From positions 14,240 to 78,239 of the forward strand of contig JBNRMN010000073.1 of the NCBI GenBank assembly GCA_050309605.1: 64,000 nt of DNA, read 5' to 3'. The notes under the pieces are model-generated. The model did not search any database. It was not told the origin of the DNA and saw nothing but the letters and a program-made list of their open reading frames with translations. The first letter of the stretch is position 1; the number at the start of each line of letters is the position of its first letter. This DNA is from Anaerohalosphaeraceae bacterium. GTDB lineage: Bacteria > Planctomycetota > Phycisphaerae > Sedimentisphaerales > Anaerohalosphaeraceae. This document shows positions 1 to 64,000 of this stretch, in pieces. The position numbers and the translations under genes are program-made.

Positions 1-1114
1 CACGCAGCATATTGAAATGCGCCTCCTTCAATTGGGTCAGCCGCTGTTTGTAATCGGCCGGGGTGAGTGAGCCGGGAAACATCGACAGCGGAATCCATGA
101 AGCTCCTTTGATATAGACGGGTCGGTCGTTGACCTCAAAGCGAAACCCGCCGTCCGGGGCGTCTTTGCCCCGAAGAAGCCGAATGGTTCGTACGCCGACG
201 TCGGCTGAGTGCGTATCCAGAGGCGTGCCGTCCCGATCGCACAGTGAAATCTCCAGGTGATAGCAATGCGGCACCCCATAGCCGACCGGCTGCCAGAAAA
301 CAGGCCGTTCAATTCGGATCACGGCGGTATTCCGGCTCTCCTCGACCTCAAAATGCAGCGTCTGTTGCAGCATTTGCCCTGCGCCGCTGAGCGTGATTCG
401 TCCGGTCAACGGCCCGGCCTGTCGAGAGGCGGCTCGCCGAACGGCAACCGCCACACGCACATCGGCGTAATGTTCGTTGCAGTCAATGGTACGGATGTGA
501 ACGTCCTCGATGCGCGCCGTGTTCCAGGCTTCCAGCCGCACGGGACGATAAATGCCGCAACCCGGCAGCGCCGGCCCCAGTACCGAGCCGAACTGATATT
601 GAGCTTTGCGAATATAAGAACGCCGCGGATCGCCGTAGTGATGATCGCTCATCGCACCGTATCGCTGAAGCAGCCGTTCGGCGTAAGCCGTTGCCGAAAG
701 AAATTTCACCATCAGCGTGTTTCGCCCCGGATGCACACGATCCGAGACCGAAAAGCGATGCGGCATAAACATATTTTCCGTCTTGCCGATCAGTTTTTCG
801 TTGAACCAGATGTGCGTTACCGTATCCAGTCCATCAAAAACCAGATCGACTTCGTCGCAGTTGCAAACGTCCTCAGCCAGGTCAACGTGTTTACGGTAAA
901 CCCATGCCCGTTGCGCGACCCAGCCAAAATCTTCGGGATTGGCCTCCAGATCAAACCGACTGAAACAGCCCGCCTCCATCAGACCGGTATAAATGGACGA
1001 AGGAACCGATACGGACATCCAGCGCCCTTCCTCCAGATCGCGCATCCGTCGCGCCGCTTCGGGATATTCTTTACATTCCCAGCTTCCGCCTAAATCCAGC
1101 GTCCTTTTTTTCAT
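1..1114 (-). CDS. Glycoside hydrolase family 2 (beta-mannosidase-like), runs off the window start
   Basis: Manual translation from ATG at 1114: MKKRTLDLGGSW...VPSSIY...WVYRK...LVFDGLDT...NMFMPHRF...YIRKAQYQFG...LPGCGIYRPVRL, which are GH2 beta-mannosidase motifs. Not in the ORF track because it has no stop inside the window. Confidence 0.85.
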   Translation of the reverse strand, partial: MKKRTLDLGGSWECKEYPEAARRMRDLEEGRWMSVSVPSSIYTGLMEAGCFSRFDLEANPEDFGWVAQRAWVYRKHVDLAEDVCNCDEVDLVFDGLDTVTHIWFNEKLIGKTENMFMPHRFSVSDRVHPGRNTLMVKFLSATAYAERLLQRYGAMSDHHYGDPRRSYIRKAQYQFGSVLGPALPGCGIYRPVRLEAWNTARIEDVHIRTIDCNEHYADVRVAVAVRRAASRQAGPLTGRITLSGAGQMLQQTLHFEVEESRNTAVIRIERPVFWQPVGYGVPHCYHLEISLCDRDGTPLDTHSADVGVRTIRLLRGKDAPDGGFRFEVNDRPVYIKGASWIPLSMFPGSLTPADYKQRLTQLKEAHFNMLR

Positions 1115-1185
1115 GTTCAATAATCATTGTCTCAAGACAGCAAAGGAACCGATAACAGCCGAAGGGATTGACGAGCCGCCATCAC

Positions 1186-1833
1186 TCACAGCGGGCGTTC
1201 GGCAAAATCAGCGATCAGATTTTGAGAATGCTGATGCCACCGATCCGAGCCATGCCGCACAAAATAGTCAAACGATTCGTCGCCGGCCAGCCGACCGAGA
1301 ACCGCTTTGCGCTGGTCTGGATTGTCAATCGTCTGGATTGCCCGCCGGCGCGCCTGCTCCAGTGCATCAACAAACTGCCCGTGTGCCTCGGTAATCAGTT
1401 CTTCCAGTTTCTTGCGAAGATGCCCCGCGTACGCCGGACAGTGGCCGTCGGTGCTGATGGCAATCTGCAAATCGCCGCGTTTGACGACCGCCGGCACAAA
1501 GAAATCGCACAATTCCGGCTGATCGACCACATTGCACAAGGTTTCCAGTTCCTGGCAGTCTGCAAAAATTCGCCGGTTCAATTCCATATCCTCAGTTGCG
1601 GCAATGACGATTGTCGCACCGACCAGATACGCTTTCTCATAGGGGCTAAGCACCAGTTCCACGCGCGGCAGATGAAACGCCTCTTCCAGAATGGGCTGCA
1701 CCTGCTCGGCCACGACCGTCACACGCGCCCCGGCCTCCTGGAGCGACTGCACCTTGCGAGCCGCGACCGGCCCGGCACCAATGACCACCGCACGACGTCC
1801 ATTCATTTCGAGATAGATGGGGTATTTTGCCAT
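1186..1833 (-). CDS. Bifunctional precorrin-2 dehydrogenase/sirohydrochlorin ferrochelatase (CysG N-terminal/SirC/Met8-like)
   Basis: YPIYL...VVIGAGPVAARK Rossmann motif; CNVVDQPELCDFFVPAVVKRGDLQIAISTDG. Confidence 0.9.
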   Translation of the reverse strand: MAKYPIYLEMNGRRAVVIGAGPVAARKVQSLQEAGARVTVVAEQVQPILEEAFHLPRVELVLSPYEKAYLVGATIVIAATEDMELNRRIFADCQELETLCNVVDQPELCDFFVPAVVKRGDLQIAISTDGHCPAYAGHLRKKLEELITEAHGQFVDALEQARRRAIQTIDNPDQRKAVLGRLAGDESFDYFVRHGSDRWHQHSQNLIADFAERPL

Positions 1834-1981
1834 AACCATAGTCTATCACATTTAATGTCCGTTGACAATTTTATTATCTTTGGACTTACTATACACGAAA
1901 TAAAGCCATTCGGTGTATCCGTTCGAACCTACCGGCAACCGTTGTCTAATCAGTGCGGCAGTTGGAATTGAGGCCGGCCTA

Positions 1982-2824
1982 TCAATTGTCGGTCAGGGAT
2001 TTGTACCAGACGTTCATACTTTCGATTCGGCCGCAGATGTTGGTGTTATTGGTCAGCGTACCGGCAAACTGGTAGCCGTGTTTGGCAAACGTGATATTCA
2101 TCCCCGCTGACAGCGCCCGGGCGATGGTATAGCCGGTTTTGATGCCGCGGTCGCGCATATGCTGTTCCATCGTATCCAATAACTGTTGAGCCAGTCCCCG
2201 GCCGCGATAGTCCGGCAGAGTGGCAAAATCGGTCATTTCCGCGTTCTGGGCGGAGACATCCATCTCCGCCGAACCGGCCGCGACAAGACGCTCTTGATCA
2301 AAAGCCCCGAAATACTGCACATGCGAGGCCATCGTCTCCCGCAGATAGTCCGGCTCATGAATCGGAAACGGATAGCTCTCAAAAACCTGTTGATACACCT
2401 CTGCCAGTGCCTCGACGTCGTCTTCTTCCGCCGGGCGGATGGTCAGCGGTATGGCAGCCTGGTTTGTTTCGGGCAGGGCAGCCTTTGTTTCGGCCAGATC
2501 GATTATATCTTCGATTTTCTTTTGCGCCGGGTCAAGCTCACGCTGCGGGTCAATGTATTTGGCCAAAAAGACGCCGTCTGTGTCGCCGTGATAGAAACAG
2601 GGCACCACCGCCTCCTCAACATAATCGTGTGCTTCAAACAGTCCTTTGACCTGAAGCGGTGCTTTGGCAAAAATCTTGGAATAGTCCCGCTGCTCGGCCA
2701 GCGCATCGAGCTTGCCCAGCAGATCGGGCAAGTCCTGACCGCTGAGCTTCATCAGGTAAATCCGGTCGCTGATCGGCCCGTGCTGAACCAGTGAATGATC
2801 AATTTTTTCAATCGTGTCAAACAT
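1982..2824 (-). CDS. ablB: Putative beta-lysine N-acetyltransferase
   Basis: [64 protein letters not shown]; same operon as lysine 2,3-aminomutase; start placed at ATG 2824. Confidence 0.9.
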
Positions 2825-4289
2825 CTTGATCTCCGCAGTGGTCTGTGGTTTTCGGATTTTTGAAAATGATGGATCCGAGGACAAATACAACGGCTGACAG
2901 TCCCATACCGAATACGACCGGATCCAACTCATACGGCAGCGGCAAACCGTCGTCCAAATGGGTTTGCAGTCCGATCAGCACCAGTGTCAATCCGCCGCCG
3001 GTGATCATTGCCAGCAACGCGCCGACGGAACTGGCGCCGCGCCAGAAATAAGCCCCCAGCGTCGGCACAAACAGCCCCGACACCAAAAAAGCGTAAGCGT
3101 ACAAAATCGCGTCCAGGACCGTTTGAAACCGTCCTGCCAGTATCACAGCGATAATGCCCAGTGCCAGCGTAACCGCCTGCGAAAGCCGAACAATCTGTTT
3201 ATGCGAGGCTCGAGGCATCAAATACCGCTGGATTAAGTCATTGACCAGATTGCCCGATGAGGCCATCAGGCAACTGTCGGCCGTGGACATAATAGCAGAA
3301 AAATAGGCCGCCGCGACAATGCCGGTGATCCCCACCGGCAGGATGTCGTTAATCAGCATCGGCAGGCCGCGTTCCCGGTCGGCAATATCCAGCTCCGGAT
3401 ACAGCGCCCGCGCACACATCCCCAAGAATACCCCCATAAACGCCATCACGGGATATTCAAACAGCCCGGCGATATACCATGCTTTGCGCGCCTCTTTGAC
3501 GCCTTTGCACGAAAACATCTGCTGATACAGCGTCATCCCGACCAGCCAGATCGGCACAATGGTGACAAACCAGTTGATAAACGTCACCGGTTTGATATGG
3601 GTCAGTGAAAAGAAGTTCGGCGGCAGCGCTTCGCGCAGTGCATCGATGCCGCCGATTTCACGCACCGCCAAAGGAATTGCCAAAAAAATCAAGCCGAACA
3701 GCAAAATAAGCCATTGCACAAAGTCGGTATAAATAACCGCCTTGATGCCGCCCATGACCGTATAAATGACGATAATGGCCCCCATCGCACAGAGTGCAAA
3801 CGTAAATGAGTCCATTCCGAACGGCGCCACATTGCGCAGGGCCGTTTCCGAGGCCAGCTTGGCCCCGGCCAGAATTTGTCCGCCGGTAAACAGCAGATAC
3901 CCGCCGCCGGAAATCAGCGCTGCCAGCAGTGCTACCCGACCATCGTACCGCTGTCGAAGAAAATCCGGATACGTCAGCATCTGATGCTTGACGTCCAGTT
4001 TCTTGATCCGCGGAATAATAAACACCGCGCTGAGCCACGCCCCGGCAAGTCCCGTAAACAGCAGCCAGCTTCCCGACAGGCCCATCAGGAATCCAACGCC
4101 GCCCAGTCCGATGGAAAACCCGCCCCCCACATCGGTGGCAACAATCGACAGGCCCAGCACCGTCGGCGGAATTCGCCGCCCACCGACATAATAGTCGTCG
4201 GCGCAGCGGTTGCGTCGGAAATGGTAGTAACCGATTCCCAGCAATCCCGCCATATACAGGATAAACAAGATGTAATCGAATGGATGCAT
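2817..4289 (-). CDS. Sodium:solute symporter (SSS family)
   Basis: Multi-[37 protein letters not shown] motifs. Confidence 0.92.
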
Positions 4290-4295
4290 TGGAGT

Positions 4296-5609
4296 TTATT
4301 GACCGTTGCGCCGCTGATGCCGTTCGTTGGAGGCCGGAACCAGCGATATTGCCTTATCGTAGTCGGCCAGCAGTTTGTGAATGCCCACTGCCTTCCACTC
4401 GTCGGCGCCTTCCAGCTTGAGCGTCAAATGGCAGTTTGAGCAATTTCGATCGCAAAAATACTTCGCGTAAGAATCCGGCTCCTGATACGTCGTGATAACC
4501 CCCTCAAAGTTGCGCAAAATCACCTTATTGGTGGACCAGCTCACAATGTAGTTGGGCAGGACGGGAATTTTGCCCCCGCCGCCGGGCGCATCTACCACAT
4601 AAGTCGGACGGGCAAAACCGCTCGTATGGCCGATCAGGCTTTCCATGATCTCGATGCCCTTGCCGATAGGCGTGCGGAAATGGGCCAGTCCCTCGGATAA
4701 ATCGCACTGATACAGATAATACGGACGCACACGATTGATCACCAGCTTATGCATCAGAGATTTAATAATCCGCGGGCAGTCGTTCACGCCTGCCAGCAGG
4801 ACCGATTGATTGCCCAGCGGGATACCCGCATCGGCCAGTTTGGCCAGCGCCTCGGATGACGAGCGGGTGATCTCACGCGGGTGATTGAAATGCGTATTCA
4901 GCCACAGCGGATGGTGCTTTTTGAGCATTTGAACCAGATCGTCCGTGATGCGATAGGGCAGTACCACCGGCATACGTGAACCGATACGAATGATTTCCAG
5001 ATGCTCAATCGACCGAAGCTCGGTCAAAATCCAGTCCAGATACTCATCCGAGAGCATCAGCGGATCGCCGCCGCTGAGCAGCACATCCCGCACCCGAGGC
5101 GTGTTGCGGATATAGTCGATGCCGGCCTGGATGGTCTCTTTATCGGGGATAAAATCCACGTCCCCGACCCGGCGTTTGCGTGTGCAATGGCGGCAGTACA
5201 TCGAGCAGATGTTGCTGACCAGAAACAGCACGCGATCCGGATACCGATGTGTAATGCCCGGCGCCGGACTGTCTTTGTCCTCGCTGAGCGGATCGGCCAT
5301 TTCGCTGGTGCAGGTGTCCAGTTCATAGGGCATCGGAAACGCCTGCTTGAAAACCGGATCATTCTGCATCTCTTCAATATCGATCAGCGACAGATAGTAC
5401 GGCGTAATGGCAATCGGGAACCGCGCGGCGGTTTCCTCGATCTGACGCCGCTCCTCCGGCTCAAATTCGACGCCAAGCAAATTTTCAAACGTTTCAATAT
5501 CGCGTATCTGGTGGCGAAGCTGCCACTTCCAGTCGCGCCATTGGCTGATACCGGCCGGATCATCAATTTTGCCGAATATGTCTTTTTGGCGTTTCGTAAG
5601 ATGTATCAT
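4296..5609 (-). CDS. ablA: Lysine 2,3-aminomutase (radical SAM/PLP)
   Basis: [25 protein letters not shown] (CxxxCxxC), [11 protein letters not shown] (PLP Lys), C-terminal [16 protein letters not shown] before ATG 5609. Confidence 0.95.
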
Positions 5610-5672
5610 ACTATCTCTCCTGTCAAAGGATTTTAAGATTGAAACTGCACAACTTAACAACAAACCGTTGAC

Positions 5673-6161
5673 TTAACGGTCAGCAAGGGCGTCGAGTGCC
5701 ATCAACTCAACCACGGTATCCAGTGCGCGGGCGATGGCAATCTGTTCCGATTCCGGCAGAGCAGCCAGACGCTCGGCAAAAGCCTGATGCAGCAATTTGT
5801 GTGCATTGCCCACAAGCTCAATGCCAAGCGATGTCGGCTCAAGCCAGACTTTGCGGCGATCGTCGCGGTCGCGACGCCGCTGAATCAGCGATTTGGCCTC
5901 CAGTCGGTCGATAATACCGTTAACTGTCCCGCCGCTGAGACTCAACTGCTTGCTGACGCCGGACAGCGTAGTCGGCGAATTCTTTGAGATATAATAGAGG
6001 CACAAAAGCTGCGGCCCCGTGATGTTGTAGTCCACTGCCAGCTTGCGCGAATGCGTGTCCATGGCGTGAGCGATTCGACGCAGCGCAAGCAGAATACGGT
6101 AGCCGACGCCAACATAAAAATCATCACCAGTCAACAATATCTGTTTTTCTGTGTTTATCAC
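5673..6161 (-). CDS. MarR family transcriptional regulator
   Basis: ITGPQLLCL...LSLSGGTVNGIIDRLEAKSLIQRRRDRDDRRKVWLEPT wHTH. Confidence 0.9.
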   Translation of the reverse strand: MINTEKQILLTGDDFYVGVGYRILLALRRIAHAMDTHSRKLAVDYNITGPQLLCLYYISKNSPTTLSGVSKQLSLSGGTVNGIIDRLEAKSLIQRRRDRDDRRKVWLEPTSLGIELVGNAHKLLHQAFAERLAALPESEQIAIARALDTVVELMALDALADR

Positions 6162-6216
6162 GTTTTCCTAAAAATCTAATAATAGTTGAAAAAGCGGCGA
6201 CAAATACTTCTAACAA

Positions 6217-6249
6217 GAAACATTCTAATCGAAAATTGTTTCCTGTCAA
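6217..6249 (-). promoter_or_regulatory. Sigma70-type promoter of the marR-abl operon with an overlapping inverted repeat (candidate MarR operator)
   Basis: Minus strand TTGACA-N16-TAGAAT (6249-6222); imperfect inverted repeat GAAACATT...ATTGTTTC at 6217-6242. Confidence 0.55.
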
Positions 6250-6378
6250 GCTTTTTTTTTATCAATCGATCTTGTTTTTTCTCCGTAACACAATATAATA
6301 GCGTCAGATACATTCAAAATACACGAGCCGCATTCGAGTCGCTAATGACACTTTTGAAAGGATATAGGTGAGTTTGTG

Positions 6379-7335
6379 ATGAACGATGGAATGGAACAGC
6401 TCAATGAATGGATGTGGAGTTACCGGGCGGCGCGGGTAGTACACGTGCTGGCGGGGCTGAAGGTCTTTACGCGGCTGGAACAGGAACCGATGACGGCAGA
6501 GGCGTTGGCCTCGGCCTTCGACGTCGAGGCTGGATTGCTCGAAAAGCTGCTGATTGCGGGCACGGCAATGGGACTGCTGAAAAAAGACGACTCTGCGTAT
6601 CTCAATACCCCCCTGAGCAGCGACTATCTCGTCGAAGGCAAGCCGCTGTATCAGGGTCATATCATTGCCCATGCGGCCAATGTGTGGGAGGTCTGGACGG
6701 AACTGCCGGCCAAGGTCGGTCTCCAAACGGCTGAACAACAGAACACCGATTCCCATCAAAACTTCATCCTCGGAATGCACAACATCACGATGGCCGGGCG
6801 AGGTTCACTGTTTCTGGAGGCGGTTGACCTGTCGGGTCGAAAGTCGCTGCTGGATGTCGGCGGGGGGCCGGGAACCTATTCAATTTTAGCCTGCCGACAC
6901 TATCCCGACTTAAAGTCCACCGTTTTCGACTTACCTGAAACCATCGCGATTGCCCAAACCGTCATCGCCCAACACGGTTTGTCCGAGCGCATCGCAGTGC
7001 GCCGGGGAAGTTGGGACAAGGACGAGTTCGGGCAAGGTTATGACGCGGCGCTGTTGTCCAACGTCCTGCACGGCCCGACAAGTCAGGCCGGAATGAAACT
7101 GCAAAAGACATTTTCAGCTCTCCGGCCGGGCGGCCTGCTGGCGGTGCAGGAATTTTTGCTCACCGACGACAAAACCGGGCCGCTGATTCCGGCATTGTTT
7201 AATGTGATGGTCGGTGCCTACAGTCGGGACGAGTTGACCGCAGAAATCGAACGCGCCGGTTTCACAGATGTTCGTCTTGCCGCCCGCAACGACGCGGTTG
7301 GCGGCGCGTGGCTAACAGCCGCCAAACCCGCTTAA
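6379..7335 (+). CDS. SAM-dependent O-methyltransferase (class I, with dimerisation domain)
   Basis: LLDVGGGPG, TVFDLP, LSNVLH, LRPGG motifs. Confidence 0.88.
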   Translation: MNDGMEQLNEWMWSYRAARVVHVLAGLKVFTRLEQEPMTAEALASAFDVEAGLLEKLLIAGTAMGLLKKDDSAYLNTPLSSDYLVEGKPLYQGHIIAHAANVWEVWTELPAKVGLQTAEQQNTDSHQNFILGMHNITMAGRGSLFLEAVDLSGRKSLLDVGGGPGTYSILACRHYPDLKSTVFDLPETIAIAQTVIAQHGLSERIAVRRGSWDKDEFGQGYDAALLSNVLHGPTSQAGMKLQKTFSALRPGGLLAVQEFLLTDDKTGPLIPALFNVMVGAYSRDELTAEIERAGFTDVRLAARNDAVGGAWLTAAKPA

Positions 7336-7404
7336 ATCACAGCCAAAGCCCAAAAACTTCGGAAAGGTCTTGTCCGTTGAGGTGTTCGGTTTTACAATGC
7401 CGCC

Positions 7405-8373
7405 ATGGTCATCTTGGCGGGAATTGATGAGGCCGGTTACGGACCGCTGTTGGGTCCCCTGGTGGTATCGGTGGCGGCACTGGAAATGCCCGAACGCTTG
7501 CTGCGCGCTGATTTGTGGGAGCTGTTGGGCAAGGCCGTCGCAAAAGAAAAAAAGCATCTCAAGGGCCGCCTGCTCATCACCGACAGCAAAAAGGCCTATA
7601 CTCCTTCAAGCGGTCTGGCCCATTTGCGCCGGACGGTATTATCGTGTCTGGCTGCGTCAGACCCAGACAGTTTGTCCCCTGAAACCGCCGGTCAACTGCT
7701 TTGCCGGCTTTGTCCGGACGCAGCGGGTCGATTGACGGCCTATCCCTGGCATCTCAATCTGGACCGCCTGCCGCTGGGGGACAACCCGCAGGCCGTCCGG
7801 GTTGCTGCGTCGGTTCTGGATAAAACACTGGCCGAACACGATATACGCCTACACACGCTTGCCGCCCGTTGTCTCGATGTTGGTTTTTATAATCAGCGGG
7901 TCGCCGCCGTTCGCAATAAATCCCGTGTTCTGTTCGGCGAGCTGTGCGGCCTGATCAGCGATCTGGTTTGCGGCGACGGTCCGGAGTCGTTCCAGTTCAT
8001 CATCGATCGGCAGGGCGGACGGGTCCGTTATGAACAGGAATTGCTTCGCATGTTCCCGCAGGCCCGTCTGGTCGTGATTCGGCAGGACGAGAAAATAAGT
8101 TCCTACGAAATGGGTATTCAAAACAAACAAATTCGCCTTCACTTTGCCGCCGGCGCTGACGGACGCTTCCTGCCGGTTTGTCTGGCTTCGATGCTCAGCA
8201 AATATATCCGCGAAGTGGTGATGCAATCCCAAAACGCCTATTTCCTGGACCTGTGCCACTCCCTCAAACCCACCGCCGGCTACTGGCAGGACGGCCAACG
8301 CTTCATCCGCGATCTCTCGGAAAAACTTCCGGATTTTACCTTCGAATCCCAACAGCTCATCCGCTCCCTCTAA
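7405..8373 (+). CDS. Ribonuclease HII-like protein (long variant with insertion)
   Basis: AGIDEAGYGPLLGPLVV, DSKK, IDRQGGR, ASMLSKYIRE. Confidence 0.75.
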   Translation: MVILAGIDEAGYGPLLGPLVVSVAALEMPERLLRADLWELLGKAVAKEKKHLKGRLLITDSKKAYTPSSGLAHLRRTVLSCLAASDPDSLSPETAGQLLCRLCPDAAGRLTAYPWHLNLDRLPLGDNPQAVRVAASVLDKTLAEHDIRLHTLAARCLDVGFYNQRVAAVRNKSRVLFGELCGLISDLVCGDGPESFQFIIDRQGGRVRYEQELLRMFPQARLVVIRQDEKISSYEMGIQNKQIRLHFAAGADGRFLPVCLASMLSKYIREVVMQSQNAYFLDLCHSLKPTAGYWQDGQRFIRDLSEKLPDFTFESQQLIRSL

Positions 8374-8637
8374 AACCGATGGTCGATTCCGAAACAACAG
8401 GGGCAGGCCTGCGTATCCGCCTTAAAAACGTTCATAGGTGCATCGTTTTTTCGAAAATGCTGATTTTTTCCGTCAACAAGAAGGCATGTCATGTCAAAAA
8501 TATGTAATTTTTCGGGTTTGCGGGTTGCCAAAAAATTTTTGAAAAATCGTTCGGTTTTTGTTAGGTTTTTTTGACGGAATGCCGATAATCTAACAGACAG
8601 AGGTTTTGGATGGACCCAAAATTAAGGAATCCGTACG

Positions 8638-9171
8638 ATGGAACGAGAACATTCAGACATGAGCAAGTTGCCTTTATGCCGATTCGGCCCGGGCGGTGAT
8701 TTCGTCCACAACTGGCACGGCGCGCCGAACGAATCAGCCGAGCAGGCCCCCGGTACGCCATTGACCGGCGTACTGACGACGATTGCCGGGCTGCTGGGCG
8801 TAACGGTGCAGCCGGAGCTGCTGACGGAGATTGCCTGTATTCTGCCCGCCGACGCGGCCAAACAGGATCAGCCCGCTTCAGTGGATCACAAACAGGAGAG
8901 TACGTGCAATGACTTACCCCGACCGACCGATCGACATCACGCCGCGTCAACTGGACGTCCTGGCACAAATCGCGGCCTTTCAAAGCAGCCGCTGCTATTC
9001 AGCGACGATTGGGGAGTTGGCCGAGGCGCTCAACATAAGCCGACCCACCGCGTTCGAACACGTCGCCGGCCTGCGCGAAAAAAAGCTGATTACGCAGTCG
9101 AACGGCAGGGCACGCTCTTTGCGCTTAACGGCAAAGGGAAAACGCCTCATCGACAGGGTTCGGCGGCTTAA
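8638..9171 (+). CDS. Hypothetical protein overlapping the 5' part of lexA in another frame
   Basis: TAAGGA RBS before ATG 8638; fills the otherwise empty region upstream of lexA; no recognisable domain. Confidence 0.4.
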   Translation: MEREHSDMSKLPLCRFGPGGDFVHNWHGAPNESAEQAPGTPLTGVLTTIAGLLGVTVQPELLTEIACILPADAAKQDQPASVDHKQESTCNDLPRPTDRHHAASTGRPGTNRGLSKQPLLFSDDWGVGRGAQHKPTHRVRTRRRPARKKADYAVERQGTLFALNGKGKTPHRQGSAA

Positions 9172-9592
9172 ATCCCGACCGACACCGCCCCCCGCGGCTG
9201 GGTCGAATCCGGAGCAGTCTCCGTGGCTTGTGGCCGGACGCATCAGCGCGGGTTACGGCATCGAGGCGATTGAGAATCCTCAATTATTTTCTGTGACGTC
9301 GTTTTTGGGCAGTGGACACGGCGAGTTTCTGCTCCAGGTTGTCGGCAGCAGCATGATCGATGCGGGCATATACGACGGAGATTATATTGTATGTCGTCCT
9401 TCTGCTGCTGCGGATAACGGCCAAATCGTCGTTGCCTTGCTGAGAGATCAGACCGCGACGGTGAAGCGTTTTTATAAAACTCGAAAGGCGGTACGGCTTC
9501 AACCGGCCAATGACGCCTTTGAGCCGATTATGGCGACCGATTGCATCATCCAGGCCATTGTTACCGGCGTTATTCGCAGACTCACTCACTGA
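8909..9592 (+). CDS. lexA: SOS repressor LexA
   Basis: TPRQLDVL...ATIGELAEAL wHTH; AG cleavage site (RISAGYG); GSSM catalytic Ser; ATVKRF catalytic Lys; AGGAGA RBS. Confidence 0.92.
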   Translation: MTYPDRPIDITPRQLDVLAQIAAFQSSRCYSATIGELAEALNISRPTAFEHVAGLREKKLITQSNGRARSLRLTAKGKRLIDRVRRLKSRPTPPPAAGSNPEQSPWLVAGRISAGYGIEAIENPQLFSVTSFLGSGHGEFLLQVVGSSMIDAGIYDGDYIVCRPSAAADNGQIVVALLRDQTATVKRFYKTRKAVRLQPANDAFEPIMATDCIIQAIVTGVIRRLTH

Positions 9593-9604
9593 CAAGGAAA
9601 GACC

Positions 9605-10441
9605 ATGCCCAGACCCGCTGTACAACCCGATGACGGTATTCTTGTGGTTCAGAATCTGACCAAACGATTCGGCCGGGCGCTGGTGCTCGACGGCATTTCA
9701 ATGGCCATCGAGGAGGGCAAGACCACCGCCGTCATCGGCCCCAGCGGCTGCGGCAAGACGGTTTTTATGAAACATCTGATCGTGCTCGAACGCCCGACTG
9801 AAGGGAGGGTCTTTTTCCGCGGACAGCGGATGGACCAACTGGACGAAAAAGAGCTGGCCGGTATTCGCACCCGTTTTGGATTTTGTTTTCAGATGAGTGC
9901 CTTGTTTGACAGTCTGACCGTCTATGAGAATATCGTGTTCCCTGTTCGCCAGCATGTCAAAGCGATCAATGAAAAAGCCCTTGATGAGCTGGTCAAGCAG
10001 AAACTGGCGATGGTCGGCATGGACGGGTATCAGCAGCATTATCCGGCCGAGCTGTCCGGCGGACAGCGAAAGCGCGTCGCCCTGGCGCGGGCGATTGCCC
10101 TTAATCCCGAAGTCATTCTGTACGATGAGCCGACCACCGGTCTGGATCCTATCACGTCGGATGTCATTAATGAATTGATCATAAAACTTCAAAGAGAGCT
10201 GAAGATAACCAGTGTCGTGGTTACTCATGATATGAATAGCGCCTACAAAATCGCCGACCGCATTGTGATGCTGCACAAGGGAAAAATCATTGCCGACGGC
10301 GACGCCGAGCACATCCGCAACCATCCCAACGACCTGGTCCAGCAGTTCATTCAGGGCAAAGTCGGTCAGGCCGAGCTGGCGGCCCTTCGACTGGGCGGTA
10401 CCCGACTGGAAACCCAGTTCACGCCGGACGATTTCCGCTAA
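9605..10441 (+). CDS. ABC transporter ATP-binding protein (MlaF/Ttg2A-like)
   Basis: GPSGCGKT, FQMSALFDSLTVYEN, LSGGQRKRV, LYDEPTTGLDP, VVTHD. Confidence 0.88.
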   Translation: MPRPAVQPDDGILVVQNLTKRFGRALVLDGISMAIEEGKTTAVIGPSGCGKTVFMKHLIVLERPTEGRVFFRGQRMDQLDEKELAGIRTRFGFCFQMSALFDSLTVYENIVFPVRQHVKAINEKALDELVKQKLAMVGMDGYQQHYPAELSGGQRKRVALARAIALNPEVILYDEPTTGLDPITSDVINELIIKLQRELKITSVVVTHDMNSAYKIADRIVMLHKGKIIADGDAEHIRNHPNDLVQQFIQGKVGQAELAALRLGGTRLETQFTPDDFR

Positions 10442-10548
10442 TTGATTGATAACCGTCCACCGTTTTTGGAAACATTCAAATGATGAGCCGCCTCATCGAC
10501 TTGTCGAGAAACCGCACAAGACGGGCCAGGCCGTGAGAAAGCAATGCG

Positions 10549-10935
10549 TCAGCGTATGTCGATGCGATAGTCCTGTTCAAAGACTGTATCAAAATCAAAG
10601 ACATTGTCAAAATCGTCGATGGTGTCGGTTTCCTGCGAGGTCATCCATTCGTGCGCGATCATTAAATAGACAATCTCGCCGAAATCCCGCGTTTGGCGCA
10701 CGCCCCATTGGGCCAGCACCATATTGGCCAGACGCCCCCATCGCTGCATCGCCAGGTCCGCCAGTCCCCAGGCCAGTTCCTGACCGGTAATATGTCGGGG
10801 ATGCTCGGCGTCTTCATTTTGCCGCAGTTTCTCAATCGTCCCGGCCAGCCCCTCATACACAAACTTCAGCGCCCGCACATCGTATCGTCCGTCGGTCCGT
10901 GCAATCTCTTCCAGCGTTTCTTTCATCGCACTCAT
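10549..10935 (-). CDS. Verrucomicrobia/Planctomycetes-restricted conserved protein (Minf_1886 family)
   Basis: DGRY..A..FV.EGL...RHITGQEL...WG..A..VL..WGVR.TRDFGEIVY.MI pattern. Confidence 0.75.
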   Translation of the reverse strand: MSAMKETLEEIARTDGRYDVRALKFVYEGLAGTIEKLRQNEDAEHPRHITGQELAWGLADLAMQRWGRLANMVLAQWGVRQTRDFGEIVYLMIAHEWMTSQETDTIDDFDNVFDFDTVFEQDYRIDIR

Positions 10936-10963
10936 CCTGCACACTCTGACTTCAGAATACCGA

Positions 10964-12976
10964 TCAATGGACGCGCTGGCCGGGCTGGGCGCCGACGTCG
11001 GGGCTGATCAAAAAGACCTCGCTGCCGCCGGGGCCGGCGGCACAGACCATGCCTTCGGACAGACCGAACTTCATTTTTCGCGGTTTGAGATTGGCCACAC
11101 ACACCACCAGCCGCCCGACCAAATCTTCGGGCGTGTAGGCCTTGGCGATGCCCGCGAAAACATGCCGGCTTACGCCGCCCAGATCCAGCTCCAGGCTGAG
11201 CAGCTTGTCGGCTCCCTCCACCGACGAGGCCTTGACGATCTTGGCGATGCGTAAATCCACCTTCATAAAATCCTCTATCGTACATTCCTCGGCCAGCGGC
11301 TCGTCGAGCGTTGGTGTGGTCGTCTCTGCGGCCGGCGGGGTTGTGTTCTGTTTGCTGTCTTCAATCATGGCATTTACCTTTTTCTTGTCAATGCGTTCAA
11401 TCAAGCGTTCAAAGTCGTTAATCTGGTGCTCTTGAAGGGTCGTCTCGGCGTCCGCAAACGTCAGCGGCCCAATATTCAAAAACCGCTCCATTTTTTCGGC
11501 AAATGCCGGCAGCACCGGCTTGAGATAAATCGTCAGCAGCCGGGCGGCGTTCAGCACCGCCGTGAGCACCATCCTGGTTTTTTCCGGATCGGTTTTGATC
11601 AGCGCCCATGGCTGATTGTCTTCCACATACTTGTTGCATTGATCGGCCAGGGCGCAGGTCCGACGGATGACCGCGGCGTAATTCAGGGCTTCATAGTTCT
11701 GTATCATCGTGTTTTTCGCTTGACGCAGCGTTTCCAGCAGCTCCGCGGCCGCCGGATCCGGACGGCCGAGCCTGCCGCCGAAATGTTTGGACAGCATCGG
11801 TCCTGAACGGCTGGCCAGATTGGCCAGTTTGCCCACCAGATCGGCGTTGACGCGGCTGACAAAATCATCGACATTCAAATCAATGTCTCCCACGTCGCCG
11901 CTGAGCTTGGTCGCATAGTAATAACGCAGATATTGCGGATCCAAATGCTTCAGATACGTGCGTGCCATCACGAAGGTGCCTTTGCTCTTGCTCATCTTCT
12001 GCCCGTTGACGGTCAAAAACCCGTGAACAAACAGCTTGTCCGGACGGCGCATCTTCGCGGCCATCAACAGGGCCGGCCAGAACAGCGCGTGAAAATACAT
12101 AATATCCTTGCCGATAAAATGATAAATTTCATATTCGCCGCTGTTCCAGACATGCTCAAAGTCCAGCCCGTTGCGTTCGCAGTAGTTCTTGCACGAGGCC
12201 ATATAGCCGATTGGCGCATCCAGCCAGACATAGAAATATTTGTCATTCTCGCCGGGGATTTTGAAGCCGAAGTACGGTCCGTCGCGCGAAATATCCCAGT
12301 CCTTCAGACCCGCGGCAAACCATTCATCCAGCTTGTTCCGAACCGAGTCCTGGACATAACCGGCGGCGAACAACTCTCTCAGTGCGTCGGCGTAATCGCC
12401 CAGCTTGAAGAAATAGTGGGTGCTTTCCTTCAGCACCGGCCGCTGACCGCTGACGGCGCTGACGGGATTGATCAGTTCCGCGGCCTGATAATGCGCTCCG
12501 CACACATCGCACGAATCGCCGTACTGATTCTCAGCCTTGCACCGCGGGCAGGTCCCTTTGATGTATCGGTCGGGCAGCCACATTTGCTCCTGTTCATCGT
12601 AGGCCTGCTGAACGGTTTTCTTGACAATGGAGCCGGCTTCCAGAGCGCCGGTATAGATGCGCTCGCTGAGCTGACGATTTTCTTCTGAGTGGGTCGTATA
12701 GTAGTTATCAAACACGATCTCAAAATCGCTGAAATCCTGCATGTGTTCGCGATGAACCCGTGCGATCAATGCTTCCGGCGTCGTGCCCTCGCTTTTGGCC
12801 CGAATCATGACCGGTGTGCCGTGTGTATCGTCGGCACAGAAATAATAACAGGTATTTCCGCAGGCTTTTTGAAACCGCACCCAGATATCCGTTTGCAGAT
12901 ATTCGACCAGATGGCCGATATGAATCGGGCCGTTGGCATAGGGCAATGCGGATGTTACAAGTATTTTGCGTGTCAT
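10964..12976 (-). CDS. metG: Methionine--tRNA ligase with C-terminal tRNA-binding domain
   Basis: TSALPYANGPIHIGH, Zn knuckle CPRC..CDVC, YVWLDAPIGY, KMSKS, ANLKPRKM. Confidence 0.97.
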   Translation of the reverse strand: MTRKILVTSALPYANGPIHIGHLVEYLQTDIWVRFQKACGNTCYYFCADDTHGTPVMIRAKSEGTTPEALIARVHREHMQDFSDFEIVFDNYYTTHSEENRQLSERIYTGALEAGSIVKKTVQQAYDEQEQMWLPDRYIKGTCPRCKAENQYGDSCDVCGAHYQAAELINPVSAVSGQRPVLKESTHYFFKLGDYADALRELFAAGYVQDSVRNKLDEWFAAGLKDWDISRDGPYFGFKIPGENDKYFYVWLDAPIGYMASCKNYCERNGLDFEHVWNSGEYEIYHFIGKDIMYFHALFWPALLMAAKMRRPDKLFVHGFLTVNGQKMSKSKGTFVMARTYLKHLDPQYLRYYYATKLSGDVGDIDLNVDDFVSRVNADLVGKLANLASRSGPMLSKHFGGRLGRPDPAAAELLETLRQAKNTMIQNYEALNYAAVIRRTCALADQCNKYVEDNQPWALIKTDPEKTRMVLTAVLNAARLLTIYLKPVLPAFAEKMERFLNIGPLTFADAETTLQEHQINDFERLIERIDKKKVNAMIEDSKQNTTPPAAETTTPTLDEPLAEECTIEDFMKVDLRIAKIVKASSVEGADKLLSLELDLGGVSRHVFAGIAKAYTPEDLVGRLVVCVANLKPRKMKFGLSEGMVCAAGPGGSEVFLISPDVGAQPGQRVH

Positions 12977-12982
12977 GGGCGT

Positions 12983-14293
12983 TTACTCTCCGGAAGGCTT
13001 TCCATCGGTGTTTTCGGTCTTGGGGGAACGATTTTGAGGTCCGTTCTTAGTGCCGCCCCGACGTTTTTTGCGGCGATTTTTGCCGCGTCGATTCGTCCGT
13101 GCGTCCTCGGCGCCGGCTGCGCTCTTGGCGGCGCGTTTCTTTCGCGGTTTTCTGCCGCTGCGCTGGGAGACGTTGCGATTTTTCTGACGGTCGTCGCGCG
13201 GGTCAGGCCGCGAGTCTTTTGAGTTGTTATCGCGTTTTGTTCCGGCGTTCGGAGCCTGGCCCGCAATCAAATCGTCAACCGACGTAATCGCGGCGTCCTG
13301 TTCCTGTTGGGCTTCGTCCTCGACTTCTTCGACAACATTTATTTCCTCGTTAAGCGGATGGACAGGGCGGTTCGGGTGGGTTTCTTTTTCTTCAGTTTGA
13401 TCCATCGGCAACAGTTCATCGATCGGCCAGGCCTGACGGTCGCCCAGCGCGTCCTGCACCACCACCAGTTGGGTCAGAATCTGAACGTCGATCACGCGGC
13501 CTGTGCCCTTGGGTGTGCGCACCATGGAGTTGCGCTGCGGGAGATTATCCTTTAGTTCCGTATAAGTCAGGTCTTCATATCGAAGACAACATTTCAGCCG
13601 CCCGCAATGCCCGCTGATCTTCGATGGATCGAGCGTGGCCTTTTGCAGCTTGGCCATCCGCATATTGACCGGCTCAAGAATCTTCAGAAACCGGCTGCAG
13701 CAGCACTGCTGGCCGCATGTCTCGTAGTCGCTGACCAGCCGAGCCTCGTCGCGCGCTCCGATCTGGCGCAGTTCAATCCGCGTCTGGTATTCGCGGGCCA
13801 GTGTCTTGACCAATTCGCGAAAATCCACACGTCCCTCGCTCGTAAAGTAATAGATGATGCGCTCGCCGCCGAACAGATGCTCGGCATCGACGATTCGCAT
13901 CGGCAGGCCCAGTTCCTTGATATACTTTTCGCAGCAGGCGATTTCTTCCTGTTCGGATTGAACAAGGTGTTCCTGCTCGCGAAGGTCCTCATGGGTGGCG
14001 AATCGGACAAATGTCCCGCCGGGGCCAACGGGCGAGCCGACACCGAGATTGCCGTAATAGCTTTCGACTTGTTCCGGCGTGCTGCGAAACTGTCCCCCGC
14101 GGTAGTTGTGGATACCGACCACTTCACCCAGTTCCAGACCGCGTTCGGTCTTGATGATGACCTTGGTATTGAGTTTGGGAAGGGTGTTTTCGTTGTGCTC
14201 AAACCATCCCATCAGCCCCATCCGGCCGTAACTGACCAGCATATATTTATTATTTTTAGCCCCTTTGGGCTTTGTTGTTTCAGGTTGCGTCAT
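12983..14293 (-). CDS. ricT: PSP1-domain protein (RicT/YaaT-like) with long charged C-terminal tail
   Basis: RVDFRELVK.LA....TRIELRQIG.RDEA, CGQQCCC, KISGHCGRLKCCLRYE; follows holB; start uncertain. Confidence 0.85.
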   Translation of the reverse strand: MTQPETTKPKGAKNNKYMLVSYGRMGLMGWFEHNENTLPKLNTKVIIKTERGLELGEVVGIHNYRGGQFRSTPEQVESYYGNLGVGSPVGPGGTFVRFATHEDLREQEHLVQSEQEEIACCEKYIKELGLPMRIVDAEHLFGGERIIYYFTSEGRVDFRELVKTLAREYQTRIELRQIGARDEARLVSDYETCGQQCCCSRFLKILEPVNMRMAKLQKATLDPSKISGHCGRLKCCLRYEDLTYTELKDNLPQRNSMVRTPKGTGRVIDVQILTQLVVVQDALGDRQAWPIDELLPMDQTEEKETHPNRPVHPLNEEINVVEEVEDEAQQEQDAAITSVDDLIAGQAPNAGTKRDNNSKDSRPDPRDDRQKNRNVSQRSGRKPRKKRAAKSAAGAEDARTNRRGKNRRKKRRGGTKNGPQNRSPKTENTDGKPSGE

Positions 14294-14354
14294 GGATTTC
14301 GACATCTCCGCTGCACTACATTTCACATTCCGGGCAAGACGCTCGACGTTGTTC

Positions 14355-15491
14355 TTAGCTCATAGAAAGGCTAATTATATCCGATTGCGTCAGATTTAAC
14401 AAGACCTGCTCAAAAATCAGTTTTTCGTTGGCGTTGTCTTCCACCCAGCGGCGCAGCGCATACATCCGTGAGACCATCAAAGACAGCAATTCCGGCTCAT
14501 ATTTACCGGCTAATCGGCGAATAACCGGCATTTGATCGACGTTGACCAATTGCCCGGCCGCACCGACGTGCAGTTTCAGTGCATCGGCCAGCGCCAGGGC
14601 GGCCATTTGTATCACTCCCGTTTGTGCCCGGCGATTGATGTCTTTGGTGCTGACATTTTCCATCGACGCCGACCAGGCCGCGGCGATGTGTTTGGCCGCC
14701 TTGCTCATCCACTCGGCCTGCTCCAGCACATCCGGCAGGGCGGCGCCGGCCAGCCGTTCAAGCAATTCGCATTTAATCTGATAGGGACGGTCGCCTTTGG
14801 GCGCAAGCGACGCCCACTCAAGTGCCTGGCCGAGCCGACCTTCACTGAAGTTGGCCCAATACACGCTTTCCGGCTCGCGGATCCCGATCGCGGCCAGTTT
14901 GCGAACAATGGTCTGCGAATCAACCGGCCCGAAACGCACCGGATGACACCGCGACAGCGTCGTCGGCAGCATTTTTTCCAGTCGGCTGCAAATCAGGATA
15001 ATCACACAAAACGTCGGCGGCTCTTCCAGAATCTTGAGCATCGCGTTCTGACTGGAACGGTTGACCTTCTCGGCTTCCTGAACCACATAAACCACGTGCT
15101 GGCTTCGTTGCGGGCGGGTGGTGATTTTATCGATCAGAAATTCACGAATCACGTCCACCGGCATGTCAAGGGGGGCGGTTTTGTTTTTTCCGTCTTTGGT
15201 GAACGTGACCAGCTCTTTATAAATCGGCTGAAAATCAGGATGCCCGCCGCTTTCAAACAACCGGCAGGAATCACATTGCCCGCAACTGTCGAAAAACACC
15301 GGCTCACCGGCTCGCTGAAGGCGGTGTTGACACAGCAGCATTTTGGCCCACGCGCGAGCGGTGGTGAATTTGCCCACGCCGTCTTCGCCGCAAAACAGGT
15401 AAGCGTGCGGCATACGCCCCGCGGCATACGCCCGCTGAAGCGAGCCGATGGCCTTGTCCTGGCAAACAATATCGCTTAACCGCTCTGCCAT
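14355..15491 (-). CDS. holB: DNA polymerase III subunit delta'
   Basis: HAYLFCGEDGVGK, CGQCDSC, HPD, NAMLKILEEPP, LPTTLSRC; between tmk and ricT. Confidence 0.92.
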   Translation of the reverse strand: MAERLSDIVCQDKAIGSLQRAYAAGRMPHAYLFCGEDGVGKFTTARAWAKMLLCQHRLQRAGEPVFFDSCGQCDSCRLFESGGHPDFQPIYKELVTFTKDGKNKTAPLDMPVDVIREFLIDKITTRPQRSQHVVYVVQEAEKVNRSSQNAMLKILEEPPTFCVIILICSRLEKMLPTTLSRCHPVRFGPVDSQTIVRKLAAIGIREPESVYWANFSEGRLGQALEWASLAPKGDRPYQIKCELLERLAGAALPDVLEQAEWMSKAAKHIAAAWSASMENVSTKDINRRAQTGVIQMAALALADALKLHVGAAGQLVNVDQMPVIRRLAGKYEPELLSLMVSRMYALRRWVEDNANEKLIFEQVLLNLTQSDIISLSMS

Positions 15492-16108
15492 CCCAACACC
15501 GTTTTTAGATGTTCACGAACCGCCTGATGTATCATCTCGACCGATGCCCGCGCATCAATCACCGCCGCATTGGGGCAGTGTTCCAGCATCGCTAAAAAAC
15601 CCTCACGCACACGAGTATGATACTCAGCGCCTTTCTGTTCCATCCGATCCAAATCCCGATTCATCCGCTGCCGTGCGGTTTCGACATCCACGTCCAGAAT
15701 AATTGTCACATCCGGCCAGACTCGTTCCAGGGCCGCCTCGGCCACAGCCAGCACCTTCTCTACACCGACCCCGCCGGCGTATCCCTGATACGCACAAGTA
15801 CTGCTCAACCACCGATCCATCACCACAAACCGTCCGTGTTTCAGATCCGGTCCGATATGTTCGGCCCAAAGCTGCGCTCGCGCGGCCATATACAGCAGGA
15901 CCTCAACCGTATCCGTTATTGCCGTATGCGACGGATCCAGCAGAATCTCGCGAATTTTTTCCCCGATCGCGGTTGTCCCCGGATCGCGATAAGAGACCAC
16001 CTCCCATCCCTGCTGGGTGATCCACTCGGCCAGCAGCCGTGTCTGCGTACTCTTTCCGCAGCCGTCCGGCCCGTCGAGCACAATAAAATGTCCCGTTTGG
16101 TTTATCAT
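15476..16108 (-). CDS. tmk: Thymidylate kinase
   Basis: FIVLDGPDGCGKSTQ, RDPG, LLYMAARAQ, MDRWLSSTCAYQG. Confidence 0.95.
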   Translation of the reverse strand: MINQTGHFIVLDGPDGCGKSTQTRLLAEWITQQGWEVVSYRDPGTTAIGEKIREILLDPSHTAITDTVEVLLYMAARAQLWAEHIGPDLKHGRFVVMDRWLSSTCAYQGYAGGVGVEKVLAVAEAALERVWPDVTIILDVDVETARQRMNRDLDRMEQKGAEYHTRVREGFLAMLEHCPNAAVIDARASVEMIHQAVREHLKTVLGWQSG

Positions 16109-16881
16109 CTTTTTTCGGTTTCAATCGCGATAAACAATACCGTCGCCAGCATCAATGTCAGAATCGTCAGACTCTGGATCAAATGACCTGCGGTCAACGC
16201 GATATAATACACCGGGCCGTCTTTCGGAGCAAGCGATACAATGATCCCTATGACTGCCATCACCGCCAGTCCCGACCCGTAAAATCTCGGCAGTATGCCT
16301 AAATTGCTTAGATGCACTTGCCGTATCATGGCAAAGGCCTCAACCGCCTTATAATCCAGCACCAACATAAACGACGGAATCAGGAACAGGGGTTTGACCA
16401 GCAGGGCGACAGCGCCTGTCATCATCAATGTCATCAGCCACGGGGGAAACGATTCGGCCTGCTTATAGCCTGTCGCCGCGACGATCAGGATGGCCAAAAC
16501 ACCGGAAACGACCCAAACGGCCAATCCCAATAGAATCTGGACGCCCAGTATCCGCCAGAAATACGGACGTCCCGTCCTGAGCAGGGTACTCGGTTCCTGC
16601 GGTTTGGCTCCATCGGTCGCCGCTGTCCGCAAAAATCCCAGATACAGCATCTGCCACACAATCGCCAGGATCATACAACCCATGCCCAGCACAAACATCG
16701 TCCAGTCCGGCATCGTGGCCGGGCGCGATGGATCCATCCCGCTGCGAAGCATAATTTGATCCAGAAGCACCATCAGTCCCGCCTGAAATACAACGACCAG
16801 AGTGATCTCTGGCCGCCGAAACTTGAAGATGTCGCCAATTTGACTCAATAATATCTCTGAATTTCTTTTCATTCCGCGCAT
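16105..16881 (-). CDS. Hypothetical integral membrane protein
   Basis: About 6 hydrophobic segments; overlaps the tmk start by 4 nt. Confidence 0.7.
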   Translation of the reverse strand: MRGMKRNSEILLSQIGDIFKFRRPEITLVVVFQAGLMVLLDQIMLRSGMDPSRPATMPDWTMFVLGMGCMILAIVWQMLYLGFLRTAATDGAKPQEPSTLLRTGRPYFWRILGVQILLGLAVWVVSGVLAILIVAATGYKQAESFPPWLMTLMMTGAVALLVKPLFLIPSFMLVLDYKAVEAFAMIRQVHLSNLGILPRFYGSGLAVMAVIGIIVSLAPKDGPVYYIALTAGHLIQSLTILTLMLATVLFIAIETEKR

Positions 16882-17025
16882 TGAACCGCCTGTAGAATTG
16901 TAAATCCTATACGGTTAAGTATGATACAGCAAAATCAACACAAAAGAAAGCGTTTTACACAATACGGCGTCAGAGATAGCAGCAGACCGTTTTTCGGATA
17001 TCAATACGGTTTTTGCGCATAACAA

Positions 17026-17940
17026 TTATGACCCAACACTGTTTTTGCGGTATTGTTGGGGGGTAACGCCGAAGGTTTGTTTGAAGAGCCGGTGAAAAAA
17101 GTGGATATTTTCATAGCCGCAGCGAGCGGCAATCTCCGAGCATCGCAGCGCCGTGGCCCGCAGCAGCGTCCGGGCTGCCTCCAGGCGAAGCTGTTTTTGA
17201 TACTCCAGCGGGGCGATGCCGAACGCCTTCCGAAATGCTCGAAACAAATACCCCTTCGAAAACCCTGCCAACTGCGATAATTCTTCAATCCGGATGGGTG
17301 TATTATAGTGCTGCTCGATGTATTGCCGAACACGAATTACTCGCTCATCGGCAATGCCGCCGGACGCGGCCGGTTTAACGCACGCCTGCACGATAAAATG
17401 CAGGAGCTTGAGCAGGGCGTATTGCAGATAAAATTCTGATAGCGGATGTTCAACCCCCGCCAAATCGGCAATTTCGGTCAACAGGGCGTTCAGCACGCTG
17501 ATCTCGGCGTCCGGCAGCCGCATCGGATTATGCAAATCGATTTGTGCCCCGGCCCATTGCTCAAGCAGTTCTTCAAATGGCAAGGTCAGAGGCTCGCATT
17601 GTTCATTTTCAAATGCCAGCGTCAGTTCTGAATAAACGGCATTGCCGAACCGTGTGATAAAATCGTGCGGCTGGCCCGGCGAAACGAGAATGACCGTGCC
17701 GGGTTTGGCAGGATATTCCAGGCGATTCAGCAGGCACACTCCGCTGCCGGCGGTATAAAGCACAATATGATACAGATTGTGTCGATGTTCTCGGAACGTG
17801 TGGATGTCGCCGACAGGTCTGTCCTGAGCAATTGTAGTATGCAGAACAACCGGTCGATATACATCTTTATCATGGAGGATGCGAAGCACATTGCACCCCG
17901 ACACTCCGTTTTTGTTGCGTACATAGCGATACATAGTCAT
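17026..17940 (-). CDS. AraC family transcriptional regulator (cupin N-domain)
   Basis: HRHNLYHI cupin; C-terminal double HTH with FHRLFKQTFGVTPQQYRK. Confidence 0.92.
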   Translation of the reverse strand: MTMYRYVRNKNGVSGCNVLRILHDKDVYRPVVLHTTIAQDRPVGDIHTFREHRHNLYHIVLYTAGSGVCLLNRLEYPAKPGTVILVSPGQPHDFITRFGNAVYSELTLAFENEQCEPLTLPFEELLEQWAGAQIDLHNPMRLPDAEISVLNALLTEIADLAGVEHPLSEFYLQYALLKLLHFIVQACVKPAASGGIADERVIRVRQYIEQHYNTPIRIEELSQLAGFSKGYLFRAFRKAFGIAPLEYQKQLRLEAARTLLRATALRCSEIAARCGYENIHFFHRLFKQTFGVTPQQYRKNSVGS

Positions 17941-18064
17941 TATTGTGCAATAAAAAGCGATAAATAACTAAATAATCTTTTATCCTAAAGTATTATAGTA
18001 TAATAGCTACAGGACGTCAAAGCAGTTTTGCTTTGTGAAAGCCAATGAAAAGCGGCGAGGGATT

Positions 18065-19102
18065 ATGACAAACGAACAATGGCAGATGTTACTCAAGCTT
18101 ATCGAGGGCAAGGCAATCCGGCCCTTGCCGGTCGGTTTTATTATTGACAGTCCCTGGCTGCCCGGCTGGGCGGATATCTCCACACTGGACTATTTTTCCA
18201 GCGACGAATGCTGGTTCGAGGCCAACAAAAAAGCCGTCCGGACCTTCCCTGAGGTCATGTTCCTGCCGGGTTTCTGGAGTGAGTTCGGAATGTGCACCGA
18301 GCCGAGCGCCTTTGGCGCCAAATGTTCGTTCCACCGAAACGATCTGCCCTATGCCGACAAAATCATTCATCAGCCGAGTGATATTGACCGGCTGGGCGCC
18401 CCGAATCCCCAAACCGACGGCCTGGCTCCGTTTGTACTGAATCGGCTGGTGCTCAATCGCCGCCGCATCGAGTCGCTGGGGCATCACATTCGATTTGCCG
18501 TCGCCCGAGGGCCGCTCAATATCGCCTCTTTTTTGATGGGGACAACCGAGTTTCTGATGGGCCTTCGCACCGACACGGAAAAAATCCACAAACTTCTCGA
18601 TATGATCACCGACTACACCGTCCGCTGGCTGGAGCTGCAAAAGAAAACCATTGACACCATCGACGGGGTGTTTATCCTTGATGATATTGTCGGGTTTTGC
18701 GGTGAGCCGGATTTTCGGGAGTTTGCCGCTCCGTATTTGAAACGACTCTTTGGATGTCTCGATGTGCAGGTCAAGTTCTTTCATAACGATGCCGACGGAC
18801 GCGGCTGTGCGGGGCATTTGTCCTCCCTGGGGGTCAATCTGTTCAATTTCAGCTTTCTGCACTCGCTCGAAGAGATGAAGACCTGGACGACTAATCAGGT
18901 AACACTCGTAGGCAATATTCCGCCGCGCGATGTGCTGGCCCTTGGCTCACCCGATGCGGTTCGTCAAAGCGTCCGGCAGGCGCTGGCGCCGCTTTCGGAC
19001 AAACGCCGTGTTCTCTTGTCCTGCGGCGGCGGAATGCCCGACGGCGTATCAACCGAAAACATACAATCCTTTATTCAGGCCGCTCAGGAGATCAAACAAT
19101 GA
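18065..19102 (+). CDS. Uroporphyrinogen decarboxylase-family (MtaA/CmuA-like TIM barrel) protein
   Basis: RGPLNIASFLMG, LDDIVG, FFHND, GNIPPRDVL, LSCGGGMP. Confidence 0.85.
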   Translation: MTNEQWQMLLKLIEGKAIRPLPVGFIIDSPWLPGWADISTLDYFSSDECWFEANKKAVRTFPEVMFLPGFWSEFGMCTEPSAFGAKCSFHRNDLPYADKIIHQPSDIDRLGAPNPQTDGLAPFVLNRLVLNRRRIESLGHHIRFAVARGPLNIASFLMGTTEFLMGLRTDTEKIHKLLDMITDYTVRWLELQKKTIDTIDGVFILDDIVGFCGEPDFREFAAPYLKRLFGCLDVQVKFFHNDADGRGCAGHLSSLGVNLFNFSFLHSLEEMKTWTTNQVTLVGNIPPRDVLALGSPDAVRQSVRQALAPLSDKRRVLLSCGGGMPDGVSTENIQSFIQAAQEIKQ

Positions 19103-20376
19103 CATACAGTACACGCACCTTCACATCGGCAATGGGTCTTGCGGGGTTTCTTTTCGTCATTTTTGCCGCGCCGCCCCTCGGTGCTGCGCATCAATTTACG
19201 CTGACCGCCGAAAACGCGGCAATTCTGCCGGTGCCGTTGTCGCTGGATCTGGAAGGGATTGCCGTTCCCGACACCCACACGCCGCGGTTGTACCGCATTG
19301 ACGGCGGCAGGAAAATCCCGCTGGCCAGTCAACTGGATCTTTCGCGCGCCGCTCGATTGTGGTTCATTCCCGATCAGACGATTCAGCCGGGCCAAAGCGT
19401 GCAGTTGGAACTAACGATGGAACAGGCATCTGCCTCCTCGGTTCCGCTAAGCGCGACGGTCGATGAAAAAACAATAACCCTGCTCTATCAAAGCAAGCCC
19501 ATTCTCAGTTATCACCACGCCGAACATCCGGTTCCCGAAGGCGTCAATCCCATCTTTCGACGCAGCGGTTTCATTCATCCGCTTTACACGCCCGATGGGA
19601 TGGTGGTTACCCGCATTCAGCCGCCCGATCACTATCACCATTACGGTATCTGGAGCCCCTGGACGGTTACACAGATTGAAGGACGGCAGGTCGATTTCTG
19701 GAATCTGGCCAAAGGCGAAGGGCGCGTCAGGTTTGCGGGCTTGCTGTCCACCGTTGCCGGCCCTGTTTATGCCGGTTTTCAGGTGCATCAGGAGCACGTG
19801 ATGTATCTCGGCGAGGAACAAATCGAAAAGGTTGCGATGAACGAAGTCTGGGATATCCGCGCCTCAGCCGTTCGTCTTGACGGGCGTACTGCCTGGCTGG
19901 TGGATTATACCTCGACGCTGAATAACGCCTTGTCAAGTCCCATTGAATTGTCGGCCTATCGGTACGGCGGGGGGGTGGGGTTTCGAGCCACCGATGACTG
20001 GACCAAAGACAACGTGACGGTTCTGACCAGCGAGGGCAAGGCCCGCAATGAAGCCGACGGCACGCGCGCCCGCTGGGCGGATCTGCGCGGCGTCGGACGC
20101 AATAAAACCGGCACGGCCGGCGTCTTGTTCTTAAGCCACCGCGCCAATCGGGAACACCCCGAACCGATGCGCGTCTGGCCGGACAACGCCACCGGTAATG
20201 GTCTGATGTTTTTTGAATTTTGTCCGATTCGGCATAATGACTGGATACTCCGGCCTCATCAAAACTATGTCCTGCGGTATCGGATGCTCGTCTATGACGG
20301 TCGGATAGCGCCGGAACGTGCAGAAACGTTATGGAATAATTTTTCTCAACCTCCACTCATTAAGGTGCAGCAATGA
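19099..20376 (+). CDS. Secreted 'PmoA family' (DUF6807-like) protein
   Basis: Signal peptide; RSGFIHPLYTPDG..VT....PDHYHHYGIW, YRYGGG.GFR motifs. Confidence 0.75.
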   Translation: MTYSTRTFTSAMGLAGFLFVIFAAPPLGAAHQFTLTAENAAILPVPLSLDLEGIAVPDTHTPRLYRIDGGRKIPLASQLDLSRAARLWFIPDQTIQPGQSVQLELTMEQASASSVPLSATVDEKTITLLYQSKPILSYHHAEHPVPEGVNPIFRRSGFIHPLYTPDGMVVTRIQPPDHYHHYGIWSPWTVTQIEGRQVDFWNLAKGEGRVRFAGLLSTVAGPVYAGFQVHQEHVMYLGEEQIEKVAMNEVWDIRASAVRLDGRTAWLVDYTSTLNNALSSPIELSAYRYGGGVGFRATDDWTKDNVTVLTSEGKARNEADGTRARWADLRGVGRNKTGTAGVLFLSHRANREHPEPMRVWPDNATGNGLMFFEFCPIRHNDWILRPHQNYVLRYRMLVYDGRIAPERAETLWNNFSQPPLIKVQQ

Positions 20377-21179
20377 AAAAACAAATATGGGCGGGTCTAT
20401 TGATCTCGGCGGTCGTGTGCCTGGGCCAAAGCGCGAAAGCGGAAGGCCGCATCCTGATTTACACGCGAAACAGCGAAGGCTACATTCACGACAACATTCC
20501 CGCCAGTGTCGAATGTCTCAAAGCCATTTGTCGGACAAACGGCTGGACGTTTGAGACCACGGCGATTGACGATTCATCCATTTTCAATGACGCGGAAAAA
20601 ATTGCCTCGTTTGATGTGCTGGTCTTTGCCAATACCAACAACGACGCCTTTGATAATGATGACCAGCGTACCGTCTTTCAAAACTACATCCGCAACGGCG
20701 GGGCGTTCGTCGGCATTCACTCGGCCTGCGGTTCCGAGCGCAACTGGCCGTGGTTCTGGGCCAACCTTGGCGGCAAGTTTGTTCGCCACCCCCCGTTTCA
20801 GAAATTTGAAATCAAAGTCATTGACCCCAGGCACAGCTCAACTGCCCACTTACCGACGATATGGCACTGGGAAGATGAGTTCTACTATATGAATGAATTG
20901 AATCCCGGTATCAAGGTCCTGCTGGCCGGCGACCTGCGCACGGTCGATGACAATCAGAAAGACCGTTATCCCGGCCGCACCTTCGGCGACTATTTTCCGC
21001 TGGCCTGGTGTCAGGAATTTGACGGCGGCCGCCAGTGGTACACGGCGTTGGGGCATAAAATTGAGCATTACCGGGATCCGAACTTTATCAAACACCTTGA
21101 AGGCGGCATCCGCTGGGCCATGGGCATTGAGTCAGCTCACAACCAGGCAAAACATAATAACGAAAAACAAGGCGATTGA
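20373..21179 (+). CDS. ThuA domain-containing secreted protein
   Basis: Signal peptide; YIHDNI, GGAFVGIHSA, DEFY, GGRQWYTALGH, HLEGGIRWA. Confidence 0.88.
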   Translation: MKKQIWAGLLISAVVCLGQSAKAEGRILIYTRNSEGYIHDNIPASVECLKAICRTNGWTFETTAIDDSSIFNDAEKIASFDVLVFANTNNDAFDNDDQRTVFQNYIRNGGAFVGIHSACGSERNWPWFWANLGGKFVRHPPFQKFEIKVIDPRHSSTAHLPTIWHWEDEFYYMNELNPGIKVLLAGDLRTVDDNQKDRYPGRTFGDYFPLAWCQEFDGGRQWYTALGHKIEHYRDPNFIKHLEGGIRWAMGIESAHNQAKHNNEKQGD

Positions 21180-21224
21180 ATTGTTATAGACAGAATAAAA
21201 TAAGGTTAAAATTGAGGCGTGATT

Positions 21225-22075
21225 ATGAGAAAGGCATTTACTTTAATTGAGTTGCTGGTAGTGATCGCAATAATTGCGTTACTCCTGTCAATCATTGTGC
21301 CTTCCCTTCGGCTGGCGAAAATGAAGGCCTCCTCGGTGGTGTGCATGACCAACACCAAGAATATGTCGTTGGCGTGGTACAGCTATCAATCCGATAACAA
21401 CGGTCGGATTATGAGTGCTCAGATGGACGGAGTGGCTGACAATACCTATGTCGGCTGGATCGGGGCGCCCTATCGCAATACACCGGGCGATCTGTACAAT
21501 ACCGCGGTCAATACTCCGCCGATTACTGACCAGGATGCCATCCGGGGGATCAAACGCGGACGGCTTCATGAGTATCTCAAGTCCCCGGAATCGTATCATT
21601 GTCCGGGGGATACACGGCGCAAAAGTATTTACGATCAGGTGACACCGTTTGTAACGTATTCTATGGCGCGGTGTCTTTACTGGCAACTGAACCGATCAGC
21701 GGATTCGTATCGGTACCAGATCACCAAATACAATGAGATCACCTCACCATCCAGCCGCTATGTGTTCATCGAAGTGGCGCAGGAGCGCAACTGGAATCAA
21801 TCGGGTTGGTTTTCGTTTGGTGCTCCGGAATATTCGGACGGTGTGGATGGGGCTGGTGGGATCCGCTGGCCATCAATCACGGCGACAGCAGTATCATTGG
21901 CTATGTGGACGGTCATGCCGAGACACGCCGCTGGCGCGATTCGTTTACGCGGGAACGCGTTGAGAAGTTGAGCAATCAGAATGCGGATATGTATAATATC
22001 GAGTATCCGCCGGACGACCAAATCGAAGACATTCAGTATATGGCTCGCGGTTGGGCCTATCGCTATCGGCAATAG
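21225..22075 (+). pseudogene. Prepilin-type N-terminal cleavage/methylation, H-X9-DG motif protein with a frameshift near 21843
   Basis: MRKAFTLIELLVVIAIIALLLSI in one frame; the C-terminal WWDPLAINHGDSSIIGYVDGHAE (H-X9-DG) is in another frame ending at 22075. Confidence 0.8.
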
Positions 22076-22170
22076 CATGAATATCAATAGGTCAAAAGGG
22101 AACAGAGTTGACGAAAATGACTGTGTTTTTTTGGAAACGAACAAAAAATGTATCCTGAATTAAGGGAAGT

Positions 22171-23565
22171 ATGATGAAACGAAGAGAATTCCTGAAAGGT
22201 TCTGTTGTTGCGGCGACGAGTGTGTTTGGAATGCCGACACTGGTGTCCTCGACCGCCGTGGCCAAGGCGCCGTCCTCGCCCAACGACAAGATTAACATTG
22301 CCCAGATCGGCTGCGGGCGGATTGCCAGAGATATGGATTTGCCCGGTGTGCTGCGTCATGATCTGTGCCGCGTTGTTGCGACAGCGGACGTGGATATCAA
22401 ACGCGCCCGCGACGGCAAGAAGCTGATTGAGGACTTCTACGAGAGACGAAAAGGCGATCGCGGCTATGTCGATGTCAAAGTCTATCAGGACTATCGCGAA
22501 ATGCTGCGCGATGAAAGCATCGACGCCGTCGTTATCTCAACGCCCGATCACTGGCACGCCCGCCCGACCGCCGAGGCGGCACTGCTGGGTAAAGACGTCT
22601 TTTTACAGAAACCCGCCGCACTGACGATTGCCGAAGGCCGGATGATGAGCGATATCGTCAATCGCACCGGCTGTGTCTTTCAGCTGGGCAGCCAGCAGCG
22701 CGCCAACAGTCCCTGGCCTCAATTCAAATGGGTCTGCGAGCTGGTTCGCAACGGCGCCATCGGACAGGTCAAACATGTCGAAATCGGCCTGCCCACCGAT
22801 CCGTCCGGCAGACACTGGCCCGAAATGCCCGTCCCGGAAAACCTCAACTATGACATGTGGCTGGGTTCGACGCCCGTTGAGCCGTACACCGAAAACCGCG
22901 TCCATCCGCAGAACGGTTACGGGCGTCCCGGCTGGCTGCGCATTGAGGCTTACGGCGCCGGAATGATCACCGGCTGGGGCACGCACCACGTCGATACCGC
23001 GCATTGGGGCATGGGGACAGAATATACCGGTCCTATAGAGATTGAAGGAACCGCCGAGTTTCCCCAATCCGGTTTGTGGGATGTCCATGGCCCTTATGAT
23101 ATACGCAGCAAATACGCCAACGGCGTTACGATGCACATTAGCGACAAGCACCCCAACGGCGTCCGGTTCATCGGCGAGGAGGGCTGGATCTTTGTGTCGC
23201 GCGGCAGCGCCGGCGTGACGGCCTCCGACCCGACTTCCGGCGATCCCAACACCCAGGCGCTGCGAGTCAGCGACCCGAAGATTCTCCAGATGGAAATTGG
23301 TTCCAATGGTATCCATCTATACGAAAGCCCCGACATTCATTTGGACTGGCTTCGCTGTATCCGAACCCGACGCCAGGCGGTCGTGCCGGTTGAGGTGGCT
23401 CATCGCTCGTGCAGCGCGTGTTTGATCTATCATATTGCGATGAAAGTGCCCGGAACACTTCATTGGGATCCGCGCAAAGAGCGATTCATTGATAACGACC
23501 AGGCCAATGCGATGCTCTCGCGTCCTCAGCGGGCGCCTTATGGTCTGGAGCATGTACGAATATAA
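22171..23565 (+). CDS. Gfo/Idh/MocA family oxidoreductase with Tat signal
   Basis: KRREFLK twin-arginine; IGCG, STPDHWH, LQKP, GSQQR, WGTHHVD. Confidence 0.93.
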   Translation: MMKRREFLKGSVVAATSVFGMPTLVSSTAVAKAPSSPNDKINIAQIGCGRIARDMDLPGVLRHDLCRVVATADVDIKRARDGKKLIEDFYERRKGDRGYVDVKVYQDYREMLRDESIDAVVISTPDHWHARPTAEAALLGKDVFLQKPAALTIAEGRMMSDIVNRTGCVFQLGSQQRANSPWPQFKWVCELVRNGAIGQVKHVEIGLPTDPSGRHWPEMPVPENLNYDMWLGSTPVEPYTENRVHPQNGYGRPGWLRIEAYGAGMITGWGTHHVDTAHWGMGTEYTGPIEIEGTAEFPQSGLWDVHGPYDIRSKYANGVTMHISDKHPNGVRFIGEEGWIFVSRGSAGVTASDPTSGDPNTQALRVSDPKILQMEIGSNGIHLYESPDIHLDWLRCIRTRRQAVVPVEVAHRSCSACLIYHIAMKVPGTLHWDPRKERFIDNDQANAMLSRPQRAPYGLEHVRI

Positions 23566-23603
23566 ATGCTCGACGGTCTCGACGACAGACAATGTATTTA
23601 TTC

Positions 23604-23639
23604 AAGCCCGTTTCGGTTTAACCCAAACGGGTTTTTTTT
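23604..23639 (+). terminator. Rho-independent terminator
   Basis: GCCCGTTT...AAACGGGT hairpin followed by a T run. Confidence 0.8.
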
Positions 23640-23651
23640 ACGGCAGGGGAC

Positions 23652-23680
23652 TTGCAACGCCGTGTGGTATCCGGTAGAAT
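23652..23680 (+). promoter_or_regulatory. Sigma70-type promoter of tRNA-Ser
   Basis: TTGCAA-N17-TAGAAT. Confidence 0.65.
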
Positions 23681-23731
23681 GCGCCGTCTGTGGCAGTTCC
23701 GGGCAGTCCGGGCCGTATAAAACTCAACAGT

Positions 23732-23818
23732 GGAGAGGTGTCGGAGTGGCTTATCGAGCTGGTTTCGAAAACCAGTGTACTCGTCAGAGTACCGCGGGTT
23801 CGAATCCCGCCCTCTCCG
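23732..23818 (+). tRNA. tRNA-Ser (anticodon CGA)
   Basis: Acceptor GGAGAGG/CCTCTCC, anticodon arm CTGGT-TTCGAAA-ACCAG, long variable arm, GGTTCGAATCC T-arm; CCA not encoded. Confidence 0.96.
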
Positions 23819-24056
23819 TTATTTTCTTTTATCCTGTCGCTGTCTCTGTAAATTTCAGTCATTTTTCGCCGGCCTGCGCACAAAACCGCAGCAGTCAGCA
23901 CCAAGGTTAAAGTGCAAACGGATGTCTTTTGTCTTAAAACAAGAAAAATGTTGAAATTTTCGCTTGCATTTTTACGATCGATAGATACAATACGACGTTC
24001 TCTTTGGTAAGAAAATATGCAGTTTATCAATAATCACTGGGAAGGTTTGAACTTTT

Positions 24057-24257
24057 ATGATTAAAGTGAAATCTCGTGCGGGTGAAAGCATCCAGCAAAT
24101 GGTCAAGCGGTTTAAGAAGATGTGCGAAAAAGAAGGCCTGATTCGTGACATCAAGCGAAATGGTTATTATGAAAAGCCATCGGAGAAGAACCGCCGTAAA
24201 CGCCGAAAATCTCAGCGGATGGCCCGCTTGGTCAGCAGCGGCACGCCCCGCATCTAA
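24057..24257 (+). CDS. rpsU: 30S ribosomal protein S21
   Basis: GESIQQMVKRFKKMCEKEG....KR..YYEKPSE..RR. Confidence 0.93.
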   Translation: MIKVKSRAGESIQQMVKRFKKMCEKEGLIRDIKRNGYYEKPSEKNRRKRRKSQRMARLVSSGTPRI

Positions 24258-24283
24258 ACCTTTCCGTCTTGGAACACCTCCTT

Positions 24284-24317
24284 CCGGACAGACGTGATGA
24301 CGTTTGTCCGGTTTTTT
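24284..24317 (+). terminator. Rho-independent terminator after rpsU
   Basis: CCGGACAGACGT..ACGTTTGTCCGG + T6. Confidence 0.75.
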
Positions 24318-24365
24318 GCGCGCAACTAAACACCCGTACACATTGCAAACGGGCGCCGGTATGGA

Positions 24366-24914
24366 TTATTGATGCAAATCAAAGAGCGACTGGGTCTTGA
24401 TTATCGTCAATTGGTCCGGGTACGCATGGAATGCATGGATATGCAGTTCGTTGCGTCGGGCTTCAAAATCGACATAGCTGAACGGCTCCAGGCTGCCGAT
24501 AGACAGTTCCGGAAACGTTACGAACATTCCCCGATTGCGGGCGAACCGCTCCAGATCGTAATGGCTTTGCCGATAGAGATTCGGACTCATTTTTTCGACC
24601 TGAAAATCGGTCATATAGCTCAGTCCGCGGCTGAGAGTACACTTGTGGGTGCGCTGCCCGCGGAACTGGAAACGCTCGATCAGGCCGCGTTTGGGAAGCA
24701 TCTGCCCCGGCGGGCTGATCAGCTCGCTCAGACAGACATCGCCCACGAACACCGTGACCACATGTGAGCCGCCGGTAGCCCAGATCATCGTCTCATAAAG
24801 ATCGGTCTTTAAGTGCCGTCGGGCGTATATAGTAAACAGCTCCGGATGGAGCGGGCGCTGGAAGAGTGAGAAAACCAGTTCACTGACAGCCAAATTGCTT
24901 CTGGGCGAATCCAT
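24366..24914 (-). CDS. DUF2617 family protein
   Basis: RPLHPELF..., C-terminal FHAYPDQLTIIKTQSLF pattern. Confidence 0.7.
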   Translation of the reverse strand: MDSPRSNLAVSELVFSLFQRPLHPELFTIYARRHLKTDLYETMIWATGGSHVVTVFVGDVCLSELISPPGQMLPKRGLIERFQFRGQRTHKCTLSRGLSYMTDFQVEKMSPNLYRQSHYDLERFARNRGMFVTFPELSIGSLEPFSYVDFEARRNELHIHAFHAYPDQLTIIKTQSLFDLHQ

Positions 24915-25110
24915 AGTGTCTGTCCTGTCCAATAAAGATGCCGTTGCTCTGTTCTTATATAAGTGATTATACCGCAATCAGCTTGATTAAATCAACCCCC
25001 TTGTTAATACTGGAAACGGGAATACATCGGGCTTATCGGACGATTATTTTGCAAGTCCGGAATTTGCAAGCAGTAAACAGGAGCGAAAAAAATGGAAAAA
25101 TGTTCAAGAT

Positions 25111-25989
25111 TCAGACCGGTCGGACAAAAAAGACCAGCATTTTCAGGATGGCTGCAAGGATATTGTAAAACGCATGCGTACCGGCGGTAATCCCGAAACC
25201 GCGGACGGCGTACAGTGCGGCAAAATAAATACCGGCCAGGGTGCGAAAGACAAATCGGCCCATCGTGAACGGATCGCCGCGGAAAAATCGCCCGTTGGCA
25301 AAGAAGAAATGATGGTGGGCACTAAACAGCAAGGCTGAAATCAGCACCGAGGCGAAAATTGCGTTGTTCTTCTGCAAGCCGAGCACATCCTGGAAGAGCA
25401 TCATCAGCAGGCAGATGAGAACCAGCCGAAACACCAGCTCTTCGTATATGCCCGCTCCGATGCCGGTGATAATATCGACCATCAACATCCGCTGGGTCTG
25501 GGGGTCGATGATCTCCTGGAGCGGGATCAGCACGGCGGCCGAAGGCGGTCCGGTTGGGCCGTTGCGGTTCAGCAGCAGACTCAGGACAATCAGCGGCACC
25601 GCCAGCATGATGCATTCAAGGGTCATCGGGATAAAATCGCCGACGCGGACCTGCCATCGGGTGTTGGATGTGATTTGCAGAGCCAGCAGGATGACGATAA
25701 CCACCAGCGGTGCAGTAATCCAGGTCATGCGAGGGCTGAAACCGATAAATTCAAGTAAGTTCTGCACCCAGACAAAGGCCACGACACGCACCTGGGGTTG
25801 GGCCAGGGACTGAGTGAGCGTTTCAGGATGAATCAGAAACGTGCCGATCTCATAAAACAACATAAACCCGAGCAGATACGTCAGCGCATAAATCGGGCGG
25901 CTGGTTCGATCCAGATAGGAATCCGGCAAAAACGAGACGAGCTGTCCCGTTGATCGCGTTGTTCTGTTGTGTCTGGAGCGTTTGGCCAC
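25111..25989 (-). CDS. CPBP family intramembrane glutamic endopeptidase
   Basis: GAGIYEELVFR, LFSAHH, RGFGITAGTHAFYN; start uncertain (GTG 25989, or as far up as 26088). Confidence 0.85.
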   Translation of the reverse strand: MAKRSRHNRTTRSTGQLVSFLPDSYLDRTSRPIYALTYLLGFMLFYEIGTFLIHPETLTQSLAQPQVRVVAFVWVQNLLEFIGFSPRMTWITAPLVVIVILLALQITSNTRWQVRVGDFIPMTLECIMLAVPLIVLSLLLNRNGPTGPPSAAVLIPLQEIIDPQTQRMLMVDIITGIGAGIYEELVFRLVLICLLMMLFQDVLGLQKNNAIFASVLISALLFSAHHHFFFANGRFFRGDPFTMGRFVFRTLAGIYFAALYAVRGFGITAGTHAFYNILAAILKMLVFFVRPV

Positions 25990-26286
25990 GTTCTGAGCCT
26001 TCTTGATATAATCTAAACCATCCGGTTTTTCGTACTTTGGTCGTACAAGAATTTGTTTTTTCGGCACGGTCATCCCGGCCGTGCTCACGGCCTGCCAAGC
26101 CTATGCCGCGTGAACTTGTCGAGTTGGTGTGGATTTTCACGCAATTTTGCCCAAAATGCAATAAAATCTGTAATAAATTCCCTGCCGGAGCGGCGTTTGC
26201 CGATTTTTTGAAGTCAAGAGATGAAAAGTTATCGGGCGTCCTTGCGCTGCCGCGCTGTTGTGTTCGCGGTTTTGTTACGGGGCGGA

Positions 26287-27261
26287 CTATCCTTTCAGTC
26301 TGTTCCAGTCGGGCTGGATGATTTCGTCCTGTTTGAGCATACAAACGCCGTCGGGACAGGCGCCGATATCGGGGCAGATCGGCTCGCCGCGGCGCAGTGC
26401 AAGAATTTTTTTCGGGAACGCCGCGCCGGCCAGGTGAGAACAGGGGTATCCGCCGCCGAATCGCGGGTTAATCTCAAGTAGTTTAGGGCCGTCCTTGTCC
26501 ACCATCACATCCACGTCCGCCGGGCCGACGAGGTTGAGGTGTTCCAGGAGGGTTTTGCCGAACTCAATCAGTTCCGGATTGTTTGTGCTGACGGCCTTGT
26601 CGGTTTCGCCGGCGCGCATTGCCAGCTTCCGTTTGCAATAGACGCTGATCGGGCGCGACCGGGTATCGGCAAACAGATCATACCCGTATTCAGCGCCCTT
26701 GATGACCTCCTGAATCATCGGGGTCGGACAGGCCTCGAATGCTCCTTCCAACTGAATTTTGTCGGCGCAGTACGTCAGATTCATCGAAGCGCTGCCGCGT
26801 CGAGGCTTGACCAGCAGCGGCCATTGGACCGTGCCGGAGTCAATATGCGACAGGGCGTCTGCAATGGTGATAAAGGTCTGCGGTGCGGCGATGCCGTGCT
26901 GTCGGGCAAACTGCCATGTCTGATATTTGTCTGAGGCTGTTTCAATGGTGTGCGGCGGTGAGAGCAGCAGCAGGATATCATGCCGCTCAAATTCGCTTCG
27001 AAAGGCCGATAATATCTCCAGTTCGGGGTCAATCAGCGGGATGACGATTTGAATCTTGTTAATCCGACATAATTCGAGCACATGGTCGAGATAATCGGGA
27101 TGGGTAATTTCCGGGATGATGACGCGATGGTCGCAATAGGCAAAGGCCGGCGCATAACGGCTGTTGTCAGCCCCCCAGACCTGACCATCCGCTGCCAGTG
27201 CATCCTTGAAGTAACGCACCAGATAGCCGCGGCGCCCCACTGAAGTCAGCAATACATTCAT
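26287..27261 (-). CDS. ATP-grasp domain protein (carbamoyl-phosphate-synthase-like, polysaccharide-locus type)
   Basis: MNVLLTSVGRR, IPLIDPEL, VKPRRGSAS, RAGETDK, EINPRFGGGYP. Confidence 0.87.
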   Translation of the reverse strand: MNVLLTSVGRRGYLVRYFKDALAADGQVWGADNSRYAPAFAYCDHRVIIPEITHPDYLDHVLELCRINKIQIVIPLIDPELEILSAFRSEFERHDILLLLSPPHTIETASDKYQTWQFARQHGIAAPQTFITIADALSHIDSGTVQWPLLVKPRRGSASMNLTYCADKIQLEGAFEACPTPMIQEVIKGAEYGYDLFADTRSRPISVYCKRKLAMRAGETDKAVSTNNPELIEFGKTLLEHLNLVGPADVDVMVDKDGPKLLEINPRFGGGYPCSHLAGAAFPKKILALRRGEPICPDIGACPDGVCMLKQDEIIQPDWNRLKG

Positions 27262-27424
27262 TGTTTGATCACTCGCGTCAATGATTCCCTCATATTTCGT
27301 CATTATTATACGGCAGGTCAAGCGCAATTCACAGGATTTTTTCCGTCCGGAAAATGAATCGGTGGACATCGGCAGTTAAGCCCGCTACAATGACGCGCCG
27401 ATACAATCTGAGGAGGCCGCTATC

Positions 27425-28585
27425 ATGCTGTTCGAACACTTTGTCGGGCCGGAACGGCCTGTGAGTTGGACATTTCGTTTCTGGCCGGTGCTGGTCAGCG
27501 CGTGGACCTTTGCGCTGGCGGCCACGTGGCTGTGCAAGAAGATCGCCATCCGGCTTAATATTGTGGATAAGCCGGACGATTTTGTCAAGACCCACAAAGA
27601 ACCGGTCGCCTATCTGGGCGGCATCGGGATTTTGGTGGGGCTGACCGTCGGGATACTGGCCGGCATCGCCTTGATTCAGGACTTCACGTCGTTCGGTCAG
27701 GTGTTGTCTCAACTGCTGGGTATTCTGGCCGGTGGTGCGGTCGCGTGTTTTGTGGGGCTGGTGGATGATATTCTGGATATTCGTCCGTGGCAGAAACTGC
27801 TCGGTCAGTTTATCGCTTCCGGGGCGCTGATTGCCGTGGGGATTTTGCCGAATCTGACCTATTTTGCGACACCGCTGGGAGTGACACTGCCAGAGCCTGT
27901 GCATTATGCGCTGGGGGCGATGGTGGTGGTGTTTTTTGTATTGGGGGCGTCCAATTCGCTGAATTTGCTGGACGGGCTGGACGGACTGTGCGGCGGGGTA
28001 ACGGCGATTATCACTATCGGGATGCTGATTTTGTCGATGCATCTGGCGACGTGGGGCTTCAGCGAGGTCGGCGATCCGGTGCGAATTATTATAGGCCTGA
28101 GTCTGGTCGGCGGGGTGCTGGGATTTTTGCCGTTTAATCGCTATCCGGCCAAGATTTTTATGGGGGATGCGGGCAGTATGCTGCTGGGGTTTGTCACCGC
28201 GGCGCTGATGATCCTGTTTGCCGAGACGATTCCCCGCTGGTGGATGGCCTCGATTGTGATTTTCGGGCTGCCGATCCTCGATACCGCCACCGCGCTGGTA
28301 CGTCGGCTGATTAACCGCCGTCCGCTGATGGTGTCCGACCGGGGGCATATTTACGACCAGCTTATCGACCGCGGGCTTGGGCTGAAACACACCGTCGCCC
28401 TGAGTTATGCACTGGCGGGGATGTATGCCCTGATCGGCATCACAATGAGCCAGATTCGCACGCGCTATGCGCTGCTGATTTACGTCCTGGTGGTCGTCGT
28501 TTCCGGGGCGGTGGTTTGGGCCAAAGGGTTTTTGAAGATGGAAGGCCACCGCGGCGCGGTCCACAAAAACGGCCTTCCGGAATAA
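27425..28585 (+). CDS. Polyprenyl-phosphate N-acetylhexosamine-1-phosphate transferase (WecA/TagO, MraY family)
   Basis: GLVDD, NSLNLLDGLDGL, FNRYPAKIFMGDAGS, DRGHI. Confidence 0.9.
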   Translation: MLFEHFVGPERPVSWTFRFWPVLVSAWTFALAATWLCKKIAIRLNIVDKPDDFVKTHKEPVAYLGGIGILVGLTVGILAGIALIQDFTSFGQVLSQLLGILAGGAVACFVGLVDDILDIRPWQKLLGQFIASGALIAVGILPNLTYFATPLGVTLPEPVHYALGAMVVVFFVLGASNSLNLLDGLDGLCGGVTAIITIGMLILSMHLATWGFSEVGDPVRIIIGLSLVGGVLGFLPFNRYPAKIFMGDAGSMLLGFVTAALMILFAETIPRWWMASIVIFGLPILDTATALVRRLINRRPLMVSDRGHIYDQLIDRGLGLKHTVALSYALAGMYALIGITMSQIRTRYALLIYVLVVVVSGAVVWAKGFLKMEGHRGAVHKNGLPE

Positions 28586-28615
28586 CCGCCACCCCATATT
28601 TTTCAGGCAAGGCGT

Positions 28616-29866
28616 TTACGCTGCGCCGAAGACCGGCAGAATATGCCGACGATAGATGTTGTCGGTCACATGCGGGCCGATCTGCTCGGCAAAGCGTGTG
28701 AGCCGGTCAGTATAGCGTGTTCCCATCTGAGCGGCGATCTTGTAGCCGACGTGGATGAGCTGGCGAAAATCGGGATTGTACTCGTTGCAGGTCGGATCAT
28801 GGCGCAGTGCGGCGGCAAACTGCTGTCCATCCCACTCGGCGGCGGTTTGCTCAGACGGAAGGCGGGTCTTGTCGATATCAATTACCGCCGCATAGGGCGC
28901 GCAAAGATCGTCAAAATGCGCCAGCGACTCGGTATAAATCGCTTTGGCCAGGGCCAGCCCCTCCGCATCGGCCAGGGCCAGACCGATCAATTCCTCCAGC
29001 CAGGTGGTGCCGGCAGTCTTAAGATGTACGCCGGCATTGAAATCACGCACGGCTTGCCGAATGGCCGGGTAGATGGAAAACTTGTCGCTGCCGGAATGAA
29101 CGCTGAGCTTGAGGTTGTCCGGCAGGCCGAAGGTCTTGACGGCGTGGGCAATGACCGCCATATCAGCCCGAAACTCGGCCTCGAACTGGGCTGGATCACC
29201 GACATAATCGACGCCTTTGTTGAAGCGTCCGCTGAACCGCGGGGCAATCGTCTGGGCGGGGATGCCCTCGGCGGCAATCGCCGACAGAATAAAGAACATC
29301 TCCGCCGGCGACTGAGGAATGTCGGTTTCGTCCATGGAGACTTCGGTGACGAACGCATCGGCGGGCCTTTGCTCAAGAATACGGCGATAGATGCGTCCGG
29401 CCTCTTTGACAGCGAACAGGAATTTCTCTGCAATGCGTTTGATATCCTGTCGGGTAACAGTAAAGGGCGTATCGAGTCCGGGAATCTCAAGCGTTCCGAT
29501 GAAACGTTCATTCCGACGACAAAACGCCTCAATGTCGTCATCGGGAGCCGCCTGTCCGATGGCCTCGGCCACATCCAGCGTGAAAAAGTCGCTGCACTCC
29601 AGAAATCCGTCGATGGTCTTCAGGTGCACATGGTCGGCATCGACAAAATACGGCCTGTCCCACTGCAACGCCGCAACAGCCGCATCCGCCTGGCGGCGTA
29701 CGTCCGCCGGCTGAGTGCCGATGATGCTGTGTTCGCGGTATGACTTGTTCCACACCGGTGTTACGTCAATGCCTTCGGTCTGTGCCAGCCGCATCGCCTT
29801 CAACTGAGCGACGCCCTGACAGCCGAACCGATCGCCGATGCCCATCGAAAATTTCGGCAGTTTCAT
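28616..29866 (-). CDS. uxaE: Tagaturonate/fructuronate epimerase
   Basis: FSMGIGDRFG, FVDADH, EVSMDET, KLSVHSGSDKFSIY, HLKTAGTTWLEE. Confidence 0.9.
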   Translation of the reverse strand: MKLPKFSMGIGDRFGCQGVAQLKAMRLAQTEGIDVTPVWNKSYREHSIIGTQPADVRRQADAAVAALQWDRPYFVDADHVHLKTIDGFLECSDFFTLDVAEAIGQAAPDDDIEAFCRRNERFIGTLEIPGLDTPFTVTRQDIKRIAEKFLFAVKEAGRIYRRILEQRPADAFVTEVSMDETDIPQSPAEMFFILSAIAAEGIPAQTIAPRFSGRFNKGVDYVGDPAQFEAEFRADMAVIAHAVKTFGLPDNLKLSVHSGSDKFSIYPAIRQAVRDFNAGVHLKTAGTTWLEELIGLALADAEGLALAKAIYTESLAHFDDLCAPYAAVIDIDKTRLPSEQTAAEWDGQQFAAALRHDPTCNEYNPDFRQLIHVGYKIAAQMGTRYTDRLTRFAEQIGPHVTDNIYRRHILPVFGAA

Positions 29867-29901
29867 TTGTGTCCTTTCACCTTTCCCGTTTTGATATGGA
29901 T

Positions 29902-30663
29902 TCAAACCTTGCCGACAGCGGCAAGATAAATGACAAACTCATCGTTTCCGTCCAGTCCTGCGAGCTGATCCATCTGTGTCTGGTCATACGCCGCCACCGC
30001 ACACGCCCCGGCGCCGATGGATTCGGCGGCCAGATATGTATTTTGGCAGGCGTGGCCGGCGTCAAGAGCAATTAACTTGGGCCAGGCCGGGCCGTAACGC
30101 CATTCCATGCGATACGGCACCGCTGAAAAGATCAGCACCGCCGCGGCCTGCGCCATCCAGTGCTGGTCGAAACAGGCCCGGGCGGTCTTCTCCAAAATCG
30201 CATCATCGGCTTTCAGTGCGACCAATGTATGATCCGTCGCCCGATAGCGATACAGGCCTTTGGGCAGTTTCTCGACATTTCCGATGGCGATATAAAGCTG
30301 AATCGCGTGGCGCGCCCCGGCCGAGGGAACGGTGCGAAAAACCGCCCGCCCGGCGCCGATAATCTTCTGTATGCCCAGCGTCGCCCAACTCACATACGCC
30401 AGCTCATCGAGCGTCATCGGCGCAGCAGCGAAACGACGTCGGCTGCGGCGTCGGTCGATAGCCGTTCGCACCGACATATCGCCGCACATCCGTGTTTCAG
30501 GCGACGGCAGGACAATCCGTTCGGCTCCCTGGGGCGGTGATGTTTCGACCGGACTGTCGGGCAGTCCTTTTTGCTGGTCGGATACAAACGGCTCAAAAAC
30601 GGCCTTGAGGAACCGTCGCGAAGAAATCGGATTTTCAGTTTTCGGCTTTTTCGGTTTTCGCAT
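29902..30663 (-). CDS. SagB/ThcOx-family nitroreductase-like dehydrogenase
   Basis: RRRSRRRF, RTVPSAGARH, WRYG, LDAGHACQN; the true start is probably ATG 30663. Confidence 0.87.
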   Translation of the reverse strand: MRKPKKPKTENPISSRRFLKAVFEPFVSDQQKGLPDSPVETSPPQGAERIVLPSPETRMCGDMSVRTAIDRRRSRRRFAAAPMTLDELAYVSWATLGIQKIIGAGRAVFRTVPSAGARHAIQLYIAIGNVEKLPKGLYRYRATDHTLVALKADDAILEKTARACFDQHWMAQAAAVLIFSAVPYRMEWRYGPAWPKLIALDAGHACQNTYLAAESIGAGACAVAAYDQTQMDQLAGLDGNDEFVIYLAAVGKV

Positions 30664-32122
30664 TGGCGGTGATTTTATCGATTTTGAAACATCCCAGCGT
30701 GTTGACCAGACTGAAAAAATCCGAGGGATTGCCGTCGCCGACGGCCAGTGAGATATGCCCCGGACCGAAGCCGTCGGGCGCCCGGGTGGCGTCCAATCCA
30801 AGCCATTGACCGGCGACATACACTTCGGTCCACATGTGGCCGCCAAAGACGCTCTTTTGGCCGATGAATGAATCGACATAGACCACGCCGCACACGACCC
30901 GCGCCGGGATGCCGACGGCTCGGCACATCGCCGCGGCCAGCACGGCATGTTCGCTGCAATCACCCTGACGGCTTCGCGCCACTTCGGCGGCTGAGGCGTA
31001 CCCGATAGAAAGGTCTTTGGTGGTAATATAGCCGTTCACGAACGATTCGATCTGGCGAGCGGCTTTGAGCGTCTCGGTGGTCGAACCGATGGCGGCCGCG
31101 GCCAGTTCCTGAACCTTTTCGTCGTCGCTTTGCAGGTATTCGGTCGGCTTGATCGCCGCCAGTGCTTCGGCGTCATCGCCGCTATAGGGCAGGGTCGTGT
31201 CCGACGCGGGCACTGCCGGCTGAACGGTGACCACGATCCGTCCATTGTCCTTTCTGACGGTTTGGTTGGAGGTGGACGGAATCGTCAACGGCCCCTCGCA
31301 GGTTGGCGTCAATTCATATTGAATCGACGCTTTTTGGCCGATGCCGGTCAATTCAGCCGGACTTTTTATGCTGAGCCGATCGAGGAAGTCCACTACATCG
31401 TCATCGCGCAGGGCAAACGCCTTGTCGCACTGAATCATCTCGAGGGTCATGCCCATCATCGGCACCAGACTTTTGAGGGCTTTTATTTCGTTGTCCACGT
31501 AACTGGTTACGGTAATCGGCTGGCCGGGCACATGCATGGTCACCTTCACGTCGGTCAATTCCACCACCCGCCCGAACAAATCCACGTTTGTTTTGGCGCC
31601 GACCTGAACCGACGCTTTGATTGCCCTTCGCATATCAGGGCGAAAGATTTCAACCTCATACGTATGCCCTTCGGCCAGGCCGTGCTGCTCCTGCAGCAGC
31701 CGCATTCCCTGGCTGAGCAGCGCTCCGGCGGGCCAATCCATCACAACCTGCTGCTGTTGTGCCATGGCTTCGGTGGTGATGGTGACTTTGCCGTCGGCGA
31801 TTTGGCCGATGTGGGTTTGTTCAATGCCGCTCATATTGAGCCGCATCTCAAAGCCCAGCGGCTTGCCGTCGAGGGTTTCGTAGTGGATTTCGGTGGATTC
31901 GATTTTGACCGCCTGTCCGCCTCGCCCCAGCGTCATCGTCAAACGTTCGCTCGTGGTTACTTTGGTGCCTTCGATGGAACGGGTGTGCTCGGCGTGACCG
32001 ATCTTTTTGCCTTCGAGCAAAATCGCCAGATAGTCTTTTTCTTCCTGGGTCTGTGCCGTGCCAATTGCCGACAGACAAAGACTCAACGCGATAAACAGCC
32101 TGATCATTCGCTCATTCTTCAC
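30635..32122 (-). CDS. Secreted transglutaminase-like domain protein
   Basis: Signal peptide; GDCSEHA (Cys), RAVGIPARVV, GHMW (His), LDAT (Asp). Confidence 0.88.
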   Translation of the reverse strand: MKNERMIRLFIALSLCLSAIGTAQTQEEKDYLAILLEGKKIGHAEHTRSIEGTKVTTSERLTMTLGRGGQAVKIESTEIHYETLDGKPLGFEMRLNMSGIEQTHIGQIADGKVTITTEAMAQQQQVVMDWPAGALLSQGMRLLQEQHGLAEGHTYEVEIFRPDMRRAIKASVQVGAKTNVDLFGRVVELTDVKVTMHVPGQPITVTSYVDNEIKALKSLVPMMGMTLEMIQCDKAFALRDDDVVDFLDRLSIKSPAELTGIGQKASIQYELTPTCEGPLTIPSTSNQTVRKDNGRIVVTVQPAVPASDTTLPYSGDDAEALAAIKPTEYLQSDDEKVQELAAAAIGSTTETLKAARQIESFVNGYITTKDLSIGYASAAEVARSRQGDCSEHAVLAAAMCRAVGIPARVVCGVVYVDSFIGQKSVFGGHMWTEVYVAGQWLGLDATRAPDGFGPGHISLAVGDGNPSDFFSLVNTLGCFKIDKITANAKTEKAEN

Positions 32123-32312
32123 TATTGTACCCTTTCATTTGATGCCGCCGGATACTGCCGGCCGCAGTGATTACGGTTTTTGCATTACACCTGTTTTGTA
32201 CGTACAGACGTTTGACCCTCTTTGTCTATTGTACCTTTTAGCGGACAAAACTCAATGAAAAGCGAAAAGAAATAAGCTTTTCAAGAGCAGGAACTTGGGG
32301 TATTGTTCATTG

Positions 32313-33482
32313 ATGGACACACAACCGCACATATCGACGACGCCTTTGCCGCCGCTGAGCGTCAGCGTGCTGACGGGCGGCGGTCCGTCGGCAATCGCCA
32401 GCGTGGCCCTTTGCGGACGGGATGCCGAGCGGATCGTTCGGAATCTTTTCAGGCGATCTTTGCCGGCTTGCGGCCGACTGGCCTTTGGGGCGCTTCAAGA
32501 CGGGGATACGGTGATTGACAGCATTGTCCTGGGGCGTGAACGGGCGGATTGCTTTGTGGTGCACTGCCACGGCAATCCGCTGTTGGTTGAGCATATTGTG
32601 CGGGTTTGTCAGCGTTATGGCGCGCAGCTTCAGTCGGCCGATGAATGCCTGTTTGGGCAATTGCAGGGCGCCTGTCGCACGCGGATTGAGGCCGAGGCCC
32701 GTCTGGCAATGACACGAGCGGCGACGCGGGAGGGGGTCGAGCTGATTGCCGGACAAATCGAGGGCGGCCTGTCGGCCTGGGCGAGGGACTGGATTGAATC
32801 CAAGTCATTTGAAATCAATCAGTTACACAAAGAATGTGCGACCGTTCTTCGGCGGAGCAAAACAGCTCGACTGCTCATTGAGGGCGTGCGGATCGGGTTG
32901 CTGGGTCCGCCCAACAGCGGAAAAAGTACGTTGTTGAACCAGCTGGCCGCCGAGAATGCGGCGATTGTATCGGATTCGGCCGGAACGACGCGGGATTGGG
33001 TCTCGACGACGTGTCGAATCGGGCCGCTCAGAGCGGAGGTGATTGACACTGCCGGCCTGGATACGACATTGGCGGTGGACAATGTACTGGATCGAGCCGC
33101 TCAACAAGCGGCTGTTGAGGCTGCCAAGACGTGCGATCTGGTTCTTCATATACGGGATTGCACGCAGCGGCATCCTTTGGTTGTGCCGATGACGGTCTCA
33201 GCGGCTGGTCTGACTGTCTATACCAAAAGCGATCTGCTGCCGAATCAAAAGGCCTTTTCGCCCGACACGTCCGAACCGTGGGTGCTGGTCAGTGCCCTGA
33301 CCGGCCGGGGGGTGGAGGCGCTATGCCGGGCGATTCTTGCCGTGTTAAAAATCGATTCACTTGAGCCGCACTTGCCGATTTGTTTTACCGACCGACAACG
33401 AACCTGCCTTCAAACCCTTGCGGCAAGTGATTGTGAAGTTATTATAAAAAAAGAACTTACATCGCTTATCGGGGCGGGCTGA
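32313..33482 (+). CDS. MnmE/TrmE-like GTPase, short variant
   Basis: TrmE_N-like start (HCHG), GPPNSGKS, GTTRD, DTAG, TKSD, SAL. Confidence 0.8.
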   Translation: MDTQPHISTTPLPPLSVSVLTGGGPSAIASVALCGRDAERIVRNLFRRSLPACGRLAFGALQDGDTVIDSIVLGRERADCFVVHCHGNPLLVEHIVRVCQRYGAQLQSADECLFGQLQGACRTRIEAEARLAMTRAATREGVELIAGQIEGGLSAWARDWIESKSFEINQLHKECATVLRRSKTARLLIEGVRIGLLGPPNSGKSTLLNQLAAENAAIVSDSAGTTRDWVSTTCRIGPLRAEVIDTAGLDTTLAVDNVLDRAAQQAAVEAAKTCDLVLHIRDCTQRHPLVVPMTVSAAGLTVYTKSDLLPNQKAFSPDTSEPWVLVSALTGRGVEALCRAILAVLKIDSLEPHLPICFTDRQRTCLQTLAASDCEVIIKKELTSLIGAG

Positions 33483-33624
33483 AATTGATTTGTACGCCGC
33501 GGCCCTGCCGGTTAGCCTCTGCTGCACGACGGCGGGGGGATAATGTGAAAGTTATTGCATCGTTTGGTCGAAAACAGTATGATACGACTTTACGAGTTTA
33601 TTTATGGAGATGTGAGCTATCGTG

Positions 33625-35022
33625 ATGCAAGACGACACTTTTGATGCCGGACTTGAGAAGGCCCGGGCTTTCTTTGCTCGTGCAGAGGAAGTGGCCTCAA
33701 CGGACAATTTTGACTATGCGATTGATCTGTACCTTGAGGGGTTGCGGTTTGCGCCCGATGCGCTGGAGGATGGACACGCGCCGCTGCGCAGACTGTCGCT
33801 GATTCGTCAGGGCAAGGGCGGCAAGAAGCCTTCAATGCTGGAAATAATCCGGCATAAAGGGGGCAAACTGCCGCAGGATGAGATGCTCAACGCCGAGTTT
33901 CTGCTGGCCAAGGATCCGGATAATCTGGGCTATGCCGAAGCGATGCTCAAGGCGGCGGTCGCTGGCGGGCATCACCGTACCGCGGAATGGATTGCCCATC
34001 TGATTTTTGAGGCGAACAAGGCGTCTCGAAAACCGAGTTTTTCGACCTTTATTTTACTGAAGGATTCGTACGCCAAACTGCAAATGTTTTCCAGAGCCGT
34101 TGCGGCCTGTGAGGCGGCGCTTCAGGTGCGTCCCAATGACGATCAGTTGCGCAACGAATTGCGGGATTTATGTGCCAGTATGACGATGGAAAAGGGCAAA
34201 TACGGCCAGACCGCCGATTTTCGCGGGTCCATTCGCGACAAAGAAGCCCAGGATCGACTGCACAGTCAGGAAGCCGTGGTCAAGTCCGCCCAAACGCGAC
34301 AGGATGCGGTGGAAATGGCTCGAAAACGTCTTCGGGAGGGTCGTGTTTCGTCGGTCAATGTGCTGGATCTGGCTGATGCACTGGCGGATTTGGAAACCGA
34401 AGAGGGCTATCAAGAGGCCTTTGGTGTGTTGAATCAGTATTATGAGCAGACACGCGATTTTTCGTTCAAACGGCGATTAGGCGAGTTGAAACTGCGCCAA
34501 CTGCGGTACGGGATTCGGGCGATTAACGAGCAGCTCAAAAGTGAGCCTCAAAACGCCGAACTGAAGGAAAAGCAGGCTCAACTGGTCGCGGCGATGGAGC
34601 GGGAAGAGCTGGAACATTATCGGCTTTGTCAGGAAAACTACCCAACGGATTTGCGGTTCAAATACGAATATGGTCGTTGTCTGGTGCGCGCTCAGCAGTT
34701 TGACCAAGCCATTCCGCTTTTCCAGGAGGCTCAGCGTGATCCCAAACTGCGGCTGATTTCGATGGATAAAATCGGATTGTGCTTTCTTTTGAAGGGTTGG
34801 TATGAGGATGCGATTGATATTTTTCAAAAAGCCCTCTCGGAGTGCCCCAACCAGGAAAGCCCGGTGGCAAAAGACATAAGATACAATCTGGCAAGAAGTT
34901 ACGAAGCTTTTGACAGAAAAAAAGAAGCCCTGGAAATGTACCGCAAACTGGCCCAGGTGGATTTTGGCTATAAAGATGTCGGACAACGTATTGACAATTT
35001 GCGAAAAGATGTTACAAAATAG
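33625..35022 (+). CDS. Tetratricopeptide repeat protein
   Basis: Helical repeats; C-terminal RYNLARSYE...AQVDFGYKDV..R. Confidence 0.8.
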   Translation: MQDDTFDAGLEKARAFFARAEEVASTDNFDYAIDLYLEGLRFAPDALEDGHAPLRRLSLIRQGKGGKKPSMLEIIRHKGGKLPQDEMLNAEFLLAKDPDNLGYAEAMLKAAVAGGHHRTAEWIAHLIFEANKASRKPSFSTFILLKDSYAKLQMFSRAVAACEAALQVRPNDDQLRNELRDLCASMTMEKGKYGQTADFRGSIRDKEAQDRLHSQEAVVKSAQTRQDAVEMARKRLREGRVSSVNVLDLADALADLETEEGYQEAFGVLNQYYEQTRDFSFKRRLGELKLRQLRYGIRAINEQLKSEPQNAELKEKQAQLVAAMEREELEHYRLCQENYPTDLRFKYEYGRCLVRAQQFDQAIPLFQEAQRDPKLRLISMDKIGLCFLLKGWYEDAIDIFQKALSECPNQESPVAKDIRYNLARSYEAFDRKKEALEMYRKLAQVDFGYKDVGQRIDNLRKDVTK

Positions 35023-35114
35023 CGTTTCGTCTGTCGGCCCGGGTTGATGTCCGGGTACGGATCTGACTTAACTAAGAACCAGATATAAACGTAACGCGAA
35101 TACAGGAGTTAAAC

Positions 35115-35390
35115 GTGGCACATTCATTATCGGCCCAAAAACGTGTTCGTCAGAACGCCAAAGCACGGCTTCGCAACCGAGCGCGCAAGAGTATGGTTAA
35201 AACCCAGGTCAAACGGTTTGAGCAGACGCTGGCGTCAGGTGATCTGAACGCGGCCCAAGAGCAGCTTCGGCTGCTGACAAAGAAGCTCGACAAAGTGGCA
35301 TCCACCAGTACGATGCACAAAAACACCGCCTCGCGGATGAAATCCCGCTTGACGCGGCGTTTGAATGCCCTGCGTGAAAAGGTCAGTTGA
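35115..35390 (+). CDS. rpsT: 30S ribosomal protein S20
   Basis: MAHSLSAQKRVRQN..R.RNR, HKNTASRMKSRL. Confidence 0.95.
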   Translation: MAHSLSAQKRVRQNAKARLRNRARKSMVKTQVKRFEQTLASGDLNAAQEQLRLLTKKLDKVASTSTMHKNTASRMKSRLTRRLNALREKVS

Positions 35391-35420
35391 TATTACGGAC
35401 TGTGTGAATCAGAAGTTTCG

Positions 35421-35460
35421 GCGTCTTGGCGATGGGGTCATATCGGCAAGACGCTTTTTT
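35421..35460 (+). terminator. Rho-independent terminator between rpsT and rnr
   Basis: GCGTCTTG...CAAGACGC + T6. Confidence 0.7.
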
Positions 35461-35481
35461 ATTGACCCCGGGTTCTGAAGC

Positions 35482-37683
35482 GTGGAACTGCTGAAACGAC
35501 AAATCTTGACGGCGCTGTCGCGTCGGGACTATTCGCCGCAGCCGGCGCGCCGTCTGGCCGAGAGCCTGGGGCTGGGCGGTGATGACTATCCGGCGTTTCA
35601 GAAGGCACTGGAAAGCCTGCGTCAAAACAGTCAGATTGCGCTGGATGCCAAGAAGAACGTCACGCTGCCGCCAATGGGCAACCGCGTGATCGGGACGTTT
35701 CGGGCCAATGCCCGCGGGTTCGGATTTATCGTGCCGCTGGAACCGAATGCGTACGGTGATTTGTATGTGGCGCCGACGGATACGGCCGGGGCGATGAGCA
35801 ATGATATTGTGGTGGCGCGGGCGGTCAAGAAGGGGATGCGCGACGGCCAGAGACGGTATTCGGGCGTCATTCTTGATATTGTCGAACGCGGAGGGGCGCG
35901 GTTTGTCGGCACGCTCCAGCGCAATGCGGACACGTGGTTTGTCGAACCGGAAGGCAGGGGGTATTTCGCTCCGATTTTGGTGGACGACGCCGCATCCAGC
36001 GGCGCCCGCGAGAATGACAAAGTGGTGCTGGAGATTGTCAGCTATCCCCGTCGCAATGAGCCGGCCACCGGCGCGATCGTGGAGGTCATCGGCAAGGCCG
36101 GGCAGTACGATTCGGAGCTGCAATCGATTATCGCCCAGTATGATTTGCCCACGGCGTTTCCCGAAAGCTGCCTTGAGCAGGCCCGCCGGGTGACACAGGA
36201 CTACAATCCGGACGCGGCCCAAAATCGGGCGGATTTGACCGAAGAAGTCATTGTTACGATTGATCCGCCGGACGCGAAAGATTTCGATGATGCCATCAGT
36301 CTGCGCAAAGACCGCGACGGCCACTGGCAACTGGGCGTGCACATCGCCGACGTGAGCGGCTTTATTCCGATGGATTCGCCGCTGGACATTGAGGCGCGAA
36401 AACGCGGCAACAGCGTTTATTTGCCGCTGAAGGTGCTGCCGATGCTGCCGGAGGTGCTCAGCAACGGGATATGCAGTCTTCAGCCGCAGCAAAAGCGGTT
36501 TGTCAAAAGCGCTTATATTACGTATGACGCTGAAGGCAACGTCTTAGGCACGGAATTTGACAACAGCGTGATCCACTCTGCGGCGCGACTGACCTATCAG
36601 CAGGCCGACCGGATTCTCAAAGGACACGCGGCCGGTTTTTCGGGGCCGGTCGTGGCGCTGCTGAAAGATATGGAGACGCTGGCGCGGGCGATTGAACACC
36701 GTCGGCAAAAGCAGGGAATGCTGCATCTGGATCTGCCGGAGACAGAACTGGTCTTTGACAAGGCTGGTCGGGTGGTCGATGCCGAGCCGGCCGATACGAG
36801 CTATCCGCATACGATTATCGAGATGTTTATGGTCGAGGCCAATGAGGCGGTTGCGGCGCTGCTGGATCGGTTTGGCGTCCCGTTTATGCGGCGGATTCAC
36901 CCGGCGCCGGATGCCTTTACCACAAAGAATCTTGCGCGGTTTGTCAAGCTGTGCGGACTGAAGGTGCCGCGGCATCTGGATCGGGCGGCGATTCAGGATT
37001 TGCTGGAGGCCGTTCGGGGGACGCCGGCGGAATACGCTGTTAATAGGCACGTGCTGCGCAGTATGCAGCGGGCGGAGTATTCGCCGTTGCATATCGGACA
37101 TTTTGCACTGGCTTCGAAACATTATTGTCATTTTACCAGTCCGATTCGGCGGTATGCGGATTTGATGGTGCATCGGCTGCTGAATTGCTATATCGAAGGA
37201 CGGCTCAATAAGATCGGGCTGGAGGAGGTGCTGCCGGAAGGCGAGTTGATCGAGATCGGAAAGCATATTACTTTTTCCGAGCAGCAGGCCGAGGATGCCG
37301 AGAATGAACTCAAGACGGTGCTGATTTTGCAAATGCTCAGCAAACGCATCGGCGACGAGTTGAATTGTGTGGTGTCGGGGCTGACCAATTTCGGGGTGTT
37401 TGTCCAGTGCCTGAAATTCGGCATTGAAGGGATGATCGAGCCGGGGGATTTGGGGATGGATGAGTGGAAGTATGACCAGCGTGCCCAAGCGGTCATCGGG
37501 CGATGGTCGGGACAAAGCGTGCATTTGGGTCAGCCGATGAAAGTCCGCATCGCAGCGGTGAATCTGCCGAGTCGGCAATTGTTTCTGACGCCGGCTGAGC
37601 CGCTTGTCGCGTCACGGCCGGGACGATCGAGTCGTAAAAATATGCGAAAGTCCGGTCGAAAGCCCAAACGATCAAAACGCTGA
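35482..37683 (+). CDS. rnr: Ribonuclease R
   Basis: GFGF cold-shock domain, TIDPPDAKDFDDAIS, HIADVS, HFTSPIRRYADL, S1 domain, basic tail. Confidence 0.95.
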   Translation: MELLKRQILTALSRRDYSPQPARRLAESLGLGGDDYPAFQKALESLRQNSQIALDAKKNVTLPPMGNRVIGTFRANARGFGFIVPLEPNAYGDLYVAPTDTAGAMSNDIVVARAVKKGMRDGQRRYSGVILDIVERGGARFVGTLQRNADTWFVEPEGRGYFAPILVDDAASSGARENDKVVLEIVSYPRRNEPATGAIVEVIGKAGQYDSELQSIIAQYDLPTAFPESCLEQARRVTQDYNPDAAQNRADLTEEVIVTIDPPDAKDFDDAISLRKDRDGHWQLGVHIADVSGFIPMDSPLDIEARKRGNSVYLPLKVLPMLPEVLSNGICSLQPQQKRFVKSAYITYDAEGNVLGTEFDNSVIHSAARLTYQQADRILKGHAAGFSGPVVALLKDMETLARAIEHRRQKQGMLHLDLPETELVFDKAGRVVDAEPADTSYPHTIIEMFMVEANEAVAALLDRFGVPFMRRIHPAPDAFTTKNLARFVKLCGLKVPRHLDRAAIQDLLEAVRGTPAEYAVNRHVLRSMQRAEYSPLHIGHFALASKHYCHFTSPIRRYADLMVHRLLNCYIEGRLNKIGLEEVLPEGELIEIGKHITFSEQQAEDAENELKTVLILQMLSKRIGDELNCVVSGLTNFGVFVQCLKFGIEGMIEPGDLGMDEWKYDQRAQAVIGRWSGQSVHLGQPMKVRIAAVNLPSRQLFLTPAEPLVASRPGRSSRKNMRKSGRKPKRSKR

Positions 37684-37747
37684 AAACAACAATAGCGGAT
37701 TAAAAATCCGCGTGTCCATATGAACCTCAGACAGCAAGGACGTAATA

Positions 37748-37942
37748 ATGGCAAACAAAAACTGCAAAGGACATGAATACCATTTGTGTGAACTGCACCG
37801 ACAGGAATTGCATAAGAAGGACCCGAACGCTTACGCGCATCTGGTGCGCGAGCCGAAATATGTCTGCAAAAACTGCGGGCGGGTCGCCGCCGGACAGGCC
37901 CATCTCTGCGCGCCGGTTCTGCTGGGTACATGGGACGATTAG
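37748..37942 (+). CDS. Small Cys/His-rich putative metal-binding protein
   Basis: AAGGA RBS; HLC...YVCKNCGRVA....HLCAP. Confidence 0.7.
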   Translation: MANKNCKGHEYHLCELHRQELHKKDPNAYAHLVREPKYVCKNCGRVAAGQAHLCAPVLLGTWDD

Positions 37943-38142
37943 GCTCGACGTTACATGACGGTGAAGCGTTGAGCACTGCACAAAGGTGCATTTGATGCGT
38001 AGAGGAGAGAGCGGGGCCGGTTAAACAAAACAAAAATGGCCTTAAAAGACAGTTTTTTCTGTTTTGGGGGTTGTTCCGAGAAGCGGTTTTTGTATAATAG
38101 TAGGTTTGAATCGAATATGACCCTAATTTGAGGAGAATAGCG

Positions 38143-38400
38143 ATGTGTGATACATGCGGCTGCGGCGAAAAAAGCTTTGAAGCCAAAGTAAGCGAAGTGA
38201 TTGATTCGATTCGTCCGATGCTTCAAAATGACGGCGGCGACATCGAATTGGTCGGCGTGGATGCGGACAAAACCGTCAAGGTGCGTCTGCAGGGCGCGTG
38301 CCGGGGGTGTCCGGGCGCCCAGATGACCTTGAAAATGGGCGTGGAGCGTCTGCTGAAGCAGAAGATCTCCGAGGTCAAGGAAGTGGTTGCGGTGAACTGA
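38143..38400 (+). CDS. NifU/Nfu family Fe-S carrier protein
   Basis: IRPMLQNDGGDIELV, LQGACRGCP, TLKMGVER; GAGGAG RBS. Confidence 0.92.
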   Translation: MCDTCGCGEKSFEAKVSEVIDSIRPMLQNDGGDIELVGVDADKTVKVRLQGACRGCPGAQMTLKMGVERLLKQKISEVKEVVAVN

Positions 38401-38428
38401 GTCGGCCTTTTAGTGTTGATCAGCTGCT

Positions 38429-39370
38429 ATGTCTGAAATATCAAACGCCGAGACAGCGCGCCTCAGACACGTCATTGTGATTATTCCGGCTTACAATGAG
38501 CAGGAACAAATCCAACAGACCGTTGAGGGGATCAAGTCCCTGTCGGCGGAGTTTGAAAACCGCGGGCTGAGTCTTCAGACGTATGTGATTGACGATGGGT
38601 CGTCGGATCAAACGGGTCAACGGGCCAAAGCGGCCGGCTGCGACCGGCTGCTTCGACATAAGACCAACCTCGGACTGGGCGCGGCGGTGCGGACGGGGCT
38701 GTATGCCGCCGCTCGCGACGGGACCGACATCGCCGTTAAATTCGACGCCGACGGCCAACATAACCCGGCCGACATCCTGCCGCTGATTGCCCCTATCCTG
38801 GACGACGAGGCCGAGGTGGTCTATGGCAATCGGTTTGCCAAAATTGAATACACGATGCCGTTTGTGCGGCGGATGGGCAATCGAATTTTTACCTGGCTGA
38901 TGCGGACGCTGACCGGCTGGCCGCTGCGCGACAGTCAGCCGGGCATCTTCGCCGTCAGTAAAGATTATCTCCGTGTGTTTCATCTGCCCGGCGATTATAA
39001 CTATACGCAGCAAATTCTCCTGGATGCTTATCATAAGGGGATGCGGTTTGCGCATGTGCCGGTGTCGTTTCGCCGGCGAACGACGGGCAGTTCGTTTGTT
39101 TCGCTGAAGTATCCGTTTAAGGTGCTGCCGCAACTGCTGATGGTGTTAATCAGCGTCAAGCCGTTCAAGATATTCGGACCGGTCGGCGGCGGTTTTCTGG
39201 CGGTGGCGGTGCTGATCGCGGTGCTGGAGATGGGCCTGTGGCTGGGCGGGCGGTTGACCAAGCCGGTTGAGCATGTGAATTTCGTGATGGGGTTCGGTTT
39301 GTTCGGCCTGCAAACACTGTTTTTCGGGTTGCTGGCTGAGCTGATTGTACGGCAAAACAAGCGGCCGTAA
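38429..39370 (+). CDS. Glycosyltransferase family 2 (polyprenol-phosphate sugar synthase-like, two C-terminal TMs)
   Basis: IIPAYNEQ, IDDGSSD, FDADGQH, DSQPG. Confidence 0.9.
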   Translation: MSEISNAETARLRHVIVIIPAYNEQEQIQQTVEGIKSLSAEFENRGLSLQTYVIDDGSSDQTGQRAKAAGCDRLLRHKTNLGLGAAVRTGLYAAARDGTDIAVKFDADGQHNPADILPLIAPILDDEAEVVYGNRFAKIEYTMPFVRRMGNRIFTWLMRTLTGWPLRDSQPGIFAVSKDYLRVFHLPGDYNYTQQILLDAYHKGMRFAHVPVSFRRRTTGSSFVSLKYPFKVLPQLLMVLISVKPFKIFGPVGGGFLAVAVLIAVLEMGLWLGGRLTKPVEHVNFVMGFGLFGLQTLFFGLLAELIVRQNKRP

Positions 39371-39400
39371 GTGTCAGCATTTTCGGACTGACGGAGTGTC

Positions 39401-40339
39401 GTGAGCGTCAACCACAAATACCTGCGTGTGCTGTTTCAAGTGCTCGTGTTTGCCGCGTGCGCATATTATCTGGTGCGCTGCGCGGCGCAGTTGGATGCGT
39501 CGCAGCTTCGCCTTGTCTTTCTGCCGGCGGCGCTAGGCGCGGGGGTGTTGTATTTTTTCTGTACGCTGCTGATGGCGCAGGCGTGGCGGCTGATTGTGTT
39601 GGCGTTTCATCCGGTGAATCTTTCGTTTTCGGCGCTGGCGGCGGTGTACTTTCGCTCAGCACTGGCCAAGTATATCCCGTCCAATGTGATGCACTATGCG
39701 GCACGGCATTATTTGTGCCGGGATCTGGGCATTTCGCAAAAGACGGTACTGGCCGGCAATTTGTTTGAGATTGCCGTGGTTTTGGCTGCGGCGCTGACGC
39801 TGCTGGCGGGGTTTGTTTTTTTTGAGCCGGGGCTGCTGCCGGAGGCGGTCGGGGCGCATCGACTGTTTTTGCGTGCGGCGGTCATCATTGCCGCTGCGGG
39901 TGCGCTGGCGGTGCTGGCGGCGGTGGTTCGGGGAAAGTCAAAGCAGCTTGAGGCCAGGCGATTTTCGCTCAAGGGCCTTGCGGCTGCTTTTGGGCTGGAT
40001 GCGGTGTTTTTGCCGCTGACGGGGCTGGTGCTGGGCGCGCTGTTTTGGGCAATGCGAGTGGGGGTTGTGTTTGACGGCGGGCTGGTCGTACGCATCGTAT
40101 TCGGATACATCGGTGCCTGGACACTCGGATTTGTAACGCCCGGCGCACCGGGGGGATTAGGCGTGCGCGAAGCGACGCTGACAGCGATTCTCGGCCCGAC
40201 GCTTGGACACGACACGGCGCTGCTGGGGGCGCTGCTGTTTCGCCTCTGTACGCTGTGGGGCGAGGTGCTGGGCTATGGGCTGGCGCTGGTGCTGGAGCGG
40301 CGCGATGCAGTGCCGCAAACGGAAGCCTCTTCAACCTGA
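39401..40339 (+). CDS. Lysylphosphatidylglycerol-synthase/flippase-like membrane protein (UPF0104)
   Basis: LAKYIPSN, GFVTPGAPGGLGVRE, multi-TM. Confidence 0.85.
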   Translation: MSVNHKYLRVLFQVLVFAACAYYLVRCAAQLDASQLRLVFLPAALGAGVLYFFCTLLMAQAWRLIVLAFHPVNLSFSALAAVYFRSALAKYIPSNVMHYAARHYLCRDLGISQKTVLAGNLFEIAVVLAAALTLLAGFVFFEPGLLPEAVGAHRLFLRAAVIIAAAGALAVLAAVVRGKSKQLEARRFSLKGLAAAFGLDAVFLPLTGLVLGALFWAMRVGVVFDGGLVVRIVFGYIGAWTLGFVTPGAPGGLGVREATLTAILGPTLGHDTALLGALLFRLCTLWGEVLGYGLALVLERRDAVPQTEASST

Positions 40340-40361
40340 GATGCGTCTTTGCGACCGGACT

Positions 40362-41822
40362 CTATCTGCGTTTTGGCCTCTCCCGTTTGGGCGTATCGGA
40401 TTGGACTTTGGTCAAGCGGCGACGGAGGATCAACTCAAGACTCATCGAAAACAACACCGCCAGCAGGGGCAGCGCGGGTTGATTGTAACGGGGGATATTG
40501 TGTGAGAAGAACGAATTCAGACCAACCAGATACACGCACAGCAGCACGACGCCGAAGATTTCCCATTGCCGCGTGCGAAGGCTGCGGACCAGCCAGAAAA
40601 ACAGGCTGGCAAAATACAGCAGGCTGACGACGATAATGCTGCGAATCATCATCATAAACGGGGCGCTGACCAGATAGCCGTGTTCGATAAACATACCGCG
40701 CCAGGCGAACGGCAGCGTGGCGACCAGATGCCGGAACGGATGGCGCAGAAGCCGGCGGACCGCTCGTTTCTGAATGGTCTTGTCGCGATGCGAGGCGTTT
40801 TCAAATTGTTCGTCCGGCTCGATGAAATGCGTCAGCGCTTTGGCTACGGCATAATAGCCTTCGGGGTTGCTGCGGTGCAGCTTGACCCAGCGGCCTTGTT
40901 CCTGCATGACCTGCATAGCCTTTTTTTGAAAGAGCGGGTCGGGTGTCCACCACAAGAACGCCCCGCAAAATTCGTCGGCGGTCATGTTGTTGTATTCAGC
41001 GCGAATGGCCATCACATCGCCGGCGCGATCGGTGATGTACAACCGTCCGAAGAGCCGTTCGTTGCGGATCATCCAGGCGCCGGTCGGCACGGCATAGCCG
41101 ACCAGCAGCAGCACCAGGCACATCAACAGCCGCTTATTATCAAACATCTGCCGTCGGAATAAGACTATCCATCCGCCGACCAGGATAACAATCAAATACT
41201 GATAAATCGCATTGGTCAAGACCAGTCCGCCCAGGGCAAGGCCGAGCAGAGCGAACAGCACCGGCTTTCGAGTGCGCAGCGCCAGAACCAGCATAATGGC
41301 CACAATCAGCAAAATGACCCCCATAAACAGCTCGCGAAACAGCGAATTCATCGTGAGGATGGAGGCCTGGCTGAAACCGACCAGCAGCATCGCGATGTAG
41401 CTGTAGGTCAGCCGTCCGGTCAGCAGATAGGCAAGCAGCCAGGCGCAGACCGCCGCGACAGGCAAGAGCGGTATCTGGAGCCTTCGCAGCAGCGTTGCGC
41501 CGCGGTCTTTGGTGAAATCAGTCAGCTCGATGGTTTGCAGTTCAGGGCTGAAATGCATCATCAGGGTCAGATAGCTTGAAAAGCCCGGCTCACGGCGATT
41601 GCCCGGCCGCGGCGGTTCGGTGAAGCTTTCGGAAATCACCTTGTGATGAAAGAGATGATATGTCATTCGCGCGTAGGAACTGGCATCCTGAAAATCGGGG
41701 ATGGCCTCGGTGCTGAGGTTTTCTTTGGCCGTCCAGACCACACAACTTAAAATGACCGACACAAAGACAAGGTGCAGAAGCACAATCGCAAAACGTTTTT
41801 TTTTCGCATCGTCGCAGCTCAT
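40362..41822 (-). CDS. GT-C type (ArnT/PMT-like) membrane glycosyltransferase
   Basis: DASSY loop, RREPGF, E.LF, WMIRN, PRYNQP; multi-TM. Confidence 0.7.
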   Translation of the reverse strand: MSCDDAKKKRFAIVLLHLVFVSVILSCVVWTAKENLSTEAIPDFQDASSYARMTYHLFHHKVISESFTEPPRPGNRREPGFSSYLTLMMHFSPELQTIELTDFTKDRGATLLRRLQIPLLPVAAVCAWLLAYLLTGRLTYSYIAMLLVGFSQASILTMNSLFRELFMGVILLIVAIMLVLALRTRKPVLFALLGLALGGLVLTNAIYQYLIVILVGGWIVLFRRQMFDNKRLLMCLVLLLVGYAVPTGAWMIRNERLFGRLYITDRAGDVMAIRAEYNNMTADEFCGAFLWWTPDPLFQKKAMQVMQEQGRWVKLHRSNPEGYYAVAKALTHFIEPDEQFENASHRDKTIQKRAVRRLLRHPFRHLVATLPFAWRGMFIEHGYLVSAPFMMMIRSIIVVSLLYFASLFFWLVRSLRTRQWEIFGVVLLCVYLVGLNSFFSHNIPRYNQPALPLLAVLFSMSLELILRRRLTKVQSDTPKRERPKRR

Positions 41823-41885
41823 CCATCCAATTCCTTTTTTATCGATACGTTAATTATCAACCCAATACGTAATACGCTTAAACTC

Positions 41886-41917
41886 GGCACCCGCAAGCTG
41901 CGCTTGAAGGTGCCACC
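41886..41917 (-). repeat. Isolated REP-like palindrome
   Basis: Minus strand GGTGGCACC-TT-CAAGC-GCA-GCTTG-CG-GGTGCC. Confidence 0.4.
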
Positions 41918-41998
41918 CGTTTTCAACTGCCTATTGATAATTGTCTATTGATTATTTTCTGTCTTTGCAGAGGTCACCCGTCGGTCATCTCCTTTTAT

Positions 41999-43078
41999 TT
42001 AGTCGTGCAGAGATCTTTGAGTCGTCTCCTGCGGGATCGTTTGTGCGATGGACTCGGCAAACGGCGGTCGCAGGATGCCGTGTTCGGTGATAAAGGCGGT
42101 GATGTATTGAGCACCGGTGACATCAAAGGCCGGATTCCAGGTCTCAACTTGCGGCGGTGTGATCAACGTCTCATTGAAGCGGCGAATCTCGTTGCCGTCG
42201 CGCTGCTCAATGGGAATAGCCGCGCCGTCGGGCAGGCTCCGATCAAAGGTGCTTGACGGTGCGGCGACATAAAACGGGATGTGATAATGCCGAGCGAGGA
42301 TGCTCAGGCCGAGTGTGCCGATTTTGTTGGCGGTATCGCCGTTGGCGGCGATGCGATCGGCCCCCACGAACACCGCCTGAATGCGCCCGGCCTGCATCAG
42401 CGCTGCGGCCATTGCATCGCAGATGACGACCGTTTCGATGCCCGCCTGCGTCAATTCCCAGGCCGTCAGCCGGGCGCCCTGCAACAGGGGACGGGTTTCA
42501 TCCGCATAGACGGTAAATCGCTTGTGCTGCCGACGAGCGACATAGAACGGCGCCAGCGCCGTACCGATGCCCGTGGTGGCCAGGGCGCCGGCATTGCAAT
42601 GGGTCAGCACCGCTTGGCCGTCCGGCACCAGCGGCGCACCGCAGCGGCCGATGGCCTGACAGTTATCCTGTTCCTGTTGATTAATGGTGTGCGCTTCGTC
42701 CAGAAGGCGCTGCTTGAATTCTGCGGTGCAGGTCAGCGACGCTTGCGCAGCGGCTTTCATTCGGTTCAGTGCGGCAAACAGATTGACCGCCGTGGGGCGG
42801 CTGGAAGCCAGATGCAGCGTGGTTTGGGCGACAAGCGTTTTGGCTTCCGCAAGCGGCGTCTTTTCGGGTTTGTTCCGCAGTGACAGACACACGCCGTAGG
42901 CTGCGGCAACCCCGATGGCCGGCGCACCGCGGACGGCCAGCGTGCGAATCGCTTCGTAAACCTGCTGCGGGGTTTGACACTGTAATCGCTCAACGCGCTG
43001 CGGCAGCAGCCGCTGGTCGAGCAAGTCCAACACCCCGTCGGCGTCGCCGACCCATTTGACCGTTTTTACCGGCAGCAT
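41999..43078 (-). CDS. mtnA: S-methyl-5-thioribose-1-phosphate isomerase
   Basis: LLDQRLLP, VRGAPAIG, RPTAVNL, LTHCNAGALAT, ETRPLLQGARLTAWEL, NPAFDVT. Confidence 0.95.
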   Translation of the reverse strand: MLPVKTVKWVGDADGVLDLLDQRLLPQRVERLQCQTPQQVYEAIRTLAVRGAPAIGVAAAYGVCLSLRNKPEKTPLAEAKTLVAQTTLHLASSRPTAVNLFAALNRMKAAAQASLTCTAEFKQRLLDEAHTINQQEQDNCQAIGRCGAPLVPDGQAVLTHCNAGALATTGIGTALAPFYVARRQHKRFTVYADETRPLLQGARLTAWELTQAGIETVVICDAMAAALMQAGRIQAVFVGADRIAANGDTANKIGTLGLSILARHYHIPFYVAAPSSTFDRSLPDGAAIPIEQRDGNEIRRFNETLITPPQVETWNPAFDVTGAQYITAFITEHGILRPPFAESIAQTIPQETTQRSLHD

Positions 43079-43085
43079 AAGGCTT

Positions 43086-43958
43086 TCAATACACGATGGC
43101 GGCATAGCCGACGGATTCGTCGCTGGTCTGATTAAAGCGTTTGAGCAGGACATCATTGCTGGTGGTATGGGCCAGCAGGACGCCGTGGCTGCGTCCCATT
43201 GCACGAACGGCGGCTGTGAGCGTGGCCACGGCCGCCGGGCCGCAGGCGTTGCCTTTGTGCATCGCCTCAGCGACGATCTTGTCGGTCTCCATCCGCAGCG
43301 CCAAATCGATGAACTGCATATCGTTGACCTCGCTGGCCCATTGCAGGGCCGACGGGCCGACGCCTTCAGGACAGAAACCGTAACGCGGGCCGTAATGGGT
43401 TAAATCGGTTGAGGCGATGCAGACAACGTGTTTGTCTTTGAGTCGGCTGATCATTTCACCGATGCGCGTGCCGAACTGTGGATCAAAACCGGCTACCGGC
43501 ACAATAATCGGCACAATTTTGGCCTTGGCAAACAGGTGCTGGATAAACGGGATCTGCACCTCGATACTGTGCTCATCGCGATGGGCCTCCGGATCGGAGC
43601 GTCCGCCGCAGCCGATGATCTCGGCCGCCAGCGGTTCATCGACCGCGGCCAGCCCCAGCGGTGTTTCCCAGGCGCCCCGATCATAGACTGCCGGAGCGCT
43701 GTCTAAATACCGGTGGGCGGCGCCGAAAATCACAAACGTATCGACGTCGGGGTTGGTTTGTCGCACGGCCTGAAACGCCAGCGCCGCAAGCTCGCCGCTG
43801 AAGATCCAGCCGGCGTGCGGCACCATCGCCCCAATGACGGGCGAAGGCAGTTCTGCCCCCGGCGGCTCGGTCGGCAGACATTGACGAATCTCTTCGAGGC
43901 ATTCGGCCGCTGAAGCTCCATAAAACTGACCGGCGACAGCAGGTTTTCGTACCGTCAT
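43086..43958 (-). CDS. amrB: AmmeMemoRadiSam system protein B (MEMO1 family)
   Basis: RKPAVAGQFY, PHAGWIFSG, EHSIEVQIPFIQ, ASTDLTHYG, ACG, VGYA. Confidence 0.92.
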   Translation of the reverse strand: MTVRKPAVAGQFYGASAAECLEEIRQCLPTEPPGAELPSPVIGAMVPHAGWIFSGELAALAFQAVRQTNPDVDTFVIFGAAHRYLDSAPAVYDRGAWETPLGLAAVDEPLAAEIIGCGGRSDPEAHRDEHSIEVQIPFIQHLFAKAKIVPIIVPVAGFDPQFGTRIGEMISRLKDKHVVCIASTDLTHYGPRYGFCPEGVGPSALQWASEVNDMQFIDLALRMETDKIVAEAMHKGNACGPAAVATLTAAVRAMGRSHGVLLAHTTSNDVLLKRFNQTSDESVGYAAIVY

Positions 43959-44073
43959 TTTCAGTCTCCCTTTCAGCTTACCGTCTTGCATTATGACCTC
44001 CCGTAGAGTATAGTACCTTCGAATTTGGCTGATTTGTTCATTACTATTGTAACCCGAATGAAAGGAAAAGACA

Positions 44074-44583
44074 ATGCCGACTGCCGGAAAAAGCGCCCCG
44101 GTGGCCATTTTGATGGGTTCCGACAGCGATTTGCCGACCATGCAGAGGTGTATTGACCAATTGAAGGCATTTGGGGTGGATCCGATTGTCCGCATCTTGT
44201 CAGCGCACCGGACGCCGCAGGCCGCGATGGAATTTGCCGCAAATGCTTCTGACAACGGGATTAAGGTGATTATTGCCGCGGCGGGGATGGCCGCACATCT
44301 GGCCGGGGCGATGGCCGCGCATTCACAATTGCCGATTATCGGCGTGCCGATGCAGGCCAAAGAAGGTCCCTGTGGGCTGGATGCGCTGCTCAGCACGGTG
44401 CAGATGCCGCCGGGGATGCCGGTTGCCTCAATGGCGATCGGCAAGGCCGGGGCAAAAAACGCGGCTGTTTTTGCCGTGCAGATTCTGGCGCTGGCGGATA
44501 CAGAACTTGCCAAAAGGCTCAGTGCATTTCGCAAGGCCCAGACCGAAGCCGTCCTGAAAAAAGACGCCGAGCTGAACACGTAA
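44074..44583 (+). CDS. purE: 5-(carboxyamino)imidazole ribonucleotide mutase
   Basis: MGSDSD, SAHRTP, AGMAAHLAG, VQMPPGMPV. Confidence 0.96.
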   Translation: MPTAGKSAPVAILMGSDSDLPTMQRCIDQLKAFGVDPIVRILSAHRTPQAAMEFAANASDNGIKVIIAAAGMAAHLAGAMAAHSQLPIIGVPMQAKEGPCGLDALLSTVQMPPGMPVASMAIGKAGAKNAAVFAVQILALADTELAKRLSAFRKAQTEAVLKKDAELNT

Positions 44584-44618
44584 TTTGGTAAGCAGTTTGG
44601 TATGATAAGGCACAATTG

Positions 44619-44648
44619 ACCCATCCCTGACGATGGTCAGAGGTGGGT
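44619..44648. terminator. Hairpin between convergent purE and the M20 gene
   Basis: ACCCATC.CTGAC-GATG-GTCAG.GGTGGGT. Confidence 0.5.
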
Positions 44649-44667
44649 TTCATGGCAGCCGTACGAC

Positions 44668-45774
44668 TTACTCCTTTTCCAGTTCGTTCAGGACTTCCAG
44701 ATAAAGCTGCGCGGCGGCGACGACCTGACGAAAGGGGACGGATTCGTCGCGGGTGTGGGCCTTGGTGAGCTGGCCGGGGCCGAGGATGATGGGTTTGCAT
44801 CCGGCTTCGCGGAGGAGATTGGCGTCGGAGTGGCTCTTGAAGGATTCCGGCTGCCAGTCCATTTTTTGCCGGGCGTAGGCGTTTTCCAGCAGTTCCGGCA
44901 GCAGGCCGGTCTCTTTGAGCCGATACCCTTTGGCGATGACCGGGAACTGGACGGAATAATCGGTGACGCTTCCGCCGGTCAGGCACTCGGCGGCGACCGC
45001 CTCGAGTTTTTGGGCAAAGCGCTGGGCGTTGGCGGCGGGGGGGATATGCACGTCCACGCCGGCCTCGCAACTGCCGGGCACGGCAAAGCCGGCCTCGGAA
45101 CTGTGAATGTCGCGAATGTTCAAAATCGCTTCGGGGTGGTCCGCTTCCAGCAGTCCGCCGAGCCGCAGCAGCATCCGCAGCATCGCCATAATGGCGTTGT
45201 ATTCGCGTCCGGCCATCGAGGCGTGCCGACGGGTGCCCGAGGCCCGCACAAGCATTTCAATATACCCGTAATGCGCCAGGCACGGCATCAACTCGGTCGG
45301 CTCGCCGACGATGGCCCATGGAAACGACCGTGCTTCGAGCAGGGCGGTGGTACCGTCGCCGGATTCTTCTTCGCCAACGACTAAAAACAGGCCGGCGCGT
45401 TCGGGCCGGCCGCCGTTTTGGACATACGAAACGAATGCCTCGATCATCGCCGCGCAACCGGCCTTCATATCCGCCGTGCCCAGGCCGTAGATGTGGCCGC
45501 GTTTTTCCCGATATTCATAGCGTTCAATGTCAAAGGCAGCAACGGTGTCGATGTGGCCGATGAAGGCGACCTCCGGCCGGGCGTCGGAGAAGACCACTTC
45601 GATATTGCGCCGGCCCTCGCTGACTTCACGCTGGGTAACGGGCAGGTCATTCTCATACAGATACCCGGCCAGAAACTCGGTCAGTTCTTCTTCTTTGCCG
45701 GACGGACTGTAGATATCGACCATTTCCTGAACGAGTGTTTTCAGACGTGCGCGATTGATTTTGGGTTGTGCCAT
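44668..45774 (-). CDS. M20 family metallo-hydrolase (ArgE/DapE-like deacetylase)
   Basis: SPSGKE, GHIDTV, GLGTADMKAG, VGEE, VGEPT, GPG...AHTRDE. Confidence 0.88.
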   Translation of the reverse strand: MAQPKINRARLKTLVQEMVDIYSPSGKEEELTEFLAGYLYENDLPVTQREVSEGRRNIEVVFSDARPEVAFIGHIDTVAAFDIERYEYREKRGHIYGLGTADMKAGCAAMIEAFVSYVQNGGRPERAGLFLVVGEEESGDGTTALLEARSFPWAIVGEPTELMPCLAHYGYIEMLVRASGTRRHASMAGREYNAIMAMLRMLLRLGGLLEADHPEAILNIRDIHSSEAGFAVPGSCEAGVDVHIPPAANAQRFAQKLEAVAAECLTGGSVTDYSVQFPVIAKGYRLKETGLLPELLENAYARQKMDWQPESFKSHSDANLLREAGCKPIILGPGQLTKAHTRDESVPFRQVVAAAQLYLEVLNELEKE

Positions 45775-45804
45775 TGCATCCTATTCCGCCCATTGAATTG
45801 GGCA

Positions 45805-46296
45805 TTACTGGTTTTCAATATTCAGCGTCATGTAAATATGATCAATCGGGTTGACAAAACCCTTGCTTTGAAAGAACTTGATGGCAGCATGATTATCGGC
45901 CTGGGTATCGACCATCAGCATGCGCACTTCAGCCTTTTCCATCAGACTGCGAAAGCGATCAAACAGCATTCCTGCCACGCCCATGCGTTTGTAGGCCGAG
46001 TCCACTCCCAGCCAGAGCAAATGGCCGTAGCTCCAGGCAGAGCGTCTTTTTTCGATCACCGTTCCCAATGCAAAACCGACCAGTTTTTTCTTGCCGATTG
46101 ATGCGACCAGCATATACTCCGGCTCGGTGTTGAACAGGCTCGTTACCTCGTATTCATCCCACGTTCGATAGAGGTTGGATACGTCTTTGGGGGTAAAGAC
46201 CTTTTCACCGAGGTGAAATATGGCCGGCAGATCGTCAATCGTTGCCGATCGAATCTTAATATTCGGTTCAGATGGTGCAGAACCATTCACTTTCAT
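45805..46296 (-). CDS. GNAT family N-acetyltransferase
   Basis: LGVDSAYKRMGVA acetyl-CoA motif; N..AIKFF...GF. Confidence 0.9.
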   Translation of the reverse strand: MKVNGSAPSEPNIKIRSATIDDLPAIFHLGEKVFTPKDVSNLYRTWDEYEVTSLFNTEPEYMLVASIGKKKLVGFALGTVIEKRRSAWSYGHLLWLGVDSAYKRMGVAGMLFDRFRSLMEKAEVRMLMVDTQADNHAAIKFFQSKGFVNPIDHIYMTLNIENQ

Positions 46297-46503
46297 AATT
46301 CAACCTTTCATTATCTTTTGTTGCTTCATTTATATTCATATAGCGTAAAATCGCCCACAAGTCAAATATGGGCTGTCCGTTCGATCCCCGAAATTTCGGC
46401 CGCCGAGCCGGGAAATGTAGGTTGAACTTGATCTTAAAAGGCGTCTTTTGTCGCTGAGAACTTGCCGCCTGACTTATCACTACCCGATGTTTGTTTCGGT
46501 GTG

Positions 46504-46540
46504 AAAAAAAAGGGCGGCTGTCAAATGACAGCCGCCCTTT
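46504..46540 (-). terminator. Rho-independent terminator
   Basis: Perfect AAAGGGCGGCTGTCA/TGACAGCCGCCCTTT stem with an A8 tract. Confidence 0.88.
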
Positions 46541-46562
46541 GGATTTGCTCATTGCTTTGAGA

Positions 46563-47732
46563 TTATAACTTTTTGCCGGTTACTTCCTGGGTCACGGGTT
46601 GACCGTCAAAGCCCGACATGGTCATTTCACCGGACAGTCTGTCGCCGTCCACCGTGCCTTTGAAGGTGTTTTCGATGGTTCGATCGCCAAAACCCATCGT
46701 AAGGGTAAAGCTGACAGCATCGTCCTCAACAGTAATATCGTCCAAATCCATTGATCCATACAGTCCGGTCAAGTCCGGTCTGACCACGAGCCGCTGTGTT
46801 CGTTCGCCCATTTGTGAACTGACGGTCAGCAGCCAAGTCCCCACGGCCGGCGCGTCGGCGCGCTTGCCCTCGATGGGTTGTTGTTCGCCCTGCGGCGAGG
46901 TGACCGTACCGGTCAGCACATCCCCTTTGGCCCGGAAGGAGTATCGTGTCACCCGATCAGGCTGCTGATCCTGCTGCTGGGGGCGTCCCCGGAATTGCCG
47001 CGTGAACGTCAGCACGCCGTCTTTATACTCAACATCCGACAATTCCAGACCACCCGCGAATTGCCGCGCAGGCCGTTCGCCCTGATCGGGACGGTCGGGT
47101 CGTTCGCCCTGGCCGCGCTGCCTGTCAGGCCGTTCGCCCTGCGGGCGCTGCTGACCCTGTTCAGGCCGCTGGCCGGTTCTCGGCCCCCGCTGCGGCTGCC
47201 AGGAAGCGACAATCTTGCCGTCTTCGTCGGTCGTTACCGAGAGCACCGTAACCATCTGGCGGTCGCCGCGTGTGGTGGTGATTTCCCAGTTGCCGACAAT
47301 ATCCGGCAGAGCGGGCAATCGCTTCCCTCCCACCTGGACTTCGCCTTGCTGGCTGGTTTGGGTGCCGACGAGCTCGCCGTCTTCTGTGAGCTTGCCGGTA
47401 AACTGCGAGACGAATTGGTCTTGGCGAAACCGGGTACGCTGGCTAAAGGTCAGCGTGCGGTTTTCATATTTGAGATTTTCAAGGTCGGTAACTCCCCATA
47501 ACCCGATCATTTGTCCGCTCAGTTTGCCGTCTTTATCGCGCGACAGCGACAGAATCGAGGACATCATCCCGCCGCGGGGGCGCTGGGCTTGAGCGTTTTG
47601 CGCGCCGAGACGTTCCAGTCGCCAGTCGCCGACAATGTCCTCATTCTCCGCCAATGCCCCAACAATCGACGTTACCGGCATCAAAGCCGACATCAGAATT
47701 GCCCATGTTCCCAGAATTGCAATCCGCTTCAT
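46563..47732 (-). CDS. Secreted protein with three beta-rich repeats and a low-complexity insert
   Basis: Signal peptide; repeats begin IVGDWRL / IVGNWEI / AVGTWLL; GGAGG RBS. Confidence 0.75.
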   Translation of the reverse strand: MKRIAILGTWAILMSALMPVTSIVGALAENEDIVGDWRLERLGAQNAQAQRPRGGMMSSILSLSRDKDGKLSGQMIGLWGVTDLENLKYENRTLTFSQRTRFRQDQFVSQFTGKLTEDGELVGTQTSQQGEVQVGGKRLPALPDIVGNWEITTTRGDRQMVTVLSVTTDEDGKIVASWQPQRGPRTGQRPEQGQQRPQGERPDRQRGQGERPDRPDQGERPARQFAGGLELSDVEYKDGVLTFTRQFRGRPQQQDQQPDRVTRYSFRAKGDVLTGTVTSPQGEQQPIEGKRADAPAVGTWLLTVSSQMGERTQRLVVRPDLTGLYGSMDLDDITVEDDAVSFTLTMGFGDRTIENTFKGTVDGDRLSGEMTMSGFDGQPVTQEVTGKKL

Positions 47733-47940
47733 AACACGTGCCTCCAAAAAAATGTTGATGATTATCACTCGCTCAGCGGCGTCGCTGAGCCTGTTGACAC
47801 ACGATAGTTTGCCAAAAAAGACGAAAAAATCCTTCTTATTGTCCATGCATCCGTACGCAGTTTTCAATGGGTTTAGACGAATGCCGGTTTGGCAATCTTA
47901 CAACAATTTTATTTTTTTGGACAAATCGTCTTGGGAAACC

Positions 47941-48774
47941 TTACGAGCAAGGCAGCATAAAGCGATAACGGACGATCTCACTTTCGGCGATTTTATCCCT
48001 GAGTGCGACGATTTGACGCACCTGCTTTTTTTGTCGGCAGGTGAGCGGCTTGTTGGCAGCGCATTGATAGGATTTGAAAAATCGCAGCCGTTCGGTGCGG
48101 GTAAAAAAGTAGGCTGCACAGACATCCAGTGTCGCCAGGTCGTACAGAGGACAGAACCATCGATACCGCCAACGCGAACTGGACGGGTCGATCACCTGGA
48201 ACGCAAACTCGTCCTCTCGGCTCAGGACGAGGATATTGCGCCAGTGATACTGGCCGTTGACGTAGCGGCCGGCGTTCATTTTGCGCGTAAATTCCGCCAA
48301 TGTCGAAAGTAATTTCTTTCGTTTGCGCAGCGTCAGACACGACAGCGAGTCTGCGACAAATTGATCCAGCGGCACGGCTCCTTTCACCTCTTCTGTGACC
48401 AGCAGCGACAAATGCAGCAGCCCCCAGGACCGCTGGTGTCCGAAGGCAATGACACGCGGTGCAAGCCCGCGTTTGTTCAGTCTTTTGAGGTTGCGGAATT
48501 CCGCTCCGGCTCGACTTGTGCCCACCAAACCGCCCCGAAACATGATTCGCATACGGTCGCGCCATCGTGGATAATGATAGACTTTGGCATAGCAGCCCGG
48601 CAGGGGCGCAGGCGGCTTGAGCCGGCAGAGCTGGGTGGTTCTGCCGTTGCTGACGGTTTGGACGGAAAAATCAACCCAGCACTTAAAATTATCCAATTCA
48701 AGGTTGGCTATAGCCTCTTTGTATTCCTCTGCAATAAAGCCGTAATTCATTCCTAATCCGTTCTCAACACGCAC
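47941..48774 (-). CDS. Lipopolysaccharide kinase (Kdo/WaaP/InaA)-like protein
   Basis: YAKVY, SRAGAEFRNL, LLVTEE, WRNILV, VID, DLATLD, TRTERLRF; start 48774 or 48750. Confidence 0.75.
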   Translation of the reverse strand: MRVENGLGMNYGFIAEEYKEAIANLELDNFKCWVDFSVQTVSNGRTTQLCRLKPPAPLPGCYAKVYHYPRWRDRMRIMFRGGLVGTSRAGAEFRNLKRLNKRGLAPRVIAFGHQRSWGLLHLSLLVTEEVKGAVPLDQFVADSLSCLTLRKRKKLLSTLAEFTRKMNAGRYVNGQYHWRNILVLSREDEFAFQVIDPSSSRWRYRWFCPLYDLATLDVCAAYFFTRTERLRFFKSYQCAANKPLTCRQKKQVRQIVALRDKIAESEIVRYRFMLPCS

Positions 48775-49012
48775 TGTCTGTTAGATTGCTTAAAGGGTTA
48801 TCATAGCCGTACACCCCGCGGGATTCAATGGAATTCGATTGTCTGTAATAATCGATGGATTTTGTCTCCGTTTAAGGTGTTCATTTGTTCCGGTTATTCG
48901 CCATTTTTTACACAGGGTGATCAAATTCAATCGCATCGTCATTTTTGACAAAATTATCTATCCTTTTTCAAATCAAGAAGATAGGTATGTTGCGAAGAGG
49001 TGGACACAATGC

Positions 49013-49028
49013 TGGCATACTATTTGCT
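49013..49028 (+). promoter_or_regulatory. Sigma54 (-24/-12) promoter
   Basis: TGGCATACTATTTGCT fits TGGCAYR-N4-TTGCW, about 60 nt upstream of the fliK-like ORF. Confidence 0.65.
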
Positions 49029-49089
49029 ATTTCAATATCAGCGAGATAATCAGCCTACTTGACCCGATTTGACTTTGGAGTCTTTGAGC

Positions 49090-50760
49090 ATGAATGCCGA
49101 TATGGTCATAGCCGTACCGCACAGGGTGCCTGCCGCGGATTGCCCTCTGCCGAATGGGTCCGGGCGTCCGACTCATCCATCCCGACAGAATCCGACCGTC
49201 GAACAGGATAAAATCTATCGAGACCAACCGGCCGAACACACGGAGACGGAGAAAACAATGTCTTCGACTGACGCCGATGCAGCGGCCAGCGACAGCCGAC
49301 GCACCCCGTGCGGGCAGCACAGTGATTTCAGGAAGACCCTGAAAAAACACATTGATAAAGCCGATTCCCGATCCGGCTCCGAGAAGGATAATGATAAGAA
49401 TGCAACTCTTACTGCGGCGCAGGATGACGCTGCTCCGATGGCGGCCGTGATTCAGGTGCGCTGTGCGGGAATCGTTCGGTCCAAGCCAGGCAAAAACGGC
49501 TTTGTGCTGGAAAAACGCAATGCCGCCTTGGAAAAAAAGACCGGCAATGTTTCGGCTCGCGTGTCAATTTCATCTGATCCCCCCCCGCAAAAGAACCTGA
49601 TTCAAAATGCACGTTTTTCTGCCGAAACGAACAACACAGCCGATTCGCCTCACCGCGACGTCGTTCGGGATAGCGCATCGCTTGTTGAAATGGCCGGCGA
49701 AAAGCAAACGTCCCGGCATGTTTTAAAAAACGAATCGGCATCGGACACGACAGCCGTTAAAAAGCATGCGCCAATTCCGGATCAATCCGTTGAAGATGCC
49801 GGCCAAGAGACAAAGCGAACCGGCCGAACGATTGTCCGACCCGGTGCAGGACAAACAACCCCAGCCGAGTTGGCCAAAAACAGCGACCAGCCGACCACAC
49901 AAAAGACTTATCTAAACGTCCATAATGCCGGGAAATCCGGCCCTGTTGAGACAAATTCAGTTAAACAAGCCAACCCCATATCCCAGCCAGTGGAGAATAC
50001 GCTCACATCCGCAGAAAAATCAGCATTAAATTCGTCGCTGAAAACCTCTGCTGAAAATGACGCAAATACCAAAGTAATAGAAATCGACACAAAAACACCT
50101 CAATCGCATTATGACAGCGAACGACAAGCCCAAACAGCTAATGCCGGCAGATCCGCCGAAGTATCCCGTTCCGTATCAGCAGCCATGGCAGAATCAGAGA
50201 CAAATGAAGCCTCCTTTTCGGCTCAGATCGAATCCGTTTCTTCTTCGGCAGGGGTTTCCTCAGGCAAAGGCATTGGTGATGTCGTCGCTCGTCCAATCGA
50301 CCAGATCGTTCAGACGCTTCAACTGCGAACGTTCGGCGCCGAGTCGCAAGTGCGGATGACGCTTGTGCCCGAAACTCTCGGCGCGATTCGCATCACCTTT
50401 CGGCAGACCGACGGTCAACTCGTCGGCCTGCTCGAAGTGCAAAAGGCCGACACCCGAAATGAAATTGAGCGGTCGATTGGACAGCTTGCCGCGGCGATGG
50501 AAACGGCCGGCTTGCAGGTGCGGCGGATTGAGGTTACGCCCTGGGCGACCGGCGGTCAATCCGGACGCCATGAGCCGTTGGATGCCGGATTTGATGAGAG
50601 CAAAGACCGGCACATGTACCAGTTTGACGGCGAAGAATCGTCTCAACCATTTTCAGAAAAAGGCTTTACGAGCGAATCCTCGAAGCCGGCTGTCGCCTCT
50701 GAACACGCCTTAAACGCCCATCGTGCCTTGCCTGATGAGGGATTAAACGTCTATCTTTGA
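49090..50760 (+). CDS. fliK: Flagellar hook-length control protein FliK-like
   Basis: Long low-complexity S/T/A/K N-terminus; C-terminal QVRMTLVPETLGAIRI...L...METAGLQV..IEV (T3S4-like) and terminal LNVYL. Confidence 0.72.
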   Translation: MNADMVIAVPHRVPAADCPLPNGSGRPTHPSRQNPTVEQDKIYRDQPAEHTETEKTMSSTDADAAASDSRRTPCGQHSDFRKTLKKHIDKADSRSGSEKDNDKNATLTAAQDDAAPMAAVIQVRCAGIVRSKPGKNGFVLEKRNAALEKKTGNVSARVSISSDPPPQKNLIQNARFSAETNNTADSPHRDVVRDSASLVEMAGEKQTSRHVLKNESASDTTAVKKHAPIPDQSVEDAGQETKRTGRTIVRPGAGQTTPAELAKNSDQPTTQKTYLNVHNAGKSGPVETNSVKQANPISQPVENTLTSAEKSALNSSLKTSAENDANTKVIEIDTKTPQSHYDSERQAQTANAGRSAEVSRSVSAAMAESETNEASFSAQIESVSSSAGVSSGKGIGDVVARPIDQIVQTLQLRTFGAESQVRMTLVPETLGAIRITFRQTDGQLVGLLEVQKADTRNEIERSIGQLAAAMETAGLQVRRIEVTPWATGGQSGRHEPLDAGFDESKDRHMYQFDGEESSQPFSEKGFTSESSKPAVASEHALNAHRALPDEGLNVYL

Positions 50761-51004
50761 GTTTTACCCAACTTGCCGCCACCAACAGCACGGCTGGAAA
50801 TACGACCTTAACTCTCTTTCTCGCAAGCAGTTAAGTGTTTTTCTGAAAAATAAAAAAATTAATCTTGACTTGCTTGTCAAATTCCGATATTGTGTCAAAT
50901 GGTGTAAAGTGCGTGAGGAAGGGATGGTGCAGAGTGTGTGCTCTTGCGATCCCTGTAATGTCTGTAAAAGGATTTAAACAACATTGAGCATGGGAGAGAT
51001 TAGA

Positions 51005-51595
51005 ATGAAAAAGAGTATGATGGTATTTACCGCGATTGTCCTGCTGGTCGCGGGGGGCGCACAAGCGGCGTTTATCACGGCCGTCAGCGGGGCGGACATC
51101 AATACCAGTTTTTCCTCCGGAGTGTTGACGCTCAGCGATACGATTGAATTGGTGGTCACCAAGGGAACGCAGGTTTCCTATAATAACACCACCTTTTCAT
51201 TTTCGGCGGATCTTTTGGCCGATAACAGTGTCGGGGGACAGGCCAGCGGCGTGTTCGGCAATGGCGCCTTCACGATCACGGCCAGCGACAGCACCGTCTT
51301 GCTTTCAGGGCAGGTTCAGCAGATTACCCTGGAAGGCATTGGCGGCGGAATGTTGCTTGGCGGTGCGGGCGTGGTGTCGATTGATGCCGGTTCGCTACTG
51401 GCTGACATTGCTCCGGGGTACACCCAGGGTGAAGTCGTTGCAATCACATTTCAGATTAGCCCCGGCCCCATTGCCGATTTTTCCGGTGATTACGCGGGTC
51501 GAACCAATCTGACGATTGTACCGATTCCGGAACCGGCAACGATGACTTTGCTGGGTGTGGGTGTCGCGGCTTTGATGCGCCGTAAACGCAGCTAA
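51005..51595 (+). CDS. PEP-CTERM sorting domain protein
   Basis: Signal peptide; C-terminal IPEPATMTLLGVGVAALMRRKRS. Confidence 0.92.
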   Translation: MKKSMMVFTAIVLLVAGGAQAAFITAVSGADINTSFSSGVLTLSDTIELVVTKGTQVSYNNTTFSFSADLLADNSVGGQASGVFGNGAFTITASDSTVLLSGQVQQITLEGIGGGMLLGGAGVVSIDAGSLLADIAPGYTQGEVVAITFQISPGPIADFSGDYAGRTNLTIVPIPEPATMTLLGVGVAALMRRKRS

Positions 51596-51620
51596 AACAG
51601 TCTTAATAACAGTTATCTCT

Positions 51621-51660
51621 ATCTTCCCGACGGGTCATAGGCACGTCGGGAAGATGTTTT
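51621..51660 (+). terminator. Rho-independent terminator
   Basis: ATCTTCCCGACG...CGTCGGGAAGAT stem + GTTTT. Confidence 0.7.
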
Positions 51661-51992
51661 GCGCGCACTTACATCGCCTAATAAAGAGCCACAGCATACC
51701 CTATGATGCCGTTGTTTCGTTATTGTACGTTGCGGGCGGCACAGATCATCAGCACATCTTAGGTGAGCGTGGGGGAGATTTGTCGGGCGCAAAATTTTTG
51801 GGGCGATTTTTAATTTATAAATCCATTTTATTTCAGTAGTTATGATACTTTAGCAGCGTCCTGTGTTGGTATGGTATTGACTTTTATGCCGAATTAGGGT
51901 ACACTAATTCAAACTTAGCGGCAGAGTCAGTAGTTCTGCGCTATTCCGTTGTCTAAAAGAAAATGTCAACTTAAATTTTTGGAGAAATGGGG

Positions 51993-52595
51993 ATGAAAAA
52001 GACACTGTTGGTCGTAAGTTTGTTTGCATTGGTGATGGCGGCAAGTCCGGCACGGGGGGAATATATATCTTCCATCAGCGGCACGGATGTTGATGCCGTG
52101 TTTGCATCGGGGCAGTTGACACTCAGTGATACCATTGAGCTGGTTATCCAGTATGAGGGCGGTACGCAGACACCGATATCCAATGCGGTGTTTTCCCTGA
52201 CGGCTGAGTTATTCGCCGACAACAGCAGCGGCGGCGTGGCTTCCGGTCTGTTTAACAACGGTACGCTTCTGATTACTGCTGCCGACAGCACTGTCCTGCT
52301 TTCGGGTGTATTACAGGAACTTACCCTCGAAAGTCTTTCGGAAGGGATGCTGCTGGGTGGCTCCGGTGTTGTCACATTGGATGCGGGTTCCCTGAAAAGC
52401 GATATTGCACCGGGATATGAATTTGGCGAATTGGTTAGCATTTTATTCCAGATTGAGCCGTCGCCGGTGTATGATTTCTCGACCGATTTCAGCGGACGGG
52501 CGAATTTGACGATTCTGCCGATTCCTGAACCGGCCACGATGCTGTTGCTGGGTCTGGGCGGTGGTGTGGGACTGATTGGTCGGAAACGACGTTAA
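51993..52595 (+). CDS. PEP-CTERM sorting domain protein (paralog of the upstream gene)
   Basis: IPEPATMLLLGLGGGVGLIGRKRR; shares LTLSDTIELV, DSTVLLSG, DIAPGY and GR.NLTI with the upstream protein. Confidence 0.92.
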   Translation: MKKTLLVVSLFALVMAASPARGEYISSISGTDVDAVFASGQLTLSDTIELVIQYEGGTQTPISNAVFSLTAELFADNSSGGVASGLFNNGTLLITAADSTVLLSGVLQELTLESLSEGMLLGGSGVVTLDAGSLKSDIAPGYEFGELVSILFQIEPSPVYDFSTDFSGRANLTILPIPEPATMLLLGLGGGVGLIGRKRR

Positions 52596-52973
52596 ATCTC
52601 ATCGCACCCTGACTCTGATTTAATATGCAATAGCACAAGCGTATAAGGCTTTTTCATCTTCTTTGATGTTGATGAAGGAGCAAAGAAAACTATTTTGGTG
52701 CAGTGTGGAGCCGTGCAAGAGTGTAGTATCAATGCCTTGCGTGGAGGAGCAGTTTTGCGTGTCGGCAGGTGGGCGGCAGGCGTCGTCTGGCCGTTTTCCC
52801 AAAGGAGCGGCGGCGGTGATAATGTGCCAGTCCGGCCGGGAGTCGGGTGGGTTAAATATGTGATGTGCAATGATTCGCGCAACCCATATAAATGTTCAGA
52901 CTTTTTGATATTCCCCAAGATAATTCGAGGGATACGTCTCTTTGAATGAATATTCGGAGGGGAATTGTCTTGG

Positions 52974-53013
52974 CAGTCCGGCCGGCGTGCGCACTGGGCC
53001 GGACTGTTTTTTT
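52974..53013 (+). terminator. Rho-independent terminator
   Basis: CAGTCCGGCC...GGCCGGACTG + T7. Confidence 0.75.
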
Positions 53014-53173
53014 GAATGGACCCAACGAACAAATCTTTGGGGCAAAGTAGTGTAATCCCTTTGCGCTGCAATGAGCAAGCATGGTCAATCACAAGCGGTA
53101 AAAGGCAACAGCAGGAGTTTGCCTTCATTTTTTTGCCCTAAAAATCATGAAAAACTTGTGCAGAAAAGAAGAC

Positions 53174-53216
<43 letters not shown>

Positions 53217-53421
53217 TCCAGACAGGGCGTTTTTAAGTCTTTGTAAAATAAACGTTTAACGCTTTTCTGACAGAGACTTACAGACGATTTTAACACAAGG
53301 CTTAACACTGAGTTTGCACCATTTTCAAAGTAAAAAGTACGGAAAAAGCGCCGGAAAATCGGTCGATTTTCGTCTTTTCTTGTCGTGTAAAGAGAATGGT
53401 AAAAATTGAACATCTAAACAT

Positions 53422-53449
53422 TTGTTAAACGACCTGAGATCGATATAAT
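53422..53449 (+). promoter_or_regulatory. Sigma70-type promoter at the island's left end
   Basis: TTGTTA-N16-TATAAT. Confidence 0.6.
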
Positions 53450-53454
53450 TTTTA

Positions 53455-53510
53455 GCGCGGGATAGCCCGACGGGGCGAAAAACCGGAAAAGTCCGCCGGC
53501 CTGCCCGCGC
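53455..53510 (+). ncRNA. Candidate structured leader RNA (three-way junction)
   Basis: GCGCGGG/CCCGCGC closing stem enclosing GCCC-GACG-GGGC, a GAAAA linker and CCGG-N9-CCGG. Confidence 0.5.
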
Positions 53511-53533
53511 AACTTTCGGACTGGCAAGGGACT

Positions 53534-54358
53534 ATGCCGATGCTGAATGAATTAAAGACCATCCGAGACCTGTTTTCCGATTATTGCGGTACGCCTTCCG
53601 GATTTCCAAAGGCGATGATGGACGCCCTTTTTGTTGCGCTTGCCAAGGTGAAACGGTTTCCGGACAAAAAGGTTTATGAAAGTCTTATAAGGGCGGTCAG
53701 TTTGCTCGGCGCCGCCTGTGAAGGGATTGAGACCGGACAGCGGAGGTACGTGGCCGAGGTGAGTTTTTTGGCCGAGATTGACCGCGTGATCGAGGCTTAT
53801 GAACTGGCCGACCTTGTCGCCTGTGTCCGCGGCGAAAGCCTTGAGGACGCGCGGGTTATCAAAGGTGATGAGTACTGGGAATTTTTTTACCGCGGCGAAC
53901 GTGCAAGAGTGAAGGCCGACCTGATCGGGTTACAGGTGCTGGAAGTCCTGCTGCGACACCCACACTGCAAATTTTTGCATAAAGAACTCCGCGCTGAAGC
54001 GGGGCTGATCTCAAAAACTGAAATGGTTTTTCGCCCGATGGATCAGGTTGATGCGGCAACGCTGAAGCACTTGCAGCCAGAGGCCATCGAAAATTATCTA
54101 TGCACCCATTACAAAGATCCCGCCGAGCGTGCCGAGGCGCGGGAAGAAATTGAGAAATACAAAAAGAACAGCAAGAGCCTGACGGGTCGCGCAAAAAATA
54201 CCGACGCCAAACACTACAAAGCAAACTATGAAAGCCTGAATCTGGTTTTTAAGAAAATCGAAGGACAAAGCAAATTGTTGTTTGGGCATTTCAAAGCAAG
54301 CATTTCCGGGTATTCGCATTATTCGCCCGACGAAAAAATCTGCTGGATTTTTGAATAA
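53534..54358 (+). CDS. Hypothetical protein (first island gene)
   Basis: 274-aa ORF with AAGGGA RBS; no recognisable family. Confidence 0.7.
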   Translation: MPMLNELKTIRDLFSDYCGTPSGFPKAMMDALFVALAKVKRFPDKKVYESLIRAVSLLGAACEGIETGQRRYVAEVSFLAEIDRVIEAYELADLVACVRGESLEDARVIKGDEYWEFFYRGERARVKADLIGLQVLEVLLRHPHCKFLHKELRAEAGLISKTEMVFRPMDQVDAATLKHLQPEAIENYLCTHYKDPAERAEAREEIEKYKKNSKSLTGRAKNTDAKHYKANYESLNLVFKKIEGQSKLLFGHFKASISGYSHYSPDEKICWIFE

Positions 54359-54439
54359 TTTTTTTGACCGTGTGAAAATCACGGTCTGACCGTTAGCAAC
54401 ACCTTGTAGAACGACGGCTTTTTTACAAGGAATTCAAAA

Positions 54440-54631
54440 ATGAGATTGTTAACGGTTTTCCAGATCGCGGACATTTTGGGGGAGCCACCGCATCGGTGCG
54501 AGTACGTTATCCGAAAGTATCGACTGAAACCCCGGCGCCGTGTCGGGATCACGCGGCTTTTTGACGAGGCGCAGGTCGAGGCCATCGAGCAGGGGTTGTA
54601 CGGAATACAAGTCAAGGGGGGGCGACGATGA
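54440..54631 (+). CDS. Small HTH DNA-binding protein (excisionase/MerR-like)
   Basis: LLTVFQIADILG...RVGITRLFDEAQVEAI; AAGGA RBS; ATGA coupling to the next gene. Confidence 0.7.
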   Translation: MRLLTVFQIADILGEPPHRCEYVIRKYRLKPRRRVGITRLFDEAQVEAIEQGLYGIQVKGGRR

Positions 54632-54858
54632 CCGTTTATATGCCCGATGGCCGACCGGCGCCCGTGCTGCTGACCGAGTCTGAGGCAATCCAATTCCTGC
54701 GGCTCGACACGATCGACCTAAAGCACCCCGACCACACGTTGAGGCGGTACAGGGACGCGGGACTGCTGAGATGCGTTCAAATTTCACGGCGAATTTTTTA
54801 CCCCGTTGATGAGTTGATGGCCTTCATCGACCGCCAGAAAGCCGAGGTGGTCAGATGA
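54628..54858 (+). CDS. Small HTH DNA-binding protein (excisionase/AlpA-like)
   Basis: LLTESEAIQFL...TLRRYRDAGLL..VQISRRIFY..DELMAFI; ATGA overlaps on both sides. Confidence 0.78.
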   Translation: MTVYMPDGRPAPVLLTESEAIQFLRLDTIDLKHPDHTLRRYRDAGLLRCVQISRRIFYPVDELMAFIDRQKAEVVR

Positions 54859-56609
54859 AGCCTGTTCTTGATTTCGCATTGGATTTCGCACGTCGCGGGT
54901 GGCAGGTTTTTCCGGTCGAGCACAAGGGCAAGCGACCGGCGACGCTGCACGGCCTGAACGATGCCACGGTGGACGCCGAGCAAATTCAGGCCTGGTTTGG
55001 GAATGGTCGGCTTTATAACATCGCAATCCGCACCGGCGGGGCAAGTGGTTTTGATGTCCTTGACGTTGACGGCGACGAAGGCGACAAATCGCTGCAATCG
55101 CTGATCGCTGTCTATGGGAAACTGCCTGAAACTCCCTGCGTTCAGACCGGCGGCGGCGGGCGGCATTTTTTCTTTAAACACGCTGAAGGGGTTCGCAATT
55201 CTGCAAGTGTTGTCGGCAACAAAATCGACGTCCGCGGCGACGGTGGTTATGTGGTTGCGCCGCCGAGTATTCACGAGAACAGGCAAGAGTACCGCTGGGT
55301 CACGCCCCCGACGACCCCGCTGGCTGAATGGCCGCCGTGGCTGTTGGCGCGAATGAAAGCGGAATCTCGAAAGACCGAACCGGCGCACACTGAACCGGCA
55401 GCGGGGACTATTGCCGCAGGTCAGCGCAATACTGAACTAACCCGTCTGGCCGGCGCGATGCGCCGGCGCGGCTTCGATGCTGTCGCCATAGATGCGGCGT
55501 TGCAACGGCATAATATCGCACACTGTTCACCGCCCCTGTCTGCCGATGAGGTGCGGCGAATCGCCCAAAGTGTCGGAAGGTATGAACCGGCCACGACGAC
55601 GGGCGGCGGCCTGCCCTTGATTCGGCTTTCGAGCGTCAAACCCGAGCCGGTGAGTTGGTTGTGGCACAATCGATTCCCGAACAAAGGTCTGAATCTTATC
55701 GCAGGGATGGGCGAGGTCGGCAAGACCACTTTCGCATCTTATTTGATGGCGCGTCTAACGACTGGGCGCGAGTGGTTTGATTGTGAAAACACCACGGCGC
55801 CCGGGACGTGTTTGTTCATCGGCGACGAGGACGATCTGGGTTGTGCTATTCGGCCAAAACTTGACGCGGCCGGCGCCGATGTGAACCGCATCGCTGCGTT
55901 GGATTATGAATCGTTCCTCAAGACCGGCGGCAGTTTTAATCTGGTCGAACATATCGACCGGCTGGAAAAAACGGTTGAGACGTTGGGCGATGTTCGGGCG
56001 GTATTTTTCGATCCGCTGAACGGGTATCTTGGGCGGATCAACGCTTATTCAGATTCAGAAACGCGCGGCGTTTTGATCCCGCTCCAAAATATTGCGAAAA
56101 AATATGACCTCGCCGTTTTTGGTCTATGTCATCTGAACAAAAAATCTGATCTATCCGCGGTCGATCGCGTGCTGGGAAGCGTGGCTTTCGTGAACACCGC
56201 GCGCAGCGTTTGGTTTATCACGCGGGACAAGGAGACCGATACGCGGTATCTGACAAAGGAGAAATCAAACTATTCCCTGAACCCAACAAACTTATCGTTT
56301 CGCATCATCGATGGCGCGGTGGCTTTTCTGGAAGGGACGACCGACAAGACGGCGGATGACGTGCTGCAAGGCGGAATCCAAAAGGCGGATTCCACCAACG
56401 AATGCATTGAATGGTTGAAGAAAAAGCTGGCCTGGAATTCAGTTTTGTCCAGTGAGATCAGCGCGGAAGCCCGACATTGTGGGTTCAGCGACCACGCCTT
56501 GCGAACCGCAAAGAGGACATTAAACGTCCAGAGCAAAAAGGACGGATACGGCGGCAAGTGGATGTTATCGCTGCCGGAAAATCCGGAAAATGAGGATATA
56601 CCCCTATGA
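54855..56609 (+). CDS. Bifunctional DNA primase/polymerase + PriCT-1 + AAA helicase replication protein
   Basis: NIAIRTG, VLDVDG, TGGGGRHFFF, DVRGDGGYVVAPPS; GQRNTELTRLAG; Walker A GMGEVGKT; Walker B VFFDP; HLNK. Confidence 0.92.
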   Translation: MKPVLDFALDFARRGWQVFPVEHKGKRPATLHGLNDATVDAEQIQAWFGNGRLYNIAIRTGGASGFDVLDVDGDEGDKSLQSLIAVYGKLPETPCVQTGGGGRHFFFKHAEGVRNSASVVGNKIDVRGDGGYVVAPPSIHENRQEYRWVTPPTTPLAEWPPWLLARMKAESRKTEPAHTEPAAGTIAAGQRNTELTRLAGAMRRRGFDAVAIDAALQRHNIAHCSPPLSADEVRRIAQSVGRYEPATTTGGGLPLIRLSSVKPEPVSWLWHNRFPNKGLNLIAGMGEVGKTTFASYLMARLTTGREWFDCENTTAPGTCLFIGDEDDLGCAIRPKLDAAGADVNRIAALDYESFLKTGGSFNLVEHIDRLEKTVETLGDVRAVFFDPLNGYLGRINAYSDSETRGVLIPLQNIAKKYDLAVFGLCHLNKKSDLSAVDRVLGSVAFVNTARSVWFITRDKETDTRYLTKEKSNYSLNPTNLSFRIIDGAVAFLEGTTDKTADDVLQGGIQKADSTNECIEWLKKKLAWNSVLSSEISAEARHCGFSDHALRTAKRTLNVQSKKDGYGGKWMLSLPENPENEDIPL

Positions 56610-56616
56610 TGGTGTA

Positions 56617-56739
56617 TTCAACAACATTCAACAAGTTCCACCATCTTTGGATTTTTAGCCCAAAAATCGAATCGGGCGCGCCGAGAATGGATAACGCCCT
56701 AAAAACTCAAAGATGGTGAATGTTGGTGGAAGATGTTGA
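56617..56739. repeat. Inverted iteron-like repeat array (candidate replication origin)
   Basis: TTCAACAA x2 and TTCCACCATCTTTG.ATTTTTAG face CTAAAAA..CAAAGATGGTGAA, TGGTGGAA and TGTTGA, directly after the primase-helicase gene. Confidence 0.6.
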
Positions 56740-56761
56740 CCTTTTTTTTCAGGAGCAAGAA

Positions 56762-56962
56762 ATGAACTATGGTGAAATAAAAGACCGATTATGGAAGGTT
56801 TCCCGCGAACTACAGCAGGTCGTCGAGGGAATGCCGAAGGCCGACGACCGACCCCGGCGCGCGGTGGCGAATAAGATAGGACATGCCTTTGCGGATATAA
56901 TGGATGCGTATAGTAGGATTTGTGTAAACGAAACTTTTACGAAAGGACCAAAACATGAGTAA
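56762..56962 (+). CDS. Small hypothetical protein
   Basis: AGGAG RBS; 66 aa; overlaps the next gene's start. Confidence 0.6.
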   Translation: MNYGEIKDRLWKVSRELQQVVEGMPKADDRPRRAVANKIGHAFADIMDAYSRICVNETFTKGPKHE

Positions 56963-57581
56963 CCAGACTAAAAACCTCGAAAATGATGATTTTTTGACAG
57001 TGGCTGATCTGCCCGCGGACGTGCGGGCTAAATTGGGCGATGATTTCGACCCTGACGACCTCATCGAAATTGACCGCCTCGCGGGCGTGATGGGTCTTCG
57101 TGTCGAAGAGGGCGACGCGGACAGTTACTGTACTGCTGCGGATTTTCACGGGATGCTGGATACGCTTCGACGCGATGAGATTGAGCGGAACCCCTACGGC
57201 GCGACGCTGGTCGATGACAGCATCGGCGAAGACGACTTGCCCAGCCCACCGCGGGGTGATGATGGCGCAGAGGCAGACGGCCGCGGGCAGGAGATGTTTG
57301 ACTTGGTCAAGCGTGGCGACGATGCCGCCGTTCGTGAGGCGATTGAGTCCGAGAGTGATCCCGCCGCGCTGTACGCCTTCGCCGAACGGCTGGAAAAATC
57401 CGGCGCGGGCGGTGCGTTGAAAATGCAGGCGACGGCGCGGGCGGCAGAACTTGAAGACCTCCAGCGAGACGCTGTCCGCGCCCAGTCCGACGCCCTGACC
57501 GGCTCGTTTGACCAGATGCTGCGAGGAATCGACCGCGCCCGCGCAAAGGGCCGGATTGATGATGGCGCGGCGTTGCGGTGA
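56955..57581 (+). CDS. Acidic hypothetical protein
   Basis: AAGGA RBS; 208 aa, very D/E-rich, helical C-terminus. Confidence 0.7.
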   Translation: MSNQTKNLENDDFLTVADLPADVRAKLGDDFDPDDLIEIDRLAGVMGLRVEEGDADSYCTAADFHGMLDTLRRDEIERNPYGATLVDDSIGEDDLPSPPRGDDGAEADGRGQEMFDLVKRGDDAAVREAIESESDPAALYAFAERLEKSGAGGALKMQATARAAELEDLQRDAVRAQSDALTGSFDQMLRGIDRARAKGRIDDGAALR

Positions 57582-57647
57582 ACCTTTCCTTTCCGAGCGG
57601 GGCGGCGGCGGTTTGGCCGTCCCGCTGATTTGACTTTAGGAGTCGAC

Positions 57648-58085
57648 ATGCTAACAGACAAACAAGAGCGATTTTGCCAAGAATATATTATTGACGGAAA
57701 TGCTGCTGCGGCGTGCCGACGGGCGGGATATGCCGAGAGAAGCGCACGAATCACCGGAAACCGGTTGCTAACAAAAGATGACATCAGGCGTCGGGTTTCT
57801 GAACTACAGGCTGAACGGGCTGAGCGATGCGAAATCACTGCCGATGAGGTTGTGAAAAAACTGCGCGCTATCAGCGAGATGTGGCCGCAGAACCCATCGG
57901 CGGCGTGCCGCGCCCTCGAATTGTTGGGGCGCCACCTTGGGATTTTCGAGCGGGATAATCGGCAACAGCAGACCGCGGTTATTCCAATTCAGGTTACACT
58001 ATCACAACCCGTCGCCGAACGTTTGGCCGCCGAAACGCGCCCGGGCGTGCCGCTGGACGAATTAGCCGCGCCAGACGTCGCCTGA
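57648..58085 (+). CDS. terS: Terminase small subunit
   Basis: MLTDKQERFCQEYIIDGNAAAACRRAGYAERSA...G.RLL...ITADEVV..L...ALELLGRHLGIF; AGGAG RBS. Confidence 0.92.
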   Translation: MLTDKQERFCQEYIIDGNAAAACRRAGYAERSARITGNRLLTKDDIRRRVSELQAERAERCEITADEVVKKLRAISEMWPQNPSAACRALELLGRHLGIFERDNRQQQTAVIPIQVTLSQPVAERLAAETRPGVPLDELAAPDVA

Positions 58086-58166
58086 GGCGTTTTGGCGTCG
58101 AGGGGGTATCCATGGTAGGGTCTGGCCGCGTTTGTCGATCCTGAGCGATCCTGAGGGGCGTGTTTC

Positions 58167-58328
58167 GTGAGACCTGAGAGTTTAGAGAGTCGGATTCGCC
58201 GACATCGGCGGCGTATTGAATACGAAGAACGGACGCTACGGCGGCTGGGCTATGACCCCGAAGAAACCACGGCTAAGCAGGCCGACGAAACCCTGAAAAA
58301 TTTACGTTTCCGGATTGCCAATCCCTAA
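58167..58328 (+). CDS. Small hypothetical protein (53 aa)
   Basis: GAGGGG RBS + GTG: MRPESLESRIRRHRRRIEYEERTLRRLGYDPEETTAKQADETLKNLRFRIANP; below the ORF-track cutoff. Confidence 0.45.
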   Translation: MRPESLESRIRRHRRRIEYEERTLRRLGYDPEETTAKQADETLKNLRFRIANP

Positions 58329-58442
58329 GTCGTTGGGTCTTAAGTCTTTTGCTTTGCTTGCTTTGTGAGTCGCAGGTAAAAAATTCCGTCTGAATTTCCG
58401 TATTTTTCTTGAACTTTTCTGTGATTTAGACGATACTATGAA

Positions 58443-58565
58443 GTGTGAACGTGATACCTGAACAATCCGGAAAAGCATTTCTAAACGATGGTCGGGGACT
58501 GTCTAACCGTAAGGCGACAACCTTCTATTCAGGTAGAGCGTTCACACCCCCGACCACCTTTTTTT
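58443..58565 (+). ncRNA. Candidate structured RNA/5' leader of the integrase
   Basis: 20-bp stem 58443-58462/58528-58547, 9-bp stem 58489-58497/58548-58556, GTAA-tetraloop hairpin and U tract; TTGAAC-N17-GATACT promoter just upstream. Confidence 0.55.
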
Positions 58566-58571
58566 GAAGGG

Positions 58572-59723
58572 ATGGGAAAAATGAAGATTCAACTAACACA
58601 GGACATTAAGACCGACAGGGACAAAAGAACGGTCAGTTATTGGGTCGCCAGATGGTATGACGGCACGGGCAGGCGGCGAAGCAAGTCGTTGGGGCGGACG
58701 GATAAACTGACAAAACGGGAAGCCAAAAAGCTTGCTTTGATGATGGAAACGGATTTCGACCGGCAGCCCGGGCGCAGGAACGCCCAGCGTATGCGGCTGA
58801 AAGACTTTCTGGACACCTACTTCAATTTACGAAAAAATGAACTGGCGAAGGCGTCTTTGTCGCGATACAAAGACACAGGGCGGTATCTGCTGCATTACTT
58901 TGGCGAAGGTCGCCAGATCGATTCAATAACCCCGCAGGATGCGGCACGCTTTAAGGCGGCACTGTCAGCGGGCAAGTTAGCGAACGCAACGCAGAGTCGC
59001 AGGGACGTTAACGGGACATCGGTAACCCTGCATATCCGCAACGCCAAGGCGATATTTAACTACGGCAAAAAGATTATGGGCGCATTGGTTAACAATCCGT
59101 TTGAGGCTCTGTCGGGGCAGGTCAAAACATCGACACAATGGCACTATATCACAATGAAAGAGTTTAACGCCCTAATGGAACACGCCACGTCGAACTTTAA
59201 GGCGATGATTGCCCTTTGTCGCCTGGCTGGACTACGCCGGATGGAAGCCTATTATCTTGAATGGCAAGACGTAAACTTTGACAAAGGCCGGATTTACATT
59301 TGCGGAAAAAACCATTGGAAACCTAAAGACAAGGAGAGCCGCACCATTCCTTTGTGTCCTGAGCTTGCTCAGATTCTTTTAGAGTGTTTTCAGGATGCCC
59401 CAGAAGGTCAAGTCAGGGTTTGCCCTGAAACGAACCCCCAGAACATCGACAGGGGCATTGTCGGAACGATAAAGCGGGCGGGACTGACGAAGTGGCTGAA
59501 GCCCTTGCATAGCCTGCGCAAGAGTTGCATTACCGATTGGGCGGAGCGATACCCAATTCACGCCGTGATGCAGTGGAGCGGACACAGCGACATATCGACG
59601 ACCCAGCGGTATTATACGCAGGTCGGAGATGGTATCTACGATCAGGCGGCGTCTCTTTCTTTTTGGTCAAACAAGACGGAAAAAGCGCCGGAAAACGAAA
59701 AAACAGAAACCCCTGTTGAGTAG
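58572..59723 (+). CDS. int: Tyrosine recombinase/integrase
   Basis: N-terminal arm-binding-like YWVARWYD.TGRRRSKSLG; catalytic GLRRME (R), K, HSLRKS (HxxR), GHS, TTQRYY (Y); ends next to the tRNA att; start 58572 or 58581. Confidence 0.94.
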   Translation: MGKMKIQLTQDIKTDRDKRTVSYWVARWYDGTGRRRSKSLGRTDKLTKREAKKLALMMETDFDRQPGRRNAQRMRLKDFLDTYFNLRKNELAKASLSRYKDTGRYLLHYFGEGRQIDSITPQDAARFKAALSAGKLANATQSRRDVNGTSVTLHIRNAKAIFNYGKKIMGALVNNPFEALSGQVKTSTQWHYITMKEFNALMEHATSNFKAMIALCRLAGLRRMEAYYLEWQDVNFDKGRIYICGKNHWKPKDKESRTIPLCPELAQILLECFQDAPEGQVRVCPETNPQNIDRGIVGTIKRAGLTKWLKPLHSLRKSCITDWAERYPIHAVMQWSGHSDISTTQRYYTQVGDGIYDQAASLSFWSNKTEKAPENEKTETPVE

Positions 59724-59764
59724 TGTAGAATTGTAAGCCCTTTATATGAATGCCTTTAACGAAA

Positions 59765-59838
59765 CGCGCCCGAAGGGATTCGAACCCCTGACCTACGGAT
59801 TAGAAATCCGTTGCTCTATCCGGCTGAGCTACGAGCGC
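59765..59838 (-). tRNA. tRNA-Arg (anticodon TCT), integration target
   Basis: GCGCTCGTAGCTCAGCCGGATAGAGCAACGGATTTCTAATCCGTAGGTCAGGGGTTCGAATCCCTTCGGGCGCG cloverleaf. Confidence 0.96.
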
Positions 59839-60339
59839 CTAAGTGTATAAGTCTTTTTTCTCATAAGACTTTATCTGACTTCCTGCAAGTGTCTTTCTCG
59901 CAGCCTTTCTTTACAAGGGTCGTCTGCGATAAACACCTTTTTTGTTGCCGTATGGAACCTTTTTTCCGGGGGTCCGCCGGTATTTGACGGATGGATTTTA
60001 TCATAACACCGCCAGTCGCGCAAGTCTTATTTTTCAGTTTTCTTGTTAATGATTTTTCCAGTTCTCGTTTCAAAAACCACATCCTCACTGATTCGGTAAA
60101 GCGGAGAGAAATAACAATCTGGAGTAAAGAACAAGATAAACAAAATAATAAAAATCTACAAAACCAGGAATGGTACCTATTGCATTGTCATTTGAAAAGG
60201 GAGTACAATAAGATGCGTTTGATGCTTGGGGTGCATAAATTGATCGGTGTGATGGGGATCTGTTTGTGTTTTGAAGTTCCTGCGTTTGCGGACTGTCTTT
60301 CGGCCGCCCTTTATGTTGTCCACCGCCGCAGCCAAAACG

Positions 60340-61203
60340 CTATCGCAATTCCTTAAATGTTTGAGGTGGAATACCGAATACCTTTGTGAACAGTCGGGTG
60401 AAATGAGACGGATCGTCAAAGCCCAGTTCATAGGCGATTTCTTTGACGAGCAACTTGGGATCCTCAAGCCGTTCGGCGGCATAGGCCATTTTGAGCTGGC
60501 AAAGGTATTTATAAGGACTTTGGGTGTCGTATTTTTTAAATAAACGGCATAGGTAAGCGGGGTTATTATTGCAGATTTCGGCAATCGCTTCGAGTGAATT
60601 TAATGTCATAAAATGGTCTCGAATAGATTGTCGGCATCGCTGGTAATTGACAAAGGCCTGATTGATTCTTGCATTTTCTGTGGACGCGGTTTCTGCGATG
60701 ATCAGCATGAGATATTCCAACAGCGTTGCGCAGAGATCAGACCTAAAACGGCTGTTTGAGAGGCCGTGCTTGATTAGTTCATCCCAAATCCGTCTTAATT
60801 CATCCGGCCGGCTGGTATGCAGTGCACTTCCAGGCGGTGTGTCATATTTTTGCAGGGCCTGTCCGGCGTGGTGACCTCTAAAATCGACGAAGTATTTGAC
60901 CATCCGGGTCCCGGCAGCGGAGTGGATGTGTTGTGGAATTCCGGGTCCGTAAAAAAATACAGTTCCCGGCACTAATTTGAAGGTGCGGCTGGCAAGGCAG
61001 GCTGTCCCTTTTCCTTCTGCAACAAATTCGATACAATAATAGGGAAAAGTCTTTCGTTTGATACAATAGTTCTCAGCGGTGTCCTCACATCCGCCGCATA
61101 TGACGTTGAGCCGAACATCCTTTGCCGTTGTCGTCTGGATATAAAAGCGTTTGGCCTGGACAACCTGTGTCGAAAAGAAATGGGGTTGCTGTTTATCGTT
61201 CAT
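60340..61203 (-). CDS. AraC family transcriptional regulator
   Basis: N-terminal ligand-binding domain; YLCRLFKK...VKEIAYELGFDDPSHFTRLFTKVFGIPP. Confidence 0.92.
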   Translation of the reverse strand: MNDKQQPHFFSTQVVQAKRFYIQTTTAKDVRLNVICGGCEDTAENYCIKRKTFPYYCIEFVAEGKGTACLASRTFKLVPGTVFFYGPGIPQHIHSAAGTRMVKYFVDFRGHHAGQALQKYDTPPGSALHTSRPDELRRIWDELIKHGLSNSRFRSDLCATLLEYLMLIIAETASTENARINQAFVNYQRCRQSIRDHFMTLNSLEAIAEICNNNPAYLCRLFKKYDTQSPYKYLCQLKMAYAAERLEDPKLLVKEIAYELGFDDPSHFTRLFTKVFGIPPQTFKELR

Positions 61204-61372
61204 AAGCCTCAAAAAAAATCAATATTTGGCCTGTAAAAGACAAAATGTGTCATTCCTCAATGTATCTTGACCATTATAATGAAAATTATAATGAAAATGA
61301 AGATAAAATCTGGCAATGTTATAAACAAGGCTTTTATCGCATCTTGCTGGTTCAGTCTTGGGGAAGGTTGTT

Positions 61373-62395
61373 ATGCGTCACGTCTCTGATGTATTCAAGA
61401 AAATTGATATCCAAAATGTACCGTGCCGTGTACTCGCTTCAGGTGCACAAGTCCCGGCCATCGGCCTGGGAACCTTCGGCTCCGATTCGGTTTCGGCCGA
61501 GGCAGTGGCTCAGATGGTGCGGGGGGCAATCAATGCGGGGTATCGCCATATTGACTGCGCTTCGGTCTATGGCAATGAAAAAGAGATCGGCGGTGTGCTG
61601 GATGAGTTGCTGCGATCCGGACGGGTCAAACGTGAAAACCTGTGGGTTACGTCCAAAGTCTGGAATGATATGCACGACAGGGTGGTGGATGCCTGCAGGC
61701 AGTCCCTGACGGATTTGCAGTTGGATTACTTCGATTTGTATCTGGTGCATTGGCCGTTTCCGAATTATCACCCGCCCAAGTGCGATGTTTCTTCCCGCAG
61801 TCCCGACGCGCGTCCGTATATCCACGCCGATTATATGAAGACGTGGCGGCAAATGGAGCAGCTCGTCGAGTTGGGTCTTGTCCGTCATATCGGAACCTCC
61901 AATATGACGGTTCCGAAGCTCAAGCTGCTGCTGCGTGACGCAAAGATCAAACCCGCCTGCAACGAAATGGAACTGCATCCGCATTTTCAGCAGCCGGAGC
62001 TGTTTGGGTTTTGCGTTGACCATGATATTCAACCTATCGGGTACTGTCCGCTCGGTTCGCCGGGCCGGCCGGCGCGCGACCGTACGCCGGAAGACACCGA
62101 TCCGCTGACCGATCCGGTCATTGTTGCGATTGCCAAACGTATGGGAATATCGCCCGCTGCTGTCTGCATCAAGTGGGCGATACGGCGCGGGCAGATTCCG
62201 ATTCCGTTTTCCGTCAATCATTATCAGGATAACCTGCGCGCCGCAGTCGGCGACCCTTTAACCGATGACGATATGCAGGCCATAGCCGCGATCGATAAAA
62301 ATTGTCGGCTCATCAAGGGGCAAGTCTTTCTCTGGAAAGACAATCAAAGCTGGGAAGATTTGTGGGATGTGAACGGTGAGATTACGCCGCCGTGA
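61373..62395 (+). CDS. Aldo/keto reductase
   Basis: PAIGLGTFG, GYRHIDCASVYGNE, TSKVWN, DLYLVHWP, IGTSN, EMELHP. Confidence 0.94.
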   Translation: MRHVSDVFKKIDIQNVPCRVLASGAQVPAIGLGTFGSDSVSAEAVAQMVRGAINAGYRHIDCASVYGNEKEIGGVLDELLRSGRVKRENLWVTSKVWNDMHDRVVDACRQSLTDLQLDYFDLYLVHWPFPNYHPPKCDVSSRSPDARPYIHADYMKTWRQMEQLVELGLVRHIGTSNMTVPKLKLLLRDAKIKPACNEMELHPHFQQPELFGFCVDHDIQPIGYCPLGSPGRPARDRTPEDTDPLTDPVIVAIAKRMGISPAAVCIKWAIRRGQIPIPFSVNHYQDNLRAAVGDPLTDDDMQAIAAIDKNCRLIKGQVFLWKDNQSWEDLWDVNGEITPP

Positions 62396-62427
62396 TGTGT
62401 GAGAGAGAATTTTTGCAGCGGAGTCAA

Positions 62428-64000
62428 ATGATGCGAAGTCCGATGCTGTCGATTTGGAGTGTGATCGTATTTGCCGCGGTTGCTCCGCACGGAGCGGGGG
62501 ACTGGACGTCGATGCCGGAGTTTGTCCACCGCATCAGCGACGCGGCCGAGCCGATGCAGACGGGCAAGTTCGAGCCGACGTGGGAGTCGCTGGCGCAATA
62601 CGAAACCCCGGAATGGTATCGCGACGCCAAATTCGGCATCTGGGCGCACTGGGGGCCGCAGTGCCAGCCCGAACAGGGTGATTGGTATGCCCGACATATG
62701 TACTTTCAGGGCCATGGCCAATACAACTTCCATGTGGCCAACTACGGCCATCCCTCGGCGTTTGGCTTCAAAGATGTCATCCACGAATGGAAGGCCGAAA
62801 ACTGGGATCCGGACAAGCTGGTCCGATTTTATAAAGAAGTTGGCGCACAGTACTTTGTCGCAATGGCCAATCACCACGATAATTTTGACTATTGGGACAG
62901 CACCTATCAGCCGTGGAATTCCGTCGCGGTCGGCCCGAAGAAAAATATTATTGCCGGCTGGGCAGAAGCGGCCCGCACATATGGCCTTCCCTTCGGCGTC
63001 AGCTCTCATGCGTCCCATGCATCAATCTGGTATGAAACTGCGCGGGACGCCGACCGGCAGGGGCCGCTGGCCGGTGTACCTTACGATGGCAACCTGACCA
63101 AAGAAGACGGCAAAGGCACGTGGTGGGAAGGGCTGGACCCGCAGGATCTGTACGCCCAAAATCAGCCGCGCATCACCCGCCCGAATGATTTGGGAGATAT
63201 CCACCGCCACTGGCACTGGACGCAAACCGAGAATCTGCCTCGTTTGGCCTACTGTGAAAAGTTTTATAACCGCACGCTCGATTTGCTCAATAAATACAAG
63301 CCCGACCTGATTTATTTTGACGATACGATTCTGCCGTTTCATCCGTTTAATGACGCCGGCTTCAAAATTGCCGCCCATTTTTACAACAGCAGTATGAAAT
63401 GGAACAACGGCCAGCTTCGGGCCGTGATGAACAACAAGATACTCAGCCCCGAACAGCGGCGGACTATGGTCTGGGATATCGAAAAAGGTTTCAGCGATCG
63501 CATTGAGCCGTATCCCTGGCAGACGTGTACCTGCCTGGGCAGTTGGCATTACAACCGCTCGATCTATGAACGCCGTCACTATAAGAGCGCGCAAATCGTG
63601 ATCCACATGCTGGCCGACATCGTCAGCAAGAACGGCAACCTCCTGCTGAGTGTCCCGCTTCGGGGCGACGGCACATTCGATTCAGAAGCAGAAAAAACCC
63701 TTTATGGCATCCGCGACTGGATGGTCATTAATCGTGAAGGCATTGTTGCCACTCGACCGTGGGAGGTCTTCGGCGAAGGCCCGGCCATCAAAGAAACAGC
63801 ACCTCTTCAAGGCCAGGGATTCAACGAAGGGCGCGGGCTGCCGATGTCCGCTCAAGATGTCCGCTACACGGTATCCAAAGACGGCAAGACCCTGTACGCC
63901 ATTGTGATGGGACGGCCGGAGACGGCGGTGACCTTCGACGCGGTTCGCGTGGCTCAGCCGGCTGTCGGGGCGAAGGTTGCGCTGCTGGGGTATTCCGGCG
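62428..64000 (+). CDS. Alpha-L-fucosidase (GH29), runs off the window end
   Basis: Manual translation: signal peptide, FEPTWESLAQYETPEWYRDAKFGIWAHWGPQ, ANHHDNFD.WDS, LIYFDD, DIVSKNGNLLL. Confidence 0.92.
   Translation, partial: MMRSPMLSIWSVIVFAAVAPHGAGDWTSMPEFVHRISDAAEPMQTGKFEPTWESLAQYETPEWYRDAKFGIWAHWGPQCQPEQGDWYARHMYFQGHGQYNFHVANYGHPSAFGFKDVIHEWKAENWDPDKLVRFYKEVGAQYFVAMANHHDNFDYWDSTYQPWNSVAVGPKKNIIAGWAEAARTYGLPFGVSSHASHASIWYETARDADRQGPLAGVPYDGNLTKEDGKGTWWEGLDPQDLYAQNQPRITRPNDLGDIHRHWHWTQTENLPRLAYCEKFYNRTLDLLNKYKPDLIYFDDTILPFHPFNDAGFKIAAHFYNSSMKWNNGQLRAVMNNKILSPEQRRTMVWDIEKGFSDRIEPYPWQTCTCLGSWHYNRSIYERRHYKSAQIVIHMLADIVSKNGNLLLSVPLRGDGTFDSEAEKTLYGIRDWMVINREGIVATRPWEVFGEGPAIKETAPLQGQGFNEGRGLPMSAQDVRYTVSKDGKTLYAIVMGRPETAVTFDAVRVAQPAVGAKVALLGYSG

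Follow-up and report, generated by a model that had tools for sequence, protein, structure and literature searches.

The leader that precedes the tyrosine integrase gene described here is very probably a functional, structured RNA that acts in cis. It is one representative of an RNA motif that is conserved, restricted to a lineage and apparently undescribed so far, and of which more than 35 examples were found in satellites, prophages and other islands of one order of the Planctomycetota. The best explanation that we can offer is that the leader is a pseudoknotted attenuator or insulator of recombinase expression, controlled by a leaderless upstream open reading frame (uORF). This explanation, whose mechanism we infer, seems to us about evenly poised between right and wrong.

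Layout of the integrase leader

The window, i.e. the whole stretch of 64,000 nucleotides that was analysed, carries a gene for a tyrosine integrase (int) of 380 aa (58581..59723; PF00589, E = 1.3e-19). All coordinates refer to the plus strand unless stated otherwise. Relatives of the integrase number 88 at E <= 1e-10; a single-protein search of the genome contigs gave only two distant matches, and the relatives were taken from alignment-based scans and genome searches.

The features of the leader, namely its promoter, stems, GUAA hairpin and U7 tract, are all present within 58409-58572. The promoter is sigma-70-like, with a -35 box TTGAAC (58409-58414) separated by a 17-nt spacer from a -10 box GATACT (58432-58437). 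It had been proposed with a start at about 58443, and both the motif and the spacing were verified in the sequence; the start itself is predicted from the spacing, at about 58443-58445. The promoter is absent from the consensus scan because only 8 of its 12 positions match.

Stem S1 is formed by a 5' arm at 58443..58462 (S1a), which includes the 5'-terminal start codon, and a 3' arm at 58528..58547 (S1b). A repeat search describes the arms as 20 nt long and 85% complementary, with 65 nt between them. Stem S2 is a perfect helix of 9 bp between TGGTCGGGG (S2a, 58489..58497) and CCCCGACCA (S2b, 58548..58556). It crosses S1, and S1b directly abuts S2b. Loop L1 (58463..58488) is A-rich and contains the family motif AAUCCG, together with the word CCGGAAAAGCATTTCTAA that had been likened to tRNA-Arg. 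An inner hairpin, H (58500..58519; UGUC-UAA-CC-GUAA-GG-C-GACA), carries a GNRA loop (GUAA). Two nucleotides past S2b there is a U7 tract (58559..58565), which together with S2 resembles an intrinsic terminator, and this is followed by the Shine-Dalgarno-like sequence GAAGGGA of int (58566..58572) and by its ATG at 58581. The original prediction had listed the 20-position stem, the crossing 9-bp stem, the inner hairpin and the U7 tract before the ribosome-binding site, and every one of these is in place.

The open-reading-frame list also contains a putative leaderless uORF at 58445..58567, which has 40 codons, starts with GTG and ends with TGA at 58565-58567. It runs in turn through S1a, L1, S2a, the hairpin, S1b and S2b, and its TGA lies inside the T tract and abuts the Shine-Dalgarno sequence. 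Two features had been missed in the original prediction, namely that the promoter puts +1 on a 5'-terminal GTG/ATG, and that the frame from this codon is open through the structure.

Conservation of the fold

The leader of the window folds with a predicted energy of -44.6 kcal/mol, compared with -32.9 +/- 3.9 kcal/mol for shuffled sequences (z = -3.0), and 1 of 200 shuffles was as stable. When the S1a 20-mer was searched against the 64 kb with up to 3 mismatches, its own partner was the sole match, 0.02 being expected.

Covariation of the stems in relatives had been proposed as a check on the structure. S1, S2 and H all covary. Alignment A3, made of the 11 class A sequences, has pairs in 88.9% of its S1+S2+H cells; sliding the partner columns by 1-3 lowers this to 36-46%. 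Of the 33 pairs of A3, 21 show compensatory changes, and the observed values were reached by none of 500 shuffles; since the leader members are related, the counts overstate their independence. Over all 33 sequences, in an alignment fitted to the model, S2+H are 96.1% paired with compensatory changes in 13 of 15 pairs, and for S2 these changes are seen at 8 of 9 pairs. The class B alignment (A4) was left out of the pair counts.

Because the MAFFT alignment A2 misaligned S1 in three sequences, the assessment of S1 uses only class A (A3) and an alignment-free duplex test. Here the duplex with a member's own S1b has a mean energy of -17.9 kcal/mol, as against -7.0 +/- 3.0 kcal/mol with the S1b of other members, and the own S1b is the best partner of S1a in 28 of the 33 members. 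G-U pairs outnumber A-C pairs (29 vs 4 in A3, 25 vs 11 in A5), which indicates that the sense strand is the folding strand.

The conservation of sequence is unevenly distributed. S1 has a conserved base, where the boxes RTGAA/TTCAY are found, a remainder that is variable but complementary, and a central mismatch. Hairpin H is the most conserved sequence of the leader family (GUCUAnCCGnAAGG) and is kept whatever the tRNA target, while the L1 motif (AAUYCCG) occurs in all class A members. The sequences of H and L1 are conserved beyond base pairing, and across the leaders of very different recombinases. This exceeds the need of a plain attenuator and fits a bound ligand or protein better. Between the window and L031, a relative with tRNA-Met as its target, the leader is identical at 37-39 of 40 positions per bin, and the homologous flanks at 20-34 of 40.

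Promoter position and the upstream reading frame

A promoter that places +1 on the 5' RTG was found in 24 of the 33 members, compared with 47 of 3300 random positions (1.4%). From this spacing we infer that the transcript would be leaderless, starting on the RTG itself. The 5' RTG is absent in 4 of the 33 members (L087, L104, L107 and L044). Of 29 members, 26 keep the frame that begins at the RTG open across S2b, and in three (L100, L103 and L110) it is interrupted; the other two frames are open in 0 and 7 of the 29. Among the 26 open-frame members, 13 have their stop codon between -18 and +3 nt from the main ATG, and in three of those 13 (L088, L091 and L031) the stop and the main start overlap as ATGA. 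In three more cases the uORF is fused in frame to the main ORF. We consider it probable that the uORF is translated and that it matters.

The phase of the uORF at S2b differs between members (13/11/6), and no conserved peptide is therefore expected. A conserved leader peptide was considered and ruled out, H and S2b being read in different phases in different members, and neither a shared codon run nor an arrest peptide was seen among the uORF peptides of the members. It is worth adding that in a sub-class of the family the downstream gene begins with a copy of the opening 10-17 nt of the uORF.

The terminator-like 3' end

A run of at least four T within 12 nt past S2b is present in 29 of the 33 members, and the T content past S2b has a mean of 5.8 per 10 nt (background 0.23). 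A terminator scan of the window did not call S2, which with its 50-nt 'loop' departs from the canonical terminator. S1 and S2 have no nucleotide in common, which excludes a classical competition between terminator and antiterminator and makes the polarity of the control a guess; as crossing helices, they either form a pseudoknot or exclude each other sterically. The reading of the leader as an attenuator or riboregulator, one of the three originally offered, is supported in kind by the covarying stems and hairpin and by the T-rich tract after S2.

The idea that S1b masks the int start when S1a is absent was dropped: folding with and without S1a produced no consistent change in accessibility between -14 and +3 among the 33 members, a span that does not reach the start repeat at +4 to +18. 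A shift of more than 0.15 was seen as a fall in 1 of 33 members and as a rise in 4.

Four RNA or RNA-labelled runs were compared as contigs. The sole RNA piece over the leader is a metatranscriptome contig from run X20 (58496-58670), which covers part of it and bridges the U tract into int, and which may be DNA carry-over; contigs cannot show RNA ends, and gaps in their coverage carry no information. Run X17, which is probably DNA, covers 58551-58746. Most of the other pieces are foreign tRNA matches.

Distribution and genomic context of the motif

Of 151 genomes from the same order, 23 contain the motif according to a covariance model of the leader; the model finds it in none of 131 from other orders of the class and in none of 150 in a phylum-wide sample. 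There are also 6 full-length matches in viral contigs of IMG/VR. Both a DNA search and a model search show the motif as single-copy in genome G000. In nearly all cases it lies just 5' of a Shine-Dalgarno sequence and start codon on the same strand. The downstream gene is a tyrosine recombinase in 25 of 33 loci, either next to the motif or separated from it by one or two small ORFs, the count being of Phage_integrase (PF00589) and including one locus with only the N-terminal SAM-like domain.

A scan of 57800-60200 against Rfam 15 (cmscan, E <= 10) gave 8 matches, none of which overlaps 58443-58562. The nearest to the leader is mir-3036 (58382-58439, E = 9.8), and only the true tRNA at 59765-59838 passes the gathering score. 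ARAGORN and the Rfam tRNA model detect no tRNA or tRNA-like cloverleaf in the leader, the only tRNAs of the window being at 23731-23819 and 59765-59838. No description of the motif was found in the portions of the literature that were covered.

The integrated element and its tRNA target

The element is integrated in a gene for tRNA-Arg(TCT) (59765..59838, minus strand), whose 3' half is supplied by the element. The att core GACCTACGGATTAGAAAT has its right copy at 59790..59807 and its left copy at 53199..53216. The left copy lies in a displaced remnant of the tRNA 3' end (53176-53216; direct repeat, 85% over 41 nt), which gives the element a length of about 6.6 kb. A direct repeat of arm type, ACGGAAAAAGCGCCGGAAAA, is found at 53339..53358 (P' side) and again at 59676..59695 (P side, inside the 3' end of int), and L031 has three CGGAAAAT at the site equivalent to the P-side repeat. 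The word CGGAAAA is over-represented in the window (31 copies, 19.6 +/- 4.3 expected), with 11 of the 31 copies inside the 6.6-kb element. Two inverted arm-like words (TTCCGT on the plus strand, ACGGAA on the minus strand), 12 nt apart, occupy 58384..58401 and abut the -35 box; 58384-58407 is an inverted match (75%) of the arm repeat at 53333-53356, and the inverted pair upstream of the -35 box is also present in L031 and L032. To judge from these words, the pair is a candidate binding site for Int or for another regulator.

The original prediction held that the loop is collinear with tRNA-Arg and that a second partial match resembles the att core. These letters do occur, with ATTTCTAA in L1 and TCTAACCGTA in the hairpin, but the likeness is at chance level. 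The local-alignment score of the leader with its own tRNA is 12, which is equalled by 2 of 12 tRNAs of other types from other elements, and simple arithmetic gives about 0.2 shared 8-mers by chance between 118 nt and 74 nt on both strands. Searching the window with S1a and L1 (up to 3 mismatches) gave no second match beyond S1b. Furthermore, TCTAACCGTA is a family-wide hairpin sequence rather than an element-specific att core. The likeness of the leader to tRNA-Arg and to the att core is, on these sequence comparisons, coincidence.

The test described as decisive was whether the loop changes with the target. It does not: over 15 members with 10 tRNA targets, the mean score is 8.6 for the own target and 8.67 for foreign targets, and the longest shared word averages 6.6 and 6.63, respectively. 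The tRNA-Met element L031 has a loop almost identical to that of the tRNA-Arg element of the window, and its core-like word becomes CTTCTGAA without matching tRNA-Met. One outlier was seen in this comparison, L090, which scores 13 against its own tRNA-Tyr, and which as one case in 15 is taken as chance.

Proposed mechanism

On the basis of these observations, we hypothesise that the integrase mRNA has 58443-58567 as its 5' leader. A strong promoter of sigma-70 type would start the transcript on GTG or ATG, and in S1 this codon at the very 5' end, together with the codons next to it, would be base-paired to a stretch about 85 nt further downstream. With S2b directly after S1b, the two helices cross and would probably form a coaxially stacked pseudoknot, and the uORF of about 40 codons would thread all parts of the leader, usually stopping at the downstream start. 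S2 and the U tract may act as a terminator or barrier, while S1 would lock away the 5' start codon. Passage into int would then need a ribosome to load on the 5'-terminal RTG during synthesis of the leader, and to translate through it. This translation would unfold S1 and S2, and the release of the ribosome at the Shine-Dalgarno sequence of int would couple translation of the uORF to that of int. Since only transcripts that start exactly at the leader promoter would pass, the leader would also insulate the recombinase gene from read-through. The termination logic and the polarity, as stated here, are put forward tentatively, and we incline slightly towards doubt.

A wider, joint reading, which we think rather unlikely, makes the leader a riboregulator of a new class that senses the identity of the 5' end, with a start-codon-mimic switch in the sub-class and a possible role of the RNA in trans. 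A ribosome on the exact RTG would have to outrun the S1/S2 pseudoknot, which locks the start codon and terminates. In the sub-class, S1b could pair with either copy of the uORF start, giving the mimic switch, and the copies might be where bypassing ribosomes land, or the substrate from which the leader is precisely deleted. In addition, the RNA of about 118 nt left by termination might act in trans.

Alternative explanations

Several other explanations also concern an RNA. The pseudoknotted fold could be an aptamer, in which a host metabolite or RNA-binding protein specific to the order sets termination or translation and the uORF is secondary. The conservation of H (GUCUAnCCGnAAGG) and of the L1 motif beyond their pairs, across very different recombinases, is what such a fold would show, and the restriction to one order suits a host-specific factor. 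GNRA loops with A-rich strands are typical of compact tertiary folds, and the leader has both. We nevertheless regard an aptamer as unlikely, as neither a ligand nor a protein is at hand as a candidate, there is no match to the riboswitch families of Rfam 15, and an aptamer alone leaves the open frame (26/29) unexplained. It is also conceivable that nothing terminates, and that the leader is a 5'-terminal stabiliser and translational coupler, with S1 protecting the 5' end and the uORF delivering ribosomes or, elsewhere, blocking the start. The GC-rich S2 with its T run (29/33) and the conserved hairpin would then have no explanation, and we consider this quite unlikely, even though pairing at the 5' end begins at about +1, the uORF stops cluster at the main start and one contig from an RNA library spans the leader into int. 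Alternatively, the product could be a stand-alone, trans-acting small RNA of about 118 nt (acting for example on Int, immunity or host mRNAs), with int expressed as a by-product of read-through. A promoter, a terminator-like end and strong sequence conservation make up the full anatomy of a small RNA. The motif is nonetheless nearly always followed at once, on the same strand, by a Shine-Dalgarno sequence and start; a role in cis is indicated by the open frame and by where its stop falls, and searches of the window gave no complementary target. We think a small RNA improbable.

The remaining explanations concern DNA sites or the recombination target. One of the original readings was a pseudo-att site at the level of DNA, consisting of the arm-type CGGAAAA and the core-like ATTTCTAA, through which Int represses its own gene. 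Part of this stands: CGGAAAA is a repeated arm-like word of the element, over-represented and with 11 of its 31 copies there, it makes paired repeats flanking attP, and the inverted pair that abuts the -35 box is kept in L031. The part within the leader fares less well, since the loop copy belongs to AAUYCCG, common to the leaders of unrelated recombinases that are expected to have other arm sites, and the core-like word is at chance level, being CTTCTGAA in L031 with no match to tRNA-Met. Covariation and the asymmetry between G-U and A-C pairs, moreover, indicate selection on a folded single strand, and not on sites in duplex DNA. There is little probability in the pseudo-att site, although Int may bind the promoter-proximal pair as a further level of control. 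A folded single-stranded DNA site of the attC or CTX attP type, with the RTGAA/TTCAY boxes at the base of S1 as recombinase-binding boxes, would account for a conserved stem base, a variable complementary stem and a central mismatch. It would also be compatible with the covariation, which cannot separate structured RNA from structured single-stranded DNA (PMC5737381). It is very improbable all the same: the att sites of the element are ordinary duplex sites within a tRNA gene, the phased promoter, open frame, U tract and Shine-Dalgarno sequence are features of RNA and mRNA, and the motif forms no arrays, occurring once in G000. Finally, the boldest of the original readings was an RNA that carries target-site information for a tyrosine recombinase, similar to a bridge RNA. 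All that speaks for it is its position, as a structured RNA in the 5' UTR that precedes a recombinase, and the short word matches in one window. Similarity to the own target is no higher than to foreign targets (15 members, 10 tRNA types), the loop is near-identical in the tRNA-Arg element and in L031, and the hairpin word that was read as an att core is family-wide. No paper on an RNA-guided tyrosine recombinase was among the best matches of a full-text literature search, as far as the text of those matches goes. As judged from these comparisons, the reading is already largely refuted, and we rate its probability as minute.

Comparison with known systems

To our knowledge, it is only for a few model phages that there is a detailed picture of how an integrative element keeps its recombinase silent and yet ready. 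The motif combines a leaderless uORF, a start codon locked in a long helix and a crossing, terminator-like helix. If the proposed attenuator or insulator is real, this would be a compact gate that passes the transcripts of only one promoter and ties excision and integration to the translation capacity of the cell. Leaderless translation outside Actinobacteria and Deinococcus would also gain a well-defined case on which it can be tested. The attractive idea of an RNA-guided tyrosine integrase is removed by the target-tracking test.

The nearest parallels to the proposed mechanism are found among leader-peptide attenuators, to which the coupling attenuator of the pyrBI type also belongs. In the available text of one study, leaderless short ORFs are described as attenuators in mycobacteria (bioRxiv 10.1101/834739). 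In leader-peptide attenuators, as here, a 5' short ORF overlaps a structure that ends in a stem and a U tract, upstream of the regulated genes. They also resemble what is proposed here in that the act of translation matters and not the peptide, and in that the transcript starts with AUG or GUG. The leader differs from leader-peptide attenuators in having no regulatory codon run, and in helices that cross rather than compete for shared nucleotides. Its start codon is locked in a helix of 13-20 bp, it has a near-invariant GNRA hairpin, and the motif is dedicated to operons of recombinases and mobile elements.

Control of recombination genes by RNA structure is also familiar. The retroregulation of int by lambda sib acts from 3' of int, via RNase III, and the fold-back inhibition of IS10 and IS50 masks the ribosome-binding site. 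In these systems, as proposed for the leader, RNA structure silences a recombinase or transposase gene unless the origin of the transcript is right. Unlike them, the leader has its structure 5' of the gene, and this structure is terminator-like and threaded by a putative leaderless uORF.

The attP of CTX phage is a folded single-stranded DNA site of a tyrosine recombinase. The integron attC, which is mentioned in PMC5737381, is another. Like both, the leader has imperfect inverted repeats, conserved boxes at the base and a variable complementary stem, and lies near tyrosine recombinase genes. It differs from both in being single-copy, between a promoter and a Shine-Dalgarno sequence, with an open frame inside, in an element that uses ordinary tRNA att sites.

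The bridge (seek) RNA of IS110/IS1111 elements is described, in the accessible portions of two papers, as a structured non-coding RNA from the 5' untranslated end of the recombinase gene (PMC11208160, PMC11208158). The leader shares with it a structured character and a place 5' of the recombinase gene of a mobile element. The neighbour of the leader is, in contrast, a tyrosine integrase (PF00589) and not a DEDD/Tnp enzyme. Unlike those of bridge RNAs, its loops neither match nor track the target, and the parts that vary are the stems, not guide loops.

Anatomy and fold of the leader

The leader of the tyrosine integrase gene int (58443–58567) was originally predicted to carry a promoter, two stems, an inner hairpin, a T7 tract and a Shine-Dalgarno (SD) sequence, and all of these were found on reading the sequence. 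The promoter consists of a -35 box, TTGAAC (58409–58414), a 17-nt spacer and a -10 box, GATACT (58432–58437). The first helix, S1, pairs arm S1a (58443–58462) with S1b (58528–58547) and contains a tandem G.A mismatch. The second, S2, is a perfect 9-bp helix between S2a (58489–58497) and S2b (58548–58556); it crosses S1, without competition between the two for shared nucleotides. The inner hairpin, H (58500–58519), has a GUAA loop. Downstream lie the T7 tract (58559–58565), an SD-like GAAGGGA (58566–58572) and the int ATG at 58581.

A repeat search of the window recovers S1 as inverted 20-nt arms with 85% complementarity, and across the 64-kb window the S1a 20-mer has its own partner as its sole near match. 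The fold energy of the leader is -44.6 kcal/mol, compared with -32.9 ± 3.9 for shuffled sequences (z = -3.0). The repeat, the fold energy and the unique partner of S1a are beyond chance. S2 is not a canonical terminator according to a terminator scan, and the leader has no match in Rfam 15.

Relatives of the integrase and distribution of the motif

A search at E ≤ 1e-10 recovered 88 relatives of the integrase, the nearest being labelled Phycisphaerae, Sedimentisphaerales or Planctomycetota by their sources. Alignment-based scans gave 51 metagenome and nine viral loci, and matches were present in 19 of the 61 related genomes searched. Homologous integrases adjoin tRNA-Arg(TCT), Pro(GGG), Met(CAT) and Gly(CCC), and several share the upstream architecture of the window, their stem sequences being quite different. 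A covariance model of S2 and the hairpin (R1) produced 11 matches with E < 1e-8 among 83 sources, and 28 matches, in 23 genomes, among 151 from the same order. A second model (R2), built from 33 sequences, had no match in 131 genomes of other orders in the class or in a phylum-wide sample of 150 further genomes, and six full-length matches in IMG/VR contigs preselected by the hairpin pattern. The leaders form a structured family that is absent from Rfam 15, and searches of the literature turned up no description of it.

In 25 of the 33 loci the motif is followed by a Pfam Phage_integrase gene, either directly or past one or two small ORFs; one of these, L095, matches only the N-terminal SAM-like domain. 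The other eight are incomplete or lack annotation. Three IMG/VR contigs (L154, L156, L158) have no integrase-size ORF within about 2.4 kb 3' of the motif, the ORFs there being, for example, of 161 and 228 aa, and the motif may have a role at further early or regulatory phage operons as well. In the genome locus L098 (G009:C149) it is followed by an ORF of 82 aa that carries a LexA_DNA_bind domain, with tRNA-Thr beyond; here the leader may control a repressor gene.

Most of the relatives that target tRNA-Gly(CCC) have no motif (for example L038, L040, L046, L049, L052, L053, L057 and L060), so that the leader behaves as an optional module within a single integrase family. In these relatives int lies directly behind, or overlaps, an upstream gene that by eye looks like the HTH_17 ORF of the window.

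Selection on the folded RNA

Class A leaders have a 5' GTGA, class B leaders a 5' ATG. In the class A set (11 leaders with 5' GTGA, including the window), 88.9% of positions in S1, S2 and H are paired, against 36–46% when the partner columns are slid by 1–3. Both sides have changed in 21 of 33 pairs, and none of 500 shuffles matched the observed values. For S2 and H in all 33 sequences, 96.1% are paired and 13 of 15 pairs have compensatory changes, in an alignment fitted to the model and so biased in its favour. MAFFT was unable to align S1 between the classes, and S1 was therefore tested free of alignment. The duplex of each member's first 24 nt with its own segment preceding S2b has a mean energy of -17.9 kcal/mol, compared with -7.0 ± 3.0 with the segments of other members, and the own segment is best in 28 of 33. 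G-U pairs outnumber A-C pairs (29 vs 4 and 25 vs 11), which indicates folding of the sense strand. Between the window and L031, an element in tRNA-Met, the leaders are identical at 37–39 of 40 positions per bin, the homologous flanks at 20–34 of 40, and the integrases are 45.6% identical. The leader structure is under selection.

Promoter, upstream frame and start repeat

In 24 of 33 members, compared with 1.4% of random positions, a sigma-70-like promoter is phased to place +1 at the first base of S1a, on a GTG or ATG. Of the 29 members with such a codon, 26 keep the frame that it opens (uORF) free of stops through S2b; the other two frames are open in none and seven of the 29. H and S2b are read in different phases among members, so they maintain an open frame rather than a particular peptide. 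The uORF of the window (58445–58567, 40 codons) ends with a TGA in the U tract, abutting the SD. In 13 of the 26 open uORFs the stop lies between -18 and +3 nt from the main ATG, three of them (L088, L091, L031) forming ATGA overlaps; three others are in-frame fusions and ten overlap the main ORF out of frame. A run of at least four T begins 1–2 nt past S2b in 29 of 33 members. In the variant L025, the sequence has T8 for T7, which shifts the uORF stop onto the int ATG. A 176-nt contig from metatranscriptome run X20 (depth 24.4; 58496–58670), also a T8 variant, spans the 3' half of the leader, bridges the U tract and reaches into the start of int; it may be DNA, and RNA ends are not visible from a contig.

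In nine of 33 members, all class B, at least 10 of 15 nt are identical between nt 4–18 of the uORF and of the downstream ORF (L091, L095, L096, L097, L102, L108, L109, L111 and L035); such similarity occurs in 12 of 1056 non-self pairs. The repeat, also seen by eye in three viral contigs (L141, L155, L158), spans the first 10–17 nt of the leaderless uORF (the ATG and first codons), copied at the start of the downstream ORF, so that S1b is able to pair with either copy. In the related pair L097/L111 the two copies share the sole difference seen within the repeat (CAA vs CGA). The repeat may act as a start-codon mimic switch or as a substrate for precise deletion, or it may be a duplication. The window leader has no such repeat.

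The element and its attachment sites

The int gene (58581–59723, PF00589) ends 42 nt short of tRNA-Arg(TCT) (59765–59838, minus strand). A 41-nt copy of the 3' part of this tRNA (53176–53216, 85% identical) holds the perfect 18-bp core GACCTACGGATTAGAAAT, which defines an element of about 6.6 kb (53199–59807). By Pfam its products are an HTH_17 protein, a Prim-Pol/PriCT_1/AAA_25 replicase, a small terminase subunit (Terminase_2) and the integrase, with no structural genes; the ORFs at 53534–54358, 56720–56962, 56955–57581 and 58167–58328 have no Pfam match. This gene content is satellite-like, as in P4- or PICI-like phage satellites. The longest inverted repeat of the element (56618–56658 and 56699–56739; 41-nt arms, 78% complementary, 40 nt apart) sits between the replicase gene and the next ORF, and may be an origin or operator.

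Proposed function of the leader

The loop had been thought to resemble the tRNA target and att core of the element, and hence possibly to belong to a small RNA carrying target-site information. Among 15 members with a tRNA no more than 3 kb past the recombinase gene (ten anticodon types), the mean local score of the motif is 8.6 against the own tRNA and 8.67 against foreign tRNAs, and the longest common word is 6.6 and 6.63, respectively. The window leader scores 12 with its own tRNA, equalled by two of 12 tRNAs of other types. GCATTTCTAAACG of the window reads GCACTTCTGAACG in L031, though the target of that element is tRNA-Met; TCTAACCGTA lies within the hairpin GUCUAnCCGnAAGG, which is conserved more strongly than any other sequence of the family irrespective of target; and CCGGAAAA overlaps AAUYCCG, a motif of the A-rich loop L1 common to all class A leaders. 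No paper on an RNA-guided tyrosine recombinase was among the titles listed by a literature search. The likeness is due to chance and was rejected as a signal, and the target-information reading is wrong, since the loop does not track the target; the rest of the observation is real. The reading as a pseudo-att site for Int autorepression is right only in part: its core-like half falls with the likeness, and arm-type words do occur. The 20-mer ACGGAAAAAGCGCCGGAAAA flanks the reconstituted attP on both sides (53339–53358 and 59676–59695), and its core word is present twice more, in inverted orientation and with 12 nt between the copies, right next to the -35 of the int promoter (58384–58401). Int may regulate its own gene through these promoter-proximal words. 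The arm-type word CGGAAAA is thus paired with 12-nt spacing at each flank of attP and, in the opposite orientation, ahead of the int -35; L031 has a matching layout (1999–2025, 725–743) despite its divergent integrase, which suggests that the two elements have a common arm-binding specificity and different core specificities.

The suggestion of an attenuator or riboregulator was right in kind, the leader being structured with covarying helices. We propose that transcription starts directly on the start codon of the uORF. Were S1b made before a ribosome had bound, S1 would lock this codon, S2 would form beside it, and the U tract would end or block the transcript; a ribosome loaded in time would keep S1 and S2 open and be released at the recombinase SD. 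Read-through transcripts from upstream, being incapable of leaderless initiation, would be stopped. H and L1 are strongly conserved in sequence, a feature that binding of a factor or ligand would explain at least as well. For the proposed mechanism, the closest precedent found is the leaderless short-ORF attenuators of mycobacteria (10.1101/834739).
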